Positions 1 through 64,000 of a stretch of DNA of 64,000 bases are shown here, one piece after another. The stretch covers positions 18,905-82,904 of the forward strand of contig JBEKLF010000008.1 of assembly GCA_050010335.1 (NCBI GenBank). The letters are read 5' to 3'. This stretch comes from Terriglobia bacterium (lineage in GTDB: Bacteria; Acidobacteriota; Terriglobia; UBA7540). Within the stretch, counting starts at the first letter, position 1; every line of letters begins with the position of its first letter. A program made the translations under genes and the position numbers. The notes under the pieces were generated by a model. That model was not told where the DNA came from. It worked only from the letters and a program-made list of their open reading frames with translations, and did no database searches.

Positions 1-669
1 GTGGGCACGGGTTTAGAAAGCACCAGTGCCACGCTGAAGCTAAGCCGTGAAGCCGTGGCGCGCGGAGCTGATGCCCTTCTGGTGCTCACGCCGAACTACT
101 ACAAACCGCGAATGGATGCCGCCGCCCTGGTGGCCCATTACCGCGCGGTGGGCGCTGGGGTCAAGCGGCCGGTGTTGATCTATTCCATTCCACAATTCAC
201 GGGTTTGGAGGTCGCCCCGGAGACGATTGCCCAGCTTTCGCGCCTGCCGAATGTGGTGGGGCTTAAAGAGAGCTCCGGCATGCTGGATTTTGTGCGCGCG
301 GTTCTATCCAAGGTTAGCCCGGGGTTTCGTGTGCTGGTGGGTGCGCCATCCATATTTTACGACGCCTTATGCGACGGTGCAGTTGGGGGTGTGCTGGGCG
401 TGGCCAACTTTGTCCCATCGCTCTGCGTTGGCCTCTACCAATCGTTCCTCCACCGCCATCCCGAGGAGGCGCGCAGCTTGCAGGAACGCCTCTTGCCGCT
501 GGGTCAGAAAATCGCAATTCCTTATGGAGTGGCGGGGATCAAGGCCGCGTTAGACCTGTGCGGTTATCACGGGGGAATCCCGCGGCTTCCACTGCTTCCC
601 ACTTCCGTGCAGGTAAAGAAGCAAATTGCGGCGGCCCTGCGCGAGGCGAATGCCGGGCTGGCCGTCTAA
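1..669 (+). CDS. Dihydrodipicolinate synthase / N-acetylneuraminate lyase family aldolase, N-terminus outside window
   Basis: ORF open at window edge. LVLTPNYYKP, IYSIPQFTG and GLKESSG (Schiff-base Lys context) are typical of DapA-family class I aldolases. Confidence 0.75.
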   Translation: MGTGLESTSATLKLSREAVARGADALLVLTPNYYKPRMDAAALVAHYRAVGAGVKRPVLIYSIPQFTGLEVAPETIAQLSRLPNVVGLKESSGMLDFVRAVLSKVSPGFRVLVGAPSIFYDALCDGAVGGVLGVANFVPSLCVGLYQSFLHRHPEEARSLQERLLPLGQKIAIPYGVAGIKAALDLCGYHGGIPRLPLLPTSVQVKKQIAAALREANAGLAV

Positions 670-1254
670 GCGGGGGCGATCTTATTCCGGATGGATTCTG
701 ATTCTGGATATCACTGGATACTGCCTTGCCAACCGCGTGACTTGGCCGCTCTTTTCATTGTGGCGCTGTCATTTCTGGTCATTCTTATTGGTGCCGCAGA
801 GCTAAACGCACCTTACATCTACACGTTGTTCTGAAGAGGTCACGTTCGCGCCAGTTCATAAGACCCATCGCAGGACGGCAGATTTAGAAACGTCTTATTC
901 CTCCTGCAACATTGTATTCGCGTGTAGCCATGTTTACCCCAATGCCGAAAATCTGTGCCGCGAATCGGTCGAAGTTCCACGACTTGGGACGCGGGGATGG
1001 CAAGCGGTTTGCATATACCCTCGTGGTCAGCTTGCCTGGACAGGACTTAACAGCCAAGGTCCGGCAAGACTTACCCAGTCGCGGGACGGATCGGCCACCG
1101 GTTGCCGAGTTTTCGGATGTTGATTGAAGCCGGTAAAGCTCTCTAGAACCAGGGCAGGGGACTGTTCAAGGCGATCACCTCTGCCGGTCTAAAACTGGCA
1201 GACCGAAGATAGTCGTCATGGCTGGCGCAATGGCGTTTACGATGTGAGGAGAAA

Positions 1255-1956
1255 ATGATTACAAATGAGGCGGAAATCCGCATTGCTCTGCAAGCAGTTA
1301 TAGTCAGCGTGCTGGCGCTCTATGGTTTTTGGGGATGTGCACTGGTGGTGATCGTTATTCTGCTACCTTGGAAACCCCTGCTCGCCGTCGGAGGATATCT
1401 CGTTCAGCCGGTTGTGGATTGGCGGATACAGAAAGCTCGGAATCGTCACGAGAATGGTATCGCCCAGATTGAGGAGGAGTTGGACGCCTTTCTGCGGGCG
1501 CCGAGGAGAACGCCCAGCGCTTCTGCACCGGTCCCCTCCAAGAAGCCGACGCCCCCGCCGAAGTCTTCTCCTTCCCCAACGCGCCGACCTCTGGAATCCT
1601 TCAAACCATATCGTGCTGGCCAGCCTATCCTCCAGAACATGGCGGTAACGGCACAGAACCTTTCCGCCACATTGGCGATTCCGCCGGCCATCAAGGATCA
1701 TGTGCGAAACTTACCGCAGGGCGTCTTCAGCAACATGGACTTAGAGGTTGAAGAGGTTAAATTCCACGACGACACGGCGGAGGCCTATGTTAGGTTCCAG
1801 AGCCCGAATGTGACCGAGTTAGTCATTCGTCAGCGGTACGTTTTGCGGAAGTCCGGTGATCAATGGCAAGTAGAATCGCGGCAGCCGACCAATGGCGCGG
1901 GCAAGGCGCCCCCTCAATCTACCCCCATGGGGCGCCCCTCCATGCGCTTGACCTAA
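1255..1956 (+). CDS. Hypothetical membrane-anchored protein with Pro/Ser-rich linker
   Basis: 233-aa ORF with N-terminal hydrophobic helices, a PTPPPKSSPSPT linker and a beta-rich C-terminal domain. No family recognised. Confidence 0.45.
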   Translation: MITNEAEIRIALQAVIVSVLALYGFWGCALVVIVILLPWKPLLAVGGYLVQPVVDWRIQKARNRHENGIAQIEEELDAFLRAPRRTPSASAPVPSKKPTPPPKSSPSPTRRPLESFKPYRAGQPILQNMAVTAQNLSATLAIPPAIKDHVRNLPQGVFSNMDLEVEEVKFHDDTAEAYVRFQSPNVTELVIRQRYVLRKSGDQWQVESRQPTNGAGKAPPQSTPMGRPSMRLT

Positions 1957-2206
1957 CTGGGGGTCAAAATCGGCTCGGGTTTAATGAGGGATTCATCATT
2001 TGGGGGGCAAGTGGCGCGGCGCCCCTTCAGTAAGTGTACCTACGCCTCATCTCTTAAGCATTTATCTCCGTAACTCTGTCGAGGATCACTCATCTAATAA
2101 ATCTGGATCAAGAGCCCACGTGTGCTCAAACCGGTGGCGAAACTTCCGCGATTAAATGCTGATCTGTTGCCGCCGATAGAAAGACCGTGTAGGATAATCA
2201 TTTCTC

Positions 2207-3832
2207 ATGACCGCGACCTGTATCCCATATACGCACGTTCCTCACTCAAGCGCCCTGTTAACGGACTATCTCTACCACTTCGACAGGGTCAGCCACTTCT
2301 ATAACGGCTCACCATACGATCCCCGAAGCTATCGGGCGGTCGCAGATCAGATGAGCAAACTAGCGTTTGGCCGCGCCGAGATTGCCGAGATCCTTACACG
2401 TCAGAATCGGGCTTTTGGTTGTTCGGAGCCGACATTGGCGAACATACAAAGGCTAAGCGAATCGGGGACCTTTGCCATTGTGACGGGTCAGCAAGTCGGG
2501 CTGTTTTCGGGTCCGGCATTTACTCTTTACAAGGCACTCACGACAGTGCGACTTGCGCAGTCTCTTTCCGAGCAGGGCTATCCTTGTGTCCCGGTGTTTT
2601 GGCTGGCCACGGAGGACCATGATTTAGACGAGGTTGCGCAGGGAGCAACCTTCGACGACGAGTACAATCTCGTCCCGCTTCATGATTCCGGTGACCGTCC
2701 TTCACCGCGCTCACCCGTGGGCGAAGTCCGGCACACGGCGGAAGTTTCCGCGGCGCTTGACCAAATGGAAGCAGTTCTGCCGGAAGGAGAGTCACGCGCC
2801 CGGCTTCTGCAAGATCTGCGAGAATGTTATGTGCCCGGCGCAACCTGGGGAAGGAGCTTCGCGAGATTTCTGACACGCCTTTTCGGTCGTTGGGGCGTAA
2901 TTCTACTGGACCCGTTGGATGAATCAGTGCGCCGGCTTAGCTCCGGGGTTTATCAGCAAGCCCTGGGAAAGGCAGCGGAATTTCGCGCCGGCGTTTTGGA
3001 AAACTCTCATGCATTGGTGCAGCGCGGCTATCACGCCCAAGTTCACGTGGTGGAGGACTCAACGCTGGTCTTTGTGGCCAGACATGGTGACAGGATAGCG
3101 CTGCATCAAAGGGATGGCAGGTTCTTCCTTGATGGGAGCGAGGAGATATCATTATCCAAGCTTCAATCCTTAATCGCTGAACGGCCATTGGACTTCTCCC
3201 CCAACGTTCTCTTGCGCCCATTGGTGCAGGATTTGCTTCTGCCCACGCTGGCTTATGTGGCCGGGCCTTCCGAGTTGGCCTATCTCGGCCAGGCGAAGTC
3301 TCTTTATGAGGCGTTGGGCCGCCCGCAACCCGTGGTGTTTCCGCGGGCGGCTTTCACGTTAATAGACTCGCGAACCGACCGTTTAATGGAAAAGTACAAG
3401 CTGGGCTTGGAAGATGTGTGGCAGGGCGACGAGCACCTAAGCCAGAAAATCGCAGCAACCGGATACGCTGAGGGTTGGTCAGAGCGTTACGATCAAAGCG
3501 AACGCGAGTTGGAGCAACTCTTAACCCGTCTCCAAGGCGATATCGAAAAGCTCGACCCAACCTTGCTCGATTCACTCCAACACACGAAAGAGAAGATGAA
3601 GTACCAAATGGAGCGGCTGCGGGGAAAGCTGACCCGGGCCGCGCTCGGTCGCTCCGATTTGCTCGTTCGTCATGTGCAGGCCCTGTCTCGATTCCTCACT
3701 CCCCACAAGGATTTACAGGAACGTCGCGTGGGTGGGGCGTATTTCCTGGGTCGAGTCGGCTACGATTTGCTTGACCGGTTGCTCGCGCAGATTCAAGTCC
3801 GCTGCTCGGATCATCAAACCCTTCTGTATTGA
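2207..3832 (+). CDS. bshC: Bacillithiol biosynthesis cysteine-adding enzyme BshC
   Basis: 541 aa. TGQQVGLFSGPAFTLYKA and VPVFWLATEDHD signatures and a helical C-terminus, as in the BshC/YllA family. Confidence 0.75.
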   Translation: MTATCIPYTHVPHSSALLTDYLYHFDRVSHFYNGSPYDPRSYRAVADQMSKLAFGRAEIAEILTRQNRAFGCSEPTLANIQRLSESGTFAIVTGQQVGLFSGPAFTLYKALTTVRLAQSLSEQGYPCVPVFWLATEDHDLDEVAQGATFDDEYNLVPLHDSGDRPSPRSPVGEVRHTAEVSAALDQMEAVLPEGESRARLLQDLRECYVPGATWGRSFARFLTRLFGRWGVILLDPLDESVRRLSSGVYQQALGKAAEFRAGVLENSHALVQRGYHAQVHVVEDSTLVFVARHGDRIALHQRDGRFFLDGSEEISLSKLQSLIAERPLDFSPNVLLRPLVQDLLLPTLAYVAGPSELAYLGQAKSLYEALGRPQPVVFPRAAFTLIDSRTDRLMEKYKLGLEDVWQGDEHLSQKIAATGYAEGWSERYDQSERELEQLLTRLQGDIEKLDPTLLDSLQHTKEKMKYQMERLRGKLTRAALGRSDLLVRHVQALSRFLTPHKDLQERRVGGAYFLGRVGYDLLDRLLAQIQVRCSDHQTLLY

Positions 3833-3953
3833 CATCCTCACAACCATTTTCAGAGGTGCCTCGAATAAGGGCCTGCCCGAGAATCCCCGGGCTTACACGT
3901 TTCGAATCTCGTGTTTCCATGGTCTGGTATAATCCAAAGCTGCAACTGATGGC

Positions 3954-5402
3954 GTGAGCTTAGCCAGAGGGGCCAACATGAATGCTCGTTCCGCGCTTGA
4001 CCTAACCATTCGAGATCGTGCCATTTACGAGATTTCGGACAGTGGTGGTATCGTCCTTAAGAACCCGCAGAAGTTCATTTCACAGACACTGGATTTGTTA
4101 GTGTGGAACGCGGTTTTCGGGGAAAGTGACGAAGTCCGCAATACCGCCCGCTGGATTATCCGGCGGGCCGGCCTGGAGTTGGGCGTCATTCCATCATCGA
4201 TTCAAGGTGTTTATGAAGCGCGGGGAAGAAATGAAATCGGTGGCTTTACGGTGCCGGCCATCAACATCCGCGGCCTGAGTTATGATGTAGCCCGAGCGGT
4301 TTTCCGGGCCGCCCTGCATTTGAAGACGGGCGCATTCATTTTTGAACTTTCGCGCAGTGAGAGTAACTATACTGATCAAAAGCCGTCCGAGTATGCGGCC
4401 GTCATCGTGGCCGCGGCATTGAAGGAAGGCTACGAAGGCCCGATCTTTCTTCAGGGCGACCATTACCAGGCCAATGCTAACAAATTTGCGAAAGACCCCG
4501 AGGCAGAACTACAGGGAATTCGTGACTTCGCCCAAGAATCGATTTTGGCGGGGTATTACAACATCGACATCGATACCTCGACACTCGTCGATTTGAGCAA
4601 GCCTGGGGTGCGTGAGCAACAGCGTGCAAATTTTGAAAACAGTGCAAAGCTGGCTGCTTACGTGCGCTCGATCGAGCCTCAGGCGATCACCATTTCTTTG
4701 GGGGGCGAAATCGGGGAGGTGGGAAAACAGAATTCCACGCTTGAGGAGTTGGCGGGATACATGGACGGCTTCCTCGCCGCGCTCTCAAAACACGCTGGCA
4801 AAAGGAAAGGGCTTTCCAAGATCAGCGTCCAGACCGGGACAACGCACGGTGGCGTGGTGCTTCCGGATGGAACGGTGGCCCAGGTCGCCATCGATTTCGA
4901 GGCCTTGAAGAAGCTTTCGGCGGCCGCCCGCGACCATTACGGTATGGCCGGAGCTGTCCAGCATGGTGCCTCCACTCTGCCGTCGGACGCCTTTCACAAG
5001 TTCGCGGAGTGCGACGCTGCGGAAGTGCACTTGGCGACGGAGTTCCAGAACCTGATTTATGAGAACCCTGCATTCCCGCCCGACCTCAAGAACGACATTT
5101 ACAAGTTTCTGCGAAAGACCTGTGCCGATGATAAGAAGCCCGGTGATAGCGAAGAGCAGTTTATTTACAAAACGCGGAAAAAGGCTTTCGGCCCCTTCAA
5201 GAGAACATTTTGGGAGCTTACTTCCGACGTGCGGAACATGATCGGAGAAGACTTGGAAAAGAAATTCGCATTTTTGTTTGAAAGGTTGAACGTGCAGCGC
5301 ACAGCGGAGTTGGTCAAGAAGACCGTGCCCGTCGTTGCTGTGTATCCTCCCGCGCCAGCCGCCTTGGTGGAGGCCCTGCATAAAGCGCACGCCACACCTT
5401 AA
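3954..5402 (+). CDS. Class II (metal-dependent) ketose/fructose-bisphosphate aldolase, long form
   Basis: FTVPAINIRG, FLQGDHYQ, GGEIGEVG and VQHGASTLP motifs. GTG start at 3954; ATG alternative at 3978. Confidence 0.75.
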   Translation: MSLARGANMNARSALDLTIRDRAIYEISDSGGIVLKNPQKFISQTLDLLVWNAVFGESDEVRNTARWIIRRAGLELGVIPSSIQGVYEARGRNEIGGFTVPAINIRGLSYDVARAVFRAALHLKTGAFIFELSRSESNYTDQKPSEYAAVIVAAALKEGYEGPIFLQGDHYQANANKFAKDPEAELQGIRDFAQESILAGYYNIDIDTSTLVDLSKPGVREQQRANFENSAKLAAYVRSIEPQAITISLGGEIGEVGKQNSTLEELAGYMDGFLAALSKHAGKRKGLSKISVQTGTTHGGVVLPDGTVAQVAIDFEALKKLSAAARDHYGMAGAVQHGASTLPSDAFHKFAECDAAEVHLATEFQNLIYENPAFPPDLKNDIYKFLRKTCADDKKPGDSEEQFIYKTRKKAFGPFKRTFWELTSDVRNMIGEDLEKKFAFLFERLNVQRTAELVKKTVPVVAVYPPAPAALVEALHKAHATP

Positions 5403-5453
5403 AGCCCGTCGAACATGTGCAACCTCCCGCAGTGGTTTAATACGCGAGGACTT

Positions 5454-5903
5454 ATGGCATCACTTGAACTTGGCAAGGTACTTCTCCCTCAGCGGCCGAG
5501 GGCCCCGCTGCAAACTGCTTACGTTGAGACTCACGCGCGGGTTGATTTCAAGGACATCACGGACCTTGTGCAAAAGATCGTGACCGAATCGGGGACGCAA
5601 AGCGGAGTTTGTTTTCTCTTCGTTCCCCACACCACGGCGGCGATTCTGATCAACGAAAATGACGATCCTGCTCTGCGCAAGGATCTCGACCAGTTCCTCA
5701 AGTTATTGGCGCCACGAGACAACAATTATCACCACAATGATGGCAATTGCGACGCACACCTGAAGGCGGCGGTGATTGGCAATTCTAAATCGCTGCTCGT
5801 TGAAGGTGGCCGGCTGGTTCTCGGACGGTGGCAAGGAATCTTTCTGTGCGATTTTGATGGCCCGCGGCGCCGCGAGCTACGAATCAAAGTGGTGTCAGAT
5901 TGA
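5454..5903 (+). CDS. YjbQ/UPF0047 family protein (secondary thiamine-phosphate synthase-like)
   Basis: FVPHTTAAILINENDDPAL, HLKAAVIGNS and GRWQGIFLCDFDGPRRR motifs. ATG 5454 is preceded by GAGGA. Confidence 0.8.
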   Translation: MASLELGKVLLPQRPRAPLQTAYVETHARVDFKDITDLVQKIVTESGTQSGVCFLFVPHTTAAILINENDDPALRKDLDQFLKLLAPRDNNYHHNDGNCDAHLKAAVIGNSKSLLVEGGRLVLGRWQGIFLCDFDGPRRRELRIKVVSD

Positions 5904-5970
5904 AGGTGGCCCCATCCAGCAATTGCTCCCCCGGGGCCGTACCAAATTGAGTGCCGCTTCAAGATCTGAA

Positions 5971-7152
5971 ATGTCAACCCTCGGCATCTACATCCAGGTC
6001 CCATTTTGCGCGTCAAAGTGCAGCTTCTGCAATTTCAACTCACGCGTGGAGCGGGAGAGTATTTTCGATCAGTACACGCGCGGCCTCCGGCGGGAATTGG
6101 AATGCTGGCGAAGTTTCTTTGCCTTGCACGCCATTCCACCGGATGTCCTTTTACATCCTGTCGATTCGATTTACATTGGCGGAGGCACTCCCACATTGCT
6201 CGGGGAAGAGCGCCTTGGTGTTGTCCTACGCGATTTGCGGGATGGTCTTAGCTTGAGCGAGGACGTCGAATTCACCCTGGAAACGACACCCGGGTCGGCA
6301 GACTCCAACTTGCTTAAAGCTCTTCGCGAGCTTGGTGTGAATCGCCTGAGTATCGGAGCGCAAACATTCGACGACCGGGAGCTCGGTGCTGTCGGCCGCC
6401 TGCACTCTGCTGATGAGACTAGGGGGCTTGTGCACCAGGCACGGCGCGCCGGTTTTCAGAATATCAGCCTGGATTTGATTGCCGGACTGTCCCATCAGAC
6501 GGAGGCGTCGTTTCGTCGCAGCCTGGAGGCCGCGGTGGATCTGCGGCCGGAGCATGTGTCGCTTTATCTTTTCGAGGCTGATGAAAAGAGCCGGCTTGGA
6601 AGGGAAGTAGTGCATGGCGGAAATCGGTATCATGCGGCGACCGTTCCCGGTGACGATTTCATGGCTGACGCCTACGAATCCGGATGCGCATTCCTTGCGA
6701 GCGAAGGCTACGCCCAATACGAGATTTCCAACTTCGCCCGCCCGGCTTTTGAGTCGCGCCACAATCGAAAGTATTGGCAGCTTAAGCCCTATGTGGGCCT
6801 TGGTGCGGGGGCACATTCCTTTGACGGAGTACGGCGGTGGTCGAATCAGGTGGATGTGCAGGGTTACCTCACGAAACTGGGCGCAGGGCAGCCACCCATC
6901 GAGGAGTTTCACCTCCTGACGACCGAAGAACAGGTGGAAGAGTTTTTCTTCCTTGGTCTGCGGCAAGTGGAGGGCGTCGATTTGAATCCGGCAAGGGAGC
7001 GCTGGGGGGCAAGCTATCTTGAGCGTTGGGAAGATAGGATTCGAAATCTCTCACATGAGGGTTGGTTGATTAGCCAAGGGAATCGGGTTTGTTTAGCTCG
7101 CCACGCCTACCTCGTTTCAAATGAGATTTTCCAGGAATTCGTTTCCGTGTAG
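5971..7152 (+). CDS. hemW: Radical SAM HemW/HemN-like protein (heme chaperone / coproporphyrinogen III oxidase-like)
   Basis: N-terminal YIQVPFCASKCSFCNF (CxxxCxxC), GGGTPT, and a HemN_C-like tail. Start moved to ATG 5971 because the upstream ORF part overlaps yjbQ. Confidence 0.8.
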   Translation: MSTLGIYIQVPFCASKCSFCNFNSRVERESIFDQYTRGLRRELECWRSFFALHAIPPDVLLHPVDSIYIGGGTPTLLGEERLGVVLRDLRDGLSLSEDVEFTLETTPGSADSNLLKALRELGVNRLSIGAQTFDDRELGAVGRLHSADETRGLVHQARRAGFQNISLDLIAGLSHQTEASFRRSLEAAVDLRPEHVSLYLFEADEKSRLGREVVHGGNRYHAATVPGDDFMADAYESGCAFLASEGYAQYEISNFARPAFESRHNRKYWQLKPYVGLGAGAHSFDGVRRWSNQVDVQGYLTKLGAGQPPIEEFHLLTTEEQVEEFFFLGLRQVEGVDLNPARERWGASYLERWEDRIRNLSHEGWLISQGNRVCLARHAYLVSNEIFQEFVSV

Positions 7153-7228
7153 GGTATTCAGACCGGCAGTTTGCGACACCCGCTATAATACGCCGGAACC
7201 ATTCATAATCTTCGGAGGATGAGAAGTC

Positions 7229-8287
7229 ATGCTAGGACCTTTTGTAGATTTACGAAGCGATACCGTAACCAAACCTTCGGCGGCAATGCGAAAGGCAATG
7301 CACGACGCCGAGGTAGGGGATGATGTCTATCGCGAGGATCCAACAGTCAACCGCCTCCAGGAGCGGGCGGCAGAAATCTTCGGTCGTGAAGCGGGTCTCT
7401 ACGTCGTCTCCGGGACCATGGGTAACCAGACAGCGATCAAAGTTCTGACCCGCCATGGCCAAGAGGTCATTTGCGAGGACCGCTGCCATATATACAATTT
7501 TGAAATGGGGATGGTCACGGCGTTTTCCGGGGTCGTACCGCGCACCGTTCACGCCGAAGACGGAATCCTGACCTGGGACTTGATTGCTCCGCACGTTCGC
7601 CGCCGGAACGATCATCGTGCTCGTACGGGATTGATCGAACTTGAGAACTCGTCGAACTTGGCGGGCGGCGCGGTTTATCCGGTTGCGATTTCGAATGACA
7701 TCATTGAGCACGCCCACTCAGCCGGGCTGCCCGTCCATCTCGATGGCGCGCGAATTTTTAACGCCGGAGTGGCCCTGGGGAAGCCTGTTGTGGAACTCAC
7801 GAAGAATTTCGACTCGATAATGTTCTGCCTTTCGAAGGGACTGGGCGCGCCGGTCGGATCCATGCTTGTTGGCAACAAGGAATTCATCGAGGAGGCGCGA
7901 ATCGTCCGGAAGATGCTTGGCGGGGGGATGCGTCAAGCCGGCGTGTTAGCGGCCGCCGGCCTGATTGCGCTGGAGGAGAGCCCCAAGCGGCTCCATATCG
8001 ACCATGCGAATGCCAAGTTTCTTGCCAAGGAGCTGGCGCAGATTTCGGGAATCAAGATTGACCCCGCCAAGGTAGTCACCAATATCTTGTTTTTTGACGT
8101 CTCCGGGACGGGCCTGACAGGTTATGAAATCTCGAAGCTGCTGGCGGCGCACGGCGTCCTGGCAAACGCTACGAATGCGCAAAGCATTCGCATGGTTACC
8201 CACCTGGATGTGGACCGGGCAGGATGCGAACGCGCCCTGCATGTCCTCCGTGAGGTTGTGGCCCCGCGGAGAGCAGCGGCGTCCTGA
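7229..8287 (+). CDS. ltaE: Low-specificity L-threonine aldolase
   Basis: LRSDTVTKPS, GDDVYREDPTVNRLQ and a CLSKGLGAPVGS (PLP Lys) pattern. Confidence 0.85.
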   Translation: MLGPFVDLRSDTVTKPSAAMRKAMHDAEVGDDVYREDPTVNRLQERAAEIFGREAGLYVVSGTMGNQTAIKVLTRHGQEVICEDRCHIYNFEMGMVTAFSGVVPRTVHAEDGILTWDLIAPHVRRRNDHRARTGLIELENSSNLAGGAVYPVAISNDIIEHAHSAGLPVHLDGARIFNAGVALGKPVVELTKNFDSIMFCLSKGLGAPVGSMLVGNKEFIEEARIVRKMLGGGMRQAGVLAAAGLIALEESPKRLHIDHANAKFLAKELAQISGIKIDPAKVVTNILFFDVSGTGLTGYEISKLLAAHGVLANATNAQSIRMVTHLDVDRAGCERALHVLREVVAPRRAAAS

Positions 8288-8372
8288 GAGGGGAGGGCCA
8301 TCTCCCGGTCTTGCATCCTGGAGAGTGGCATCGGGACGGAGTCGGCGGTGGCCCGGCGGAACCATACCCGCT

Positions 8373-9104
8373 TCATTTCTTGGTTTCCTGGCGCGTTTGA
8401 ATCTTCACGAGCGCTTCGAAGTAGTGCGTGCGGTAGGATGGGTCATCAGGTTCAAGGTGGGTAGCGATGCGATACTCCTTCACCGCGCCGTCAATATCCC
8501 CAAGCTTTTCCAGCGCGTAGCCGAGGCCGTTGTGGGCGTCGGCGTCAGTTTGATCATGCCGGATAGCTTCGATCATTTCCACCCGGGCGCGCTTCCATTC
8601 TTTAGCCAACAAAAAGGTGATGCCCAATTCTCGGTGCAGATCGGCATTCTCCGGATCCAGCTTCGTGGCTTCCCGAAGAGCGGCGACCGCTTCGTCAAGC
8701 CGGGCTTGTTGACGTAATTGGACAGCTTGCTGCACCAACCGGCGCAATTGGGTTTTGTCCTCAGCAAGGGCGGTTGGATTGCTCTCAGCCGGTGAAGGTG
8801 GCGCGTTTTGGATCGGGCCGATCTGTGCCACTTCGTTGGCTCTTGGCGAGACAAAGAAGGCCGCTTCAGGCATGCCGGGGCAGCGCACGTGGATGTAATG
8901 GTCACCGGGATCGACATTCGGGATGGTGAGCTTTCCCGTGGCATCCGTCGCACGCGCAGCATCTGCGTCCACATCCACCTGGCACCCTGCTCGGCCGGCT
9001 TGGATGGCAACCTTCGCAGTTTCCGGCTCGCGCTCCCGTGCCAATGCCACGCCTAGAGCCATTGCCAAAGCCAGACACCAGTTTGGGTGTTTGATCATCT
9101 TCAA
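8373..9104 (-). CDS. Secreted TPR-repeat protein with carboxypeptidase-regulatory-like N-domain
   Basis: Signal peptide MKMIKHPNWCLALAMALGVALA, a beta-sandwich-like segment, then about 3 TPR units (DADAHNGLGYALEKLGDIDGAVKEY). Confidence 0.65.
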   Translation of the reverse strand: MKMIKHPNWCLALAMALGVALAREREPETAKVAIQAGRAGCQVDVDADAARATDATGKLTIPNVDPGDHYIHVRCPGMPEAAFFVSPRANEVAQIGPIQNAPPSPAESNPTALAEDKTQLRRLVQQAVQLRQQARLDEAVAALREATKLDPENADLHRELGITFLLAKEWKRARVEMIEAIRHDQTDADAHNGLGYALEKLGDIDGAVKEYRIATHLEPDDPSYRTHYFEALVKIQTRQETKK

Positions 9105-9406
9105 TTAAATTCGAACCCTTAAGAGTCCGTGCCAGATGGGGACGTCGCGATGCTCCCAGAAGGAAGTTCCTCGCAAAGCCCAACCACGCGCCTTAGCTTA
9201 ACACGATTGCGAGATGAGCGACGCGAACTGAACCGTTTTCTTGACGGCCTCCAGGTTGTGTTATAGCCTGAGTTATGGGCAGATAAGGCGGAATTTGTGG
9301 TTCGACGTTTACCGCAGGTTATTTCCCCTTTGCCAGTGACACATTTCGGTTTGCGACAAGTACCCTCACTGATTCTCAGCGGCTGGGCTTTGGCTCCTGC
9401 GGCTGA

Positions 9407-10807
9407 ATGTTTGCCATGCCGGAGACAGATCACGACCTCGTGGAAAAGATAGTTGCTGGCGACCGGCGCGCCATCGCCCGAGCCATTTCGTTTATAGAGA
9501 ATCGGGACCCCGCGGCGGTTCCGTTGCTGCGCGAGCTGTTCCCAAGGGCAGGACGCGCATGGGTGATCGGGATTACGGGCTCGCCGGGGGCGGGGAAAAG
9601 CACACTGGTCGAAAAACTCGCCATCGAGTATCGCCGCTGCGGTGGACGCGTTGGAATTCTTGCGGTTGATCCCACCAGCCCCTATTCGGGTGGTGCAATC
9701 CTGGGCGACCGCGTACGCATGCAAAGCCTTGCCAATGACCCGGGCGTCTATATCCGCAGCATGGCAACGCGGGGGCAACTCGGGGGTCTCGCTCCCACCA
9801 CTCAGGATGCGGTCACCATTCTCGATGCCGCGGGTTGCGAAACTATTTTGATCGAGACCGTGGGGGTAGGGCAGGATGAAGTGGAAGTCGCGCGCCTTGC
9901 GGACATGACGGTTCTCCTTTTGGTTCCAGGTCTGGGCGATGACATTCAAACCTTTAAAGCCGGAGTGATGGAAATCGCCGATTTGTATGTCATCAACAAA
10001 GCGGACCGCCCCGAGGCCGACCGCGTCGCGCAAGAAGTCACCGCGATGCTTCCCCTGGCTTCTCGCCCTGATGGATGGCCCCCTCCCATTGTCAAAACCG
10101 TTGCCACCACGGGGCAAGGCATAGCGGACTTACTCAAGGTGATTGATCAGTTTCACGCCTTCAGCGAAAAAGGCGAGGTCAAGGGGCGCCGACGCAGGGA
10201 GCATTGGCGCTCCCGCCTTTTCGATTTGCTGCGACAAACGCTTTTTGAAAGGGCCGTTTCAGGACCGCGCAGTGACGGATCCTTTGACCGGCGAGTCACT
10301 GATCTGCTCTCACACCATCGCGATCCGCACGGCGTCGTAGACGAAATCATCGCTGCGCTGCTGCCGGCAACCGTTAGCTCCCCCTCGGTGTTTCGTTTGC
10401 GTGCCGGGGAGATTAAGATCCATCACCTGGGCGTTGCCGTGGAATCACTTGCCCAGGCCGTACCCTTGTTTCAAAGGCTGGTGGGGAAGGCCCCTGATGC
10501 GGAAGAGAGCGTCGCCGACCAGAAGGCACGCGTAGCATCCTTCGACCTTGGCGAGTGCCGCCTGGAACTGCTGGAGAGCACAGAAAGTGATTCCCCCATC
10601 GCCCGGTTTATCGCCAAGCGCGGACCAGGAATCCACCACCTGGCTCTCACCGTTCCCGATTTGCCCGAAGTGCTGCGGAAGTTAGAGAGCGACGGTGTGC
10701 GCCTAATTGATCGCGAACCCCGGGTGGGCGCCGGCAACGAGCGAATCGCTTTCGTTCATCCCTCGAGTACATGTGGCGTCCTGATCGAATTGATTGAGGA
10801 ATCATGA
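9407..10807 (+). CDS. Fusion protein: MeaB/ArgK G-protein chaperone + methylmalonyl-CoA epimerase (VOC fold)
   Basis: aa 1-320 carry GSPGAGKST, DPTSPYSGGAILGDR, ETVGVGQ and NKAD. aa 336-466 carry IHHLGVAV, GPGIHHLALTV and FVHPSSTCGVLIELIE, typical of the epimerase. Confidence 0.8.
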   Translation: MFAMPETDHDLVEKIVAGDRRAIARAISFIENRDPAAVPLLRELFPRAGRAWVIGITGSPGAGKSTLVEKLAIEYRRCGGRVGILAVDPTSPYSGGAILGDRVRMQSLANDPGVYIRSMATRGQLGGLAPTTQDAVTILDAAGCETILIETVGVGQDEVEVARLADMTVLLLVPGLGDDIQTFKAGVMEIADLYVINKADRPEADRVAQEVTAMLPLASRPDGWPPPIVKTVATTGQGIADLLKVIDQFHAFSEKGEVKGRRRREHWRSRLFDLLRQTLFERAVSGPRSDGSFDRRVTDLLSHHRDPHGVVDEIIAALLPATVSSPSVFRLRAGEIKIHHLGVAVESLAQAVPLFQRLVGKAPDAEESVADQKARVASFDLGECRLELLESTESDSPIARFIAKRGPGIHHLALTVPDLPEVLRKLESDGVRLIDREPRVGAGNERIAFVHPSSTCGVLIELIEES

Positions 10808-11631
10808 AACTGGGAAACTTTGACCTCCATATCATTTCCGATGGAAGCTTCCTGCTCGATGGCGGCCAGATGTTTTCCGTTGTTCCGAAGGCACTTTGGG
10901 AGAAGAGAATCCCCGCCGACTCGCGCAACCGCATCCGGCTCGGCCTGACTTGCCTGCTGATTCAGACGGGCCGACAGAACATTCTGGTGGAGACCGGGAT
11001 CGGAGATAAATTCGACGCAAAATTCAACGAGATTTATGGGGTTGATCGCACTCGGACGCTCCCGGGAGAACTCCAGAAGTTGCACCTGAAACCCGAGGAC
11101 ATCGACATCGTCATTAATACGCACTTGCATTTCGACCATTGCGGGTGGAATCTTCGGCGCGAGGATGGAAACCTCGTGCCGACTTTTCCTCGTGCGCGGT
11201 ATTTTGTGCAGCGCGGCGAATGGGAAGATGCTCACCATCCCACGGAGCGCAATCGCGCCAGCTACTTGGAGCATTTCTTTTCTGCCGCGGAACCGCAAAC
11301 CGAGCTTTTGGACGGGGACGGGGAAATCGTCCCCGGCGTGCGGGTGGAGGTTGGTGCTGGTCACACGCGGTTTATGCAATGCGTACGGGTAGAATCGGAA
11401 GGCGACACGGCATACTATCCCTCGGATCTTGTACCCACAAATTCCCATCTCGCCTATCCCTGGATGACCAGTTTCGATCTTTATCCCCTGGAGACGCTTG
11501 CCAACAAGAAACGTCTCTTGCCCGAGCTGGCTGACGCCAATGCGCTCGTAGTTTTCACCCATGACCCTTGCGTTCCGTGGGCGCGCTTGGTAAACATTGA
11601 GGGCAAGATTGCATCGCAACCAGTGGAGTAG
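10804..11631 (+). CDS. MBL-fold metallo-hydrolase
   Basis: NTHLHFDHCGWN motif. ATGA overlap with the preceding stop. Confidence 0.75.
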   Translation: MKLGNFDLHIISDGSFLLDGGQMFSVVPKALWEKRIPADSRNRIRLGLTCLLIQTGRQNILVETGIGDKFDAKFNEIYGVDRTRTLPGELQKLHLKPEDIDIVINTHLHFDHCGWNLRREDGNLVPTFPRARYFVQRGEWEDAHHPTERNRASYLEHFFSAAEPQTELLDGDGEIVPGVRVEVGAGHTRFMQCVRVESEGDTAYYPSDLVPTNSHLAYPWMTSFDLYPLETLANKKRLLPELADANALVVFTHDPCVPWARLVNIEGKIASQPVE

Positions 11632-11670
11632 CTTTTCGGAATTGCCCTGGGTGAGGGCATAGGAGGAAGT

Positions 11671-12534
11671 TTGGCCAAAGCACAGATTGGAGTGATCGGT
11701 GGCAGCGGTCTTTACAGGATGCCGGGTTTGGAGAAAGCTCGCGAAGTACGCATTACCACCCCCTTCGGAAAACCTTCGGACGCATACATTGTCGGCACGC
11801 TCGAGGGGCGGCCGGTTGCGTTCCTTGCCCGCCATGGGCGCGGCCATGTGATCAGCCCATCGGAGCTCAACTTTCGCGCCAACATCTACGGATTCAAAAA
11901 GCTGGGTGTGGAACGAATTATCTCGATGAGTGCTGTGGGCTCGCTGCGGGAGGATTTCCGCCCGACGGACATGGCTCTGCCCACCCAGTTCGTTGACCGC
12001 ACCCGCCAGCGCATCTCCACGTTTTTCGGCGGCGGTCTGGTGGCGCACGTCGGGTTTGATACGCCCGTTTGTCACACGGTTGTCGATGCGCTCGCGGAAG
12101 GATGCGCCGCCATTGACGTGGCGTTTCACAAGGGTGGGACATACCTTTGCATGGAAGGCCCGGCGTTTTCCACCAAGGCGGAATCGAACCTTTACCGGTC
12201 ATGGGGGATGGACATCATCGGAATGACCAGCCTTCAGGAAGCCAAGTTGGCGCGCGAGGCGGAAATGTGCTACGCCGTGCTGGCCATGGTCACGGACTAC
12301 GATTGCTGGCATCCCGATCACGATGCCGTCACCGTTACCCAGGTCCTTGACTATCTCTCGCGTAACGTGGAAAATTCCCAAAAGATCGTGCGGTACGCGG
12401 TGCGCTCGCTTCCTCAGGCGCGGAATTGCAAATGCGGTTCGGCGCTTGCCCACGCAATCCTCACCGATCGCAAGAGGATCCCTGCCGCGACCAAGAAAAA
12501 GCTAGCCCTGCTGGTCGGCAAGTATCTGAAATAA
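11671..12534 (+). CDS. mtnP: S-methyl-5'-thioadenosine phosphorylase
   Basis: IGVIGGSGLY, TPFGKPSD, LARHGRGH and GMTSLQEAKLAREAE. TTG start preceded by AGGAGG. Confidence 0.85.
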   Translation: MAKAQIGVIGGSGLYRMPGLEKAREVRITTPFGKPSDAYIVGTLEGRPVAFLARHGRGHVISPSELNFRANIYGFKKLGVERIISMSAVGSLREDFRPTDMALPTQFVDRTRQRISTFFGGGLVAHVGFDTPVCHTVVDALAEGCAAIDVAFHKGGTYLCMEGPAFSTKAESNLYRSWGMDIIGMTSLQEAKLAREAEMCYAVLAMVTDYDCWHPDHDAVTVTQVLDYLSRNVENSQKIVRYAVRSLPQARNCKCGSALAHAILTDRKRIPAATKKKLALLVGKYLK

Positions 12535-12577
12535 ACACTGCCGGCCAATCCACTCGCGCGAGGTTGAAAGTACCCCT

Positions 12578-13483
12578 ATGTCACTACTGGCGGTTGGTTC
12601 AATTGCCTTTGATTCAATTCTCACCCCATACGGCAAGGCGGAGGAAATCCTCGGGGGCTCAGCGACGTTTTTTTCCGTCACCGCAAGCTGGTTCACTTCG
12701 GTTTCCGTGGTGGCGGTGGTCGGCGAAGACTTTGGGGAGCAACACTTCCGGGTTTTCCGCGAACGCTCCATCGACACAAGGGGCGTAGAACAGGTCCCCG
12801 GCCGGACCTTCCGCTGGAAGGGCGAATATACCGGTGACATGGATCAGGCCCGCACGCTCGACACGCAACTCAACGTGTTCGAAAGCTTCGTCCCCAAGAT
12901 TCCTGCCGCCTACCTCGACAGCCAGTTTCTTTTTCTCGGCAACATCGTCCCGACGTTGCAGCTTAGCGTTCGGCGCGCGCTTCCCAATCTTCGCGCCACC
13001 GCTCTCGACACCATGAATTACTGGATCCACGGCATGCCGGAAGAATTGGCCAAGGTTCTGGCGACGGTGGAAATCCTGCTGATTAACGAAGGGGAAGCGC
13101 GGATGCTTTCCAAGCAAGGTAATTTGAAGAAGGCCGCCGGAATCATTCAGAAGCTCGGCCCGCGCGTGGTGGTGGTCAAGCGAGGCGAGCATGGCGCCAC
13201 GGTTTTTGGCCCGAAGTCGATATTCACGGTTCCAGCTTTCCCTCTGGACGAGGTGTTCGATCCCACCGGTGCGGGCGACACCTTTGCCGGTGGGTTCATG
13301 GGTCATCTGGCGCGTACCGGTGATCTGTCGGATGCCAACCTGCGCCGCGCTGCTGTGTATGGATCGGTCATGGGAAGTTTTGCGGTGGAGGAATTCGGTG
13401 TGGGCCGCCTTCTGCGCTTGACGCCGGCCGAAATTGAATCGCGTTACCGCGAAATCAAGAACATGACACATTTTGATGCATGA
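12578..13483 (+). CDS. PfkB-family carbohydrate/nucleoside kinase
   Basis: N-terminal GSIAFD and C-terminal DPTGAGDTFAGGF signature. Confidence 0.8.
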   Translation: MSLLAVGSIAFDSILTPYGKAEEILGGSATFFSVTASWFTSVSVVAVVGEDFGEQHFRVFRERSIDTRGVEQVPGRTFRWKGEYTGDMDQARTLDTQLNVFESFVPKIPAAYLDSQFLFLGNIVPTLQLSVRRALPNLRATALDTMNYWIHGMPEELAKVLATVEILLINEGEARMLSKQGNLKKAAGIIQKLGPRVVVVKRGEHGATVFGPKSIFTVPAFPLDEVFDPTGAGDTFAGGFMGHLARTGDLSDANLRRAAVYGSVMGSFAVEEFGVGRLLRLTPAEIESRYREIKNMTHFDA

Positions 13484-15068
13484 TTCTGCCGTCGAATCCC
13501 ACGCACCCCAGCATGAGCTGTGGCATATTCCTGCTCCGGCCCACGCCGCTGTCGCTGTTCTGATCCTGGGAATCACCTCCGCCAGCCTGCGTTTTTTCTA
13601 CGCCCGCGGCCTAACCAACCTTTATGGCGACGGGTTGGCCCACATCGAGGGCGCCCGGCGGATCTTTGATTCCATTACTCCAGGCTATGAGGAAATCGGC
13701 ACGGTCTGGTTGCCGCTTTACCATCTGACTTGCGCACCTCTTGCCGTCAACGATTTTCTTTGGCGCTCAGGCTTGGCCGGGAGCTTGGTTTCCTCCGCGG
13801 CGTTCGCGTTGACCGCTTACCTCCTCTTTCGTCTAGGTGCGGAAATCAATCGCAACCTGGCGGCAGGGCTTGTGGCGGTGGCCGGAGCCGTCCTTTGCCC
13901 AAACTTTCTCTACCTTGCGAGCACGCCGCTGACGGAGCCGCTTGCGCTTTTGTGGTCGGTGCTGGTTGCCTACGCGCTCTTCCGCTATTCGCTATCGGGC
14001 TCGTGGAAATCGCTGGCGGGCGCAGCCGCAGCCGCGTTCCTGGGGACGCTGACTCGCTATGAAGGTTGGAACGTTCTGCCTTTTGCCACGCTGTTGGTAT
14101 TCCTGATTCGTCCGTACCCATGGAGGCAGCGCTTTCTGCGCACGGCTTTTTTCGCGGGCGTCGCTGGCGCCGGGCCCCTCTTGTGGCTCATTCACAATGC
14201 CTATCGCTTCAAGAATCCCATCGAATTCTACAACGGCCCAGGCTCAGCGAAAGATATTTACGCCCATCAACTGGCGACGACCGCGTTCCCTTATCCCACC
14301 GATGGCAGCCTGCTTCTATCCACGCGATATTACCTTGAGGACCTGAAGCTTGTCATCGGCGTCTGGGCCCTGGAGTTAGCGGTGCTGGGTCTGGTGGCGT
14401 GGTGTGTAAGCATGCGCGAATCCCGGCGCGGCGCCGTTGCCGTGCTGTTCATTGTTCCGCTGCCCTTCTATATTCAGGCTTTGGCGCATGCCGCCGTCCC
14501 CTTGTATGTGCCGACGCTTTTTCCCTTTACGCATTACAACCTTCGGTATGGTGTGGAAATGATCGCGGCGGTCGCCCTTTTCCCATCGTTCGTATTGTCC
14601 CCGCATTTGGGGAAGAAGCTCCGCCTGGCCCTGCTTATTATTTTCCTGGCGGTGCTGGGGCGGCAGTTTATGGTATTGACAGCGGCGGGCCCCCGTGAAC
14701 TGCTGGTGGTAAAGGAAGGAATCCGGAATAACCCTTGCCGTGCCCGTCGACAGCGGGCTATCATCGACTTCCTGCGCGCCCACTACGACGGCAAACGCGT
14801 CCTGGTGGCGGCAGGGAAGTGGCCCTGCGTGATGCCGGAAGCCCGTATCTATTTTCGCAATACCCTCAGCAATCTGAATCGCAAGTACTGGGCTAAGATG
14901 CAGACAGAGCCGCAAAACTGGGTGGACTGGATTATCCGCGGCCAAGGCGACGCCATCGATAGCCTCATGCAAGCTTACCCCCAGGCATTCAAGGATTATG
15001 AAGTCGTAGACCAGGGGGAATTTCGGGGCGAGGGGAGCTTTGAAATCTACCGGCTGCGTAAAATGTGA
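13473..15068 (+). CDS. Polytopic membrane protein, GT-C fold glycosyltransferase-like (PMT_2/ArnT-like)
   Basis: 531 aa, more than 10 hydrophobic helices, N-terminal YGDGLAHIEGARR loop, soluble C-terminal domain. Overlaps the previous gene by 11 nt. Confidence 0.55.
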   Translation: MMHDSAVESHAPQHELWHIPAPAHAAVAVLILGITSASLRFFYARGLTNLYGDGLAHIEGARRIFDSITPGYEEIGTVWLPLYHLTCAPLAVNDFLWRSGLAGSLVSSAAFALTAYLLFRLGAEINRNLAAGLVAVAGAVLCPNFLYLASTPLTEPLALLWSVLVAYALFRYSLSGSWKSLAGAAAAAFLGTLTRYEGWNVLPFATLLVFLIRPYPWRQRFLRTAFFAGVAGAGPLLWLIHNAYRFKNPIEFYNGPGSAKDIYAHQLATTAFPYPTDGSLLLSTRYYLEDLKLVIGVWALELAVLGLVAWCVSMRESRRGAVAVLFIVPLPFYIQALAHAAVPLYVPTLFPFTHYNLRYGVEMIAAVALFPSFVLSPHLGKKLRLALLIIFLAVLGRQFMVLTAAGPRELLVVKEGIRNNPCRARRQRAIIDFLRAHYDGKRVLVAAGKWPCVMPEARIYFRNTLSNLNRKYWAKMQTEPQNWVDWIIRGQGDAIDSLMQAYPQAFKDYEVVDQGEFRGEGSFEIYRLRKM

Positions 15069-15069
15069 C

Positions 15070-15927
15070 ATGACCAAAGTTATCCCCTTCGTCAAATATC
15101 ACGGGCTGGAAAATGATTGGCTCGTTGTTCTCGCGAGCGACCTTCCCACCGGTCTTCCCCAATTCGCGCGCAGAATTCTCGACCGCCACACGGGCGCCGG
15201 CGCTGACGGCCTTATCGTGGTTATGAAATCCGAGGTGCGAGGCCATGATGCGCGAATCCGATTTTTCAATGCCGACGGCAGTGAGGCGGAGATGTCGGGA
15301 AACGGCATTCGCTGCGCAGGCGCTCTTCTGGCTGAACGGAAACCGCAGAAGCGGACGCTGGCGATCGATACGCTCGCTGGGGTGAAGACACTCGAAAAAG
15401 GGAAGTCGAGCGAAGGAAAGTGGATGTTTCGCGTGCAAATGGGTGCCCCGATCCTTACCGCGGCACAAATTCCTTTCCAGCCGGCTGAAACCGTTTCTCC
15501 TCTCCTTCGCTTCCCTCTCAAAACTCATCGGGGCGATTTGCCAGTCACCGTCACTTCCATGGGGAATCCTCATTGCAGCGTGTTTGTCGCGGATTTCGAG
15601 ACCGTCGATTGGCTGCAACTGGGCCGGGACATCGAGCAGAATGAGCATTTCCCCAACCGCACCAATGTTGAGTTCGTCCGCTTGCTCTCCCGGGACGAAA
15701 TCGAAGTGAGATTTTGGGAGCGGGGAGTTGGACACACGAGGTCCTCAGGTACGGGTTCCTGTGGCGCCGCAGTGGCCGCCATTCTCAATGGCCTCACGGA
15801 CCGGCGCGTGCATGTGCGGACAGAGGCCGGGGTGCTGGAAGTCGCGTGGCCGGATGGCGGTGAGGTTACACTAACGGGGCCGGCCGAGAGGGTGATGAGC
15901 GGGAAATACGACTACGGCCGCACATAG
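15070..15927 (+). CDS. dapF: Diaminopimelate epimerase
   Basis: NDWLVV, FFNADGSEAEMSGNGIRC, MGNPHCSVFV and ERGVGHTRSSGTGSC (both catalytic Cys contexts). ATG 15070 lies just after the upstream stop. Confidence 0.85.
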   Translation: MTKVIPFVKYHGLENDWLVVLASDLPTGLPQFARRILDRHTGAGADGLIVVMKSEVRGHDARIRFFNADGSEAEMSGNGIRCAGALLAERKPQKRTLAIDTLAGVKTLEKGKSSEGKWMFRVQMGAPILTAAQIPFQPAETVSPLLRFPLKTHRGDLPVTVTSMGNPHCSVFVADFETVDWLQLGRDIEQNEHFPNRTNVEFVRLLSRDEIEVRFWERGVGHTRSSGTGSCGAAVAAILNGLTDRRVHVRTEAGVLEVAWPDGGEVTLTGPAERVMSGKYDYGRT

Positions 15928-16517
15928 AGGTAGAGCTTGTGGGAAATCCCGTTCTTCGAAACCACGTCAACGACCTTGTCGGCATCCCATCCGGGAATGT
16001 GAAAATCGTGGCAAACGAGTCGCGTTCCGGGCCGGAGCTCTCGTTCCAATTTGGGCCGCAGCTTTTCGTTGAACGAGGTCAACAGGTACAGCACCACCAC
16101 CGTGGCCCGATGCACGCTGACATCGAACATATCTTCATAAATAATGTGCGCCCGATCGTCCAGTCCCAATTCCTTGATGCGTTTGCTTGACTCGCTATAG
16201 AGGTCGGGATTGATTTCCACCCCCACGGCATGGGCGCCATATTTTTGGGCGGCGGCAATGACAATGCGCCCATCGCCTGATCCCAAATCATAAACCACAT
16301 CATCCGATGTGACCTTGGCCAGGTCCAGCATCTTCTCGACAATGTCCTGGGGTGTGGGCACGTAAGGGACCTGCTTGATCAGGGTTGCGCCGGCAAGGCC
16401 TTGTCCGGTCGGCGCTGCTGCTTGGGCTAATGCCGCTTGCCCTGACCAGAGAACGAGCAGGGATACCCCCAACACCGAAGTGCGTGGAAGGGTGAAGCCT
16501 TGAGTTAGTTTCCGCAT
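15912..16517 (-). CDS. Class I SAM-dependent methyltransferase with N-terminal signal/anchor sequence
   Basis: VVYDLGSGDGRIVIAAA motif I. N-terminal LGVSLLVLWSGQAALAQA. 3' end overlaps the dapF 3' end by 16 nt. Confidence 0.7.
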   Translation of the reverse strand: MRKLTQGFTLPRTSVLGVSLLVLWSGQAALAQAAAPTGQGLAGATLIKQVPYVPTPQDIVEKMLDLAKVTSDDVVYDLGSGDGRIVIAAAQKYGAHAVGVEINPDLYSESSKRIKELGLDDRAHIIYEDMFDVSVHRATVVVLYLLTSFNEKLRPKLERELRPGTRLVCHDFHIPGWDADKVVDVVSKNGISHKLYLYVRP

Positions 16518-16655
16518 GACATGATTTTAACGGCCTCGTGCAATGTTGTCGAGCTTGGAAAAGGCTGAAAGCTGATAGCTGACACCTGAGAGCTGACAAT
16601 GGACAGCCCTCCACCCCAAAACCCTCTTGCGCTTCCGGCGTTTCCACCCTAGGCT

Positions 16656-18122
16656 GTGACGGACACCCATTCGCGAGCTGAGCGGGTCAGTGCTGGCTTT
16701 CCGCGAGTGCAATCGATCTCATTCACATCGGAGACCCCTAGCGTGGCTCAGCCTTCCTTACGCAGAGAACTTAGATTCAGCCATGCCGCGGCCATCGTCA
16801 TTGCCAACATGATTGGCACAGGGATTTTTACAACCACCGGATTTCTGGCGGGTGATCTGGGGCGTCCCTCCCTGGTTCTCGGAATATGGATCGTGGGAGC
16901 CATCGTCGCCGTCGCAGGCTGCCTCTGCTACTCCGAAATGGGAGTCAACCTTCCCGAGTCAGGCGGTGAGTACATTTTCTTGCGCGAGGCCTGGGGGCCT
17001 GTCTGGGGCTTTCTCAGCGGCTGGATTTCCTTTTTCGCAGGATTTTCGGCGCCGATTGCCGCCGCCGCTCTTGCCTTTTCCGAGTATTTCTCGCACTTCT
17101 TCCCCTCTTTCGCGGTATCGGGCCCGGCAGCAAATTCCGGGGACGCGCAAGGGTGGTTCCACACCGGCAACGGACAACTGTTGGCGGTGGGAATTGTCTT
17201 GGTGTTTTCCGTAATCAACGTGGCGGGCCTCAGGCTCGCAGCCAAGGTCCAAAACCTCATCACCGCCCTCAAGCTGGGCGTGCTGCTGCTCTTCCTCGGT
17301 TTCGCGTTTGTGATTGGGCATGGAAGCGTTGGTCATTTTTCGCAACTGGCGGCAAGAACGTCATCCCACAGTTTGCCCGCGCAGTTCGCGGTGTCGCTGA
17401 TCTTCGTCATGTTCGCGTACAGCGGCTGGAATGCGGCCACCTATGTCTCCGGTGAAATGAAAACACCTGAGCGGACGATACCTGCCTCGCTGGTGGTGGG
17501 TACGCTCACTGTCGCCGCCTTTTACCTGCTCTTGAACGTGGCGTTCATCTACGCGCTGCCGCTGGAATCTATGAAAGGCGTCGTGGCGATCGGCGAAGCT
17601 TCCGCCGGCGCGCTTTTCGGGCTGCGGGGAGGGAACTTTTTCAGTGCCATCATGTCGGTGGGATTGCTTTCGTGTGTAAGCGCCATGGTCATCGCTGGGC
17701 CGCGCGTTTACTTCGCCATGGCGGTGGACAAATGTTTTTTCCCCACCGCGGCGCGCATCCATCCGCAATGGGGAACGCCAATGTACGCGATCATCTATCA
17801 ATCGTTGGCAGCCGTTCTGATGATCTTGACCGGGACGTTTGAGAGCCTGGTTTATTACATTGGGTTCGCGCTGATCTTCTTTGCGGCCCTGGCCGTGGCA
17901 GGGTCAATCCGCCTGCGCCTGCGCCCGGGATGGAAGAAACTCGCGGCAATGAATTGGGGTTACCCCCTGGCTCCTGCCCTCTTTATCGTGGCGAGCGCCT
18001 GGATGCTCTTTTATACCGCATCGCTGCGGCCCAAGGAATCGGCGCTCGGCCTGCTGACAATCTTGCTCGGTGCCGGACTTTACTTTTGGAGATTTCGGCA
18101 GGGTCCCGTGCCCCCGGATTAA
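16656..18122 (+). CDS. APC-superfamily amino acid permease
   Basis: 12 predicted helices. IANMIGTGIFTT and FAYSGWNAATYVSGEMK motifs. Confidence 0.8.
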   Translation: MTDTHSRAERVSAGFPRVQSISFTSETPSVAQPSLRRELRFSHAAAIVIANMIGTGIFTTTGFLAGDLGRPSLVLGIWIVGAIVAVAGCLCYSEMGVNLPESGGEYIFLREAWGPVWGFLSGWISFFAGFSAPIAAAALAFSEYFSHFFPSFAVSGPAANSGDAQGWFHTGNGQLLAVGIVLVFSVINVAGLRLAAKVQNLITALKLGVLLLFLGFAFVIGHGSVGHFSQLAARTSSHSLPAQFAVSLIFVMFAYSGWNAATYVSGEMKTPERTIPASLVVGTLTVAAFYLLLNVAFIYALPLESMKGVVAIGEASAGALFGLRGGNFFSAIMSVGLLSCVSAMVIAGPRVYFAMAVDKCFFPTAARIHPQWGTPMYAIIYQSLAAVLMILTGTFESLVYYIGFALIFFAALAVAGSIRLRLRPGWKKLAAMNWGYPLAPALFIVASAWMLFYTASLRPKESALGLLTILLGAGLYFWRFRQGPVPPD

Positions 18123-18239
18123 CGTTGCGCCGACCTTCGGGATAGGTCCGCGTTATGCTTGCTATCTGGGTTGACAGAACGACACGGCGGAATTAGGGTT
18201 AAGAACGGAGTTTAAAGCAGCCCATGGGAGACACTGCGC

Positions 18240-18431
18240 ATGACCGGAATCCAGTTCATTACCGACGAAAAAGGCCGTAAGCGCGCGGCGATCATTGACC
18301 TCAAGCGGCACAGCGCGCTCTGGGAAGACATCGAGGACGTGCTGGTTTCCCGATCGAGGCAGCACGAAAAACGTGTCCCGCTCGAGAAGGTGAAGGCAGA
18401 CCTCATTAAAAGCGGAAAACTGCGTGGCTAG
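18240..18431 (+). CDS. Type II antitoxin (small, partner of the RelE/ParE toxin)
   Basis: 63-aa ORF overlapping the toxin start by 8 nt. The IIDLKRHSALWEDIEDVLVS pattern is common upstream of RelE-like genes. Confidence 0.6.
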   Translation: MTGIQFITDEKGRKRAAIIDLKRHSALWEDIEDVLVSRSRQHEKRVPLEKVKADLIKSGKLRG

Positions 18432-18687
18432 CTACCGCGTCGTATTAACGGCGAGTGCAGAAAAGGAACTCAAAGGACTGTCTGCCCAGCTCAACGCGCG
18501 CATCGTTCCGCGCTTGGAAAACCTGGCCGACCATCCCCGCCCGCCGGGCTGCAAGAAGCTCAAAGGCGGAGATAAAGAGTGGCGCATTCGTGTAGGGGAC
18601 TACCGCGTTGTGTATACCATCGACGACGCCAGATTGATGGTCGAAGTGACTAGAATCCGTCACCGGAGCGAGGTATACGAAAGATGA
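18424..18687 (+). CDS. RelE/ParE-family type II toxin
   Basis: 87 aa. KELKGL, LADHPRPPGCKKLKG and WRIRVGDYRVVYTIDD. Confidence 0.8.
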   Translation: MASYRVVLTASAEKELKGLSAQLNARIVPRLENLADHPRPPGCKKLKGGDKEWRIRVGDYRVVYTIDDARLMVEVTRIRHRSEVYER

Positions 18688-18739
18688 ACGACAGTAGCGT
18701 GGCCTGTTTGATAGCCTTGGGCTGGTGTAGTGAGGTGAG

Positions 18740-18847
18740 CCGCAAACTCTGGAGAACAAGTCGTCGGTAACTGATTTAGCCCCTGCCAGCCTTAATGGCC
18801 ACCTGCGCAAGCCGAGCTTCTTGCTCAGGGGTGAAATGAACTTCCAT
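18740..18847 (-). pseudogene. Decayed antitoxin-like gene fragment (frameshifted)
   Basis: MEVHFTPEQEARLAQVAIKAGRG then a stop. A shifted frame continues AKSVTDDLFSRV and runs into the convergent relE 3' end. Confidence 0.3.
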
Positions 18848-19070
18848 CGGCTTCAGAATAACGGAAAAGCATCCTCTAAGCCAAGTTGCAAGTTGGACCC
18901 TTTTCGATCGAAGCTCTCCCACCGAACGCCAAGCTGAAATTCCTGGAGCGTACCGATTTTCGCGGGTTAATTCGCAAAGCACCGCTACCCTCAGGGATGG
19001 GTAGTTTCGGCCAAACTATCCCGAAAATGCGGTTTACCGGACATCATAGCCGCCTGCGTTAATAAATGAC

Positions 19071-19100
19071 TTGACATTTGTAGCCCACAAGGCGTATCAT
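19071..19100 (+). promoter_or_regulatory. Sigma70-like promoter TTGACA-18-TATCAT
   Basis: TTGACA 19071-19076 and TATCAT 19095-19100. Reads toward the four-box array. Confidence 0.4.
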
Positions 19101-19408
19101 AAAATGGAGGCTATGGTAATCGTGCCCTGTTGTGGAGAGCGAGACCATACCTTACGACGGCAAGCCGATAAAGCACGCGAACACAATGGCTGCATGGGCA
19201 TGGGGAAGAATCGCACGATGATCGAAGCCAAACTCGGTGCCCTCTCCACGGAGGGAGGGCACGCCCATGGTGCAATTCCCAGTCCTGAAAATACGAGCCA
19301 AGCCCTCTGTCACGACTGTGAACTCGTCGCGGTGTGGGACGGTTTTGTGCCCAAAGAAAGAACATTCGGCCTGGCAGCTAGGCAGTACTTTCCGAAAACT
19401 CCGGGGGA

Positions 19409-19676
19409 CCCCGTGATATTCATGAAAACACAGCAGGTTGACGAAGGAATGGTGTGGTCATTGGCCAATGGTAAAAATCAACCCCTTGATTCTAAACCCG
19501 TTAGTAGCGTAGAGAATCGGGTATCCAGCATGGAAATGATGATCGTAAAATGAAGGTATAACCCGTGATGTTCATGAAAACAAATGGGGAGGCAACTCAA
19601 ATTCCCCTCTACCCCGTGATGTTTAAGAAAAATAAGCCACTTACGGTCGTTACCCCGTGATAGTGTTGAAATAAAA
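19409..19676 (+). repeat. Four-box direct repeat array (CCCGTGATGTTCATGAAAACAAA-like), locus 1
   Basis: Boxes at 19409, 19561, 19611 and 19652. Core-to-core spacing is 152/51/41 nt. Same family and spacing as 33138-33390. Confidence 0.7.
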
Positions 19677-19972
19677 GGGGAAAGCTGCCGGCCGGAAATC
19701 ATGAATTACGAATTCTGAAGTACGGTTCCTTCTCCGGCTATTCTAAGATGGGGAATCGCCCCGAGGGGCCGAAATGTTATAGTTATGAACGCGCCGATCG
19801 ACGATGTCAATCGAACTGCTGGCCACTTTGACCTAGAACCGATGTGTTGAACCTGATGCCCGTAACACCCAAAACTAACTTGCATAACGATCCTCCAGAT
19901 TTCAACAACACCGGTAGTCTGATATGGCAAGGGGGGCTCTTCACCTTGCCACGGTGGCCTATTCCGCGCCAA

Positions 19973-21805
19973 ATGGGTTCCAACCGGCTTCGGTTATCCC
20001 TCGTTTTGCTTTGCTTAATCCCCTGCGCCGCGCAAGCTGGCGACCCGATTCATTATGTGGTGGATTTGACGGCGACGGAAAAGCACCTGGTGCAGGTCAC
20101 CTTGAATATTCCGGATGCAATCGCCGGCACGGAGATTCAGCTTCCTGCATGGAATTGCCTTTACCAGATTCGCGACTTCGTGAAAAACGTGGAAGACATG
20201 AAGGGTGAATGTGACGGCGAAGCTGCGGATTTGGACCGGGAAGATTTGAATACCTGGCGCGGACCGAATCGCTCTTGCCGCAGCCTCTCCTTCCATTACT
20301 CGGTTTATGCGGACACTGACGGTCCCTTTGACAGTATCCTGGATGGCAATCATTCCTTTTTGAACCTGGCCATGGTCCTTTTCTATCTTCCCCAGGAGCG
20401 CGACCGGGCGATGCAGGTCAAGTATCTGATTCCCGCCGGATGGAAACTCGCGACCCTCCTGGAGGGCGAAGGCGATGAGTTTCAGGCGGCAAATTACGAC
20501 GCTCTGGTGGATAGCCCCGTCGAGGCGGGCCACTTTGAGGAATTCTCTTACCCGCAGGATTTTACCCCGCCTGGCGCTTCCCCGGCCGAGGCGAAGCACG
20601 CGACCATACGCCTGATTATTGACGCCGACCGGGCCGATTATTCCCCCGGCCGCATTCTGGATTCCCTTCGGAAGATCACCACGGAAGAGACCCATCTGAT
20701 GCAGGATATGCCCTTCCGTCGTTACACCTTCATTCTGCATTTTCCGCGCGACGGCGGGTCGACGGGTGGCATGGAACATCGCGAGGGCACGGCCATAGCC
20801 ATCCCGGCTTCGGTGGTTCGAAACGAGGAAGGCTACCTGGAGAGTGTCGTCGCCCACGAGTTCTTCCACGCCTGGAACGTCAAGCGCATCCGGCCCCAGA
20901 CGCTGGAACCCATCGACTACATCCATGGCAATGACACGCGGGATTTGTGGCTGTGTGAGGGCGTCACCAGCACGTACGCGCAGTTGGCCTTGGTCCGTGG
21001 GGACCTTATCGATCGCGACGTGTTCTATGAGCGCATCGCGGATGCCATCGAGGCGTTGCAAGGCCGCCCCGCGCGACGCTCGCAGAGTGTCGAGACGGCA
21101 GGCCGGGAAGCGTGGCTCGAGAAATACTCCGACTATAATCGTCGCGACCGGAGCATTTCGTACTACAACAAAGGGGAACTGCTCGGGTACTTGCTGGATC
21201 TGGGCATCCGTCACGCGAGCGATAACCATGCGGGGCTGGATGATCTGATGCGCCACCTTAATCAGGATTTTGCCCAGCGAGGCCGTTTTTACACCCTCGC
21301 CGATTTCCGTTCGATTATTGCCCTATTGGCGCCCACTTTTGACCTGAACCAATTTTTGACGGACTACATGCGCGGAACGCAGGAACTCGATTACTCCACC
21401 TATCTGGGTTATGCCGGATTAAACCTCTCGACGCGCCAGGAGGAATTACCCCTGCAAGGCTTCTCCGCCTCGCGGAATGCCGGGGGGCTGCTGCAAGTGG
21501 ATTCGGTCGACACCGGGAGTGATGCTGAAAAGGCCGGCTTGCAGCCAGGGGATTTACTGATGATGGCCGACGGGGATCTGCTGCCGGCGGGCCCGAATCC
21601 CACTCTGCCCCTCTGGCGGCCCGGCCAGTCGGTGGAACTCCAGATCGCGCGGGAGGGCGTAACCCGCCTCTTCAAATTCCGGATCGGGGTAAAGCAGCAA
21701 ATCTCGGTTCAAATCGAGGAAAACCCGAAGGCCACACCGGACCAGTTGCAAGTGCGGGAGGGCTGGCTGAAGGGCATAACCCAATTATCCCCGGGGCAAC
21801 CATGA
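19973..21805 (+). CDS. M61 family glycyl aminopeptidase with C-terminal PDZ domain, secreted
   Basis: HEFFHAWNVKRIRP zinc motif and a PDZ-like GLQPGDLLMMADG. Start set at ATG 19973 in front of a signal peptide. Confidence 0.8.
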   Translation: MGSNRLRLSLVLLCLIPCAAQAGDPIHYVVDLTATEKHLVQVTLNIPDAIAGTEIQLPAWNCLYQIRDFVKNVEDMKGECDGEAADLDREDLNTWRGPNRSCRSLSFHYSVYADTDGPFDSILDGNHSFLNLAMVLFYLPQERDRAMQVKYLIPAGWKLATLLEGEGDEFQAANYDALVDSPVEAGHFEEFSYPQDFTPPGASPAEAKHATIRLIIDADRADYSPGRILDSLRKITTEETHLMQDMPFRRYTFILHFPRDGGSTGGMEHREGTAIAIPASVVRNEEGYLESVVAHEFFHAWNVKRIRPQTLEPIDYIHGNDTRDLWLCEGVTSTYAQLALVRGDLIDRDVFYERIADAIEALQGRPARRSQSVETAGREAWLEKYSDYNRRDRSISYYNKGELLGYLLDLGIRHASDNHAGLDDLMRHLNQDFAQRGRFYTLADFRSIIALLAPTFDLNQFLTDYMRGTQELDYSTYLGYAGLNLSTRQEELPLQGFSASRNAGGLLQVDSVDTGSDAEKAGLQPGDLLMMADGDLLPAGPNPTLPLWRPGQSVELQIAREGVTRLFKFRIGVKQQISVQIEENPKATPDQLQVREGWLKGITQLSPGQP

Positions 21806-22545
21806 TTCGCGCGACCTTCGTCACGATCATCACGTTTCTTTATATCGTCGTCGTCGGGTTTCCCTATTTGATTCACGCCTGGCTGACGAAGAACACCGAC
21901 CGGATTTATCAGATCGGCATGACGGGAGCTCGATTGGCAATTTGGCTCTCCGGTGTTCGTCTGGAGGTCGCGGGCCTGGAGAAGATTCCCCATGGCCGCG
22001 CCGCCATTTACATGCCCAACCATCAGAGCAATTGCGATCCCCCCGCTGTGATTTCCATCCTGCCACCCGTTCTGGTGATCGCGAAGCAGGAGTTCTTTCG
22101 CGTGCCGGTGCTGGGGACGGCCATGGTTTACCGCGACTTCATTCCCCTGGATCGGAAGAACCGCGAGAGGGCCATTGCCGCAGTGGAACGCGCAGTGGCC
22201 TCGATGAAAGCGGGGAACTCTTTTCTGGCGTTTCCGGAAGGCACGCGCAGCCCGGATGGCCGCCTTCAGGCATTCAAGAAAGGCCTGTTCCTCATGGCCA
22301 TCAAATCCGGCGCACTCATTGTTCCGATTTCGGTATCGGGCGCTCGCAAGGTCATGCCCAAAGGCCAATTTGTGATTCACCCCGGCCGGGTTCGCATTAC
22401 CATTCACGACCCCATTTCCGCCGCGGATTACGCCCCGGAGGACCGGGGGAAACTTATCGAGCTGACGCGCGAAGCCATTTTGAAAGGCCTCGATCCGGAA
22501 GAAAGGCCACTGGGAGAAGCGGTGACGGTTGGCGAAAAACCATAG
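21802..22545 (+). CDS. plsC: 1-acyl-sn-glycerol-3-phosphate acyltransferase
   Basis: NHQSNCDP (HX4D) and FPEGTRS motifs. ATGA overlap with the M61 stop. Confidence 0.85.
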   Translation: MIRATFVTIITFLYIVVVGFPYLIHAWLTKNTDRIYQIGMTGARLAIWLSGVRLEVAGLEKIPHGRAAIYMPNHQSNCDPPAVISILPPVLVIAKQEFFRVPVLGTAMVYRDFIPLDRKNRERAIAAVERAVASMKAGNSFLAFPEGTRSPDGRLQAFKKGLFLMAIKSGALIVPISVSGARKVMPKGQFVIHPGRVRITIHDPISAADYAPEDRGKLIELTREAILKGLDPEERPLGEAVTVGEKP

Positions 22546-22713
22546 AGGAGTGATGGAAAATGGCAGTCGCGGCCTCTCTTTACGCGGCCTTTACTTAATG
22601 CGACTTACGTTATCCCGCTTCGCGCGATGCGCCATTCACGCGTCGCGGCAGGCTTGTCCACGTGGCGCCAAATCTCCAATATGAAATCGATTGCTCCGAA
22701 ATTCCGACCAGGT

Positions 22714-22756
22714 ACGAAGATTTTCGTTGACAATACGAATCCCTTCGTAGTATGAA
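22714..22756 (+). promoter_or_regulatory. blaI promoter with two operator-like dyads
   Basis: ACGAAgattTTCGT 22714-22727. TTGACA 22727-22732. TACGAAtcccTTCGTA 22734-22749. TATGAA 22751-22756. ATG at 22763 with no SD. Confidence 0.5.
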
Positions 22757-22762
22757 TAGCGC

Positions 22763-23152
22763 ATGACAAAATCAAGTGTTGCAAAACCCACCGCCGGCGA
22801 GCTCGAGATTCTCCGCATTTTATGGGAACAAGGGCCCTCCACGGTGCGTGCTGTGCATGATGCCTTGCTCAGGGAAAAAGACGTGGGATATACCACGGTG
22901 CTGAAGCTGATGCAGATCATGACGGCCAAGGGCACGGTGCGCCGCAACCAGGAGCAGCGGGCGCACGTCTACGAAGCCTGCCAGCCCGCCGAAAAGACCA
23001 AGCGCGCACTGGCCGGAGATGTGCTCCAACGCGTGTTTCAGGGATCGGCAAGCCAGCTCATGATGCACGCGCTCGAAGGACGACGAACTTCACGGGAAGA
23101 GCTGGAGAAACTGCGGCATTTGTTGGACAACTACGAAAAGGGACTGCGATGA
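22763..23152 (+). CDS. blaI: BlaI/MecI/CopY family transcriptional repressor
   Basis: 129 aa winged helix: ELEILRILWEQGPSTVRAVHDAL and YTTVLKLMQIMTAKG. Confidence 0.85.
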   Translation: MTKSSVAKPTAGELEILRILWEQGPSTVRAVHDALLREKDVGYTTVLKLMQIMTAKGTVRRNQEQRAHVYEACQPAEKTKRALAGDVLQRVFQGSASQLMMHALEGRRTSREELEKLRHLLDNYEKGLR

Positions 23153-25260
23153 CACACTTCGGGCTATCTCCGGACGTGACTCGGCCGATATGCTGGGCGT
23201 TGCTGCACTTCCTCTGGCAAGGGCTGGCGCTCGCCCTGCTGCTTTCCGTGGCACTCGCCCTTGTGCGCCGTGCGGCGGTGCGCTATGCGTTGGGCTTGGC
23301 CACCCTGGTCCTGATGGTGGCAGCGCCCGTCGCCACATTCCTGATGCTCCGGCATCCGGTTACTGCCGGCGGGGCACGCGCCATCACTGCGTTGGCCGAG
23401 ATGCCAAGGGTCCGCCCCACACCGCCCGCCGCGGGTGCGCGGAGAGATAACATCAATACCGTCGCCGCGCCGCGCAGTGAGATCCCGGCGCTTCCCGAAG
23501 GGTCGGAGGTGTGGCTGCTTGAATTCTGGCTGGCCGGTATTGTTGTCCTCAGCGTGCGTGCGCTCGGTGGACTCTGCCTGCTTGAGCGTATACGGCGGCG
23601 CGAGACGAACACTGTAAGTACGGAACTGGAGGCCATGGCCCACGCGCTGGAGCGCCGGCTGGGCCTGCGCCGAGCCCTGCGGTATTGCCAGTGCCGCAAT
23701 CTGGATGCGCCCGCCGTCATCGGGTGGCTGCGCCCCGTCGTGCTCCTGCCGGTCTCCGCCTTGACGGGCTTGTCGCCCGAACAACTGGGAGCGGTCATCG
23801 CCCACGAGCTGGCCCATATCCGGCGGCACGACGCCTTGGTGAACCTCTTTCAGACCGGAGTTGAAACCCTGCTGTTTTACCACCCCGCCGTCTGGTGGGT
23901 GAATGCGCAAATACGCGCCGAGCGCGAGAACTGCTGCGACGATGTAGCGGTTTCTGTCTGTGGCGGCGTTCCGGACTACGCCCGTGCGCTGATGCTGATG
24001 GAGGAATGGCGCCGGGCGCCGCACCTGGCGATGGCGGCCAATGGCAGTCGGCTTCGCTCCCGCGTGCTACGGCTCATGGGACTCGAAATTCATCATAGCG
24101 GCGCTCGGAGCATGGGTTTGGCGGCCGCCTCGCTGTGTCTCGCACTCGTGGTCCTGGCCGGAACGGGACTCATGGGCACGGCGCGGGGCCTCTTCGATCC
24201 CACCGGCGGCATTTCGCCGGTCGAGACGGGGATGATTCCGGTCAGCATGCCTTCGGCCCGCGGACCCGTTGCGTCCCCGCCAAGCTCTGCCTCCCCCGAG
24301 TCTCTGCTTGGGATGATGGGGAATGTGCGTGCTCTGCGGGCGGCACGGGCGGCTCGCGCGCTCGAAACCGCGGTGGCATCTGCGCTGAGCCTGCCGGGCT
24401 TGGCTGAGGCCAGGCCGGAAAACGCCGAGGAAAAGGCGGGTCCCGCCACCGGAGACTCTGCTGGACCGCAGGAAGCTGCTCCGGCGGGGAAGGAATCCTT
24501 CATCGACGGACTCAGTTCGGTCGGCTTCAAGGACCTCGACGCGGACCAACTGATCAGCCTCAAGGTGCAGCACGTAACGCCGGAATACATCCGCCAAATT
24601 CACGCGGCAGGGCTGACCCCAACGGTTGATGAGCTGATTGGCATGAAAGTGCAGGGTGTGACTCCCGAATACATCAGCGCCATGCGAGCGCACGGCTTAA
24701 AGCCCACCGTGGACGACCTGATCGCGCTGAAAGTGCAGGGCCTAACACCGGAGTACCTCACCGCCATGCACGCCGCCGGCGTCGATTTAACCGCCGATGC
24801 GGCCATCGCGATGAAAGTCCAGGGTGTGACGTCGGAATACATCCATGATTTGCGTGCCGAAGGAGTGGAGCCCAAGCCCGATGAGTTGATTGCTCTCAAG
24901 GTGCAGGATGTGACGCCGGGATACGTCCGCGACATACACGCCGCGGGGCTCAAGCCCACGGCTGACGATCTGATCGCCATGAGAGTGCAGGGCGTGACGC
25001 CGGAATACATCCGCGATATGCACACCGCCGGTCTCACCCCGACGACGGACCAGTTCATCGCTTTCCGGACGCAGGGCATCACACCGGAATTCGTGCGGGC
25101 CATGCAGGCAGAGGGCCTCGGAAAGCTCACTACAGACGACTACATTGAGGCCAAGGTAATGGGCATCACGCCTGAGTTCATTAAAGAGGTTCGAAGCCAC
25201 GGCGTTCAGGGCCTGACTCTGGACAAGTTGATAGGGTTGAAGGAAGCAGGCGTGTTCTAA
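23149..25260 (+). CDS. BlaR1-like M56 peptidase signal transducer with C-terminal 28-aa repeat array
   Basis: HELAHIRRHD zinc motif, 4 or more TM helices, an Ala/Pro-rich linker, then 8.5 repeats of D-x-LI-x-KVQGVTPEYI-x-x-M-x-A-x-GL-x-PT. Confidence 0.85.
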   Translation: MTHFGLSPDVTRPICWALLHFLWQGLALALLLSVALALVRRAAVRYALGLATLVLMVAAPVATFLMLRHPVTAGGARAITALAEMPRVRPTPPAAGARRDNINTVAAPRSEIPALPEGSEVWLLEFWLAGIVVLSVRALGGLCLLERIRRRETNTVSTELEAMAHALERRLGLRRALRYCQCRNLDAPAVIGWLRPVVLLPVSALTGLSPEQLGAVIAHELAHIRRHDALVNLFQTGVETLLFYHPAVWWVNAQIRAERENCCDDVAVSVCGGVPDYARALMLMEEWRRAPHLAMAANGSRLRSRVLRLMGLEIHHSGARSMGLAAASLCLALVVLAGTGLMGTARGLFDPTGGISPVETGMIPVSMPSARGPVASPPSSASPESLLGMMGNVRALRAARAARALETAVASALSLPGLAEARPENAEEKAGPATGDSAGPQEAAPAGKESFIDGLSSVGFKDLDADQLISLKVQHVTPEYIRQIHAAGLTPTVDELIGMKVQGVTPEYISAMRAHGLKPTVDDLIALKVQGLTPEYLTAMHAAGVDLTADAAIAMKVQGVTSEYIHDLRAEGVEPKPDELIALKVQDVTPGYVRDIHAAGLKPTADDLIAMRVQGVTPEYIRDMHTAGLTPTTDQFIAFRTQGITPEFVRAMQAEGLGKLTTDDYIEAKVMGITPEFIKEVRSHGVQGLTLDKLIGLKEAGVF
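24544..25257 (+). repeat. In-frame 84-bp tandem repeats (8.5 units) encoding the BlaR1 tail
   Basis: Units DQLISLKVQHVTPEYIRQIHAAGLTPTV, DELIGMKVQGVTPEYISAMRAHGLKPTV and so on, ending in the truncated unit DKLIGLKEAGVF. Confidence 0.85.
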
Positions 25261-25304
25261 CCCGCATTGCTCACCAGATCGTTGATGCGGATGCATCCGG
25301 GTTT

Positions 25305-25506
25305 GAGCCCCAACGGGGCGAACTAACAAAGCCCAGGCCAAAGGCCTGGGTTTGCAGAAGCAGGAGCGATGGAGCCCTGAAGGGGCGCGCCACGCTCGAC
25401 GCGACAGACTGTAGTTCGCCCTTACAGGGCTGGACGTTCAGGGTTGAGGGTCATCTCTAAACCCAGGCCGTTGGCCTGGGCTTTGTGAGTTCGCCCCGTT
25501 GGGGCT
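25305..25506. repeat. MITE/REP-like element with ~48-bp inverted arms
   Basis: Arm 25305-25353 is nearly the reverse complement of 25459-25506, with 2-3 mismatches. Each arm contains the CCCAGGCC-N-GGCCTGGG and GCCCC-N3-GGGGC mini-palindromes. Confidence 0.75.
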
Positions 25507-25592
25507 GAAGGCACCGGACATACTGCAGCATTGGGCTGTTCTCGTGAGAAATCCGGGCTGAGCACATCAACGGAATTGAGGAGGAGAAGGCA

Positions 25593-26717
25593 ATGAGCAC
25601 ACGAATGGCACGGAATCTGGGCATATTGGCTCTGACCGTAATCGCGCTCGGGGCGATTACGACGTTGGGCCTCGACCCGCAGAGCGGCGACTGGACGCTT
25701 AGGAAATCTGACGTCCAAGGCAAAGTACACTTCTCCCTGATCCGCGACAGCGTGGGAGGCGGGAACTTCCAATCGAGCTCGGATTGGCCACTCGACCAGT
25801 TCCAGGGCTTGGACGCTGCTCCCAGCGCCCGCCACAACGTGAAGTTCACCGTTGCGCGGGAGGCGGGGCGGTTCGAATGCGAAGGTTTCCTGGAAAACGG
25901 CGAAGGGGCCGGCCTGTTTCACTTTCTGCCCAATCCGCAATTTGTCGAGCAAATGAAAGCCCTGGGGTTCGGAGGCATCGACGGCGACAAACTTATGGCG
26001 GCGGCCATTCACGACGTAACGGTTGAATTTGCCCGTGAAATGCAGGCTGAGCACATCACCGGGCTCGATACCGACAAACTCATCGCCTTTCGTATCTTTG
26101 GGGTAACGCGCCAGTTCATCGAGGGCCTGCGGTCGTCTGGGCTCAACGTGACCGACAGCGACAAACTTGTGGCCTTCCGCATTCACGGGGTGACGCCGGA
26201 GATGGTTCGCACGCTGCACCAGGCCGGTTACACCCCGGACGAAGACCAACTGATTGCGATGCGCATCCACGGCGCCACCCCGGAGTGGATTGCGGCGCTC
26301 GCAAAAGTGGGCTACCAGCATATTGATCTGGATCAGCTCATCGCCTTTCGAATTCACGGCGTCAGTCCGGAATTTATCGGCAAGCTGGAAGAACTCGGGT
26401 ATAAGCATCTGGAGGGGGATCAACTCACCGCAATGCGGATTCACGGCGCCACGACGGAGTGGATCGAGGCGCTGGGAAGAGTGGGCTACGATCACATTGA
26501 GCCGGACCAGCTCATTGCTTTTCGCATTCACGGCGTGAGCCCGGAATTCATCGGGAAAATTCAAGAGCTCGGTTATAAGCACCCAGACGCAGATCAGCTC
26601 ATCGCGATGCGGATTCACGGCGTTACCCCTGAATACATCGCCAAACTGCAATCCCAGGGGATGCACAATCTCAGCGCTGACCAGTTAATTAATTTGCGGA
26701 TTCACGGTATCGACTAG
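25593..26717 (+). CDS. Secreted protein: N-terminal beta domain + 8.5 BlaR1-tail-type repeats
   Basis: Signal peptide, RBS GGAGGAG, and repeats DQLIAFRIHGVSPEFIGKLEELGYKH / DQLIAMRIHGATPEWIAALAKVGYQH from 25986 to the stop. Confidence 0.7.
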   Translation: MSTRMARNLGILALTVIALGAITTLGLDPQSGDWTLRKSDVQGKVHFSLIRDSVGGGNFQSSSDWPLDQFQGLDAAPSARHNVKFTVAREAGRFECEGFLENGEGAGLFHFLPNPQFVEQMKALGFGGIDGDKLMAAAIHDVTVEFAREMQAEHITGLDTDKLIAFRIFGVTRQFIEGLRSSGLNVTDSDKLVAFRIHGVTPEMVRTLHQAGYTPDEDQLIAMRIHGATPEWIAALAKVGYQHIDLDQLIAFRIHGVSPEFIGKLEELGYKHLEGDQLTAMRIHGATTEWIEALGRVGYDHIEPDQLIAFRIHGVSPEFIGKIQELGYKHPDADQLIAMRIHGVTPEYIAKLQSQGMHNLSADQLINLRIHGID

Positions 26718-26736
26718 CGCTGAGCACAAAAAAGGA

Positions 26737-26870
26737 ATTCACCACGGAGGCACAGAGGTCACGGAGAGAAGACCCAAAGGAGAACATCAAGTCAATCATC
26801 CGCTGAACGGTAATCCCTACCCCCGCAAACAGGAGTACTTCTCCGTGACCTCTGTGCCTCCGTGGTGAAT
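26737..26870. repeat. Perfect 31-bp inverted repeat (long hairpin) between convergent genes
   Basis: ATTCACCACGGAGGCACAGAGGTCACGGAGA 26737-26767 has its exact reverse complement at 26840-26870. Confidence 0.85.
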
Positions 26871-26877
26871 CTCCGAC

Positions 26878-27456
26878 TCAGAACCTATCCTCCCGAACCC
26901 ACCTCGCTACCGCGTCCGCTACGGAGAATTGCCGCTGAGGGTCAGCCTCGAACCGGCGGCCGAGGCTGTATGCGTTCACCTCCAACGGGATGCCATCATA
27001 ACCGCCGCCCGAAAGGAACCCCCGGACGTACAATTCCGAGAATCGCGGAATCCCAAGCTGGCGGTATTGCTCGACGTGGACGAGTTCATGAAACAGGAGG
27101 CCGCTCGAAAAGGGGACGTGCGATACGATGACATCATGGAACGTAATCGCCGTGATTTGTGAGAGGTCACGCAAGCCCGAAAAGCCCATACCCACCAGCA
27201 TCCAACGGAACGGCGGATTTTCGAGCCGGGCGCCATCCAACTCCAGGAGCCGTGCTGCATCAAGGGTCTGTGTTGTGAAGAAGCCAGACATTGCGGCCAT
27301 CTGCGCTGGAGTAAGCGGAATCGCCTGCGGAGAGAACCTCTCCCGTTGTGCATTGATGTAATGGGAAACGAGACGGGGCACCCGTAGGGCTCGTGCAAAG
27401 CCGAGTTGCAGCGAAGTCATCCGATTCACGGGTGTCCACTCCCGCGGCGCGTTCAC
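26878..27456 (-). CDS. Hypothetical HExxH protein, DUF4157-like
   Basis: AITFHDVIVSHVPFSSGLLFHELVHVEQY resembles the DUF4157 metallopeptidase-like motif. GTG start 27456; ATG alternative 27420. Confidence 0.5.
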   Translation of the reverse strand: MNAPREWTPVNRMTSLQLGFARALRVPRLVSHYINAQRERFSPQAIPLTPAQMAAMSGFFTTQTLDAARLLELDGARLENPPFRWMLVGMGFSGLRDLSQITAITFHDVIVSHVPFSSGLLFHELVHVEQYRQLGIPRFSELYVRGFLSGGGYDGIPLEVNAYSLGRRFEADPQRQFSVADAVARWVREDRF

Positions 27457-27509
27457 TTAAAGAGCCGCGAACGGACATTCGCCCGGTTTAGAGCGTGGTA
27501 CAGCATCTC

Positions 27510-27707
27510 GCCGACATCCACTCGCCGCACTCTGCCCATGCCTGAATCCTACCGCTTCTTGGCCCGAAAGAAAAGGGTACCTGACCCCCTTCCTCCCCTG
27601 ACCCCCTTCCTCCCCGTGGTAAATCATGCCGCCAACATCAACTCGCCGTACTCTGCCCATGACTGCATTTTATCGCATCGTTTCCGGATGAAAAAGGTAC
27701 CTAACCC
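27510..27707. repeat. Two ~78-nt imperfect direct repeats, each ending in AAAAGGGTACCTGAC-like motif
   Basis: 27510-27588 versus 27631-27707, about three quarters identical by eye. GGTACC at 27576 and 27696. Confidence 0.7.
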
Positions 27708-27910
27708 CTTTTCCCACAGGTGGAGAAACCGGAAACGTGGATATTCCGTCCGCCCCGCTTATTTTGAGAATGGTGGTACTGTAGAGAAGCCCATCCAACT
27801 GCAACCATCTCCTTCGTCCGTGGTAGAATCTGCCCATAAATTGTTCTTAGTCCTCGACAGGCGTGACGGCGGGATGCTGTGGGAAAAAGCGAAGTCTTAG
27901 GAGCGTGTGC

Positions 27911-29440
27911 ATGGAGGTCGTTGAACGTGCTCGGCTAAATGTCGGAATGGACGTCTGGACGAAAATCGTGTGGCGGCTCGGATGGAATCCCACCCCGACA
28001 TATATTTTACTCGTCTGCATGGCTCTTTTGGGGTGGGTGCTTTTGCGGCATCCGGCCGGCCTGCTGCTAGGTTTGTTAGCGCTGGTGCCTCGGTGGAAAG
28101 CTATAAGTCTCATCAACAGGAACGGCCAAGGTTACCTCGACCAAGCCAAGTTGCAGGTCAAAGAGCAGGGCGCTAGGAGGCTGGGGGTTCACCTGGATAC
28201 TGCACTTTGCAACGTGTCGTCCACCGGACGCGGCACGCGGCCCTTCGGTGCGTCGTGGAATCCAGAGTTTGATATTTCAGTGGTCTATATCGATAACCAG
28301 TTTTTCGCGGTTTACCAAGCAGCAATCTTTAGTCTTCACGATTTCACTGTTCAGTTCCCCCAGCAAGGTGATGAAATTTACTACCGCCACGTTAGTGCTG
28401 TGAACTACCACCCGCCGCATGTCGAAGTCACACTCTCTGACGGGAAAACGATAAAGCGGTTCTCAGTTGGCTCAGAGGGCGGCAGCGCCGTGGTCTCTGC
28501 GCTGCGGGCGAAGTTAAGAGCACCCGTTGCCTCCGCAATGCCTGTTCCCGAACGAGGCGCTTTGAAAAACGGTACCCTTGGAATGCTCGCTCATCATGAG
28601 GACGATACCTCGGTGGGTCCCGGTGGCGAAGTTGCGCAGTCCGATAGTACGAATGAGGAGCGATATTGTTATCTTCGGCTCAGTAAGCTGCAGCAACTTT
28701 TGGCCGATCCTTCAGTCCTTGACGTGCTCGTCGAGCAGCTACGGGTTCCCGGAGAAACAGCCGTGCACAGGCAGCTAACGCAGCAACAAAAAATGGAAGC
28801 TATCGAGGCGGAGATTGACCACTTCCGGCGAACCCCAACGTCCGTCTGGTATGGAGTGCCATCATTTGAAGTCCTTGCGGCGTCGCTGTGGCGAGCCCAG
28901 GATCACGAGGATTGCATCAATAGGAGACTTCTTACGAAGAGGTTGGTCCGCCGGGGATGGTTCTGCGGTGTCTCAGACGAGGCCGACCTAATGATTCCTG
29001 TGGCGAGGTGGCTTAAGTCACTTGGCAATGACCCCTACATGGAGATTCCGATGGGGTCTGCAAGAGTTGATGTTCTTGGGTGCAGGAAAAGAGGCCTTTC
29101 AGGCTCGGGGAGTCTTACGGCTGTTGAATTGAAGAACGATTACCAGCAGTTCAAACGAGCACTCAATCAAGTTAGCACCTTTGCGGAATACGCTAACCTC
29201 GTATACATCGCGTGCACCCCTGCCTTCGCGGCAGATTACCTTGACCGGAACGAAAATTCAGTCAAACACTGGGATGCGACCGCCTTTGAGCGAAAAATTA
29301 CTGGGGGTGGGATTGGCCTGCTCATTGTCGAAAGAGATCAAGTTTTTGAAGTGGTCAAGCCGATTGAGCGTACTCCCAACAGCACTAACTTTTCGAGAGT
29401 GGTGAGTGCGCTATCCGCTGTGAATCTCATTGAGTGCTAA
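27911..29440 (+). CDS. Membrane protein with C-terminal PD-(D/E)xK nuclease-like domain
   Basis: SD TAGGAG 27897. Two N-terminal TM helices and a beta-rich middle. C-terminal E..RVDVLG(D 29069)..AVELK(E 29126, K 29132)..Y..YIACTP, an MmcB-like pattern. Confidence 0.6.
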   Translation: MEVVERARLNVGMDVWTKIVWRLGWNPTPTYILLVCMALLGWVLLRHPAGLLLGLLALVPRWKAISLINRNGQGYLDQAKLQVKEQGARRLGVHLDTALCNVSSTGRGTRPFGASWNPEFDISVVYIDNQFFAVYQAAIFSLHDFTVQFPQQGDEIYYRHVSAVNYHPPHVEVTLSDGKTIKRFSVGSEGGSAVVSALRAKLRAPVASAMPVPERGALKNGTLGMLAHHEDDTSVGPGGEVAQSDSTNEERYCYLRLSKLQQLLADPSVLDVLVEQLRVPGETAVHRQLTQQQKMEAIEAEIDHFRRTPTSVWYGVPSFEVLAASLWRAQDHEDCINRRLLTKRLVRRGWFCGVSDEADLMIPVARWLKSLGNDPYMEIPMGSARVDVLGCRKRGLSGSGSLTAVELKNDYQQFKRALNQVSTFAEYANLVYIACTPAFAADYLDRNENSVKHWDATAFERKITGGGIGLLIVERDQVFEVVKPIERTPNSTNFSRVVSALSAVNLIEC

Positions 29441-29448
29441 GGCAGCGA

Positions 29449-29596
29449 GAAGGGGACGGGGACATCCACCGTCCCTGAGGTTCGAAGAACGGCGGAGCCT
29501 GGGCAGTAGGTTCACGCTACTTGCTTGCTCCGCCATCGGCATGATGCCAAGTGGAGAAACCGGGAAGCAACGTGTCCCTGTCCCCCGGGTGGGTCC
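29449..29596. repeat. A-type structured repeat, copy 1
   Basis: Begins 8 nt after the stop. GGGGACGGGGACA at the 5' end and TGTCCCTGTCCCC at the 3' end. About 150 nt, homologous to 30919-31070. Confidence 0.8.
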
Positions 29597-29695
29597 GAGG
29601 GGAAAAACTCACGGTCAGAAATGCGCTGTGCGCGGCTACTCGCTTCTAAACGTTTGGTTTCTGAACAAACCTTCCGAAAGAACGCGGTTGTACTC

Positions 29696-30883
29696 ATGCG
29701 GAGCGTTGTAGGCAGCAACATCGGCCGGAAAATCCTCGTCCCGATCCTCAGGGCGCTCGATGTTGCGGGCGGACTCGCTATCACGACAAGAATAGGCGCG
29801 CGGCTCGTCGGCCTGATCATCCCGAAGTCCCGACCCATCCTCTGTGCCGCCTGTTTTACGGACCATGGACTTCGAATGGACGCAGACCGGCTCGGGATCC
29901 CGCACGCGCTGCCATGCCCTAATTGCGGGGCGCAGGGGACAAAAAAGCTCACCCTCTATCTGGTCAGAGTCCTTGCATCGCAGTTCTTCGTCAGGGGATC
30001 GGTTCGTCGTTTCTCTTACGGATCAGCTCCGCTTGTGCAATTTAACGAGGCGCGGTTTCAGCGTGGCGACTACGTTGGACCGAACTGGATTCAAAAGGAT
30101 GTAGCGCTCATCAGCGAGAAAGGAAGAATCGGTCTTTTTCATTATGGTCCCCATCTTTGGATGTTCGGGGAAATCGAGCCACTGAAAGCACTGCAGGACT
30201 CGCTTGAACGGGACGCCATCGTCGACCGGATTCTCAAGGAATACCCCGAACGCATCTTGCCACAGGGCGAAATTATCTACCGATTGCGCGCAAATCCGGA
30301 AAACCCTGTCGCAAGAGGCGAATACGATAGTCCACCTGACAAGGTGTTGGGGTGCGGACGGCTGGACTCGCCGGGGCAGCCCGTCCTCTACTGCTCCCAG
30401 GACATTGAGGGTTGTGTCCACGAGTGTAGGGTCACCGTGGAGGACGAATTGTATTTAGCCTCCCTGAAACCGACACGAAACCTCAAGCTCCTCGACCTTA
30501 CGGTCCTACTTCACGAAGAACACGTCACAGAGTTCGAAAGCCTCGACCTGGCGGTACACATGCTGTTCTTTGCAGCTGATCATTCCTACGAGATTACGCG
30601 TGCAATTGCGATTGCGGCGAGCAAGGCGGGCTTTGACGGGTTACTCTATCCGTCCTATTTCAGCCAGGTTCGGTCAGGAGCAATGCCTTTCGAAACGGCC
30701 TATGGAATTTCCGTACGGCAGTTCCCTGATGCCGCCAAATACGCCACATCGACGATATTTTCGAACGTCGCCTTATTCGGGCGGCCGATTAAAGAAGGTA
30801 TCCTCGCGGTGACCTGCATCGATCGGCTTGTCATTCATAAGGTGCACTATGATTTCCGGTTCGGCCCGGCAACTCCTCATTGA
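29696..30883 (+). CDS. RES-domain protein with N-terminal Zn-ribbon extension
   Basis: CAAC..CPNC. GCGRLDSPGQPVLYCSQDIEGCVHE (R and E of RES) and GFDGLLYPSYFS (S). Start uncertain: ATG 29696 or 29621. The ORF upstream of these overlaps the repeat. Confidence 0.7.
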   Translation: MRSVVGSNIGRKILVPILRALDVAGGLAITTRIGARLVGLIIPKSRPILCAACFTDHGLRMDADRLGIPHALPCPNCGAQGTKKLTLYLVRVLASQFFVRGSVRRFSYGSAPLVQFNEARFQRGDYVGPNWIQKDVALISEKGRIGLFHYGPHLWMFGEIEPLKALQDSLERDAIVDRILKEYPERILPQGEIIYRLRANPENPVARGEYDSPPDKVLGCGRLDSPGQPVLYCSQDIEGCVHECRVTVEDELYLASLKPTRNLKLLDLTVLLHEEHVTEFESLDLAVHMLFFAADHSYEITRAIAIAASKAGFDGLLYPSYFSQVRSGAMPFETAYGISVRQFPDAAKYATSTIFSNVALFGRPIKEGILAVTCIDRLVIHKVHYDFRFGPATPH

Positions 30884-30918
30884 TAGTCCCGGCACCGGCA
30901 TTCACGCCTGCGTTGTTC

Positions 30919-31070
30919 GGAGGGGACGGACAGACACCACCGTCCCTGTTGTTCGAAGAGCGGCGGAGCCTGGACAGCAGGTTCACGCCACTTGCTCGCT
31001 CCGCCATCGGCATGATGCGAAGTGGAGAAACCCGGAAACGTGGTTTGTCCCCGTCCCCCGGTTCCCGTCC
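30919..31070. repeat. A-type structured repeat, copy 2
   Basis: Begins 35 nt after the RES stop. Aligns with 29449-29596 along its whole length. Confidence 0.8.
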
Positions 31071-31168
31071 GCGCTACCTGTGTGCCTGCCACGGGTTGAG
31101 CGGTTTCTCTTGAATGATGGGATTCGGGAGTAGATGATTGAAGCATCATCCACTGGAGGTAGGCGAAT

Positions 31169-32017
31169 ATGTTTGAGGTAAAGGGTGAATCCTTTCTCGC
31201 CATTGGTGAAATGTTCGGCGAGATGATGCAAATCTATAGGGACTCAACTACGCCCAAGACTTATGAGGTTAAGTTTAAATCTTCGCATTTCGGAAAGATA
31301 CATCCCGTCGAGGTACTTCCTAAAGATGCAGTTAGCATAGATGGGCCTATGCCTGATTCGTATCGACAAAGTCTTACAGAGTGGTCCGATACAATGGTTG
31401 GCAATTGCCACAGCCTTCGCCTTTCACAGAGTTTTAGACAGGCAAAGAGAATAATTGAGTGCCTGAGCACACAGCAGGTGTCAATTAGGCAGTTCTTGGA
31501 AATGCAGAGGAACCTCTATGACCGCATCGTTGACGAACTTCAGGAGAGGGTTACCATTCAAATTGAATCGCCGAGAGCTAATTTCTACAATGACCCTGCC
31601 GCGTTCGGTCAAAACGTATTCAATGCGTTCCCGTCTGCACATGAGGATATTGCGGAGGCTGCTAAATGCTTGGCATTGGATAGGGCAACGGCTTGCGTTA
31701 TGCACCTATGCAGGGCTGTCGAGGTTGGACTGAAAGTACTGGCGGTCAAAGAATTAAATCTACCTGTGCGGAATAACTGGGGGAGACAGCTTGACGACAT
31801 CCAGAAGGAGCTGACGGCACGGTACAGGGCATCCGGCACGCGAACGGCGGACGAGGCTTTTTACTCGGAGGTCGCAGCGCAAATAGGGCACATCAAGACA
31901 GCATGGAGAAATCCGACGATGCACGTCGAGAGAACCTATACTTATGAGCGTGCGGAGGAAATCTTCGTCGCGGTCAGGTCTTTTATGAACCATTTGGCGC
32001 GGCGTATCAAAGAATAA
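31169..32017 (+). CDS. HEPN-like protein (DUF4145/Abi-like C-terminal domain)
   Basis: SD GGAGG 31154. C-terminal helical domain with DIAEAAKCLALDRATACVMHLCRAVE and WRNPTMH (Rx4H; R 31907, H 31922). Confidence 0.6.
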   Translation: MFEVKGESFLAIGEMFGEMMQIYRDSTTPKTYEVKFKSSHFGKIHPVEVLPKDAVSIDGPMPDSYRQSLTEWSDTMVGNCHSLRLSQSFRQAKRIIECLSTQQVSIRQFLEMQRNLYDRIVDELQERVTIQIESPRANFYNDPAAFGQNVFNAFPSAHEDIAEAAKCLALDRATACVMHLCRAVEVGLKVLAVKELNLPVRNNWGRQLDDIQKELTARYRASGTRTADEAFYSEVAAQIGHIKTAWRNPTMHVERTYTYERAEEIFVAVRSFMNHLARRIKE

Positions 32018-32024
32018 CGATCTT

Positions 32025-32130
32025 AGGGGGACGGAGACAGACACTACCGTCGCCCAGTAGAATCGCTATTGCTAAACACTGCGTCTCAGACGGCTGGCGA
32101 TCACTCCGGCGCCTTGCGGTCACGTGCGTC
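32025..32130. repeat. B-type structured repeat, copy 1
   Basis: Begins 7 nt after the HEPN stop. Shares the GGGGACGG-N-CCGTC hairpin module with the A type. The rest is homologous to 33679-33786. Confidence 0.7.
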
Positions 32131-32518
32131 CGTTCGTTATGCAAACTCGGCGCGCCATAGGCCCGGATGGCTCGTCACGAACCCCGCCGCGTCTACTTCC
32201 AGGGTCCGCCGCACTCGGTTCCGTTCAAACGCCGTCTGCGCTCCGCGTCCACAGATAGGTCTATCTCCCGACCGCCCATCACGCCCCTTACTTGGGCTGA
32301 GTCGTCGACCACGCGGCTTTACGCCGCTCCCACAGGATAGTTGCTGGCGTCATAGAATCCGCGATAATCAACCCATATGAAGCAACGGCTATACCCTGGA
32401 AACGACTATACCTAGCTACCTGACTTCGCGGCGCAGCCGGGATCTGATCGGCAATACGATTGGGAGTCCCCGGTGATCGGCACGCCGGAGGAGCTGTTTT
32501 AGGAGGGTTTCGGTCGTC

Positions 32519-32698
32519 ATGGGTTACATTGTGGATGACGTGCGGCGCCTACGTGAGGAACAGGCCGCCAGGCACGGCTTTGACATGATTGCCATTCTTG
32601 GCGCGGCAAAAAAGCGACAACGTCGGTCGACGCGAACAGTGGTTTCCCTCGTTCCAAAGAAGACCCTGCGCACATCGGCACCGCAAATCTCGGCGTGA
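32519..32698 (+). CDS. Small (59 aa) hypothetical protein, antitoxin-like
   Basis: AGGAGGG 32501-32507 lies 11 nt before the ATG. MGYIVDDVRRLREEQAARHGFDMIAILGAAKKRQRRSTRTVVSLVPKK. Below the 60-aa ORF-track cutoff. Confidence 0.4.
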   Translation: MGYIVDDVRRLREEQAARHGFDMIAILGAAKKRQRRSTRTVVSLVPKKTLRTSAPQISA

Positions 32699-32919
32699 TT
32701 TCCGCGTGCCGACGAGCGCGGCAGTGATCGCCTCCTGTCCCGTTCCAGAGCCCTTAAAATCTCAGCAGGATGCCGTAGCGGCGAGTTTACCTCGCCATTT
32801 GCCGGCGTGATGACGGAAAAGCGCGGGGGTGAAAAGCCGCGGACCTACACGAACAGGTCCGCGCTACGGATGCTTTCCGCCAGGGACATTTTGTAGCCTC
32901 TATCTCTGGTAGATTTCTC

Positions 32920-32947
32920 TTGACTTTCTAGTATTCGATGCTATAAT
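32920..32947 (+). promoter_or_regulatory. Near-consensus sigma70 promoter TTGACT-16-TATAAT
   Basis: TTGACT 32920-32925 and TATAAT 32942-32947. No ORF follows; it reads into the word tract and four-box array. Confidence 0.45.
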
Positions 32948-32976
32948 AACTGGGTGTTACTGTAGAGTGAAGTTAG

Positions 32977-33040
32977 GATTGCCGATTTTTGATTGCCGAT
33001 TGCCGATTGCCGATTTTCGATTGCTGATTTGGGATTTGCA
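32977..33040. repeat. Periodic word tract (GATTGCC/GATTTT)n
   Basis: gattgccgatttttgattgccgattgccgattgccgattttcgattgctgatttgggatttgca. Confidence 0.8.
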
Positions 33041-33137
33041 TCAAGGCGCCGACGTTTTTGACATGGTGGAGGGCAACACGATCCCTGTCGCTAGCGCGAG
33101 CCGGAGGACAAGGAGCCAACCTAAACGGTGCTCCGTC

Positions 33138-33522
33138 TTCCACGATGTACTAGAAATTAAATGAGTTAGCTGTGTAGCCCGGAAGGCTTTCAGGAATTCA
33201 AGTCATTGAATGTAAACAAGTTAGTAAATTCCAGGCGGCGACGCGGCGAAAAAACGGGGGGAAAAATGAAGGGATGTTCCACGATGTTATTGAAAACAAA
33301 TAGAGAAAATATGTCCGAAAGTAAGCTTTCCACGATGTTGATGAAAATAAAGGACCTATAGAGCGCTTTCCACGATGTTGATGATAATTAAAGTAGTTAG
33401 CCAAGATTACGGATGGCGCTTGACGAGTTCGGATGACAATCAGAGGCTAGAGCCGAAGGGATGAAATAGAAAAAGGATTCTTTTTTTTTACGTTCGAAGC
33501 CGGAATGTCTATGAAAACAAAC
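33138..33522 (+). repeat. Four-box direct repeat array (TTCCACGATGTTGATGAAAATAAA-like) plus degenerate fifth box, locus 2
   Basis: Boxes at 33138, 33277, 33328 and 33368, spaced 139/51/40 nt. Partial box at 33500-33522. Confidence 0.7.
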
Positions 33523-33550
33523 AAATTTATGACACAATGCCCGGAAACAA

Positions 33551-33590
33551 GTCGGACATTTATGTCTTAGATTCGGACATTTGCGTCTAA
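33551..33590 (+). repeat. Tandem 20-mer x2 (TCGGACATTTnnGTCTnA)
   Basis: gtcggacatttatgtcttag / attcggacatttgcgtctaa. Inverted core ATGTCCGA at 33311. Confidence 0.7.
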
Positions 33591-33678
33591 CCGACACCAT
33601 TTTTGCAGAAAATCGCCGCTTTGTGACGACAATTTGCCAGATCATTCTCATGCCGCTTCGCTCACACGGTCTTTTGTA

Positions 33679-33786
33679 AGAGGGGACGGGACAGACACCA
33701 ACGTCACCCTGTAGAGGATTCGGTATTACTCAACACAGCGTCCAAGAGGGCTTGCGATCAATCCGGCACCTTGCGGTGACGTGCTT
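33679..33786. repeat. B-type structured repeat, copy 2
   Basis: AGGGGACGGGACAGACACCAACGTCACCC 5' module. ACGTCACC (33701) is complementary to GGTGACGT (33775). Confidence 0.7.
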
Positions 33787-33818
33787 CAGATTCTCGGGCT
33801 TATGGGGGCAGTTTGAAT

Positions 33819-34253
33819 TTACGTTCCGGTACTTCCGAATCCTCCGGCGTCGCGTTCCGTGGACGATACCGAATCGGCTTCGGTGAACTCTGCCTCAACG
33901 CGCTTAACGATTCGCACTTGGGCAATGCGATCTCCCGCATTAATTCTAAAAGAGGATTTACCCAGGTTGATAAGCACAACTTTCAACTCGCCGCGGTAGC
34001 CGGGATCCATGACCCCGGCCAGCGTGCAGATTCCGCGCAACGCCAAACCCGAGCGATCCTCGACGAGCGCGCCGAAATTCGGAGGAAACTCGAAGGCGAG
34101 GCCGGTGCGCACAGCCTTGATTTCGCCGGGCGCCAACTCTTCCGCCTCCAGCGCGGTTACGTCGGCAGCCAGATCTCCGTAAGGGCCGCGGTGCGCATAG
34201 TTCGGCATAATTGCCGCGGGGTGAAGCTTTGCGACCTTTACGTTGATAGTCAT
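33819..34253 (-). CDS. dut: dUTP diphosphatase
   Basis: 144 aa. AADVTA, GALVEDRSGLALRG, VMDPGYRGEL and GGFGSTG motifs. Confidence 0.9.
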   Translation of the reverse strand: MTINVKVAKLHPAAIMPNYAHRGPYGDLAADVTALEAEELAPGEIKAVRTGLAFEFPPNFGALVEDRSGLALRGICTLAGVMDPGYRGELKVVLINLGKSSFRINAGDRIAQVRIVKRVEAEFTEADSVSSTERDAGGFGSTGT

Positions 34254-34334
34254 CCGTGGGGGCTCCTCAGGTTTAGATTAATCATGGCGGATCGGCCGAT
34301 GGGTGGTATCGAGAAAGCAGACACGGCCCTGAGA

Positions 34335-35351
34335 TCAGGACTTCTCCTTTTCGAGAAAGCGCTTCATCTTCAGGTAGGCCGCGAACATTTCCGGCAGCCG
34401 TTTATAGACCGCCGAGGCTTTCAGCCACGCCTTGTTCTCGATGGCGGGGTAGCCGGAAATGGTGGTATGGGGCGGGACGTCGCTCGGCACGCCGGTTTGG
34501 GCTGTGGCGATGACGTAGTCACCGATGGTCAAGTGGCCGGCCACGCCGACCTGTCCGGTCAGGGTTACGTTTCGGCCCAGCGTGACGCTGCCGGAGATTC
34601 CCACCTGGCTACAGAGCAGAGAATTCTCACCAATGTCGCATCCGTGCGCGACTTGCACGAGGTTGTCAATCTTAACGCCTCGACGCAAGCGAGTTTCGCC
34701 GACAGCGGCGCGATCAACACAACTGTTGGCTTGAATTTCCACGCGATCTTCAATGACCACGGTGCCGGCTTGCACGATCTTGTGAAACGTTCCGTCCGGG
34801 CGCGGCGCAAAACCGAATCCGTCGCCGCCCAATACCACGCCGTTCTGAAGGATCACATCGTCGCCGATGCGGACGTTCTCGCGGACCACGGCGTGGGAGT
34901 GAGCGAAAAAACGATCCCCGATTTTCGCTCCCGGGTAAATCGTAACAAAGCTCTTGAGCACGCAATCGTTACCAATCACCGCGCCGGCTTCGATGACCAC
35001 ATAAGGGCCGATCGAGGGATTGCTCCCCAGCTTCGCGTCCGGGGCGATGACGGCAGTGGGGTGAATTCCCGCGGGCGGCCTCTGGGGTGGATAGAAAACC
35101 TCCAGCGCCCGAGCAAACGACATGTAAGGATCGGCGGAACGCAACGCGGGCTTGCCCAACGTGTCGACGTTCGGGCCGGCGATAATCGCTCCGGCGCGCG
35201 TCGTACGCAGCTTCCGTACATATTTGGGATTGGAAAGAAATGTGATTTTGCCGGCATCGGCTTCATCCATTCCTGCCACCCCGGTGATTTCCAAATCACC
35301 AGGTCCCTCAAGATGGCATTCAAGCCGGGACGCAAGTTCGCCGAGTTTCAT
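34335..35351 (-). CDS. lpxD: UDP-3-O-acylglucosamine N-acyltransferase
   Basis: MKLGELASRL N-terminus and hexapeptide repeats throughout. Start set at ATG 35351. Confidence 0.9.
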   Translation of the reverse strand: MKLGELASRLECHLEGPGDLEITGVAGMDEADAGKITFLSNPKYVRKLRTTRAGAIIAGPNVDTLGKPALRSADPYMSFARALEVFYPPQRPPAGIHPTAVIAPDAKLGSNPSIGPYVVIEAGAVIGNDCVLKSFVTIYPGAKIGDRFFAHSHAVVRENVRIGDDVILQNGVVLGGDGFGFAPRPDGTFHKIVQAGTVVIEDRVEIQANSCVDRAAVGETRLRRGVKIDNLVQVAHGCDIGENSLLCSQVGISGSVTLGRNVTLTGQVGVAGHLTIGDYVIATAQTGVPSDVPPHTTISGYPAIENKAWLKASAVYKRLPEMFAAYLKMKRFLEKEKS

Positions 35352-35650
35352 GATGATCTCCCTGTGATGAATGGCTCCGCCACGGAAACCTCGCCGAGAG
35401 GAGCGGGTCTGCAATTGGCTTCACGTACATGGGAAAGCGTACCAGTGGTAAACCGTTCTGGCAACGTTCAGTGCGACATGTCCTGCCACCGCTCCATGCC
35501 TCGGAGGATAACAAGCGGGAAGGGAAGTGAGCGCCGGATGGAAAGCCAACTGGATAGTGGCTTTGCGAGTCGCAGTCGCTTGTGGAAGCGAGCGCGTAAA
35601 TCAAATGCAGGGCCCGGGAGTAGTACACAAGTACCAGTACAGGCGTGACC

Positions 35651-35679
35651 TTGGAAAGGAGGCGCGGACCAAGTAAATT
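35651..35679 (+). promoter_or_regulatory. Possible promoter TTGGAA-17-TAAATT
   Basis: By-eye match only. About 150 nt upstream of the terminator-like hairpin. Confidence 0.3.
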
Positions 35680-35825
35680 CGGTTTAACAGTGCCTTACCT
35701 TTAAGGGGGTGGGTGAGGCAAAAGGAACTGGATCACCGGCGAGGTTAGCACGGCTTCCGGTTACCTGGAAAGGGCCCTCTCCAATCTGTTTTGGGGTTGG
35801 GCCATTGGGTAGTGGCAGTGAAAGG

Positions 35826-35885
35826 GCATGCCGGGGTGAACCATCTGGGGACCGCCATCCCCGCCACCCCGGCGTGCATATTTTT
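35826..35885 (+). terminator. Intrinsic-terminator-like hairpin with no upstream CDS (sRNA end or leader attenuator)
   Basis: 13-bp stem GCATGCCGGGGTG/CACCCCGGCGTGC (one G-U) enclosing a 5-bp inner hairpin, followed by ATATTTTT. Confidence 0.5.
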
Positions 35886-35993
35886 CCCGCGTGCAAAAAG
35901 AACGTGAATGACGTTACCCGCGCCAAAACTTGCGAGGCGGCCGGAAACAGGCTATGCTTCTCAAGTGGACCCGTCCTGGGAGTCAGGAAGAGC

Positions 35994-36398
35994 ATGAATC
36001 AGCAGCGCACGAGCCAGCGAATTCCGATGGAACTTCCGGTTGAAATCCGGTGGAAGAGTCGCGCCGGGAGCCCAAGGCAAGCGATCGGGAAAACCGGCAA
36101 CATCAGTGGCAGCGGACTGTTCATCGAAGTTCCGATCCGCCTGCAGCGGACAACCTCAGTTTCGATCAAGGTGATAATTCCCCGTGAGGCAACCCAAACT
36201 CCACTAGAGCTCTTGTGCAAGGGACGAGTCGTAAGATGGAACCGGCGCGGGCAGGTTCAGGGGTTGGGCGCAGTAATTGACGAATACGAATTGCGTCCCA
36301 TGCCTCGGACTGAGTCCGGGGAGCAATTGTCGCCCCGAAAGCAAATGAACCGCATCCCCAGCCGCACTAAGATTTCTTCCAAAAAACCTTCCATGTAG
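35994..36398 (+). CDS. PilZ-domain protein
   Basis: QRTSQR (RxxxR) and NISGSGLF (D/NxSxxG) motifs. Confidence 0.7.
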   Translation: MNQQRTSQRIPMELPVEIRWKSRAGSPRQAIGKTGNISGSGLFIEVPIRLQRTTSVSIKVIIPREATQTPLELLCKGRVVRWNRRGQVQGLGAVIDEYELRPMPRTESGEQLSPRKQMNRIPSRTKISSKKPSM

Positions 36399-36456
36399 AA
36401 TATGATCGCAGGTATCATTCTTTGGAGAGACGTGGCCAGAAGCTCGCCCAGAGCAG

Positions 36457-37173
36457 ATGATGCGGAATCAACGAATGGCAACACCCCGGCCTTCTAAGGG
36501 AAAAATTCGCGTTTTGGTGGCTGACCGGGAGGGTATTTTCAGACTCGGCCTCAAGAAGCTTTTCGCCGTGGAGGATGACCTGCGAGTTGTTGCCGAAGCG
36601 GACAAGGCCGCCGACGTTTTGGCTCGTGTGGAGAGCTTTCGGCCGGATTTGGCTTTCATTCAGGAAGAAATCCTCGCCGAGAGTAACGGCAGCCTCATCT
36701 CCGCAGTGACCGGAGCTGCTCCGCAATGCAGGGTCGTCGCCACGGCTTCCTCGGAATCCGATGAATCCTCGATGAACCACGTTCGAAGTGGCGCAGCCGG
36801 GGTGATACTCAAATCGGTTGACCCGCAACTCTTCGTCAAGTGCGCCCGCCGCGTTTCGGAAGGTGATACGTGGGTACCCAAGAGGCAGGTATCCAAGATG
36901 GCGAAACTTCTTGAGGCGCGCCCCTCCACCCCACCCCGCCCTGTCGATACTCTCACCTACCGTGAGAAGACCATCATCAGCTACCTGATGCAGGGCTGGC
37001 GCAACCGGGAAATCAGCACTCACCTTTCAATCTCCGAGCAAACCGTCAAGAATCATCTTCGCACCATTTACGATAAGGTCGGGGTTTCCGACCGGTTGGA
37101 ACTTGTCCTCTATGCCATCCATCAACGGATGGACTTACCCCCCGTGCAAGAAGCCACTGCCCCATCACGTTGA
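36457..37173 (+). CDS. LuxR/NarL-family response regulator with atypical receiver
   Basis: C-terminal LuxR HTH (LTYREKTIISYL..ISEQTVKNHLRTIYDKVGV). The receiver has Gln (CAG 36661) where the phospho-acceptor Asp is expected. Confidence 0.75.
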   Translation: MMRNQRMATPRPSKGKIRVLVADREGIFRLGLKKLFAVEDDLRVVAEADKAADVLARVESFRPDLAFIQEEILAESNGSLISAVTGAAPQCRVVATASSESDESSMNHVRSGAAGVILKSVDPQLFVKCARRVSEGDTWVPKRQVSKMAKLLEARPSTPPRPVDTLTYREKTIISYLMQGWRNREISTHLSISEQTVKNHLRTIYDKVGVSDRLELVLYAIHQRMDLPPVQEATAPSR

Positions 37174-37258
37174 ATCGCTGCCAGGAATGTACCCGAGCGC
37201 CTTCTCCCGAGTCGCTGGAGAGCGACCTCAGCATATTTGCCGCTTCAGGCGCAGGCCA

Positions 37259-37795
37259 TCATTTCTTTTCGTGGGGACCCGCTGACGCAAATAGACCAAA
37301 CTGTTGATCGCCCGCATTGGCCGCACGGGCTTGGGCGGCGCGCTGTGACATGCGCCTGACCACTCCATCGGTTATCACGCCTAAGACTTCCATTTCCGTT
37401 AGCGCAGTTCGAGGAATGAAGATCCGAAGGTTATTCGAGTAAACGTCCGGCGGAGTCACCAGGAATCCCAGCGGATCAACCTCCAGGAGATTGTTGGGAA
37501 GAATCGCCTCTAAGACTTCTGTGTCCTTGAAGGTCATCCGCACCCAAAGACCAGCCAGCCTGGGTCGACTGCGGAAGATTTTCCGCTCCGCCCGGTCGGG
37601 GTTGCCCTCGAAGTCCCGGACAAAGAACACCGCCTTGATGTCGGGCATCGGGATGTGGACCAGCCTCCCTTCGCGGTCCAGCAAGCCAACTTCGCTCGCG
37701 AGATAGCCCTTGGGGTCGATAAAGCCCTTAATGAGCCCCTTATCGAGCTTACGAACTACCACGCGTTTCCGGGTTGAGGATGGACCGTCTTTCAT
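37259..37795 (-). CDS. Conserved-looking hypothetical protein
   Basis: 178-aa ORF from ATG 37795. No motif recognised with confidence. Confidence 0.5.
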   Translation of the reverse strand: MKDGPSSTRKRVVVRKLDKGLIKGFIDPKGYLASEVGLLDREGRLVHIPMPDIKAVFFVRDFEGNPDRAERKIFRSRPRLAGLWVRMTFKDTEVLEAILPNNLLEVDPLGFLVTPPDVYSNNLRIFIPRTALTEMEVLGVITDGVVRRMSQRAAQARAANAGDQQFGLFASAGPHEKK

Positions 37796-38159
37796 GATTA
37801 TTTCTTCATCGCAACGTAATATTGTCAAATGCTACTTGGCCACGGAAAATAGCTTGTGCTAGTATAGGGCGCGGGTCGGGCCTGTCAAGTACTTCAACGA
37901 CGAGTTGGGGCGCCCCATTTGAGAAATGCTCCTAAATTGCTGATAAGACAATCCTTATGTATCATGGGGGATAAAACTCTTAACGCCCTCCTCCGACCGG
38001 GGAGGATTGCCCCTTGTTGTCCGACTCCTCTTACGTGGCACTGAATTGACGATTCGTTCCAGTCGGGCCAGCATGTTAAGTCGCTACCAGCTCCACCGGG
38101 CGCTTGCTCGGACGACTTCCGATGACGTGCACTTGACCGCTGCGGGAACCTCACCGGAA

Positions 38160-39080
38160 ATGACTTTGCCCGAACCCGTTTCGTCACCCCCCTCCATTAC
38201 CAAAGAAGTTGCTTTGTTTCTTAACTTTGCGCGCGTTGAAAACGGCCTTGCGGCCAATAGCATCGTGAGTTATCGCCGAGACCTCACAGAATTCTCGGCT
38301 TTCCTTCTTCGCTTGGGGAAATCCCCCTCGGCGCTTGATCGCGACGACATTCGCGCTTTTCTTAAAGAGCTCTATGATCGGGGCCTGGGAGCTCGTTCGG
38401 TAGCCCGGCATCTGGTCTCCCTGCGTAACCTGTTTCGGTTTCTGGTGCGGGAGGGTCGCCAGACGGCTGATCCCACTGCGGATATCGAGGCCCCCAAGCT
38501 TGATCAGTCGCTGCCCAGATACCTTACGGCAGAAGAGGTTGAGCGACTGCTGACGCTGCCGGATGTCTCCATCCCCCTGGGTCTTCGCGATAAGGCTATG
38601 TTGGAACTGCTTTACGCGACAGGAATGCGGGTTTCGGAACTTATCCACGTGGGAGCAGCGGATTTCGATATGGGGCTTGGCATCATTCGCTGCCTGGGAA
38701 AAGGCAACAAGGAACGTCTGATTCCGGTGGGCAAATCGGCGCTGCGCGCCGTGGAGGCATACATCCTCACCGGACGAGCCGCCCTTGCGGGAAAGCGCCA
38801 TTCGCCATGGCTTTTCTTGAACCGCCGGGGTGGAGCCCTTTCGCGCGTGGGGTTTTGGAAAATCCTGGCGGCTTATGGGCGCCGTGCCGGACTGCCCACC
38901 GGGATCACTCCGCACTTGGTGCGGCATTCGTTTGCCACGCATTTGCTCGAGCGAGGCGCCGATTTGCGATCCATTCAACTGATGTTGGGCCACAGTGACA
39001 TCTCGACGACACAGATTTACACGCACGTGCTCAAAGAACGATTGAAGCAGGTCTATCAATCTCATCACCCTCGAGCCTGA
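38160..39080 (+). CDS. xerD: Tyrosine recombinase XerD
   Basis: SYRRDL, ARHLVSLRNLFRFL, LLYATGMRVSEL, HLVRHSFATHLL and LGHSDISTTQIYTHV (R-H-R-Y). Confidence 0.85.
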   Translation: MTLPEPVSSPPSITKEVALFLNFARVENGLAANSIVSYRRDLTEFSAFLLRLGKSPSALDRDDIRAFLKELYDRGLGARSVARHLVSLRNLFRFLVREGRQTADPTADIEAPKLDQSLPRYLTAEEVERLLTLPDVSIPLGLRDKAMLELLYATGMRVSELIHVGAADFDMGLGIIRCLGKGNKERLIPVGKSALRAVEAYILTGRAALAGKRHSPWLFLNRRGGALSRVGFWKILAAYGRRAGLPTGITPHLVRHSFATHLLERGADLRSIQLMLGHSDISTTQIYTHVLKERLKQVYQSHHPRA

Positions 39081-39116
39081 ATCTGAGGCCCGGGAGAACG
39101 CTGGAAGCCGAACGCC

Positions 39117-40751
39117 ATGAGCGATTACAACTTCCTGATGGAAAGCCGGCTCTCCCCGGAACAGTTTGCGGTGCTCACTCTGATCAGCCGCCTGGCGGCC
39201 GAGCAGGGGCTGAACCTTTATCTGGGGGGTGGCGCCGTCCGCGACCTCACCTATGGCCAGCAGGTCGTGCGCGACCTCGATTTTATCGTGGAGGGTCCAC
39301 CGCAACGGATCCTGCGCGCCATACCACGCGCCGATTCCACAAAACCGGCTCGGGGCGCGCGGGGGCCTGCAAGTGAGGCGCCCCTCGTCCTGGAATACCA
39401 CGATTTTGACGAACGCCCGAACTCCGCCGAACTGCTCTTTTCGAGTGGTGTACGTGCAGAGTTGGCCATGTGCCGGGAGGAATTCTACCCGCGTCCCGGG
39501 CAGCGGCCGGAGGTTCGCCCCGCCACGGTCTTTGAGGACCTGAAACGCCGCGATTTCGCGATCAACGCTATGGCCGTCTCCCTTCACCCCAACTCCCGCG
39601 GTCTGCTGCTCGACCCTACCAACGGAGCCGGCGACATCGAGCGGCACGAAATTCGCGCCCTTCAATCCCGCGGCTTTCTTGACGACCCCTCCCGCATCTA
39701 TCGTCTGCTGCGGTTGGGAATGCGGCTTGAATTCAAGCCGGATGAACGTACGCAGCGCTGGTTCGACGCGGCTGTGGCCGAGGGCGCTTGGGAACGCCTG
39801 GATGCTGCCCAGCAGGCGCGAGAGTTGGCCGCTATTTTGCGTGAGGATCAGCCCGGTCGCGTTTTCAAATTGCTTGCTGACCAGGATCTCCTCGGCGGGC
39901 TGGATGAGAAACTCGCTTCTGTGCATCTATCCTACGATCGCTTTGCGCGCATTCGGAACGTGTTGCAAAACGCCCCTGGCGCTGATCCCTTCCTGCTGAA
40001 CTTCCACATCCTGGTTGAGAAACTTGGACCAGAGCACAAAGCCCGTCTGGCCAAGCAGATCGTTCGAGAAAGCAAGGCTATCAAGCTGGCGCTCGGCTTT
40101 GAGCAAGATGCCAAGAAACTTGATCGGGTGCTGGGGACCGCCCGCGCCACTTTGCCCAGCCAGGTTTACTCTCTCCTTTCGCCGCACCCCCAACCCCTAT
40201 TGTTGTACCTGCTCGCCAACACCAAGAGCGCCAAAGTTCAGAACCGTATTAAGAGTTACCTGTTCAAGTTCCCGCAAATTCAGGCCCGCCTGCCTCGCGC
40301 GGAATTGCAATCCATGGGGGTCACGCCCGGGCCGGAATTCGACCGGATCCTCTCCAAGGTCTTCGCCCTGCAACTGGACGGGAAAATCAAGTCCCACTCG
40401 CAGCTTATGAAGGAGATGCATGAGCTGGCCGGCATCGAGGAACCTCCACCGCCGCCGCCACCTCCAATCCACCCGCCGAAAAAGGGGAAGGAACCACCAC
40501 CCGGATCCGCATCAGCCCACAAAAGGGGCAGGGAATCGGCTGCCGCTTCGCCGAGTTCCCATCCCCACAAGGGCAAGGAAGCCACCGCAGCTCCGGTCCC
40601 CAGCGCACCGACCGCATTAGGGAAATCCGCCGCGAAGGGTGGCGCCAAAGCCAGCGCTGCGAAAGCCTCCGCAACGCCGTCTGCCACCACGCATTCCCCC
40701 CCGCGGACAACGTCCACCACCAAGCCCGGAAAGAAACCTAGGAGGCGGTGA
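39117..40751 (+). CDS. CCA-adding enzyme / poly(A) polymerase family nucleotidyltransferase with Lys/Pro/Ala-rich basic tail
   Basis: LYLGGGAVRDL, RDLDFIV and RRDFAINAM head motifs. The last ~110 aa are low complexity (PPPPPPPPIHPPKKGKE..KPGKKPRRR). Confidence 0.7.
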   Translation: MSDYNFLMESRLSPEQFAVLTLISRLAAEQGLNLYLGGGAVRDLTYGQQVVRDLDFIVEGPPQRILRAIPRADSTKPARGARGPASEAPLVLEYHDFDERPNSAELLFSSGVRAELAMCREEFYPRPGQRPEVRPATVFEDLKRRDFAINAMAVSLHPNSRGLLLDPTNGAGDIERHEIRALQSRGFLDDPSRIYRLLRLGMRLEFKPDERTQRWFDAAVAEGAWERLDAAQQARELAAILREDQPGRVFKLLADQDLLGGLDEKLASVHLSYDRFARIRNVLQNAPGADPFLLNFHILVEKLGPEHKARLAKQIVRESKAIKLALGFEQDAKKLDRVLGTARATLPSQVYSLLSPHPQPLLLYLLANTKSAKVQNRIKSYLFKFPQIQARLPRAELQSMGVTPGPEFDRILSKVFALQLDGKIKSHSQLMKEMHELAGIEEPPPPPPPPIHPPKKGKEPPPGSASAHKRGRESAAASPSSHPHKGKEATAAPVPSAPTALGKSAAKGGAKASAAKASATPSATTHSPPRTTSTTKPGKKPRRR

Positions 40752-40921
40752 AGGGAATCGGGGGATCGGGCCATCCGGAGTCAAATGGTCTGAACCTGGG
40801 GGCGGGGCGGATAATCCCAGCTACGGTCGCAAGATCATGGGTCGCCCTTTGAGGGCTCAGGCGATAAGGTGGTGTGGGCCATTTACCCAGGCCGTGGAAG
40901 CTGTGAAAAAATCCCCAGATG

Positions 40922-41012
40922 AGGAAAAAACACCTCACGCAAAGGCGCGAAGGCGCAGAGAAAATAGGGCAGTTGTTCTGTGAGCGCCTTTGCGTGAAAC
41001 TGTGTGTTTTTT
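40922..41012. terminator. Long hairpin flanked by A-run and T-run (bidirectional terminator-like)
   Basis: TCACGCAAAGGCGC 40934-40947 pairs perfectly with GCGCCTTTGCGTGA 40983-40996. Outer AAAAAACAC / GTGTTTTTT pairing. Confidence 0.55.
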
Positions 41013-41020
41013 TCACACCT

Positions 41021-41059
41021 TCGTTGGCCTGGGCTGGGGTGGCTCGCCCCTTAGGGGCT
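41021..41059. repeat. Third copy of the GGCCTGGGCT..TCGCCCC-N3-GGGGCT arm
   Basis: cgttggcctgggctggggtggctcgccccttaggggctc aligns with arm 25468-25506. Confidence 0.6.
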
Positions 41060-41092
41060 CAAGTTGTAGCCCGCCGCGACGGCGCTCGCCCC

Positions 41093-42295
41093 CTACACGC
41101 GGTCAAGGTTGGCGTAAATCTCGTTGATGTTCGTGTTCACGCCCGGCTGGAGAGGGCCCAACTTCCCGAAGCTGGGAGTGAACCGGAAGTTGTTATGCTG
41201 GATATACTCTCCGTAACCGTTTGACTGGAGCGATTTCAGGGAAGCGACGGTGATGCGCTTTTGCAAGTCGGCCACGGTGAGGCCCGACTTCTTGCCCTCT
41301 TCGACTTTCGCGGTCAGTTCCTCAATGTAGTTCGCCATATTGGTCATGATAGTGTGCCCGTCCTGAAGCGAGGCGTGTCCGGGCAGGATTTTCGTGAAAT
41401 CAAGCTGGCCGACCGACTTGATGGTTCCTGGCCAAACCCGCGGGAAGCCGTCGAGAATGAAGGGCAGAAAGCCGTGGATCATGTCGCCGGTGGCCACCAC
41501 ACGCTTCTGCGGACAAAACACCACAACGTCTCCCGCCGTATGGGCGTGGCCGTGAAATTCGAGATGCAGGTCGTGCGCCGGATCCTGAAGCACATACGAC
41601 TTTTCGAAAGTGATGGTGGGCAATTCGAGAGTGTAGTTCTGGAGTTCCGCCCGATAGGCTTCGATCTGCCGGATCTGCTCGGCGCAGAAAGTTTTCTCTT
41701 CCGCTGAGGCAGCTTTGGCGGCGCGGGCGCGAAGATCGTCCACCTGTTTGGGCGCCTGATCGAGAGAAGCCTTCAGCCGTGCTGCCGCCAGGTCGGTCAT
41801 AAGTTGTTTAGTGGCGGAGCTGGCGATGAAGTCAATCTTCTGTTCCGCCACTCGATAGGCGTGGTTGCCCTGGGTATGATCCCAGTGGAAGTGTGTGTTG
41901 ATGACGTAGCGCACCGGCTTGTCGGTGATCTCCCGCTTGATCTGGCCCAGCAACGAGGTGGCGGCCGAGGGTTTGGAGTGGGCGTCGACCACCACCACCT
42001 CTTTCGCCCCCACAAAGATGGCCGCGTTGCAGTTGATCATTGCTTGCGGCCGTGCCTGCGCGAAGTAAATGCCTTCGGCGGCCTTCTCCAGATCGAAGAG
42101 CTTCGAACCCGTGTCAACCGCAGCTCGCGCCCAGGCGGCGCGATGATAGGCAAGCTCCAGGATCGACGCCCCGGCCAGAGGGCCCCCCATCACGACGCGA
42201 AGAAAATCGCGGCGAGAGGGTCGCCCTTCGTGCGAGTGCGGGTGACGATCCGATGGACTGGAAAATTGATGATGGATATCTGCGTGGTTATGCAT
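41093..42295 (-). CDS. Tat-exported MBL-fold metallo-hydrolase
   Basis: SRRDFLRVVMGG twin-arginine signal and NTHFHWDHTQGN motif. Confidence 0.75.
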   Translation of the reverse strand: MHNHADIHHQFSSPSDRHPHSHEGRPSRRDFLRVVMGGPLAGASILELAYHRAAWARAAVDTGSKLFDLEKAAEGIYFAQARPQAMINCNAAIFVGAKEVVVVDAHSKPSAATSLLGQIKREITDKPVRYVINTHFHWDHTQGNHAYRVAEQKIDFIASSATKQLMTDLAAARLKASLDQAPKQVDDLRARAAKAASAEEKTFCAEQIRQIEAYRAELQNYTLELPTITFEKSYVLQDPAHDLHLEFHGHAHTAGDVVVFCPQKRVVATGDMIHGFLPFILDGFPRVWPGTIKSVGQLDFTKILPGHASLQDGHTIMTNMANYIEELTAKVEEGKKSGLTVADLQKRITVASLKSLQSNGYGEYIQHNNFRFTPSFGKLGPLQPGVNTNINEIYANLDRV

Positions 42296-42557
42296 GTGGG
42301 TGTCCTTCGAGGGGTATCAGCAGGGCGGTACCTACTCGCCAAGCTCTGGCCCCTCAGGGAATCGGGTAGCGACCAGCAAGAACAAGCCAAGTTGCAACAG
42401 CCGCCCAAACTCTATAGCGGAGAGCGCGCGTGCGCAAGGCAATTTATACCGCCTGAACTAACGGATTTGAAATTCTCAGCCCATGCCAAAGGAGGTAGGA
42501 GAAAATCCCCGATCAGAAAAAGGCCTCCCCATCCTGCGAGGACCGACGAAATGGCAA

Positions 42558-42773
42558 CTACAGGTCCTGCGGTTTAAGGCCGGTGTGCTTGGCGATGCGG
42601 GCAAGCATCCTGGGCCCGATTTCCTCCGAGTCATGGAACGCCCAGGTGAATTCACCCCTGGTCGGGTGGTGAAGTTGAATGTGCGAGGACCCCTTTTGGG
42701 CCTTGACGGACCAGTCCTTTCGGAGAAGGGCACTGAGGACTTTGCGAGCTTTTGTACTCGGCCAGTGGCTCAA
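42558..42773 (-). CDS. hicA: HicA toxin (type II TA)
   Basis: 71 aa. KARKVLSALLRKDW..GSSHIQLHHP. Confidence 0.85.
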   Translation of the reverse strand: MSHWPSTKARKVLSALLRKDWSVKAQKGSSHIQLHHPTRGEFTWAFHDSEEIGPRMLARIAKHTGLKPQDL

Positions 42774-43021
42774 GGGTAGCAGGCTATGGAGATATCAAGG
42801 GGTCTGTCTTTCTTCTCTTTTTCGATTTCGTCGGCGAGCACACGCAGGGCAAGGGCCTTAACCTTGGCCACCGCTTCCTGTCTGCTTTTGCCATAAGCGA
42901 GGACTCCGGGAAGCGATGTGATTTCGGCAATCCAACGCCCATCCTCTTCGCGGTCCAGTTCGATGTGAAACTTCACTCGGCTCTCTCCCCTCAGGTTTGC
43001 GCTAGTGCAATCGTAGAGCAC
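42770..43021 (-). CDS. hicB: HicB-family antitoxin
   Basis: FHIELDREEDGRWIAEITSLPGVLAYGKSRQEAVAKVKALA. The true start may be GTG near 42976. 4-nt overlap with hicA. Confidence 0.75.
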   Translation of the reverse strand: MLYDCTSANLRGESRVKFHIELDREEDGRWIAEITSLPGVLAYGKSRQEAVAKVKALALRVLADEIEKEKKDRPLDISIACYP

Positions 43022-43034
43022 GGTGGGCGGGAGG

Positions 43035-43115
43035 TCAATGTCGAAATTTCAGCGCGCCTCCGCGGCTGGGATCAAATGCCAGCCAGACGACGACGTGGGT
43101 GTCGACGAGAATCAC
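43035..43115 (-). pseudogene. Truncated PIN-domain vapC (26 codons)
   Basis: The GTG overlaps the phd stop (GTGA). VILVDTHVVVWLAFDP.. then a stop. A normal VapC is about 130 aa. Confidence 0.5.
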
Positions 43116-43339
43116 TTGAGGTTCCCCCAGTCTTCGATCGCGGGTGAAATAATGTCGCCTACTACTGCACCCTTGCCACGGAGGAAGTTGTAAATCTCAT
43201 CTGTATCGTTGTCAGCGGGGACCAGCTTTGCCACGGGCCTGCCGTGTTTGGTGATCACGACGGTCTCTCTCTTGGCCTGAACCTCGTCCATGACCGCAAG
43301 GCATTGTGCTTTGAAAGAGCCTGCTGCCATTGTCCTCAT
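43112..43339 (-). CDS. Phd/YefM-type antitoxin
   Basis: SFKAQCLAVMDEVQAKRETVVITKHGRPVAKLVP. SD AAGGGGG before ATG 43339. Confidence 0.75.
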   Translation of the reverse strand: MRTMAAGSFKAQCLAVMDEVQAKRETVVITKHGRPVAKLVPADNDTDEIYNFLRGKGAVVGDIISPAIEDWGNLK

Positions 43340-43404
43340 TTCAGCCCCCTTACCATAGTCATTACACCATGGTTGCACCGGAATCCGCAGGTCGCGCCAA
43401 CGTC

Positions 43405-43462
43405 GCTTCCGAGAAGGGCGCTGAGGACTTTGCGTCGTTCACCACTCGATCCGTGACTTGAT
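43405..43462 (-). pseudogene. hicA 5' fragment
   Basis: 43411-43434 matches 42723-42746 at 23 of 24 nt. Weaker similarity extends to the start-codon position (ATG to ATC). Confidence 0.4.
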
Positions 43463-43501
43463 GGAAGCAGGCGAAGGGAAGTTCTTATCTTTCCGGGCTC
43501 C

Positions 43502-43795
43502 CTACCAAACAGCCTTCCAGACTGCCTTGGCTCCTCGTGCCGCGAGCCCGGGGGTTTCGACAACGCCTTTACCGGCGGAGCTTGCGCCGGTTTTAAGCGC
43601 GTTACCCGTGGCTTTTCCGGCGGCCGCAAAGCCGTAGGCTGCGGCCCCGGCCGCCTTGGGAGTGCCCTTGGGAGCTGCCACAGAGCCTTTGTCCACTTGT
43701 TTTGCCGCGGCGCGAATTACTCCGGCCTGAGCCAGCCCGGCTCCCCAAGTGAGAACCAGCACGCCCACACCCACAAGCAGTAGCTTTGACTTCAT
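43502..43795 (-). CDS. Small secreted Ala/Gly/Lys-rich protein
   Basis: ATG 43795 preceded by AGGAGGT. Signal peptide MKSKLLLVGVGVLVLTWGAGLAQA. Confidence 0.5.
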   Translation of the reverse strand: MKSKLLLVGVGVLVLTWGAGLAQAGVIRAAAKQVDKGSVAAPKGTPKAAGAAAYGFAAAGKATGNALKTGASSAGKGVVETPGLAARGAKAVWKAVW

Positions 43796-44043
43796 GGTCA
43801 ACCTCCTGCACAGAAAACCCAAACTCCGAAGCTCGAGATTCGGCACGAGTACGGAGCATCGAGTTTCGCCTATAGAACGTGTCCTTGGCTTAGACGCATC
43901 GGTGCAACGGTAGGTTGGACGCCGGCGGGCAGGCGACAGATTTTCAATCGTAGTGACGAGTGGCGCGTGATGAGCGAGATTGTTCATTTCGGCTCGGTGC
44001 AAACTGAAATCTAAAATCTGCCATGCAGATTTCCGGAGTGCCG

Positions 44044-44100
44044 CCAATCACCAATCACCAATCTAAAATCCAAAATCTAAAATCCAAAATTTCAGAATCC
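44044..44100. repeat. Periodic word tract (CAATCAC)n(CTAAAAT/CCAAAAT)n
   Basis: ccaatcaccaatcaccaatctaaaatccaaaatctaaaatccaaaatttcagaatcc. Confidence 0.8.
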
Positions 44101-44145
44101 GTTGTATGATGCGTCCGCGGAAATTGGTTCCGTTGGGGGGAATCC

Positions 44146-45453
44146 ATGAATTCACGACGTAAGTTCCTACGAAATGCCGGGTTGGCGAGTGTTGCGAGTG
44201 TTGCGGCGCCGCTGATCGTTCCGGCCAGCGCGCTTGGTCTGGGGGGAGCCACGCCGCCGAGCGACCGCATATCCCTGGCCAGCATCGGCCTGGGCTGGAT
44301 GGGCTTCGATGGCCACCTTCAGGAATTTCTGAAATTGAAGGACGTGCGCATCGTCGCCGTGTGCGATTTGGACGAGGGCCACCTGACGCGGGGCAAGGCG
44401 CTGGTCGACGCCGAGTACGGCGACCAGGGTTGCACGCCTTATCATGCTTTCGAAGAGGTGTTGATGCGACGCGACGTGGACGCGGTCAGCATCGCGGTGC
44501 CCGACCACTGGCATGGCATTGTCGCCACCTCCGCCGCGCGCGCGAAGAAGGACATTTACTGTGAGAAGCCGCTCGCGCACAACCTCCGCGAGGGGCTCGC
44601 GATGGTGCAGGAGAGCGAGCGCCAGGGCCGCATCTGGCAGACGGGAAGTTGGCAGCGGTCGGTTGAGAACTTCCGCCAGGCCTGCCAAATCGTGCGGAAC
44701 GGCCGAATCGGCAAGATCACTGCCATCGAGGTTGGGTTGCCCTCGGGTTTTTACGAAGTGAAGGACAAGTCGAAACTCGAAATCACCACCCCGCCGCCGA
44801 CCCTGTTTTACGATCGTTGGCTCGGTCCCGCGGCCGAGATGCCCTACCGCGAAGCCTGCGTCCACATTAACTGGCGCTGGAACCTGAACTATGGTGGGGG
44901 CCAGTTGATGGATTGGATCGGCCACCACGTTGACATCGCTCACTGGGGAATGGGGTGGGACGCGACGGGTCCCGTCTCGGTGGAAGGCGTGGGCGAATAC
45001 CCGCCGCGCACCGATCCTTTCAACGCGGCCACGCGTTACAAAGTGCATGCCATTTATCCCGACGGCACGCCGATGACGATTGCGGGCGGCTATCCCGAAA
45101 TCAATGGTGGAACGAAATGGATCGGCGACAAGGGATGGGTCTGGGTCGACCGCGGCAAGATCGACGCCGAGCCCAAGTCGCTGCTGGTCGAACAAATCGG
45201 CGAGAGTGAAAGTAAACTCAAAGTCAGTCCGGGTCACTACCGCGAATTCATCGATTGCGTCCGCTCGCGCGAAAAGACGCTGACGCCGGCAACCGTGGCG
45301 CTGCATTCCGCCACGCCCGGCTGGCTGGGCCAGATCGCCATGCTCACCGGGCGCAAGATCCAGTGGGACCCGGAGAAAATGGAAATTGTCGGCGATGCCG
45401 AGGCGTCGAAGTTGCTCGGCCGCGAGATGCGCTCGCCGTACCGGCTGGGCTAA
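44146..45453 (+). CDS. Tat-signal Gfo/Idh/MocA family oxidoreductase
   Basis: MNSRRKFLRNAGLASVA signal. Rossmann IGLGWMG, EKPLAHN, and a glycoside-hydrolase-109-like C-terminal domain. Confidence 0.8.
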   Translation: MNSRRKFLRNAGLASVASVAAPLIVPASALGLGGATPPSDRISLASIGLGWMGFDGHLQEFLKLKDVRIVAVCDLDEGHLTRGKALVDAEYGDQGCTPYHAFEEVLMRRDVDAVSIAVPDHWHGIVATSAARAKKDIYCEKPLAHNLREGLAMVQESERQGRIWQTGSWQRSVENFRQACQIVRNGRIGKITAIEVGLPSGFYEVKDKSKLEITTPPPTLFYDRWLGPAAEMPYREACVHINWRWNLNYGGGQLMDWIGHHVDIAHWGMGWDATGPVSVEGVGEYPPRTDPFNAATRYKVHAIYPDGTPMTIAGGYPEINGGTKWIGDKGWVWVDRGKIDAEPKSLLVEQIGESESKLKVSPGHYREFIDCVRSREKTLTPATVALHSATPGWLGQIAMLTGRKIQWDPEKMEIVGDAEASKLLGREMRSPYRLG

Positions 45454-45456
45454 GAG

Positions 45457-45640
45457 CAGTGACCAGTGACGAGTGACGAGATAGGCAGTCCGAAGTGCGG
45501 AGTCCGAAGCAGTGAATTGCAAATCTCAAATTGCAAATTGAGCGTCGCAAATCGACGATCGAAATTCGAAGATCGAGAAGGCCAAATCAGCAATCACAAA
45601 TCACCAATCACCAATCACCAATCGGCAATTCCCCAATGGC
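45457..45640. repeat. Chain of at least five different periodic words
   Basis: gtgaccagtgacgagtgacgag; agtccgaagtgcggagtccgaag; aattgcaaatctcaaattgcaaattg; caaatcgacgatcgaaattcgaagatcga; aatcacaaatcaccaatcaccaatcaccaatcggcaat. Confidence 0.8.
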
Positions 45641-45840
45641 CCGTTGACCCGATGACCCGATTTCGGTAGTGGTACAGTTTGAATCGGAATTATGCCTTTG
45701 ACGGACCCAAAGATTTAGGATAACCATGAAGATATTTAGCGTCTGGTAAGAATATCGTCTGCGCAGAGCCAAGAATTTCCAGGCCACCAAATAGCAACGA
45801 AAGGCATCAGATATGACAATAAGTCCGGAAGGTGGCGGAG

Positions 45841-46134
45841 ATGGTAGTTAAATGCGATCACTGCCGTATGAAATTCGAAGTTGTAGACCCAGTGCGCCTG
45901 AGTACGATGGCAAAGGTCAAGAGGATGGTTCCCTGCGCTGAATGCGGAGAAATAAACTACGTTTTATGGCCAAAGGATTTGCATCCAGTGCCGAGAAAAC
46001 ATCCGGCGGAAATGATCTACGAATACAAGAAGGCAAGGAACTTTAATCTTAAATACCTAAGAGCAACAGCCTTCGCCATCATCGCGTTACTGCTTGCTCT
46101 CTTCGTTTGGATTAAACCGTTCACTCTAAAATAG
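45841..46134 (+). CDS. Hypothetical Zn-ribbon protein with C-terminal TM helix
   Basis: CDHC..CAEC pairs and a terminal hydrophobic helix. Lies in an A+T-rich patch. Confidence 0.4.
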   Translation: MVVKCDHCRMKFEVVDPVRLSTMAKVKRMVPCAECGEINYVLWPKDLHPVPRKHPAEMIYEYKKARNFNLKYLRATAFAIIALLLALFVWIKPFTLK

Positions 46135-46138
46135 TCCG

Positions 46139-46450
46139 CTAAATAAGGCCATAAATGCGTGCTGGCAAGAACTCAAGTCCCGCAAAGATCCAATGGCTGT
46201 ACTCATCTTCTCTCGCCCAAACCACGCGACTAGGGATGGCATGAGGGAATTTCCCCTCGGCAGTATATCCCACCCACTCTCCTGGAACTAGCGCAAGCGT
46301 GGTTCGGACACCCACCCCGTCCATAGAAATGTCAGTAGTAATCGCTGAGTCGTCCGCCTTGAGGTTTTCGGCCTCCAGCACGAGCCTAATTAGGATCGTT
46401 GCTGGTCGGCGCTCTGACCGACGGGGAACGGAGGGAATATTCGTTGGCAT
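46139..46450 (-). CDS. PilZ-domain protein
   Basis: RRSERR and DISMDGVGV motifs. Confidence 0.65.
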   Translation of the reverse strand: MPTNIPSVPRRSERRPATILIRLVLEAENLKADDSAITTDISMDGVGVRTTLALVPGEWVGYTAEGKFPHAIPSRVVWAREDEYSHWIFAGLEFLPARIYGLI

Positions 46451-46648
46451 CGGCAACCCCTCCCACTTTGATAACAGCACCACTTACGGATCTATGTTAT
46501 CCATCGAATGGGATTTCGTCAAATCGGTTTGTGTGGCCGATTTCCCCCAAATTGACACCTGTAGGGCTGTGTGCTAGGTTGGAATTCAGGGTATTGGGCG
46601 CGCAGGCTTCGCAACCGCGCGCGCCCGGGACGAGGTGGGCTTACCAAG

Positions 46649-48103
46649 ATGGGCAATACGGATCGATTCTTTTTCGACCGCTTTGGACTGACGGAGGCGA
46701 ATCTCTCGCAGTATCTGGGGGCGGCGCTTTCCGAGGGCGGCGAGTACGCGGACCTCTACTTCGAGCACACGACCAATTCTTCATTGCTCGTTGACGAGTC
46801 GCTGGTAAAGACCGCGACTGAAGGGATCATGATGGGCTGTGGTGTTCGCGTGGTGGCGGGGGAGCAGACCGGCTACGCCTACACGGACGACCTGGCCCCG
46901 GAAAAGATCATGAAGGCCGCGAAAATTGCGGGGCGCATTGCCAGTGGCCCGGCGCGCGTTTCGACTGTGGGCTTGAGCGCGCTCGACGCCCATCACGATT
47001 TCTATCCCGTGGCCCTGCCCTCTACGGACCGCGACTTGTCCGACAAGCTTGAGCTGGTGGTGCGGGCGGACGTTGCCGCCCGCGCTTCCGACCCGCGCAT
47101 CAAGCAGGTGCGCGCGACTTACGGCGACCAGATTCGCCACGTGCTGATCGCCGGCTCGGACGGCCGCGTGGTGACGGATTTCCAGCCGCTCGTGCGCCTC
47201 AACGTTTTCACCATTGCCCAGGATGGCAACAACCTTCAATCCGGTTCGGCTGGTGGCGGCGGGCGCGTGGGGTTGGAATTCTTTTCCGGTGAACGGGGGC
47301 CGGAACACTTCGCGAAAGAAGCGGCGCGGCAGGCGATTGTTCAGCTCGAAGCGCGCGAAGCTCCGGCGGGCGAGATGGAAGTGGTCCTGGGCCCGGGATG
47401 GCCCGGCATTCTGCTGCACGAAGCCATCGGCCATGGCTTGGAAGCGGATTTCAACCGCAAGGGCATTTCGGCTTTCAGCGGCAAGATGGGGCAGCGCGTG
47501 GCCTCCGACATTTGCACGGTGGTGGATGACGGCACCATTCCGGCGCGACGCGGATCGCTGAATGTGGATGATGAAGGCGAGCCCACGCAAAAAACCGTGC
47601 TGATCGAGAACGGTATCCTGCGCGCTTATTTGCAGGACAAGCTGAGCTCCGACATCCTCAAGACCACGCGGACGGGCAATGGGCGGCGGGAAAGTTACGA
47701 GCACATTCCCATGCCGCGCATGACCAACACTTACATGCTGGCGGGCACGGACGCTCCTGAAGATATCATTCGGTCGGTCAAACGCGGGTTGTACGCGTCC
47801 AATTTCGGCGGCGGGCAAGTGGATATTACCAACGGCAAGTTTGTGTTTTCGGCGTCAGAAGCCTACCTGATTGAGGATGGACGGCTGACGGCCCCGGTGA
47901 AGGGGGCCACTCTGATCGGTGACGGCCCGACGGTGCTCACTCGCGTCACCGCCGTGGGCAACGATCTGAAGCTCGACCCGGGAGTCGGCACCTGCGGTAA
48001 GGACGGCCAAAGCGTTCCGGTGGGAGTGGGAATTCCCACCATCAAAGTCAGCAGTCTGACTGTGGGGGGCACAGCGCCGCGGGGCGGACAATCGTTTGCT
48101 TAA
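46649..48103 (+). CDS. tldD: Metalloprotease TldD
   Basis: HEAIGHGLEADFN motif and full-length family resemblance. Confidence 0.9.
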   Translation: MGNTDRFFFDRFGLTEANLSQYLGAALSEGGEYADLYFEHTTNSSLLVDESLVKTATEGIMMGCGVRVVAGEQTGYAYTDDLAPEKIMKAAKIAGRIASGPARVSTVGLSALDAHHDFYPVALPSTDRDLSDKLELVVRADVAARASDPRIKQVRATYGDQIRHVLIAGSDGRVVTDFQPLVRLNVFTIAQDGNNLQSGSAGGGGRVGLEFFSGERGPEHFAKEAARQAIVQLEAREAPAGEMEVVLGPGWPGILLHEAIGHGLEADFNRKGISAFSGKMGQRVASDICTVVDDGTIPARRGSLNVDDEGEPTQKTVLIENGILRAYLQDKLSSDILKTTRTGNGRRESYEHIPMPRMTNTYMLAGTDAPEDIIRSVKRGLYASNFGGGQVDITNGKFVFSASEAYLIEDGRLTAPVKGATLIGDGPTVLTRVTAVGNDLKLDPGVGTCGKDGQSVPVGVGIPTIKVSSLTVGGTAPRGGQSFA

Positions 48104-48188
48104 AGGATTTAGGATTTAGGAGCTAGGATTTAGGACTCGGCAGGCGCCGCCCGCGCCCCTAAATCCAAGATCCTGGCTCCCAAATCCT
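48104..48188. repeat. Word-armed imperfect palindrome (GGATTTA words)
   Basis: Arms 48104-48134 and 48158-48188 around the G+C-rich centre ctcggcaggcgccgcccgcgcc. Confidence 0.7.
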
Positions 48189-48198
48189 GCCACTACTT

Positions 48199-49545
48199 AT
48201 GGAACAACAACTGGAACAAATTGCCGTGGAAGTGGTGAACCGAGCCTTGCGCGGGGGCGCGACGGCGGCGGACGTAATCGTCCATGAGGCGGATGAATTC
48301 TCCACGGCGTTGCGGCTTGGCCAAATTGAGAAGCTGAAGGAGGCTGCCTCCAAGGCCCTGGGATTGCGCATTTTCCGGGGTATAAGGAGCGCATCGTCCT
48401 TTTCCAGCGATTTTTCCGCGTCCTCTCTGGAGCGACTGGTGGAGCGCACACTCGCCATGGCGCGGGTTACTTCCGAAGACCCCGCCAGTGGCCTGCCGGA
48501 CGCGGCGTTGCTCGGCCGATACGAAGGCGATTTGGGACTTTATTCCGAAGACGTGGCCGAACTTTCCACCGAAGAACGTATTGATTACGCCCGGCGCGCG
48601 GAGCAGGCCGCGCTCAGCGCCGACCCCCGCATCAAGAATTCCGAGGGGGCGTGGTTTGAAGCCAGCGTGGGGCGTAGGGCGTATGCCAACTCGCTGGGGT
48701 TCGTGGGGAGTTACCGGTCGTCGTACTGCGCGGGCTCCGTCGCTCCGGTGGCGGAGGATGGCGGCATGCAACGCGATTATTGGTATTCCGTGTCGCGCCG
48801 GCGTAGCGCACTCGAAAGCCCCGAGGCGGTCGGACGCAAAGCCGCTGAGCGCGTGTTGCGCAAACTCGGCGGGCGCAAAATGGCGACATGCCAAGTGCCG
48901 GTCATTTTCGATCCGGAAACCGCGCCATCACTGGTCGGTCACATTTTTGAGGCGGTGCGCGGCGACGCCATCTATCGCAGTGCCTCGTTCTTAACCGGGA
49001 AGCTGAACCAGAGAGTGGCCAACGAGCGCGTGACCGTCCTTGACGACGGCCTGCGCGCGGGCGGATTTGGCACGCGTCCTTTCGACGGGGAGGGGATTCC
49101 CGCTTCCGTGACCCCCGTCATTGAAAAGGGCGTGCTTAGCAATTACCTGTTAAACTGCTACACGGCGCGCAAACTGAACATGCGGACCACCGGAAACGCC
49201 TCGCGGGGCGTCTCCGGACCGCCCAATGTGGGGCCGAAGAACTTCTACCTAGCGCCCGGCCCGCATACCGCCGAGGAAATTCGCAGATCCGTGAAATCGG
49301 GCTTCTATGTAACCGACCTTATCGGCTTCGGTGTGAATATTGTGACGGGTGATTATTCCCGCGGGGCGGCGGGGATGTGGATTGAAAACGGGGAGTTTGC
49401 TTATCCGGTGGAAGAGGTTACCATCGCGGGGAATCTGGCGGAAATGCTGAACCACATCGAGATGGTAGGTTCTGATTTGGAATTTCGCAGCGCCATCGCT
49501 GCGCCGACCTTACTGATTTCCGGCCTGACGGTGGCTGGAACCTGA
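48199..49545 (+). CDS. pmbA: Metalloprotease PmbA/TldE
   Basis: 448 aa, TldD/PmbA family, immediately downstream of tldD. Confidence 0.85.
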   Translation: MEQQLEQIAVEVVNRALRGGATAADVIVHEADEFSTALRLGQIEKLKEAASKALGLRIFRGIRSASSFSSDFSASSLERLVERTLAMARVTSEDPASGLPDAALLGRYEGDLGLYSEDVAELSTEERIDYARRAEQAALSADPRIKNSEGAWFEASVGRRAYANSLGFVGSYRSSYCAGSVAPVAEDGGMQRDYWYSVSRRRSALESPEAVGRKAAERVLRKLGGRKMATCQVPVIFDPETAPSLVGHIFEAVRGDAIYRSASFLTGKLNQRVANERVTVLDDGLRAGGFGTRPFDGEGIPASVTPVIEKGVLSNYLLNCYTARKLNMRTTGNASRGVSGPPNVGPKNFYLAPGPHTAEEIRRSVKSGFYVTDLIGFGVNIVTGDYSRGAAGMWIENGEFAYPVEEVTIAGNLAEMLNHIEMVGSDLEFRSAIAAPTLLISGLTVAGT

Positions 49546-50031
49546 TTGATAACCATGCCTAGGAACGATCACGGTATTTCAACAGCAATCATTATTTTAA
49601 TTGTGTCGATAGTCCTGGCGGGAATCGTTGCCTTTTTTGTACTCCTGCAACATCGCGCGGCAGGCGGTGCAACCTCGGACCATGCGGTGCGGTTGGCCCA
49701 GAGCGCTGAGCAAAAGGCTTATCTGGGCTCGCTGGTTTTCACCGATCTGCGCATGAGCGCCGCCGCCAATTTCCTCGGGGGCACGGTCACTTACCTGGAT
49801 GGCAGCGTCACCAACACCGGTGCGAAGCCGGTTCGACGCCTCGATGTGGAACTGAATTTCGTGGATACTCTCAACCAGGTGGTGCTGCGCGAAGATGCTC
49901 ATCCCCTCGCGAAGCGCGCCACGCCCTTGCAGCCGGGCGAAACCCAAGCCTTTCGCGTGACCTTCGAGCACATGCCGATGGATTGGAATCAGGCGCCCCC
50001 GTCGGCAAAAGCTGTCTACGTGGAATTCTGA
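49546..50031 (+). CDS. Hypothetical membrane-anchored protein
   Basis: One TM helix followed by a beta-sandwich-like domain. TTG 49546 or ATG 49555. Confidence 0.5.
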   Translation: MITMPRNDHGISTAIIILIVSIVLAGIVAFFVLLQHRAAGGATSDHAVRLAQSAEQKAYLGSLVFTDLRMSAAANFLGGTVTYLDGSVTNTGAKPVRRLDVELNFVDTLNQVVLREDAHPLAKRATPLQPGETQAFRVTFEHMPMDWNQAPPSAKAVYVEF

Positions 50032-50120
50032 GTCGGTAGACGGCATACGGTAGACGGTAGACAGGGACCGGCGCTCGACACCTCTGCCCCGTATTCCGTC
50101 TACCGTCTACTGTCTACCGC
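50032..50120. repeat. Word-armed palindrome (GTAGACG words) between convergent genes
   Basis: gtcggtagacggcatacggtagacggtagacaggg pairs with ccccgtattccgtctaccgtctactgtctaccgc. Confidence 0.75.
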
Positions 50121-50122
50121 TC

Positions 50123-50869
50123 TTACCGCCCCAATTCCAGCCGGCGGTAAAGGGGCGGCGGCAGTCCGGCTTTCTCCATCTTGCCCTGGGTTTGGGCCAC
50201 GTTGTAAGGGGTGCGGTAATACTCCACCACTTTCCCGTCCGTGTCGAGAATGGCAAACCCGGCGCGCCAGTCGTGGTCGCGCGGCTGGCCCACGGAGCCG
50301 GGATTGATCAGATAGCGCGCGCCGTCTTCGAGCGGGAGAGTTAAAGTCAACCCATCGGGGGTGCCTGGAATACGGATGGATTGAAAACGCCCGGCCTCGG
50401 ACATCATGAAGCCGCCTTGCAGGTGCGTATGGCCAAAGCAGACAAGTTGAGCCTCCGGACCGCGCAGCAGGGGAAGGGCTTGTCCAGGCCCCAGAATGTA
50501 CTCGTCCTCATCGTTGGGTGACCCGTGCACGATAATGAATCCGTCCATCACCGCCGGACCCATGGGAAGGGCGCGAAGGTACTCGAGGTGGTTGGGCGTC
50601 AGATTTTCTTGCGTCCACATGGTGGCCATGCGGGCGTAGGGATTGAATTCCTTGGCGTCGTCGATCCCGCAACAGGCCTTGTCGTGGTTGCCGCGGATGA
50701 CCGGCTTGCAAAGATTTCGAACTTTCTCAATGACCTCGTTGGGATTCGGGCCATAGCCCACGAGGTCGCCCATGCAAACCGCCTTATCGTATCTGCCTGC
50801 GGCGATTTCAAGACATGTGTAGAGAGCTTCGAGATTGGAATGGACGTCGCTGAGTAGTAGGTAGCGCAT
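50123..50869 (-). CDS. Metallophosphoesterase family protein
   Basis: LLSDVHSN, GDLVGYGPNP, GNHD and GHTH motifs. Confidence 0.8.
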   Translation of the reverse strand: MRYLLLSDVHSNLEALYTCLEIAAGRYDKAVCMGDLVGYGPNPNEVIEKVRNLCKPVIRGNHDKACCGIDDAKEFNPYARMATMWTQENLTPNHLEYLRALPMGPAVMDGFIIVHGSPNDEDEYILGPGQALPLLRGPEAQLVCFGHTHLQGGFMMSEAGRFQSIRIPGTPDGLTLTLPLEDGARYLINPGSVGQPRDHDWRAGFAILDTDGKVVEYYRTPYNVAQTQGKMEKAGLPPPLYRRLELGR

Positions 50870-51725
50870 AGGAGTTGTGAGATTGTTGGATTATAAACTA
50901 GAAGGCCTCGTCAAGCGCGCAAATTTCGCTTTGGGCGGAGCGAACGATCGAACGGCCGCCGGATTACAGGGACAAAGCAGGTCGGCGTCGTGGCTTCTCT
51001 GCCTTGACCTCAATCTCGACTTGTCAGACGCAGGGCGATTCCTATGATGATGCCGGTGGGCACGCTTACGGCTAGAAACCAACGGGCCCGGGGAAGCGAA
51101 ACCAGCGCGATGATGACGACTCCAACCGTGAAGAGAGCCCCGCCCAGCCCTTAACCGAAATCTTGTGCATTGATGACGAATCCTCGCCAAATTGCTTTCA
51201 GCCTCCCCATTATTTTCTCGGCACCTTGGGTGTAGTAATTGGGTTGTTCGCGGTGATTGTTAGCACCGGCTTTAAAGGGAGCCACTCGGCTGAAAAGTTT
51301 GCTTTCGGGCACACCAAGGTGAGTGCGGAAAGTGCGAGTGAGATTTCCCGGCACTCCGAGACCGGCAGGTCCCAAAAAAAATATCTACTCAAAAAGATAC
51401 CCTCCGGCGCCGTCAACAAGAATGTCCACCACGAAGGGCAAGGTGATCCCGCGCACAACGTAGGCTGCTTGGCCGAAAGCCGGACTCCCTCATGGGGGCT
51501 CATTATGCGGCTCGGTCGTGGGCTGCTCAGCGCTGTACCCAGTTAGACCTACGTTCCAGGGGTGAGCTTGAGCAAATTGGCGCCGACCGAATTTTCCTGC
51601 GAAATCCTTCGGCCGGGCAAGGAAAACCTTTCGAGAATGTCTGAGCGGGTCACGAGCCGACTGTTCTATATAGCCGGCCAACTGCCACGTTATGTGGTAG
51701 ATTGGCGCAAGAGAGGAGGAGGGAA

Positions 51726-54284
51726 ATGTGGGTATGGGATACCGTCGAAACGCTCTGGCAGGACCTCAGCTACGGCCTGCGCATACTGGCGAAAAATCCC
51801 AGCTTCGCGGCCGTGGCAGTTTTATCTTTGGCGCTGGGTATTGGGGCAAACACGGCTATTTTCAGCCTGGTCGATCAACTATTGCTGTGGTCCATTCCGG
51901 GTCGGGAGCCGAGCCGGATTGTGATGCTGGAGGGCGGCCGAAGCGGGAGTTACGCCTTCTACTGCGCATACCGCGACCACAACGAGGTTTTCTCCGGCGT
52001 GTTCGCGAGCAGCCGCAATCTTGCTTCCGGCATCCGCCCGGAAGGCGCGCCCGCGGTGGAGGTCGGCCACGTCCAGTACGTGAGTGGCAATTATTTTCAA
52101 GGGTTGGGTATTGGATCCGCTATTGGCCGAGTGATTGGGCCGTCTGACGATACTGTCCCGGGAGGGTCGCCCGTTGCCGTCCTTTCGTACGGCTACTGGC
52201 AACGGCGCTTCGCTGGGGATTTGAAGGTCATCGGTCGAAAGCTCGCTCTAAACGGTTATCCACTCGAAATCGCCGGCGTTACGGAAAAGGGTTTCGGCGG
52301 CGTCTTCAATGGTGAACAGGCTGATGCCTTCATCCCTTTGACAATGTTCCCAGTAACCACGCCCTCGGCCGCGCCCGTTTGGAATACCGCCCAGATGTAC
52401 TGGCTCACCACATTGGCCCGGTTGAAGCCGGGAATCTCCATGCAGCAAGCTCAAGCCGGGATGAGCGTGCTATGGGCACAGGCTGTGGAAGCGGTTAATG
52501 AGGCGAGGGTCAAGGCCGGTGGCAAGCCCCGGAAATTCCGGGAGGATCCAATCAAATTGCTCTCCGGCGCAGGGACCGCGTCCGCTGCCCTGCGTGGAAA
52601 CGAAATGGCTGACCCCCTGGCGGCGCTGGCGCTGGCCACGGTGCTGGTGCTGCTGATTGCCTGCGCCAACGTTGCCAACTTATTGCTCTCCCGCGCCACC
52701 GAGCGTGGCAGGGAGATTGCCGTGCGTCTGGCGGTCGGCGCCACCCGCGCGCGCCTGATTCGGCAACTGCTGAGTGAGAGCCTTCTCCTGGCGATTGCCG
52801 GCGGAATTCTGGGCATGGGGTTTGCCTACTTTGGAGTGTCAGCTCTCGCAAAAATAGACATCCTCGATCCGGAGTTCCATTTTCGTCCCAGCCCCTGGGT
52901 GTTGGGAATCTCTGCGGCCATTACCATAATTACCGCCATTCTGTTTGGACTTGCCCCCGCGCTTCAAGCCACGCGGATCGCGCTGGCCGAAAGCATGAAG
53001 CAGAGCAGTGCAGGCACCCAAGGCGCTTCCCGGTTCCGACTTAGCCGTGCTCTGGTAGCGGGCCAGGTTGCCCTATCATTGACCCTGCTGGTGAGTGCGA
53101 GTCTTTTCATCCGCACCTTGCGGAACCTTCAGAAGGCAAACATCGGCTTCGAGCGGGAGAACATTGCGGTGTTTGATATCGACCCGACCAACCTTGGTTA
53201 CAAAGGGGAGCGGCTGCGCGCGTTTTACGACCAACTGTTGGAGCGTGCGCGTGCAACCGCGGGCGTTCGATCCGCGGCCTTATCGTCCACCACGCCGTTC
53301 GGTTCCTGGATGTTCTCATCAACATACTCTGCGGAGGGATACCAGCCCACACTGGGGGAAAGGCCCGTCGTGTTCGTGAATTCGGTCACATCGGGGTACT
53401 TCCCTACGCTGGGGGCATCACTCATACTGGGCCGTGATTTCGTGCCGAACGATGAGCCGGCCGTGACGCCGGGTGAAAGCCTGCTGGCGGCAATGGGCCG
53501 GGCGAGCGGCGGCAGCAACGAATCTCGCGCCAGTGCGTCCCGCGTGTGCATTATTGATGAAGCGTTATCCCGCCATCTGTTTGGCGGCGCCAATCCACTG
53601 GGCCGCCATCTGAGCTTCGAGGACAAATATTCGCCGGCCAAAGCCCTTGAAATTGTCGGCGTGGTCCGAGATATCCATTACAGCAGCATCCGGAAACCAG
53701 AGGAGGTTGGCACCATCTATCAACCCAGTTGGTCAGACGGGCCGGGAGTGCGCTGGCTCGAAGTGCGGTTCACAGGAAGTGCCGCCCCGACGATCGCCGG
53801 GATCCGCACGGCCTTGCGCGACATGGACCCGAATGTGCCGGTGCTGCGCGTCCGCATGATGCAGGAATCCCTGAATGATGCCCTGACGCGGGAGCGCTTG
53901 ATCGCCTTCCTTTCGGGCCTGTTTGGAGTTCTTGCGCTCGGCCTCGCCACCGTCGGGTTATACGGTGTGATGGCTTATGCCGTGCGGCGCAGAACGCGGG
54001 AGTTGGGCATTCGGATGGCGCTAGGGGCGCAGCGAGGCGACGTAATCGGCATGGTCCTGCGTGAAGCGCTGGTTCCTTTGCTGATTGGGGTGGCCATTGG
54101 CGCAGGCAGCGTTCTGGCATTGACTCGCCTGGTTGCCAATCAACTATATGGAGTTGCCCCTGGCGATCGCGCTTCGATAATCATGGCCATAGCGGCGGTA
54201 TTCGCTGCGAGCATGGCTGCCGCGACCGCCCCCGCCTGCCGGGCAACGAAGGTGGATCCCATGGTGGCATTGCGGTACGAATGA
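51726..54284 (+). CDS. ADOP-family duplicated FtsX/MacB-like ABC permease
   Basis: N-terminal WQDLSYGLRILAKNPSFAAVAVLSLALGIGANTAIF and two FtsX modules. RBS GAGGAGGAGGG before ATG 51726. Confidence 0.85.
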   Translation: MWVWDTVETLWQDLSYGLRILAKNPSFAAVAVLSLALGIGANTAIFSLVDQLLLWSIPGREPSRIVMLEGGRSGSYAFYCAYRDHNEVFSGVFASSRNLASGIRPEGAPAVEVGHVQYVSGNYFQGLGIGSAIGRVIGPSDDTVPGGSPVAVLSYGYWQRRFAGDLKVIGRKLALNGYPLEIAGVTEKGFGGVFNGEQADAFIPLTMFPVTTPSAAPVWNTAQMYWLTTLARLKPGISMQQAQAGMSVLWAQAVEAVNEARVKAGGKPRKFREDPIKLLSGAGTASAALRGNEMADPLAALALATVLVLLIACANVANLLLSRATERGREIAVRLAVGATRARLIRQLLSESLLLAIAGGILGMGFAYFGVSALAKIDILDPEFHFRPSPWVLGISAAITIITAILFGLAPALQATRIALAESMKQSSAGTQGASRFRLSRALVAGQVALSLTLLVSASLFIRTLRNLQKANIGFERENIAVFDIDPTNLGYKGERLRAFYDQLLERARATAGVRSAALSSTTPFGSWMFSSTYSAEGYQPTLGERPVVFVNSVTSGYFPTLGASLILGRDFVPNDEPAVTPGESLLAAMGRASGGSNESRASASRVCIIDEALSRHLFGGANPLGRHLSFEDKYSPAKALEIVGVVRDIHYSSIRKPEEVGTIYQPSWSDGPGVRWLEVRFTGSAAPTIAGIRTALRDMDPNVPVLRVRMMQESLNDALTRERLIAFLSGLFGVLALGLATVGLYGVMAYAVRRRTRELGIRMALGAQRGDVIGMVLREALVPLLIGVAIGAGSVLALTRLVANQLYGVAPGDRASIIMAIAAVFAASMAAATAPACRATKVDPMVALRYE

Positions 54285-54320
54285 TGATTTTCAAGCTTGC
54301 GGTGAGGAAACGGTGGTGAG

Positions 54321-54392
54321 GAAACGGTGTCAGGAACCTTTTTTCTTCTCTTCTTCGCTTATTAGAAGGAAAAGGGTACCTGACACCGTCTC
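54321..54392. repeat. REP-like hairpin with GGTACC-motif arms
   Basis: gaaacggtgtcaggaaccttttttcttc pairs with gaaggaaaagggtacctgacaccgtctc. Preceded by the tandem gtgaggaaacggtg x2. Confidence 0.75.
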
Positions 54393-54679
54393 TCCCCCCC
54401 CCAGTGTGATGAAAATCTGGAACGACATGTTCGAAAGCGAGAGTGTGTGTCGTATACTGCCGCTGTCAGAAGTGCCAAAACGGAAATTCCGGTTACAATA
54501 GCGCGTAGGGCCATTCCCGCTCACAAGGTGGTTGTGGTTTTTGAGCATTGCCATTCAGGTGGGATGGCTCAACCAAGGGACCCGAACGTGGATTTGATAG
54601 ACAACTGCTACGGCATGAAATTCGCAATACCGGTCTGCGGGCGGGGCCTAACGCAAGACGTTCCTATCAGGAGCTCATA

Positions 54680-57670
54680 ATGACCGCTGATCAAAGATCG
54701 AATCAACAGTTGAATAATGATGATGGGGATGTTCACCGGCTGATAGAACGCGGCTTAGAATTCACCAACCGCGCCCTGGAGCTTTGTGGGCGCCTACCAG
54801 AGCTCCGCATCGGCACGCCTACCTCGATTAATTTGGGAACCCTCGGAGCAGACAGCATAAAGGTCAAACAGGAAATTTCGCGCGAGCTGGAAATTCTCCA
54901 GAACACGTTTGATCGGCTGCTTCTACGTGCGCGACTTCCAATTGTAGTGGGCGTGATTGGGAGATTCAGCGGGGGCAAATCCTCTCTGTTGAATTCGTTT
55001 TTCAGAAAGCTATTTCCCGACGGGTTGCCTGCAGGGCTATTGCGAGTAGCCGAAAATACAGCAACTGATTTGAGACTAACCTACATCACCCATACGGACT
55101 TTGTTTCGCAAGCCCAACAGACTCCCGATATAGAGATTCGGTCTTTTAAGCATGAGGTTTTGCGAAGAATAAATTTCATCGACACTCCAGGAACTGGTTG
55201 GAAAGCTTTCAACAAGAAAGAGGTGATCGACCTCGTAAGCTCCGCCGATATTCTCCTGTTCGTATCTAAGCCCTTCGATCTCCTAGACGACGATTCGGTA
55301 GAAATACTGAATCAGAAATTCATCTCCTTTAAGGAGACCCCGATGTGGTATGTAGTAACTTTCGCCTCAACGTACCCCCGGTCCCCTGTGAATGGTGAGA
55401 CACCGGATGAGGACAAATTTAAAGACGACTTAAGCGAAGCCAAGAGGAAATTGAAAGACAAACCGTGTGACAGCGCCGCTAAACTGAGCTCTCGAGATTG
55501 TGTAGCAGAGAATGTGGAGTTTAAGGCAGGTGAAAACACCTTTCTGGTGGACTCGATCAGTGGTTTTGGCACGAGTGAACTTCTTGCGAACATAATCTCG
55601 ACTTTTGACAGCAGCGAAGCTCGAATTACCAAACATAGGATTTTAGGTATGGAGGTTGAAATTGCCTACGAGTCGCTGTTGCGTACGCTGGAACAGACAG
55701 CTGAACATATTACCGCTATCAACAAAACCCTCAGTCTTGCATACCGAAGGTCGATCCACCCTGAAATCGAAAAATTCATCGGAACTGGGCTAGTCGCCGA
55801 GGTCACTGACATCACCCATAGCCTCTACTCTTGCATCAGCGAGGCGCGAACCAATACGGATCAATTCTTTCGCTCCGAACCACCGGTGCCTACCGTAAGT
55901 TACTCCACGGAATCGGCCGAAGTTACTATTCTCGAGTCTGAATTGCAAGACCTGAAGGACAGAAAACGAGCTCATTCATATGCTTATCGAGCGACTAACA
56001 TTCTGTTCGATGTGACATTACTTCGAAGCCGCATGGAGTCTATAAAATTAAACGCTGAACTCACCGTGTCGGGGGTCTTGGACGAGCTGTGGTCAAAGCG
56101 GTCGACTGGCAGCAGGACGTTCAGCCCCACATCTATCAACAGCTTGGTTAAGGAAACTGTCGAACAAGAAACAATTAAGATCGAAAAGGCTGCGGAAGAG
56201 AAAACAGACCGTAACCAGAAAATCCTCGATGATTACTTGAGGGTACCGGCCCAAAGGTTAAGGAACCGGTATAGCTCTGTGGATAAAAGGGGCACGATTT
56301 TTGCTCGTCAGAATGGCTTGTTAAACGCGATGGGACGGGACATTCCAGCTGCGTGTGACGAGCTTTATAAAAGGCTACAGGCCGTTTGCGAAACTACTCA
56401 GGATGTCCGATCAAACCTTACCTCAAAGTTCAATGCCGTGATTGAAAGCAGGATACCGACATTTGCTGGCTCCGCGGCAGGCCTCTTGCATGACTGTGTT
56501 TATATTCCTACCCAAGAGGCCCTAATGCTGGTTCTGGGAGACGAAGAGCTAATAGAGGCGAAGCTTCCCGGAAAGCCACAGACAGAGCAAGAATTATGCA
56601 AAGTCGGACTGAACTTGGCGGAATTGGTCCGACATGATGACGCCGAACTCGAACAGGCCCTGATAGAAGTTGGCGAGAATGCTAAGTCGGAGCTATTGGC
56701 AGCGCGGGGTCAATGGAACACTGAGTGGAATGACTTAAAAGGTCAATTCGACGTACTCACGGAAAGCGCGACAGAAATAACCGTGACCCTTGATGAAGGA
56801 ATTCGTGACTTAGCAAACCTCCTTAAAAGCGAGCGAGATGAAGGTTCGCACAAGATTCATCTCAAGCTACGGGAGGCAGCTACCGAGATAGGCAACGTAG
56901 CGCGTCAGAAGTCGGACCAAGTCAATCGCTCAATCGCGGATGCGCGATCGAAAGCGTCCATGAAGTATAAACTTCAGATTTTAGGTCTCATTCTTACAGC
57001 GATTACATCCGGTATTGGATTGTGGAAAGCATGGCCTACGAACACTGGAGGCGGTTCTCGCGCCCCGTTACTCATCATAGGTGGTATGGGCCTTGCAATC
57101 GCAGTATGGATCGTCAAGCAACTGGAAAGCAGACGCGAACAGGAACAGCGGACTGTTGACACGGAATTCAATAAGAGCGTCGACGGTCTTAGGCAGGCGG
57201 TCAGGGAAGCAGCCTCTGGAAAGATCGATGAGCTGTGCAACGAGGTTGAGGCACGCAATGGTAGCTTGGCGGAAGGACTTGATCGCGTGTACGGAGCCAC
57301 CATCGATACCTGTGAAAAAGGTAATTACAGGATTATTCCGAACTTAATGAGCGAGATTGAGAGAGCAGCACATTTGGCGATGCTGACTCAGAAGCGTATT
57401 GCAATGACCGCTGGGGCGGGGATCGCTCGGTTGACCCAATGTTTGTCAAATGGCGTGGAGAAAACCGCTCGTGAGGTGTCAGAGAAAATGCGGAACCAAT
57501 TTGCGGCGATTATTCGTACTAGCGGGGAGCGTTGCGCCGAAACAATTCGGACTCAGGTTCAGACGCATCGCAATCTGGCTAGCGACGTTCAGCAGCTAAT
57601 CGTCGCGCTTCGCAACGCACGGATCCAACGTAAAAGCTCTCCAGAGCGGCTGTCGCCGCCTCGTACATAG
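54680..57670 (+). CDS. Dynamin-like / MMR_HSR1-type P-loop NTPase, large membrane-associated protein
   Basis: SD CAGGAG. G1 GRFSGGKS (54950-54982) and G3 DTPG (55181-55192), but no NKxD. Long helical regions and a two-helix hydrophobic hairpin near 56974-57130. Confidence 0.65.
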   Translation: MTADQRSNQQLNNDDGDVHRLIERGLEFTNRALELCGRLPELRIGTPTSINLGTLGADSIKVKQEISRELEILQNTFDRLLLRARLPIVVGVIGRFSGGKSSLLNSFFRKLFPDGLPAGLLRVAENTATDLRLTYITHTDFVSQAQQTPDIEIRSFKHEVLRRINFIDTPGTGWKAFNKKEVIDLVSSADILLFVSKPFDLLDDDSVEILNQKFISFKETPMWYVVTFASTYPRSPVNGETPDEDKFKDDLSEAKRKLKDKPCDSAAKLSSRDCVAENVEFKAGENTFLVDSISGFGTSELLANIISTFDSSEARITKHRILGMEVEIAYESLLRTLEQTAEHITAINKTLSLAYRRSIHPEIEKFIGTGLVAEVTDITHSLYSCISEARTNTDQFFRSEPPVPTVSYSTESAEVTILESELQDLKDRKRAHSYAYRATNILFDVTLLRSRMESIKLNAELTVSGVLDELWSKRSTGSRTFSPTSINSLVKETVEQETIKIEKAAEEKTDRNQKILDDYLRVPAQRLRNRYSSVDKRGTIFARQNGLLNAMGRDIPAACDELYKRLQAVCETTQDVRSNLTSKFNAVIESRIPTFAGSAAGLLHDCVYIPTQEALMLVLGDEELIEAKLPGKPQTEQELCKVGLNLAELVRHDDAELEQALIEVGENAKSELLAARGQWNTEWNDLKGQFDVLTESATEITVTLDEGIRDLANLLKSERDEGSHKIHLKLREAATEIGNVARQKSDQVNRSIADARSKASMKYKLQILGLILTAITSGIGLWKAWPTNTGGGSRAPLLIIGGMGLAIAVWIVKQLESRREQEQRTVDTEFNKSVDGLRQAVREAASGKIDELCNEVEARNGSLAEGLDRVYGATIDTCEKGNYRIIPNLMSEIERAAHLAMLTQKRIAMTAGAGIARLTQCLSNGVEKTAREVSEKMRNQFAAIIRTSGERCAETIRTQVQTHRNLASDVQQLIVALRNARIQRKSSPERLSPPRT

Positions 57671-57749
57671 AATCCGCTTGCACCTCGACTGAATGCCGGA
57701 TGCCTCCAATATCCTCAGTGAACACCCAAAACCGGCCACCCGTGATCAC
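57579..57749 (-). pseudogene. Possible remnant of a small conserved ORF overlapping the NTPase 3' end
   Basis: GTG..VITGGRFWVFTEDIGGIRHSVEVQADSMYEAATAALESF, then a tail that is antisense to the NTPase stop region. Confidence 0.25.
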
Positions 57750-58067
57750 CTGAAAACCGGCCAGTGGAGATCCTCTCTAAAATGAAACCCGCATCCCGCA
57801 GGGTGCTGCCACCTTGACGGTTTGTCGCCTTGTCGGAAACTGGCCGTTGCTGGGTACACGTCCCACCCAAATACGTTCTTACTGGTCGCGTCATTTATGA
57901 ACACCCAGTTTGCGATTCAGCTCGGAGCGACTCGCTTCCTCGCAATCTATAGAGTCTGCTATAGAGTTTTTGCCGCGTACCCGCCGATGAGGCGCTCAAA
58001 ACCTGGCGCCCTTCAGACTGCTGAAATCGGCTCCTTTTAACCTGGTGCTGACAGGCTAGATCGGGTA

Positions 58068-58148
58068 GTGCCCAATTTGAGCGTAACGCCGCCATCTTGG
58101 CGGCTCCTGTGCCGGCTGGAAGCCAGCGCTACGCCCCAAAATTGGGAC
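58068..58148. repeat. REP-like inverted repeat
   Basis: gtgcccaatttgagcgtaacgc versus gcgctacgccccaaaattgggac, enclosing two mini-hairpins (gccgccatcttggcggc; gctggaagccagc). Confidence 0.6.
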
Positions 58149-58236
58149 ACGAGATCGCTGTTTTTTGACCGATTGCGCGGAATTCGCTAAAATCCATAAG
58201 TTTGGCCGTGTTTTGCCCGCGGCCACTGTGAGAAAT

Positions 58237-59412
58237 ATGCTGCGTTTCCAAACCGCCGGAGAGTCGCATGGTCAAGGCCTGATCGCCATGCTCACAGGGT
58301 TGCCCGCAGGCCTGCGAATTGACTTTGAATATGTGAATCGCGAACTGAAACGCCGCCAGGGCGGCTACGGGCGCGGCGGGCGCATGAAGATTGAAACCGA
58401 CGCGGCGCAGTTTCTATCCGGTGTCAGACATGGCCAGACCATCGGTTCGCCCATTGCTATCCTGATCGTGAATAGAGATTGGGAAAACTGGAAGGAGGCC
58501 ATGGCGGTGGAGGACCGCCCGGAATCGCGGGCCAAGTATAAACCGCTATCGCCGCCGCGTCCTGGCCATGCCGATCTGGCGGGATGCCTGAAGTACAATT
58601 TTCGTGAGGCGCGCTATGTCCTGGAGCGCGCAAGCGCTCGCGAGACCACCGCGCGCGTGGCGGTCGGGGCGGTGGCCAAACTCTTTTTGAAGAGTTTTGC
58701 CGTTGAAGTTGCCAGCCACGTCGTGGCGCTGGGTGAGGTGAGCCTTGGGGACGACCCTGTACCGTTTGAGGCCGTGCTGGCGCTGCGGGATCGTGAAGAT
58801 GTGATGTTGGCTTGCGTGGATCCTGCCACGGAAGCTCGGATGAAAGAAGAGGTGGACCGCGCCACGGAAAACCGAGATACCGTGGGCGGAACGTTTGAAA
58901 TTATCGCGCGCGGCCTTCCGCCTGGCTTGGGGTCATGCGCACAGTGGGATGAGCGGCTCGACGGCCAGTTGGCTCAGGCCGTCATGTCGATTCAAGCTGT
59001 CAAAGCAGTGGAAATCGGCAGCGGCATCGCGAGCGCCGCGGCGATGGGCTCAAACGTACACGACGAGATCGGATACGACCGCGCCCACTCGCGCTTTACG
59101 CGCAAAACCAATCGCGCCGGCGGCCTCGAGGGTGGAATTACCAACGGAGAAGACCTTGTGGTGCGAGGTTATCTGAAACCCATTTCGACGCTTCGGCGTC
59201 CGCTGGAATCGGTGGATTTTGAAAGTAAAGAAACGGCCAAGGCCGCCTACGAGCGCTCGGATGTTTGTGTGCTGCCGGCCGGTGGGGTGGTGGGGGAAGC
59301 GATGGTGGCGCTCATCCTGGCACGCTCACTTCTGGAGAAGTTTGGCGGCGATTCGATGGAAGAAACGCTCCGCAATTTTGGTGGCTACTTGGAGCAAATC
59401 AGGAGGTTCTAG
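58237..59412 (+). CDS. aroC: Chorismate synthase
   Basis: MLRFQTAGESHG, RRQGGYGRGGRMKIE and PGHADLAG. Confidence 0.9.
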   Translation: MLRFQTAGESHGQGLIAMLTGLPAGLRIDFEYVNRELKRRQGGYGRGGRMKIETDAAQFLSGVRHGQTIGSPIAILIVNRDWENWKEAMAVEDRPESRAKYKPLSPPRPGHADLAGCLKYNFREARYVLERASARETTARVAVGAVAKLFLKSFAVEVASHVVALGEVSLGDDPVPFEAVLALRDREDVMLACVDPATEARMKEEVDRATENRDTVGGTFEIIARGLPPGLGSCAQWDERLDGQLAQAVMSIQAVKAVEIGSGIASAAAMGSNVHDEIGYDRAHSRFTRKTNRAGGLEGGITNGEDLVVRGYLKPISTLRRPLESVDFESKETAKAAYERSDVCVLPAGGVVGEAMVALILARSLLEKFGGDSMEETLRNFGGYLEQIRRF

Positions 59413-59535
59413 CTCGAAACGCGAAAATCGAAATTCGAAACTCGCGAATGGCGTGGGCACGCAGGGTAGAACCCGCACCACCCATGTCATTCGAGTTTCC
59501 GATTTTCGAGTTTCGACTTTCGACTTTCGAAAATG
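59413..59535. repeat. Word-armed palindrome (TTCGAAA words)
   Basis: ctcgaaacgcgaaaatcgaaattcgaaactcgcgaatgg pairs with ccatgtcattcgagtttccgattttcgagtttcgactttcgactttcgaaaatg. Confidence 0.75.
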
Positions 59536-60042
59536 ATCTACCCAATCGTCAAATACGGTCGCGAAGTTCTGGAGAAGCCCGGCAATCCGATTGTCGACTT
59601 CGACAGCAATTTGGAAAAGCTTGTGGCGGACATGTTCGAAACCATGTACGCGGCGAATGGCGTGGGCTTGGCGGCGCCCCAAATCGGCTTGCCCCTACGG
59701 TTGTCCGTTATTGATACGACCTCGGGCGAGGATCCCAAAGCCAAGCTGGTGCTGGCCAATCCCGTGATCATTTCCATGGAAGGCGAGCACGTGCAGGAGG
59801 AAGGGTGCTTAAGCTTGCCGGATTTCCGCGCCAAGACGCCCCGCCCGGAGCGCGCCACGGTTCGGGCACACGATGTTCATGGCCAGGAATTCACCATGAC
59901 CGGGGAGGGCTTGCTGGCGCGCGCTTTCTGCCATGAGATCGACCACCTGAACGGCAAGCTGTTCATCCAACACGTCGGCCGCCTGAAGCGGGAATCTATT
60001 AAGCGCAAAGTGCGCCAAATGATGAAGGCGGGGGAGTGGTAA
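59533..60042 (+). CDS. def: Peptide deformylase
   Basis: GVGLAAPQIG, EGCLS and HEIDHLNG. Confidence 0.9.
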   Translation: MIYPIVKYGREVLEKPGNPIVDFDSNLEKLVADMFETMYAANGVGLAAPQIGLPLRLSVIDTTSGEDPKAKLVLANPVIISMEGEHVQEEGCLSLPDFRAKTPRPERATVRAHDVHGQEFTMTGEGLLARAFCHEIDHLNGKLFIQHVGRLKRESIKRKVRQMMKAGEW

Positions 60043-60115
60043 AGTCTGAAGGATGAAGGGTGAAGGATGAAGGCGGCGTCCACCTCTTACACTTGTTCAC
60101 AGTTTTTCAGGATTC

Positions 60116-61051
60116 ATGATTCTTCTTTTTTGCGGCACACCCGATTTCGCTGTTCCCACCCTGGAGAAGCTCGTCGCTGAGAACTTTCCCATTGACCTCG
60201 TGGTAACAAATCAAGACGAACCCAGCGGGCGCGGGTACGAAGTGAAAGCACCCCCCGTGAAGCAAGCGGCTCTGCGCGGGGGTCTGGAGGTCTATCAGCC
60301 GACAAAATTGAAAGAAGCAGCCACGGTGGAATTTCTTTCGCGCTACCGGCCCGACGCCATCGTGGTGGTGGCTTACGGTCACATCCTCCCAAAATGGCTG
60401 ATCGACCTGCCGCGGCTGGGATGTATCAATCTTCACGCGTCGCTTCTGCCTAAGTATCGTGGAGCCGCGCCCATTCAGTGGTCGCTGATTCGCGGGGAGA
60501 CAGTAACCGGTGTCACCACGATGCGTATCGATGTGGGGTTGGATACCGGCGACATTTTGCTGAAGAGGGAAGTGGAGATTCAGGATGATGACACATCGGA
60601 AACACTCAGTGAGCGGCTTAGCCAGCTCGGTGCCGAATTGATGATTGAAACTTTGCGGCGGTTGGAACGGGGTGACCTCGAAGCGCAGCCCCAGGATCAC
60701 ACGCAGGCGACGCTTGCGCCCATTTTGAAAAAGGAAGACGGGCGAATCGATTGGAACCTCTCGGCGCTGGAGATCTGGAATCGAATTCGCGGCCTGCGGC
60801 CCTGGCCGGGGGCTTACACACGCTTTCGCGGCAAACAGTTGCACATCTGGGCTGCCTCGCGCCCGGATGCCGGCGAGACCGTGCCTCTTGATACTGCTAC
60901 TCTGGTCGCCGATCGCGGCAGGCTCCGTGTGGTTTGCGGACAGGGAACGGCACTGGAGCTGGCGGAAATCCAACTCGAGGGCCGCAGGCGCCTTGCGGCG
61001 CGTGATTTCCTGAACGGGGTGAAAGTTTCCGTTGGCGAAAAAGTGGAATGA
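60116..61051 (+). CDS. fmt: Methionyl-tRNA formyltransferase
   Basis: ILLFCGTPDFAVP, INLHASLLPKYRGAAPIQW and a C-terminal beta-barrel. Confidence 0.9.
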   Translation: MILLFCGTPDFAVPTLEKLVAENFPIDLVVTNQDEPSGRGYEVKAPPVKQAALRGGLEVYQPTKLKEAATVEFLSRYRPDAIVVVAYGHILPKWLIDLPRLGCINLHASLLPKYRGAAPIQWSLIRGETVTGVTTMRIDVGLDTGDILLKREVEIQDDDTSETLSERLSQLGAELMIETLRRLERGDLEAQPQDHTQATLAPILKKEDGRIDWNLSALEIWNRIRGLRPWPGAYTRFRGKQLHIWAASRPDAGETVPLDTATLVADRGRLRVVCGQGTALELAEIQLEGRRRLAARDFLNGVKVSVGEKVE

Positions 61052-61054
61052 ACC

Positions 61055-61168
61055 GGAAATTATGAATTATGAATTCTGAATTATGAATTGCGAAACCGGT
61101 ACGCCGCTGCGTGTGCCAGAGAATTGCGCTCAGGTTTCAGAATTCATAATTCATAATTTATAATTGCC
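61055..61168. repeat. Word-armed palindrome (TGAATTA words)
   Basis: ggaaattatgaattatgaattctgaattatgaattgcgaaacc pairs with ggtttcagaattcataattcataatttataattgcc. Confidence 0.75.
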
Positions 61169-61174
61169 TTTCCC

Positions 61175-62557
61175 ATGCCCGTCTCCCCTGCTCGAAAAAT
61201 CGCATACCAAATTCTGTTTCGCATGGAATCCGGCCGGGGCTTCGCAGTCAATTTGCTGCAAAGCCCGGAGGTTTCCGCCTTGAAGGAGGCCGACCGGCGG
61301 CTGGCTACGGAAATCGTGATGGGGGTCCTGCGGTGGCGGGGGGAACTGGACTTCCAAATCGAGCAGGTTTCGGGGAGAAAGGTGAAAGGTTTCGACTCCG
61401 AAGTGCTGACGATTCTCCGCATGGGCGCTTACCAGGTTCTCTTCCTGGAGAGGGTCCCGAAGCGCGCGGTAGTGGATGATGCTGTCGAGCTAACGAAGGT
61501 GGCGCGCAAACGCTCCGCGGCGGGTTTCGTGAACGCGGTCCTCAGGAAGTTTGTACCTTCCCGGGATCGCGCGCCGGGGCACGACTTCGAACAGCTCTCC
61601 CCAGAGGGCCGGGAGAGCGTGCGGCGGGCCTTTCCGGCATGGTTGCTGAAGCGATGGGAGGCGCTGACCGCAACCACTCGCGAATCCGGCGAGTTGAGCG
61701 CGTTGAGACTAGCCTATGCGAGCCTCGAGACCCCTCCGACCACCCTGCGAGCTTCGCGCATTAGTGGGGATTTGCGGGATATCCACAATGAGCTGGCAGC
61801 CGAGGGCGTTGCCACATCATTTTGCGAGTACGCCCAAGAGCGAGGACTGATAATGGAATCCGGCCAGGTTCAAAATGCTCGGGCCTACCGGGAAGGGCGC
61901 GTGGTGATTCAGGACGAGGCTTCGCACCTCGTGGCGGAACTGGTGTCGCCCGAACCTGGCCAACGCGTTCTGGACCTCTGCGCCGCGCCGGGAATGAAGG
62001 CCGGTCAACTCGCGCAAATGCTGGGATCGGGAACACTGGTGGCCTGCGACAGCAGCGCCGCGCGCCTCCGCACACTGGCCAGGCTATTGCCGCAATGGAT
62101 TCCGGCGGCGGTATGCTTGTCGATGGTGCGACTGAACGCCGCGCGCGAGCTCCCTTTCGGAGTAAAGTTTGATCGCATCTTACTGGACGCGCCTTGTTCG
62201 GGAACAGGGACGTTGGCGCGCAATCCGGAAATCAAATGGAGGCTCTGTCCGGACGATATAACCCGCCTGGCGCAGTTGCAGGCCATGATGCTGCGGAACG
62301 CGCTCCCGGCCCTGGCGAACGGCGGGCTATTGGTTTATGCCACATGCTCACTTGGACCGGAGGAAAATGAAGAGGTGGTGGAGAAGGTCCTACGTGAACA
62401 ACCCGCTTTTCGCGTCCTTACTTCGCCCGAACTTGCTTTGAAGCACCCGCGCCTGATTCCCCTATTTGATTCGAGAGGATATTTTTGGACCCGCCCCGAT
62501 CAGCATCACATGGACGGATTCAACGCTGCGGTGATTGTCCGGAAGCAAAGCGAATAG
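61175..62557 (+). CDS. rsmB: 16S rRNA (cytosine967-C5)-methyltransferase
   Basis: NusB-like N-domain, DLCAAPGMK SAM motif, DAPCSGTG and TCSL catalytic Cys motifs. Confidence 0.85.
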   Translation: MPVSPARKIAYQILFRMESGRGFAVNLLQSPEVSALKEADRRLATEIVMGVLRWRGELDFQIEQVSGRKVKGFDSEVLTILRMGAYQVLFLERVPKRAVVDDAVELTKVARKRSAAGFVNAVLRKFVPSRDRAPGHDFEQLSPEGRESVRRAFPAWLLKRWEALTATTRESGELSALRLAYASLETPPTTLRASRISGDLRDIHNELAAEGVATSFCEYAQERGLIMESGQVQNARAYREGRVVIQDEASHLVAELVSPEPGQRVLDLCAAPGMKAGQLAQMLGSGTLVACDSSAARLRTLARLLPQWIPAAVCLSMVRLNAARELPFGVKFDRILLDAPCSGTGTLARNPEIKWRLCPDDITRLAQLQAMMLRNALPALANGGLLVYATCSLGPEENEEVVEKVLREQPAFRVLTSPELALKHPRLIPLFDSRGYFWTRPDQHHMDGFNAAVIVRKQSE

Positions 62558-62627
62558 CAGCGTGGGTCTGACTGCTTGCCTTTCTTGCCAGAGATTAGGG
62601 GCAGTGCTCTGGATATGGAAATGTGTC

Positions 62628-64000
62628 TTAGAGATGAGGAACGCGGCGTGGCTTGATCTGGGTGAGGTGTTGCTTCAATCGCTCAGCAACTTCACGATCC
62701 TTACCGTCCGCGAGTTCGTTACGAAGTTCGTTTAGAGCGAAATGAACGATATCGTGGTGGTGGACTTCTTCCGGGGCCAGTTCAGTACTGAAGCGTAGCC
62801 AGAGGCTGTGCAGCAAATCAATCTCTTGGGGCGTCAGATGAGGTGCATGCGGGCCGAGGTAGAAGATTTCTTCCTGTCCATCGGGTGTAAAGATCTCAAG
62901 CGTCAGGTGAGGCTTGGGGTCGGGCAGTTTTTCCCAGGCGAGGCCGGCGTAGAACGCTTCCTCGGTAACCGGCATCTTTGCTGAGGGCGCGAGAACGATG
63001 GTAGAGGATTGGAGAGAGTAGGAGGAGCGCAGGATGCCTTCCCAAATCTCGTTTGCCGCGGCAACCGACAAGTGGATACTTTTGCCCTGGTGTTCGGCGA
63101 GAGCGAGCGCCCGAGTAAAAAGATATTGCTCCGTGGTGCTGAAAAGCTGTTCCGCCACCAAAGCGCTCTCGCCGGAAGCGGCACGTTGCAGAATGCGAAT
63201 GTGTAAAACCACGACGTCTTGCCGAGCTGTGTTCACGCGGCGGAGGACGGCCGCGAGGTGGTAAAGGGTGTGGTAGTCGCGCACCAAAACCAGAATATTA
63301 TTCGGCCGGACTCCCACCGCCTTGGGCGTGAGCTCTTCCCCTGGGACGAGATGAAATTGGTCAAGCTCCTGGTGAACGCCCTGGCGCGAGCGGGTAACTT
63401 TTTCGGAAATCGTGAAAACGGCGAAGAGGACAATTGTAAAAGCAACTCCGGAGATCGTCGCAACCTGCTTGGTAAGCAGATTTACCAGCGCAATACCGAG
63501 AAGCACCAGCGTAATGAGGCCGAGGCCGATGGGAATTTCCCGCCCTGCGAAATGCAGATTCAAGGGGACTCGGTACTCGCGCGGGCCGGCGTCTTTATAC
63601 CGAAGCACCAGGACCGCCAGGCCTTTCATGACGAAACTCCAAATGACGCCAAAGGCGTAGGCTTCGCCCAGGAGCAGGACGTTGCCGCGGCTGAGAAGGA
63701 TCGTAAGGATCTGGAGGCCGACCACCATATCGATGATGCGATACGATGTGCCAAAGCGAGGATGCGGCCGCCGGAACCAGTCAGAGAGAACGCCATCCTC
63801 CGAAACGCGATTAAGAACGCCGTTTGACCCTACGATGGCCGTATTTACCGCCCCGGCGAGGATCATGGTTCCGACCAAAACCACAAACCCATGGAATACC
63901 AAGCGGAGCATTAAGGGCCCCGCCATGTTCATCGCCAGTCCGCCGATGAGATTGTCAAAGTAGTTCTTGCGCGTCGCATCGGGAATGATCATCACCGCGA
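62628..64000 (-). CDS. APC-family permease with C-terminal Usp-like domain, N-terminus outside window
   Basis: The ORF continues past the window end. TM region with NTAIVGSNGVLNRVSEDGVL. The C-terminal ILVLVRD..VVVLHIR..IVLAPS is USP-like. Confidence 0.7.
   Translation of the reverse strand, partial: AVMIIPDATRKNYFDNLIGGLAMNMAGPLMLRLVFHGFVVLVGTMILAGAVNTAIVGSNGVLNRVSEDGVLSDWFRRPHPRFGTSYRIIDMVVGLQILTILLSRGNVLLLGEAYAFGVIWSFVMKGLAVLVLRYKDAGPREYRVPLNLHFAGREIPIGLGLITLVLLGIALVNLLTKQVATISGVAFTIVLFAVFTISEKVTRSRQGVHQELDQFHLVPGEELTPKAVGVRPNNILVLVRDYHTLYHLAAVLRRVNTARQDVVVLHIRILQRAASGESALVAEQLFSTTEQYLFTRALALAEHQGKSIHLSVAAANEIWEGILRSSYSLQSSTIVLAPSAKMPVTEEAFYAGLAWEKLPDPKPHLTLEIFTPDGQEEIFYLGPHAPHLTPQEIDLLHSLWLRFSTELAPEEVHHHDIVHFALNELRNELADGKDREVAERLKQHLTQIKPRRVPHL

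Follow-up and report, generated by a model that had tools for sequence, protein, structure and literature searches.

Low-copy hairpin repeats behind toxin-type genes in a peat acidobacterial island: probable REP/MITE-like elements rather than integron-style recombination sites

Is a row of toxin-type genes, each closed by a copy of one structured repeat, a gene cassette system, or an accessory island in which mobile elements have settled behind the genes? The question arises from the DNA adjoining the dut gene of a peat-soil acidobacterium of the Terriglobia, analysed in a window of 64 kb, i.e., the whole stretch of DNA examined. The original prediction described about 6.3 kb with three genes for unrelated killing-type proteins and likened it to integron or dif-module cassette arrays. 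Three co-oriented genes are indeed each closed by a hairpin repeat (A1, A2 and B1), and a fourth copy, B2, adjoins dut. In our view the locus is probably an accessory island of toxin or defence genes in which low-copy REP/MITE-like elements, rather than integron-style recombination sites, have settled. Its features are as follows.

22546..33818, no strand: whole lineage-specific segment, 11.3 kb, from the acyltransferase gene to dut; the finding concerns its right-hand 6.3 kb
27911..29440, plus strand: gene 1, 509 aa; besides two TM helices it has a PH-like domain, a helical linker and, at the C-terminus, a PD-(D/E)xK nuclease-like domain
29452..29585, plus strand: repeat A1, 134 nt, with terminal inverted repeats GGGGACGGGGACA / TGTCCCTGTCCCC and the 5' hairpin module; fold z = -4.8
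29696..30883, plus strand: long RES-domain protein of 395 aa whose N-terminal region carries CxxC...CPxC
30922..31058, plus strand: repeat A2, 137 nt, abutted on the right by half a GTAG-type REP (31065-31077, minus strand)
31169..32017, plus strand: HEPN-like protein, 282 aa, with a variable helical N-terminal half and a conserved C-terminal domain containing AWRNPTMH
32027..32134, plus strand: repeat B1, about 108 nt
32135..33680, plus strand: fourth interval, a non-coding mosaic of a 59-codon ORF, a REP, a promoter, repeat arrays and an AT-rich tail
33681..33791, plus strand: repeat B2, about 110 nt, ending 27 nt short of the stop codon of the convergently oriented dut
33819..34253, minus strand: dut, conserved as the border on the right; within 15 nt of its stop codon, synteny with every relative is lost

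The predicted A+T-richness is borne out (GC 0.43-0.57 over 27.5-33.8 kb versus 0.58-0.69 in the flanks), but the accessory segment is larger than the 6.3 kb proposed. Directly after dut (window 33818), L049 and L051 have the homologue of window 22508-20006, which comprises the acyltransferase and M61 peptidase genes. Because these more distant relatives join dut directly to the acyltransferase gene, 22546-33818 is a lineage-specific mosaic insertion, and we suggest that in a single peat Terriglobia population an 11.3-kb island entered at the 3' end of dut, the stretch discussed here being its right half. That the stretch is accessory and not fixed core synteny is evident from the 3' side of dut, where five related lineages have four distinct gene contents. 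The equivalent region of the relative L043 holds PemK toxin-antitoxin genes. An IS that part of the population carries within gene 1 (at 28173), together with the window's only exact GTAG-type REP and the half REP at A2, marks the island as a sink for mobile DNA.

All three domain calls of the original prediction withstood closer inspection. Gene 1 has 62 full-length homologues and no Pfam match; its assignment to the PD-(D/E)xK nucleases is based on the invariant D387 and E406-x-K408, accompanied by invariant E378 and Q420, and on the restriction-endonuclease-like fold of an AlphaFold model (pLDDT 71.7) that matches PH domains, XisH (2okf), PaqCI and BamHI, besides weak matches to sce7726_fam and PADLOC 'cll'. 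The product would be a membrane-anchored protein combining the PH-like and nuclease-like domains. The RES domain is recognised by Pfam at 3.7e-14 in what would be a long zinc-ribbon-plus-RES protein, with NAD+ as the predicted target. Its start at 29696 is preferred and corrects the earlier description; the 524 representative homologues are typically 330-370 aa long and begin shortly before the CxxC. The HEPN-like protein, a predicted RNase with about 300 homologues and no Pfam match, has the invariant R-N-x3-H of the Rx4H motif (R247, N248 and H252). The top PDB fold matches of its model (pLDDT 87.6) are 2q00, 4nqf, 1ufb and 2hsb, all small HEPN proteins, although the matches are weak (E 0.6-2; match probability 0.77-0.92 for 2q00, 1ufb and 2hsb and 0.41 for 4nqf).

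The Shine-Dalgarno sequences TAGGAG (27897) and GGAGG (31155) were found ahead of gene 1 and the HEPN gene as described, and the three stand-alone toxin/effector-type genes would have been acquired independently and be translated separately. None has a protein partner, neither antitoxin nor sensor, in agreement with the prediction; no Xre partner accompanies the RES gene, and PADLOC recognises no system in the three proteins. In its unrelated killing-type domains clustered in a variable, lower-GC hotspot between core genes, its IS insertions and the PemK genes of L043, the locus resembles defence or toxin islands with stand-alone RES, HEPN and PD-(D/E)xK proteins, from which it differs by the missing system match and partner genes. 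The role of the three genes is most likely conflict or abortive-infection-type defence.

The repeats form a genuine family, which within the window is restricted to the island. The family hairpin is GGGGACGG-loop-CCGTC; the pattern GGGGACGG-N5-16-CCGTC occurs three times in the window (29452, 30922 and 32027), always on the plus strand, against a chance expectation of 0.01, and the B2 module (33681) is a variant with one mismatch. No further copy was detected in the 64 kb, so that four copies lie in 4.3 kb and none in the other 58 kb. The predicted stop-to-repeat distances of 8, 35 and 7 nt agree with those measured to the module (8-11, 35-38 and 7-9 nt). Identity is 86-91% between A1 and A2 across 134-142 nt and 80-82% between B1 and B2 across about 107 nt, the 5' hairpin module being the sole part common to A and B. 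Element A, previously put at about 150 nt, measures 134-137 nt between 13-nt inverted repeats, where similarity ends abruptly and beyond which the flanks have no homology. It is a discrete unit, as its terminal inverted repeats, the absence of a target duplication and a full copy in L026 attest. In B no second inverted repeat is recognisable.

The L026 copy is 87-88% identical to A from the first to the last inverted-repeat base, has unrelated flanks, adjoins an IS66-family transposase and follows no credible upstream gene. A1, A2 and this copy are about equally diverged (86-88%), thus A1 and A2 are not a recent local duplication. L027 carries the module alone 20 nt after a DUF6338 gene, L043 a 62-nt A core directly 3' of the gene for a 270-aa DUF3040-like membrane protein (E = 2.6e-9), and L047/L048 a B copy about 34 nt after the gene for an 867-aa protein. 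The preceding genes are unrelated ones, and some are non-toxin genes. In an nhmmer search of 366 kb of related DNA, L043 and L047 were the only additional copies, and exact-pattern scans, run once on 185,579 species genomes and once on a metagenome collection, returned only chance matches besides L026 and L027, at a sensitivity that was low because an exact pattern was used and the metagenome collection failed to return even the source contig.

Remnants of a possible source of mobility lie at the left edge of the island.

27456..27539, minus strand: N-terminal fragment of a Y1 (RAYT/TIRYT-type) transposase, copy 1, 28 codons: MGRVRRVDVGEMLYHALNRANVRSRLFK*
27494..27711, minus strand: two tandem repeats of about 121 nt, each combining a G-rich GGGGTCAGG/GGGGTTAGG motif with a leader and the initial 15-28 codons of a Y1 gene
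27715..27757, plus strand: possible A-type right terminus A0, tentative, ahead of gene 1; on the minus strand it precedes Y1 fragment copy 2 by about 85 nt

Two such N-terminal fragments occupy 27456-27660 beside the A-like terminus, preceded by the G-rich motifs GGGGTCAG, and self-BLAST aligns the tandem repeats at 78% over 98 nt. Compared with published TIRYT N-termini (PMC3733652, additional file 5), the fragment scored 69 to rba2408 (z = 12.3), and it was the only match of full-length rba2408 in tblastn on the 366 kb (E = 0.006); Pfam and NCBIfam gave no match to it, as it is too short. A0 is 71% identical to the right end of A2, including GTGGAGAAACC-GGAAACGTGG, and marginal in nhmmer with the A model (E = 0.2). 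TIRYT genes are known in Acidobacteria, and the inverted repeats flanking them are reported to have the consensus GGGG[AT][CG]A[CG] (PMC3733652; PMC6006769), with which GGGGACAG, the reverse complement of the A1 right end, agrees and from which the left inverted repeat GGGGACGG departs at one position. The fragments would be decayed 5' ends of such a transposon, and elements A and B are most likely its non-autonomous relatives, mobilised by a Y1 (HUH, RAYT/TIRYT-type) enzyme.

We hypothesize that low-copy hairpin or inverted-repeat elements came to occupy the intergenic spacers, A as a MITE-like unit and B as one of about 110 nt. REPs between co-oriented ORFs are reported to lie <20 bp from the preceding ORF, their distance to the following one being variable (PMC3733652), and the position of A and B just past the stops, oriented as the upstream gene, is the usual place for REP-type elements to insert or be tolerated. 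With the REP/REPIN and RAYT/TIRYT families (Di Nocera 2013, PMC3733652; Quentin 2018, PMC6006769) they also share short GC-rich hairpins, two inverted ends around a spacer in A as in REPINs, the lack of target duplication, adjacent Y1 remnants and G-rich ends near GGGGWSAS. Unlike these families, they are very low in copy number and locally clustered, have no GTAG or unpaired CGTC tag, have loops of 8-13 nt and, in B, one recognisable end, and an intact cognate transposase was not found. Bacterial MITEs (RUP, NEMIS/Correia, ERIC, Nezha) resemble A in size, terminal inverted repeats, non-coding nature, strongly folding transcript, insertion beside coding regions and copies at unrelated loci, but A has no target-site duplication and few copies, and its likely parent is a Y1 (HUH) element and not a DDE insertion sequence. 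The low copy number counts against the REP/MITE reading, the clustering is unlike a freely dispersing element, the one-ended, weakly folding B also weighs against it, and the link to Y1 is weakened by the marginal A0 and by the failure to find a full-length Y1 gene between A-type ends.

The cassette reading, in which the module would be a recombination site for a recombinase or HUH enzyme acting on folded single-stranded or double-stranded DNA and genes would be gained or swapped one at a time directly 5' of it as in attC arrays, is in our judgement improbable. Likeness to integron arrays and CALINs (e.g., Vibrio VCRs) lies in promoter-poor single genes that share one orientation and are each closed by an imperfect-palindrome repeat of about 110-140 nt, in toxin-type cargo and, as in sedentary integrons, in mutually similar repeats. 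The locus is a recurrent synteny break, and elements begin 0-38 nt past the stop in five of six informative cases. The window and L047 become homologous exactly at the B module, behind different genes, and the homology of gene 1 with L029 stops at the first base of A1, which junction-specific gene exchange would produce equally well. The genes, however, do not travel with the repeats: homologues of gene 1 (81-87% nucleotide identity) and of the HEPN gene (76%) have unrelated neighbourhoods without A or B, an IS1595 element carries one HEPN homologue as cargo, and the homology of such relatives extends no further than the ORF end or the A1 edge, while the repeats elsewhere are single, behind unrelated genes or, in L026, behind none. 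The R''/R' core sites (RYYYAAC...GTTRRRY) are absent, as already predicted, the stem is bulged with a loop of 8 to 13 nt, and no IntI or island-linked integrase was found, the only tyrosine recombinase nearby being a 306-aa XerC/D-like core gene that is syntenic in relatives without the island. All contigs of the source population have identical island gene content, and no cassette-by-cassette variation was seen in the contigs compared. The repeats are not read as cassette boundaries for a site-specific recombinase.

Selection of the repeats as RNA elements instead of mobile DNA is unlikely too, whether as 3'-UTR hairpins ending or stabilising each toxin transcript and insulating the next gene, or as 5' leaders or RNA antitoxins of the following gene (A0-gene 1, A1-RES, A2-HEPN). 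The partnerless toxins, the GC-rich 7-8-bp hairpin directly after the stop and the fold of A, much more stable than shuffled sequences (z = -4.8 and -2.7), are in its favour, but B folds no better than shuffles (z = 0.1 to 0.9), stem substitutions disrupt pairs instead of compensating, Rfam has no match, and the hairpins have no U-tract, with nothing there in a terminator scan. From the end of A1 to the start codon that follows is exactly 110 nt, and the same holds for A2, yet the two spacers have no sequence similarity; the three toxins are mechanistically unrelated and a single RNA could hardly neutralise them all, and the homologous genes elsewhere work without the repeat. As mobile elements, A and B may still serve as 3' RNA stabilisers or terminators. 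That A1/A2 and B1/B2 are merely remnants of duplicated intergenic DNA, with neither mobility nor function, would fit their clustering and common orientation, but is highly improbable, being largely refuted by the copies in L026, L027, L043 and L047. Copies with precise ends occur in other contigs and contexts, A1 and A2 differ from each other as much as from the L026 copy, and similarity ends sharply at the inverted repeats.

The fourth interval contains everything that had been described for it, and a REP besides.

32519-32698: 59-codon ORF
32855-32867, minus strand: the exact GTAG-type REP
32920-32947: near-consensus promoter, 11/12 match
32976-33033: 14-nt tandem array
33138-33394: 27-nt repeats

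Parts of it recur in relatives: window 32670-32969 is conserved beside dut in L043, and a region lying 5 kb from dut in L047/L048 matches window 32030-32289 and 32830-33644 at 77-78% identity.

We consider it fairly probable that the A+T-rich DNA beside dut belongs to an accessory island of toxin or defence type, situated at a hotspot of recombination, and that the spacers of this island were colonised by a low-copy REP/MITE-like repeat family, itself probably related to a TIRYT-type Y1 transposon. The features concerned are as follows.

22546-33818: island between an acyltransferase gene and dut, holding a BlaI/BlaR1-like pair, a 374-aa repeat protein, a DUF4157-like gene and then the region under study
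27494-27711, - coding: tandem 121-nt repeats with two Y1 (HUH transposase class) N-terminal fragments, MGRVRRVDVGEMLYHALNRANVRSRLFK* and a 15-residue copy
27911-29440, +: gene 1, PD-(D/E)xK
29452-29585: repeat A1
29696-30883, +: RES gene
30922-31058: repeat A2
31169-32017, +: gene 3, HEPN
32027-32134: repeat B1
32135-33680: ORF-poor fourth interval
33681-33791: repeat B2
33819-34253, -: dut

The original prediction described one repeat family closing three + strand genes, with a fourth copy at B2, and pattern search, self-BLAST and nhmmer all bear this out. The Shine-Dalgarno motifs before ORFs 27911-29440, 29696-30883 and 31169-32017 are as it stated, and the A+T-rich stretch is real, with GC down to 0.43-0.57 over 27.5-33.8 kb. 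The pattern GGGGACGG-N5-16-CCGTC occurs three times in the window, on the + strand only, against a chance expectation of 0.01, and a fourth, slightly variant copy of this module lies at 33681. The module is a 5' hairpin with arms of 7-8 bp and a loop varying from 8 to 13 nt; it has the same orientation in every copy and is the only part that A and B have in common. A1 and A2 are 86-91% identical, B1 and B2 80-82%. Repeat A is 134-137 nt long, with 13-nt inverted repeats GGGGACGGGGACA / TGTCCCNGTCCCC as its ends, mainly because of which it folds more stably than shuffled sequence (z = -4.8 and -2.7). The fold of B is no better than that of its shuffles, and no second end could be recognised for it. 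Mismatch searches, self-BLAST and nhmmer models found no further copy of A or B in the window outside the island. The ends of A1 and A2 both lie exactly 110 nt before the next start codon (29586-29695, 31059-31168); these two spacers are unrelated in sequence, and their equal length is probably a coincidence, though an unexplained one.

A wider search for the repeats, as proposed with the original prediction, found copies after unrelated genes (L027, L043, L047/L048). The copy number is low: the window's 64 kb hold four, each of them inside the island, and 300 kb of related DNA hold about four more. Contig L026 carries a complete copy of A (87-88% identity, reaching to the outermost base of both inverted repeats), which has unrelated flanks and adjoins an IS66-family transposase, and contig L027 carries the module alone, 20 nt past the stop of a DUF6338 gene, with a PIN toxin next to it; both are metagenome contigs and are the two real matches of an exact-pattern module scan. 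Synteny comparison added a copy of B in L047/L048, which follows an 867-aa gene at a distance of about 34 nt, and a 62-nt A core immediately past the stop of a 270-aa membrane-protein gene in L043. Exact-pattern scans are insensitive, the metagenome scan having not returned even the source contig, and their negatives are weak: genome contigs gave only chance matches to the module, and viral contigs chance matches or none to three exact module patterns. PLSDB plasmids gave no BLAST match to A or B, and the island had none in Rfam at gathering thresholds. From the copies in L026, L027, L047/L048 and L043 it follows that A is a discrete MITE-like unit. A leaves no target duplication. The repeat family is not tied to toxin genes.

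Compared with known classes, A resembles MITEs in being non-coding, within 70-300 bp and bounded by terminal inverted repeats, whereas B does not; the several sharp-ended copies at unrelated loci (end to end in L026), small as their known total is, are a further likeness. Unlike MITEs, which are recognised by a target-site duplication, neither A1 nor A2 nor the L026 copy is flanked by a direct repeat, which is compatible with HUH/Y1 elements, as these make none. RAYT-associated REPs and REPINs are 20-40-bp palindromes with an unpaired GTAG (or CGTC) tag and tens to hundreds of copies per genome, whereas our repeats have no GTAG tag, carry CGTC inside the stem and are few. A likeness of the A core to the GTAG REP (GTAGCGTGAACCT, 2 mismatches) was set aside, as six occurrences against 1.6 expected are at chance level. 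The pdif sites of Xer recombination are 28 bp long, with two 11-bp arms, a fixed 6-bp spacer and alternating orientation around modules; here the arms are 7-8 bp, the loop is 8-13 nt and the orientation is single. Integron and CALIN attC sites are imperfect palindromes that end in R'' (RYYYAAC) and R' (GTTRRRY) cores, and they come with an IntI-type integrase beside the array or with movement of gene plus attC. AAC/GTT cores can be made out at neither boundary (the ends of A are GGGGACGGGGACA / TGTCCCNGTCCCC), in line with the missing attC signature that the original prediction had noticed, and neither such an integrase nor such movement was found. A type III toxin-antitoxin, with a repeat RNA upstream of each toxin, was also rejected: tandem repeats are absent, the toxins bear no relation to one another, and their homologues lack the repeat.

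The reading as an integron or dif-like cassette array is not supported: besides the missing attC cores and IntI, homologues of gene 1 and of the HEPN gene occur elsewhere without the repeat. Homologues of gene 1 with 81-87% nucleotide identity (L029-L032) lie in three unrelated neighbourhoods. Their similarity extends from shortly before the start codon to 0-12 nt beyond the stop, where it ends at the first base of A1 and no repeat comes after it. Neither the gene 1 homologues P0122-P0124 nor HEPN homologues P0002 and P0005 have an A or B repeat behind them, and the closest HEPN homologue (L019, 76% nucleotide identity) shares the ORF alone. Another HEPN homologue, 49% identical, is a passenger beside an IS1595 transposase (L022 5290-7340), the pair having inverted ends of about 27 nt (GGTAATTATCCCTTGACAACAAGTAAG / complement) and being inserted between aspS and hisS. 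The island genes thus do not travel with the repeats. Tyrosine recombinases are represented solely by a 306-aa XerC/D-like gene at 4.3 kb distance, which is kept in relatives without the island and belongs to the conserved core. Variation cassette by cassette, as the original prediction had raised, is not seen at strain level. The window is contained in an 84-kb peat-metagenome contig, JGI Ga0187856_1000098; some 45 further contigs and a MAG filed at NCBI as 'Terriglobia bacterium' have its sequence too, and the gene content is identical in the roughly 45 contigs of this population, the sole variant being an IS within gene 1.

REPs are reported to lie mostly between co-oriented or convergent ORFs, less than 20 bp from the upstream ORF and at a variable distance from the next one (PMC3733652). 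The placement of our repeats after stop codons matches this pattern, so that no cassette mechanism is needed. Against a REP/MITE-type origin stand the rarity and local clustering of the elements, the lack of any intact parent element among the DNA compared, and homology breakpoints exactly at the element edges, and for these reasons we keep a small probability for a rival mechanism. According to this rival, the module would mark junctions where a HUH/Y1-type single-strand enzyme, or another, unrecognised one, inserts or exchanges genes of ORF size. The end of gene 1 homology at A1 is compatible with it, as is the breakpoint in L047, where homology to the window begins exactly at the B module and the upstream genes differ. 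Such a mechanism, which we nevertheless regard as improbable, would be a low-copy gene-capture platform, integron-like in its working and built from REP/TIRYT-type parts.

Evidence for a hotspot comes from the relatives. Their shared order is PolyA polymerase, XerC/D-like recombinase, DUF6982, response regulator, PilZ, lpxD and dut, and gene content diverges immediately after dut. A PemK/PSK toxin-antitoxin pair and other genes follow in L043, and DnaJ-domain, M10 peptidase and TIG genes in L045 and L047; in L049 and L051 dut is directly followed by a convergent acyltransferase and an M61 peptidase, which correspond to window 22508-20006. Since dut and the acyltransferase are joined in the latter two, window 22546-33818 (11.3 kb) is lineage-specific, and the dut-side comparison envisaged by the original prediction confirms that the three genes are not core synteny.

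Tandem 84-87-nt coding repeats (28-29 aa, type 'D.LIA.R.HGVTPE.I..L...G') lie at 24540-25140 and 26056-26707, filling the C-terminal half of the BlaR1-like M56 peptidase and most of the neighbouring 374-aa protein. Between these two genes, a region that is a long inverted repeat, the Rfam Acido-Lenti-1 sRNA matches 25306-25350 (-) at 38.2 bits (gathering 37) inside a 207-nt palindrome (25303-25509). At 26737-26870, between the 374-aa and DUF4157-like genes, ATTCACCACGGAGGCACAGAGGTCACGGAGA forms a perfect inverted repeat of 31 nt around a spacer of 72 nt; both its arms have 91-94% matches in L045.

The link to Y1 transposases rests on the fragments at 27494-27711. They gave nothing against Pfam, NCBIfam and PDB, 28 aa being too short to score, and their identity was settled by aligning them directly with published TIRYT/RAYT sequences (PMC3733652, additional file 5). 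The fragment beginning MGRVRRVDVGEMLYHALNRAN aligned to Rhodopirellula rba2408 with a score of 69 (z = 12.3; 0/2000 shuffles as good), and full-length rba2408 matched only this spot by tblastn over 366 kb of collected DNA (E = 0.006). No full-length Y1 gene was found by tblastn across all loci compared. TIRYT genes, several acidobacterial ones among them, are reported to have flanking inverted repeats with GGGG[AT][CG]A[CG] in common (PMC3733652; PMC6006769). The sequence GGGGTCAG occurs upstream of the fragments, the right end of A1 in reverse complement (GGGGACAG) fits this consensus, and the left ends (GGGGACGG) are one position off it. A stretch resembling the right terminus of A lies at 27715-27757, about 85 nt upstream of fragment copy 2, the match being marginal (71% over 35 nt; nhmmer E = 0.2). 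Given this marginal terminus and the misfit at the left ends, it is plausible, though unproven, that A and B are non-autonomous relatives of this Y1 element.

All three domain calls of the original prediction hold. Gene 1 has 62 full-length homologues, with D387 and E406-L-K408 invariant in 36 aligned sequences, and no match in Pfam or among PDB sequences. Its AlphaFold model (pLDDT 71.7) comprises two TM helices, a PH-like domain and a C-terminal domain whose fold resembles XisH, PaqCI and BamHI (probability 0.95-1.0, but E 0.006-0.08; the model of this nuclease-like domain is of moderate quality, pLDDT 55-80), so that it has both the D...(D/E)xK motif and the restriction-endonuclease-like alpha/beta core of PD-(D/E)xK enzymes. 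Many contigs of the population (L008, L035-L039, L041) diverge at 28173 into the beginning of an IS and then end; the entering DNA starts with TACTACTACGTTAAGTTATTGACC and opens an ORF that begins with MTESEIEKCRKRLEQFLADLLEPLGRR, so that gene 1 is disrupted by an IS in part of the population. Relatives of gene 1 (L029 9640-10000; L031 2794-3154) have upstream a conserved promoter-like region and a 47-aa lysine-rich ORF (MPIPLLPILAAAVVGRATKKDTKKQAVSKYKRKSG...), which is missing before the window's gene 1 and may be a lost partner or antitoxin.

The HEPN protein has about 300 homologues and an R247-N-P-T-M-H252 motif in its conserved C-terminal domain, R247-N-x3-H252 being invariant across a 44-sequence alignment. 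It matched neither Pfam, HEPN families included, nor PDB sequences. Its confident model (pLDDT 87.6) is all-helical, and the best PDB fold matches, 2q00, 4nqf, 1ufb and 2hsb, are small HEPN proteins, although the matches are weak (E 0.6-2); it thus shows the Rx4-6H motif and all-alpha domain of HEPN proteins. The RES protein matches Pfam PF08808 at 53.5 bits (cut-off 23.2, E = 3.7e-14). Exhaustive phmmer gave 524 representative relatives, mostly of 330-370 aa and starting just before CxxC...CPxC, for which reason the start at 29696 (395 aa) is preferred. It belongs to a 'long RES' family that carries a zinc-ribbon-like domain at the N-terminus: type II RES-Xre systems pair a toxin of about 150-200 aa with an upstream Xre/DUF2384 gene, whereas such an ORF is absent here, and NCBIfam Res_ParT_toxin scores only 12 bits (cut-off 110). 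None of the three proteins has a significant PADLOC-DB v2 system match, the marginal ones being 'cll' (1.8e-4) and BrxC (0.011).

If the island is as we propose, a regular array of gene plus structured repeat can arise from REP/MITE-type elements settling behind stops at a recombination hotspot, and such arrays should not be called integron-like without co-mobility of gene and site. It would also bring in a hitherto undescribed family of low-copy repeats, for which a link to TIRYT-type Y1 transposases is plausible. To our knowledge, the biology of these transposases in Acidobacteria is essentially unstudied. Three poorly annotated stand-alone families would become conflict or defence candidates in soil Terriglobia, namely TM-PH-PD-(D/E)xK (~60 homologues), long zinc-ribbon-RES (~520 representatives) and Pfam-less HEPN (~300 homologues). 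These uses are modest, and wide interest would attach only to the improbable alternative, an exchange of genes specific to junctions at the module.

The 59-codon ORF, near-consensus promoter (11/12 match) and two repeat arrays originally described all lie in the fourth interval. Window 32830-33644 is 77% identical over 827 nt to L047 15358-16162, a different position there, 5 kb from dut, and the TTGACT-N16/17-TATAAT-type promoter is kept in L043 (10678-11034). This conservation points to a small RNA or a regulatory region that annotation has missed, not to junk. In L043, L045 and L047, copies of 33470-33636 (76-78%) stand close to the polyA-polymerase gene; as pieces of the interval recur elsewhere in relatives, the non-coding DNA is itself a mosaic of clade-specific intergenic repeats. 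An Rfam group-II-D1D4-6 match at relaxed thresholds (33048-33110 (+), 21.8 bits, gathering 49, E ~0.001-0.004) was attributed to chance, being partial, without domain V and absent from the homologous L047 region. A unit of ~24-27 nt, CTTTCCACGATGTTGATGAAAATA, has four copies in 33138-33394 and recurs twice at 100% identity in an unrelated locus of another Terriglobia contig (L029 13268-13291, 13370-13393); together with the copies of 33470-33636 and a site at L049 3148-3292 it makes up a second dispersed intergenic repeat family. The only exact GTAG-type REP of the window lies in the island at 32855-32867 (within 32838-32870, -), and half of one (31065-31077, -) abuts the right end of A2. The canonical GTAG REP, GTAGCGCGGACCT-loop-AGGTCCGCG, is common to distant acidobacterial contigs (L022, L043, L047).
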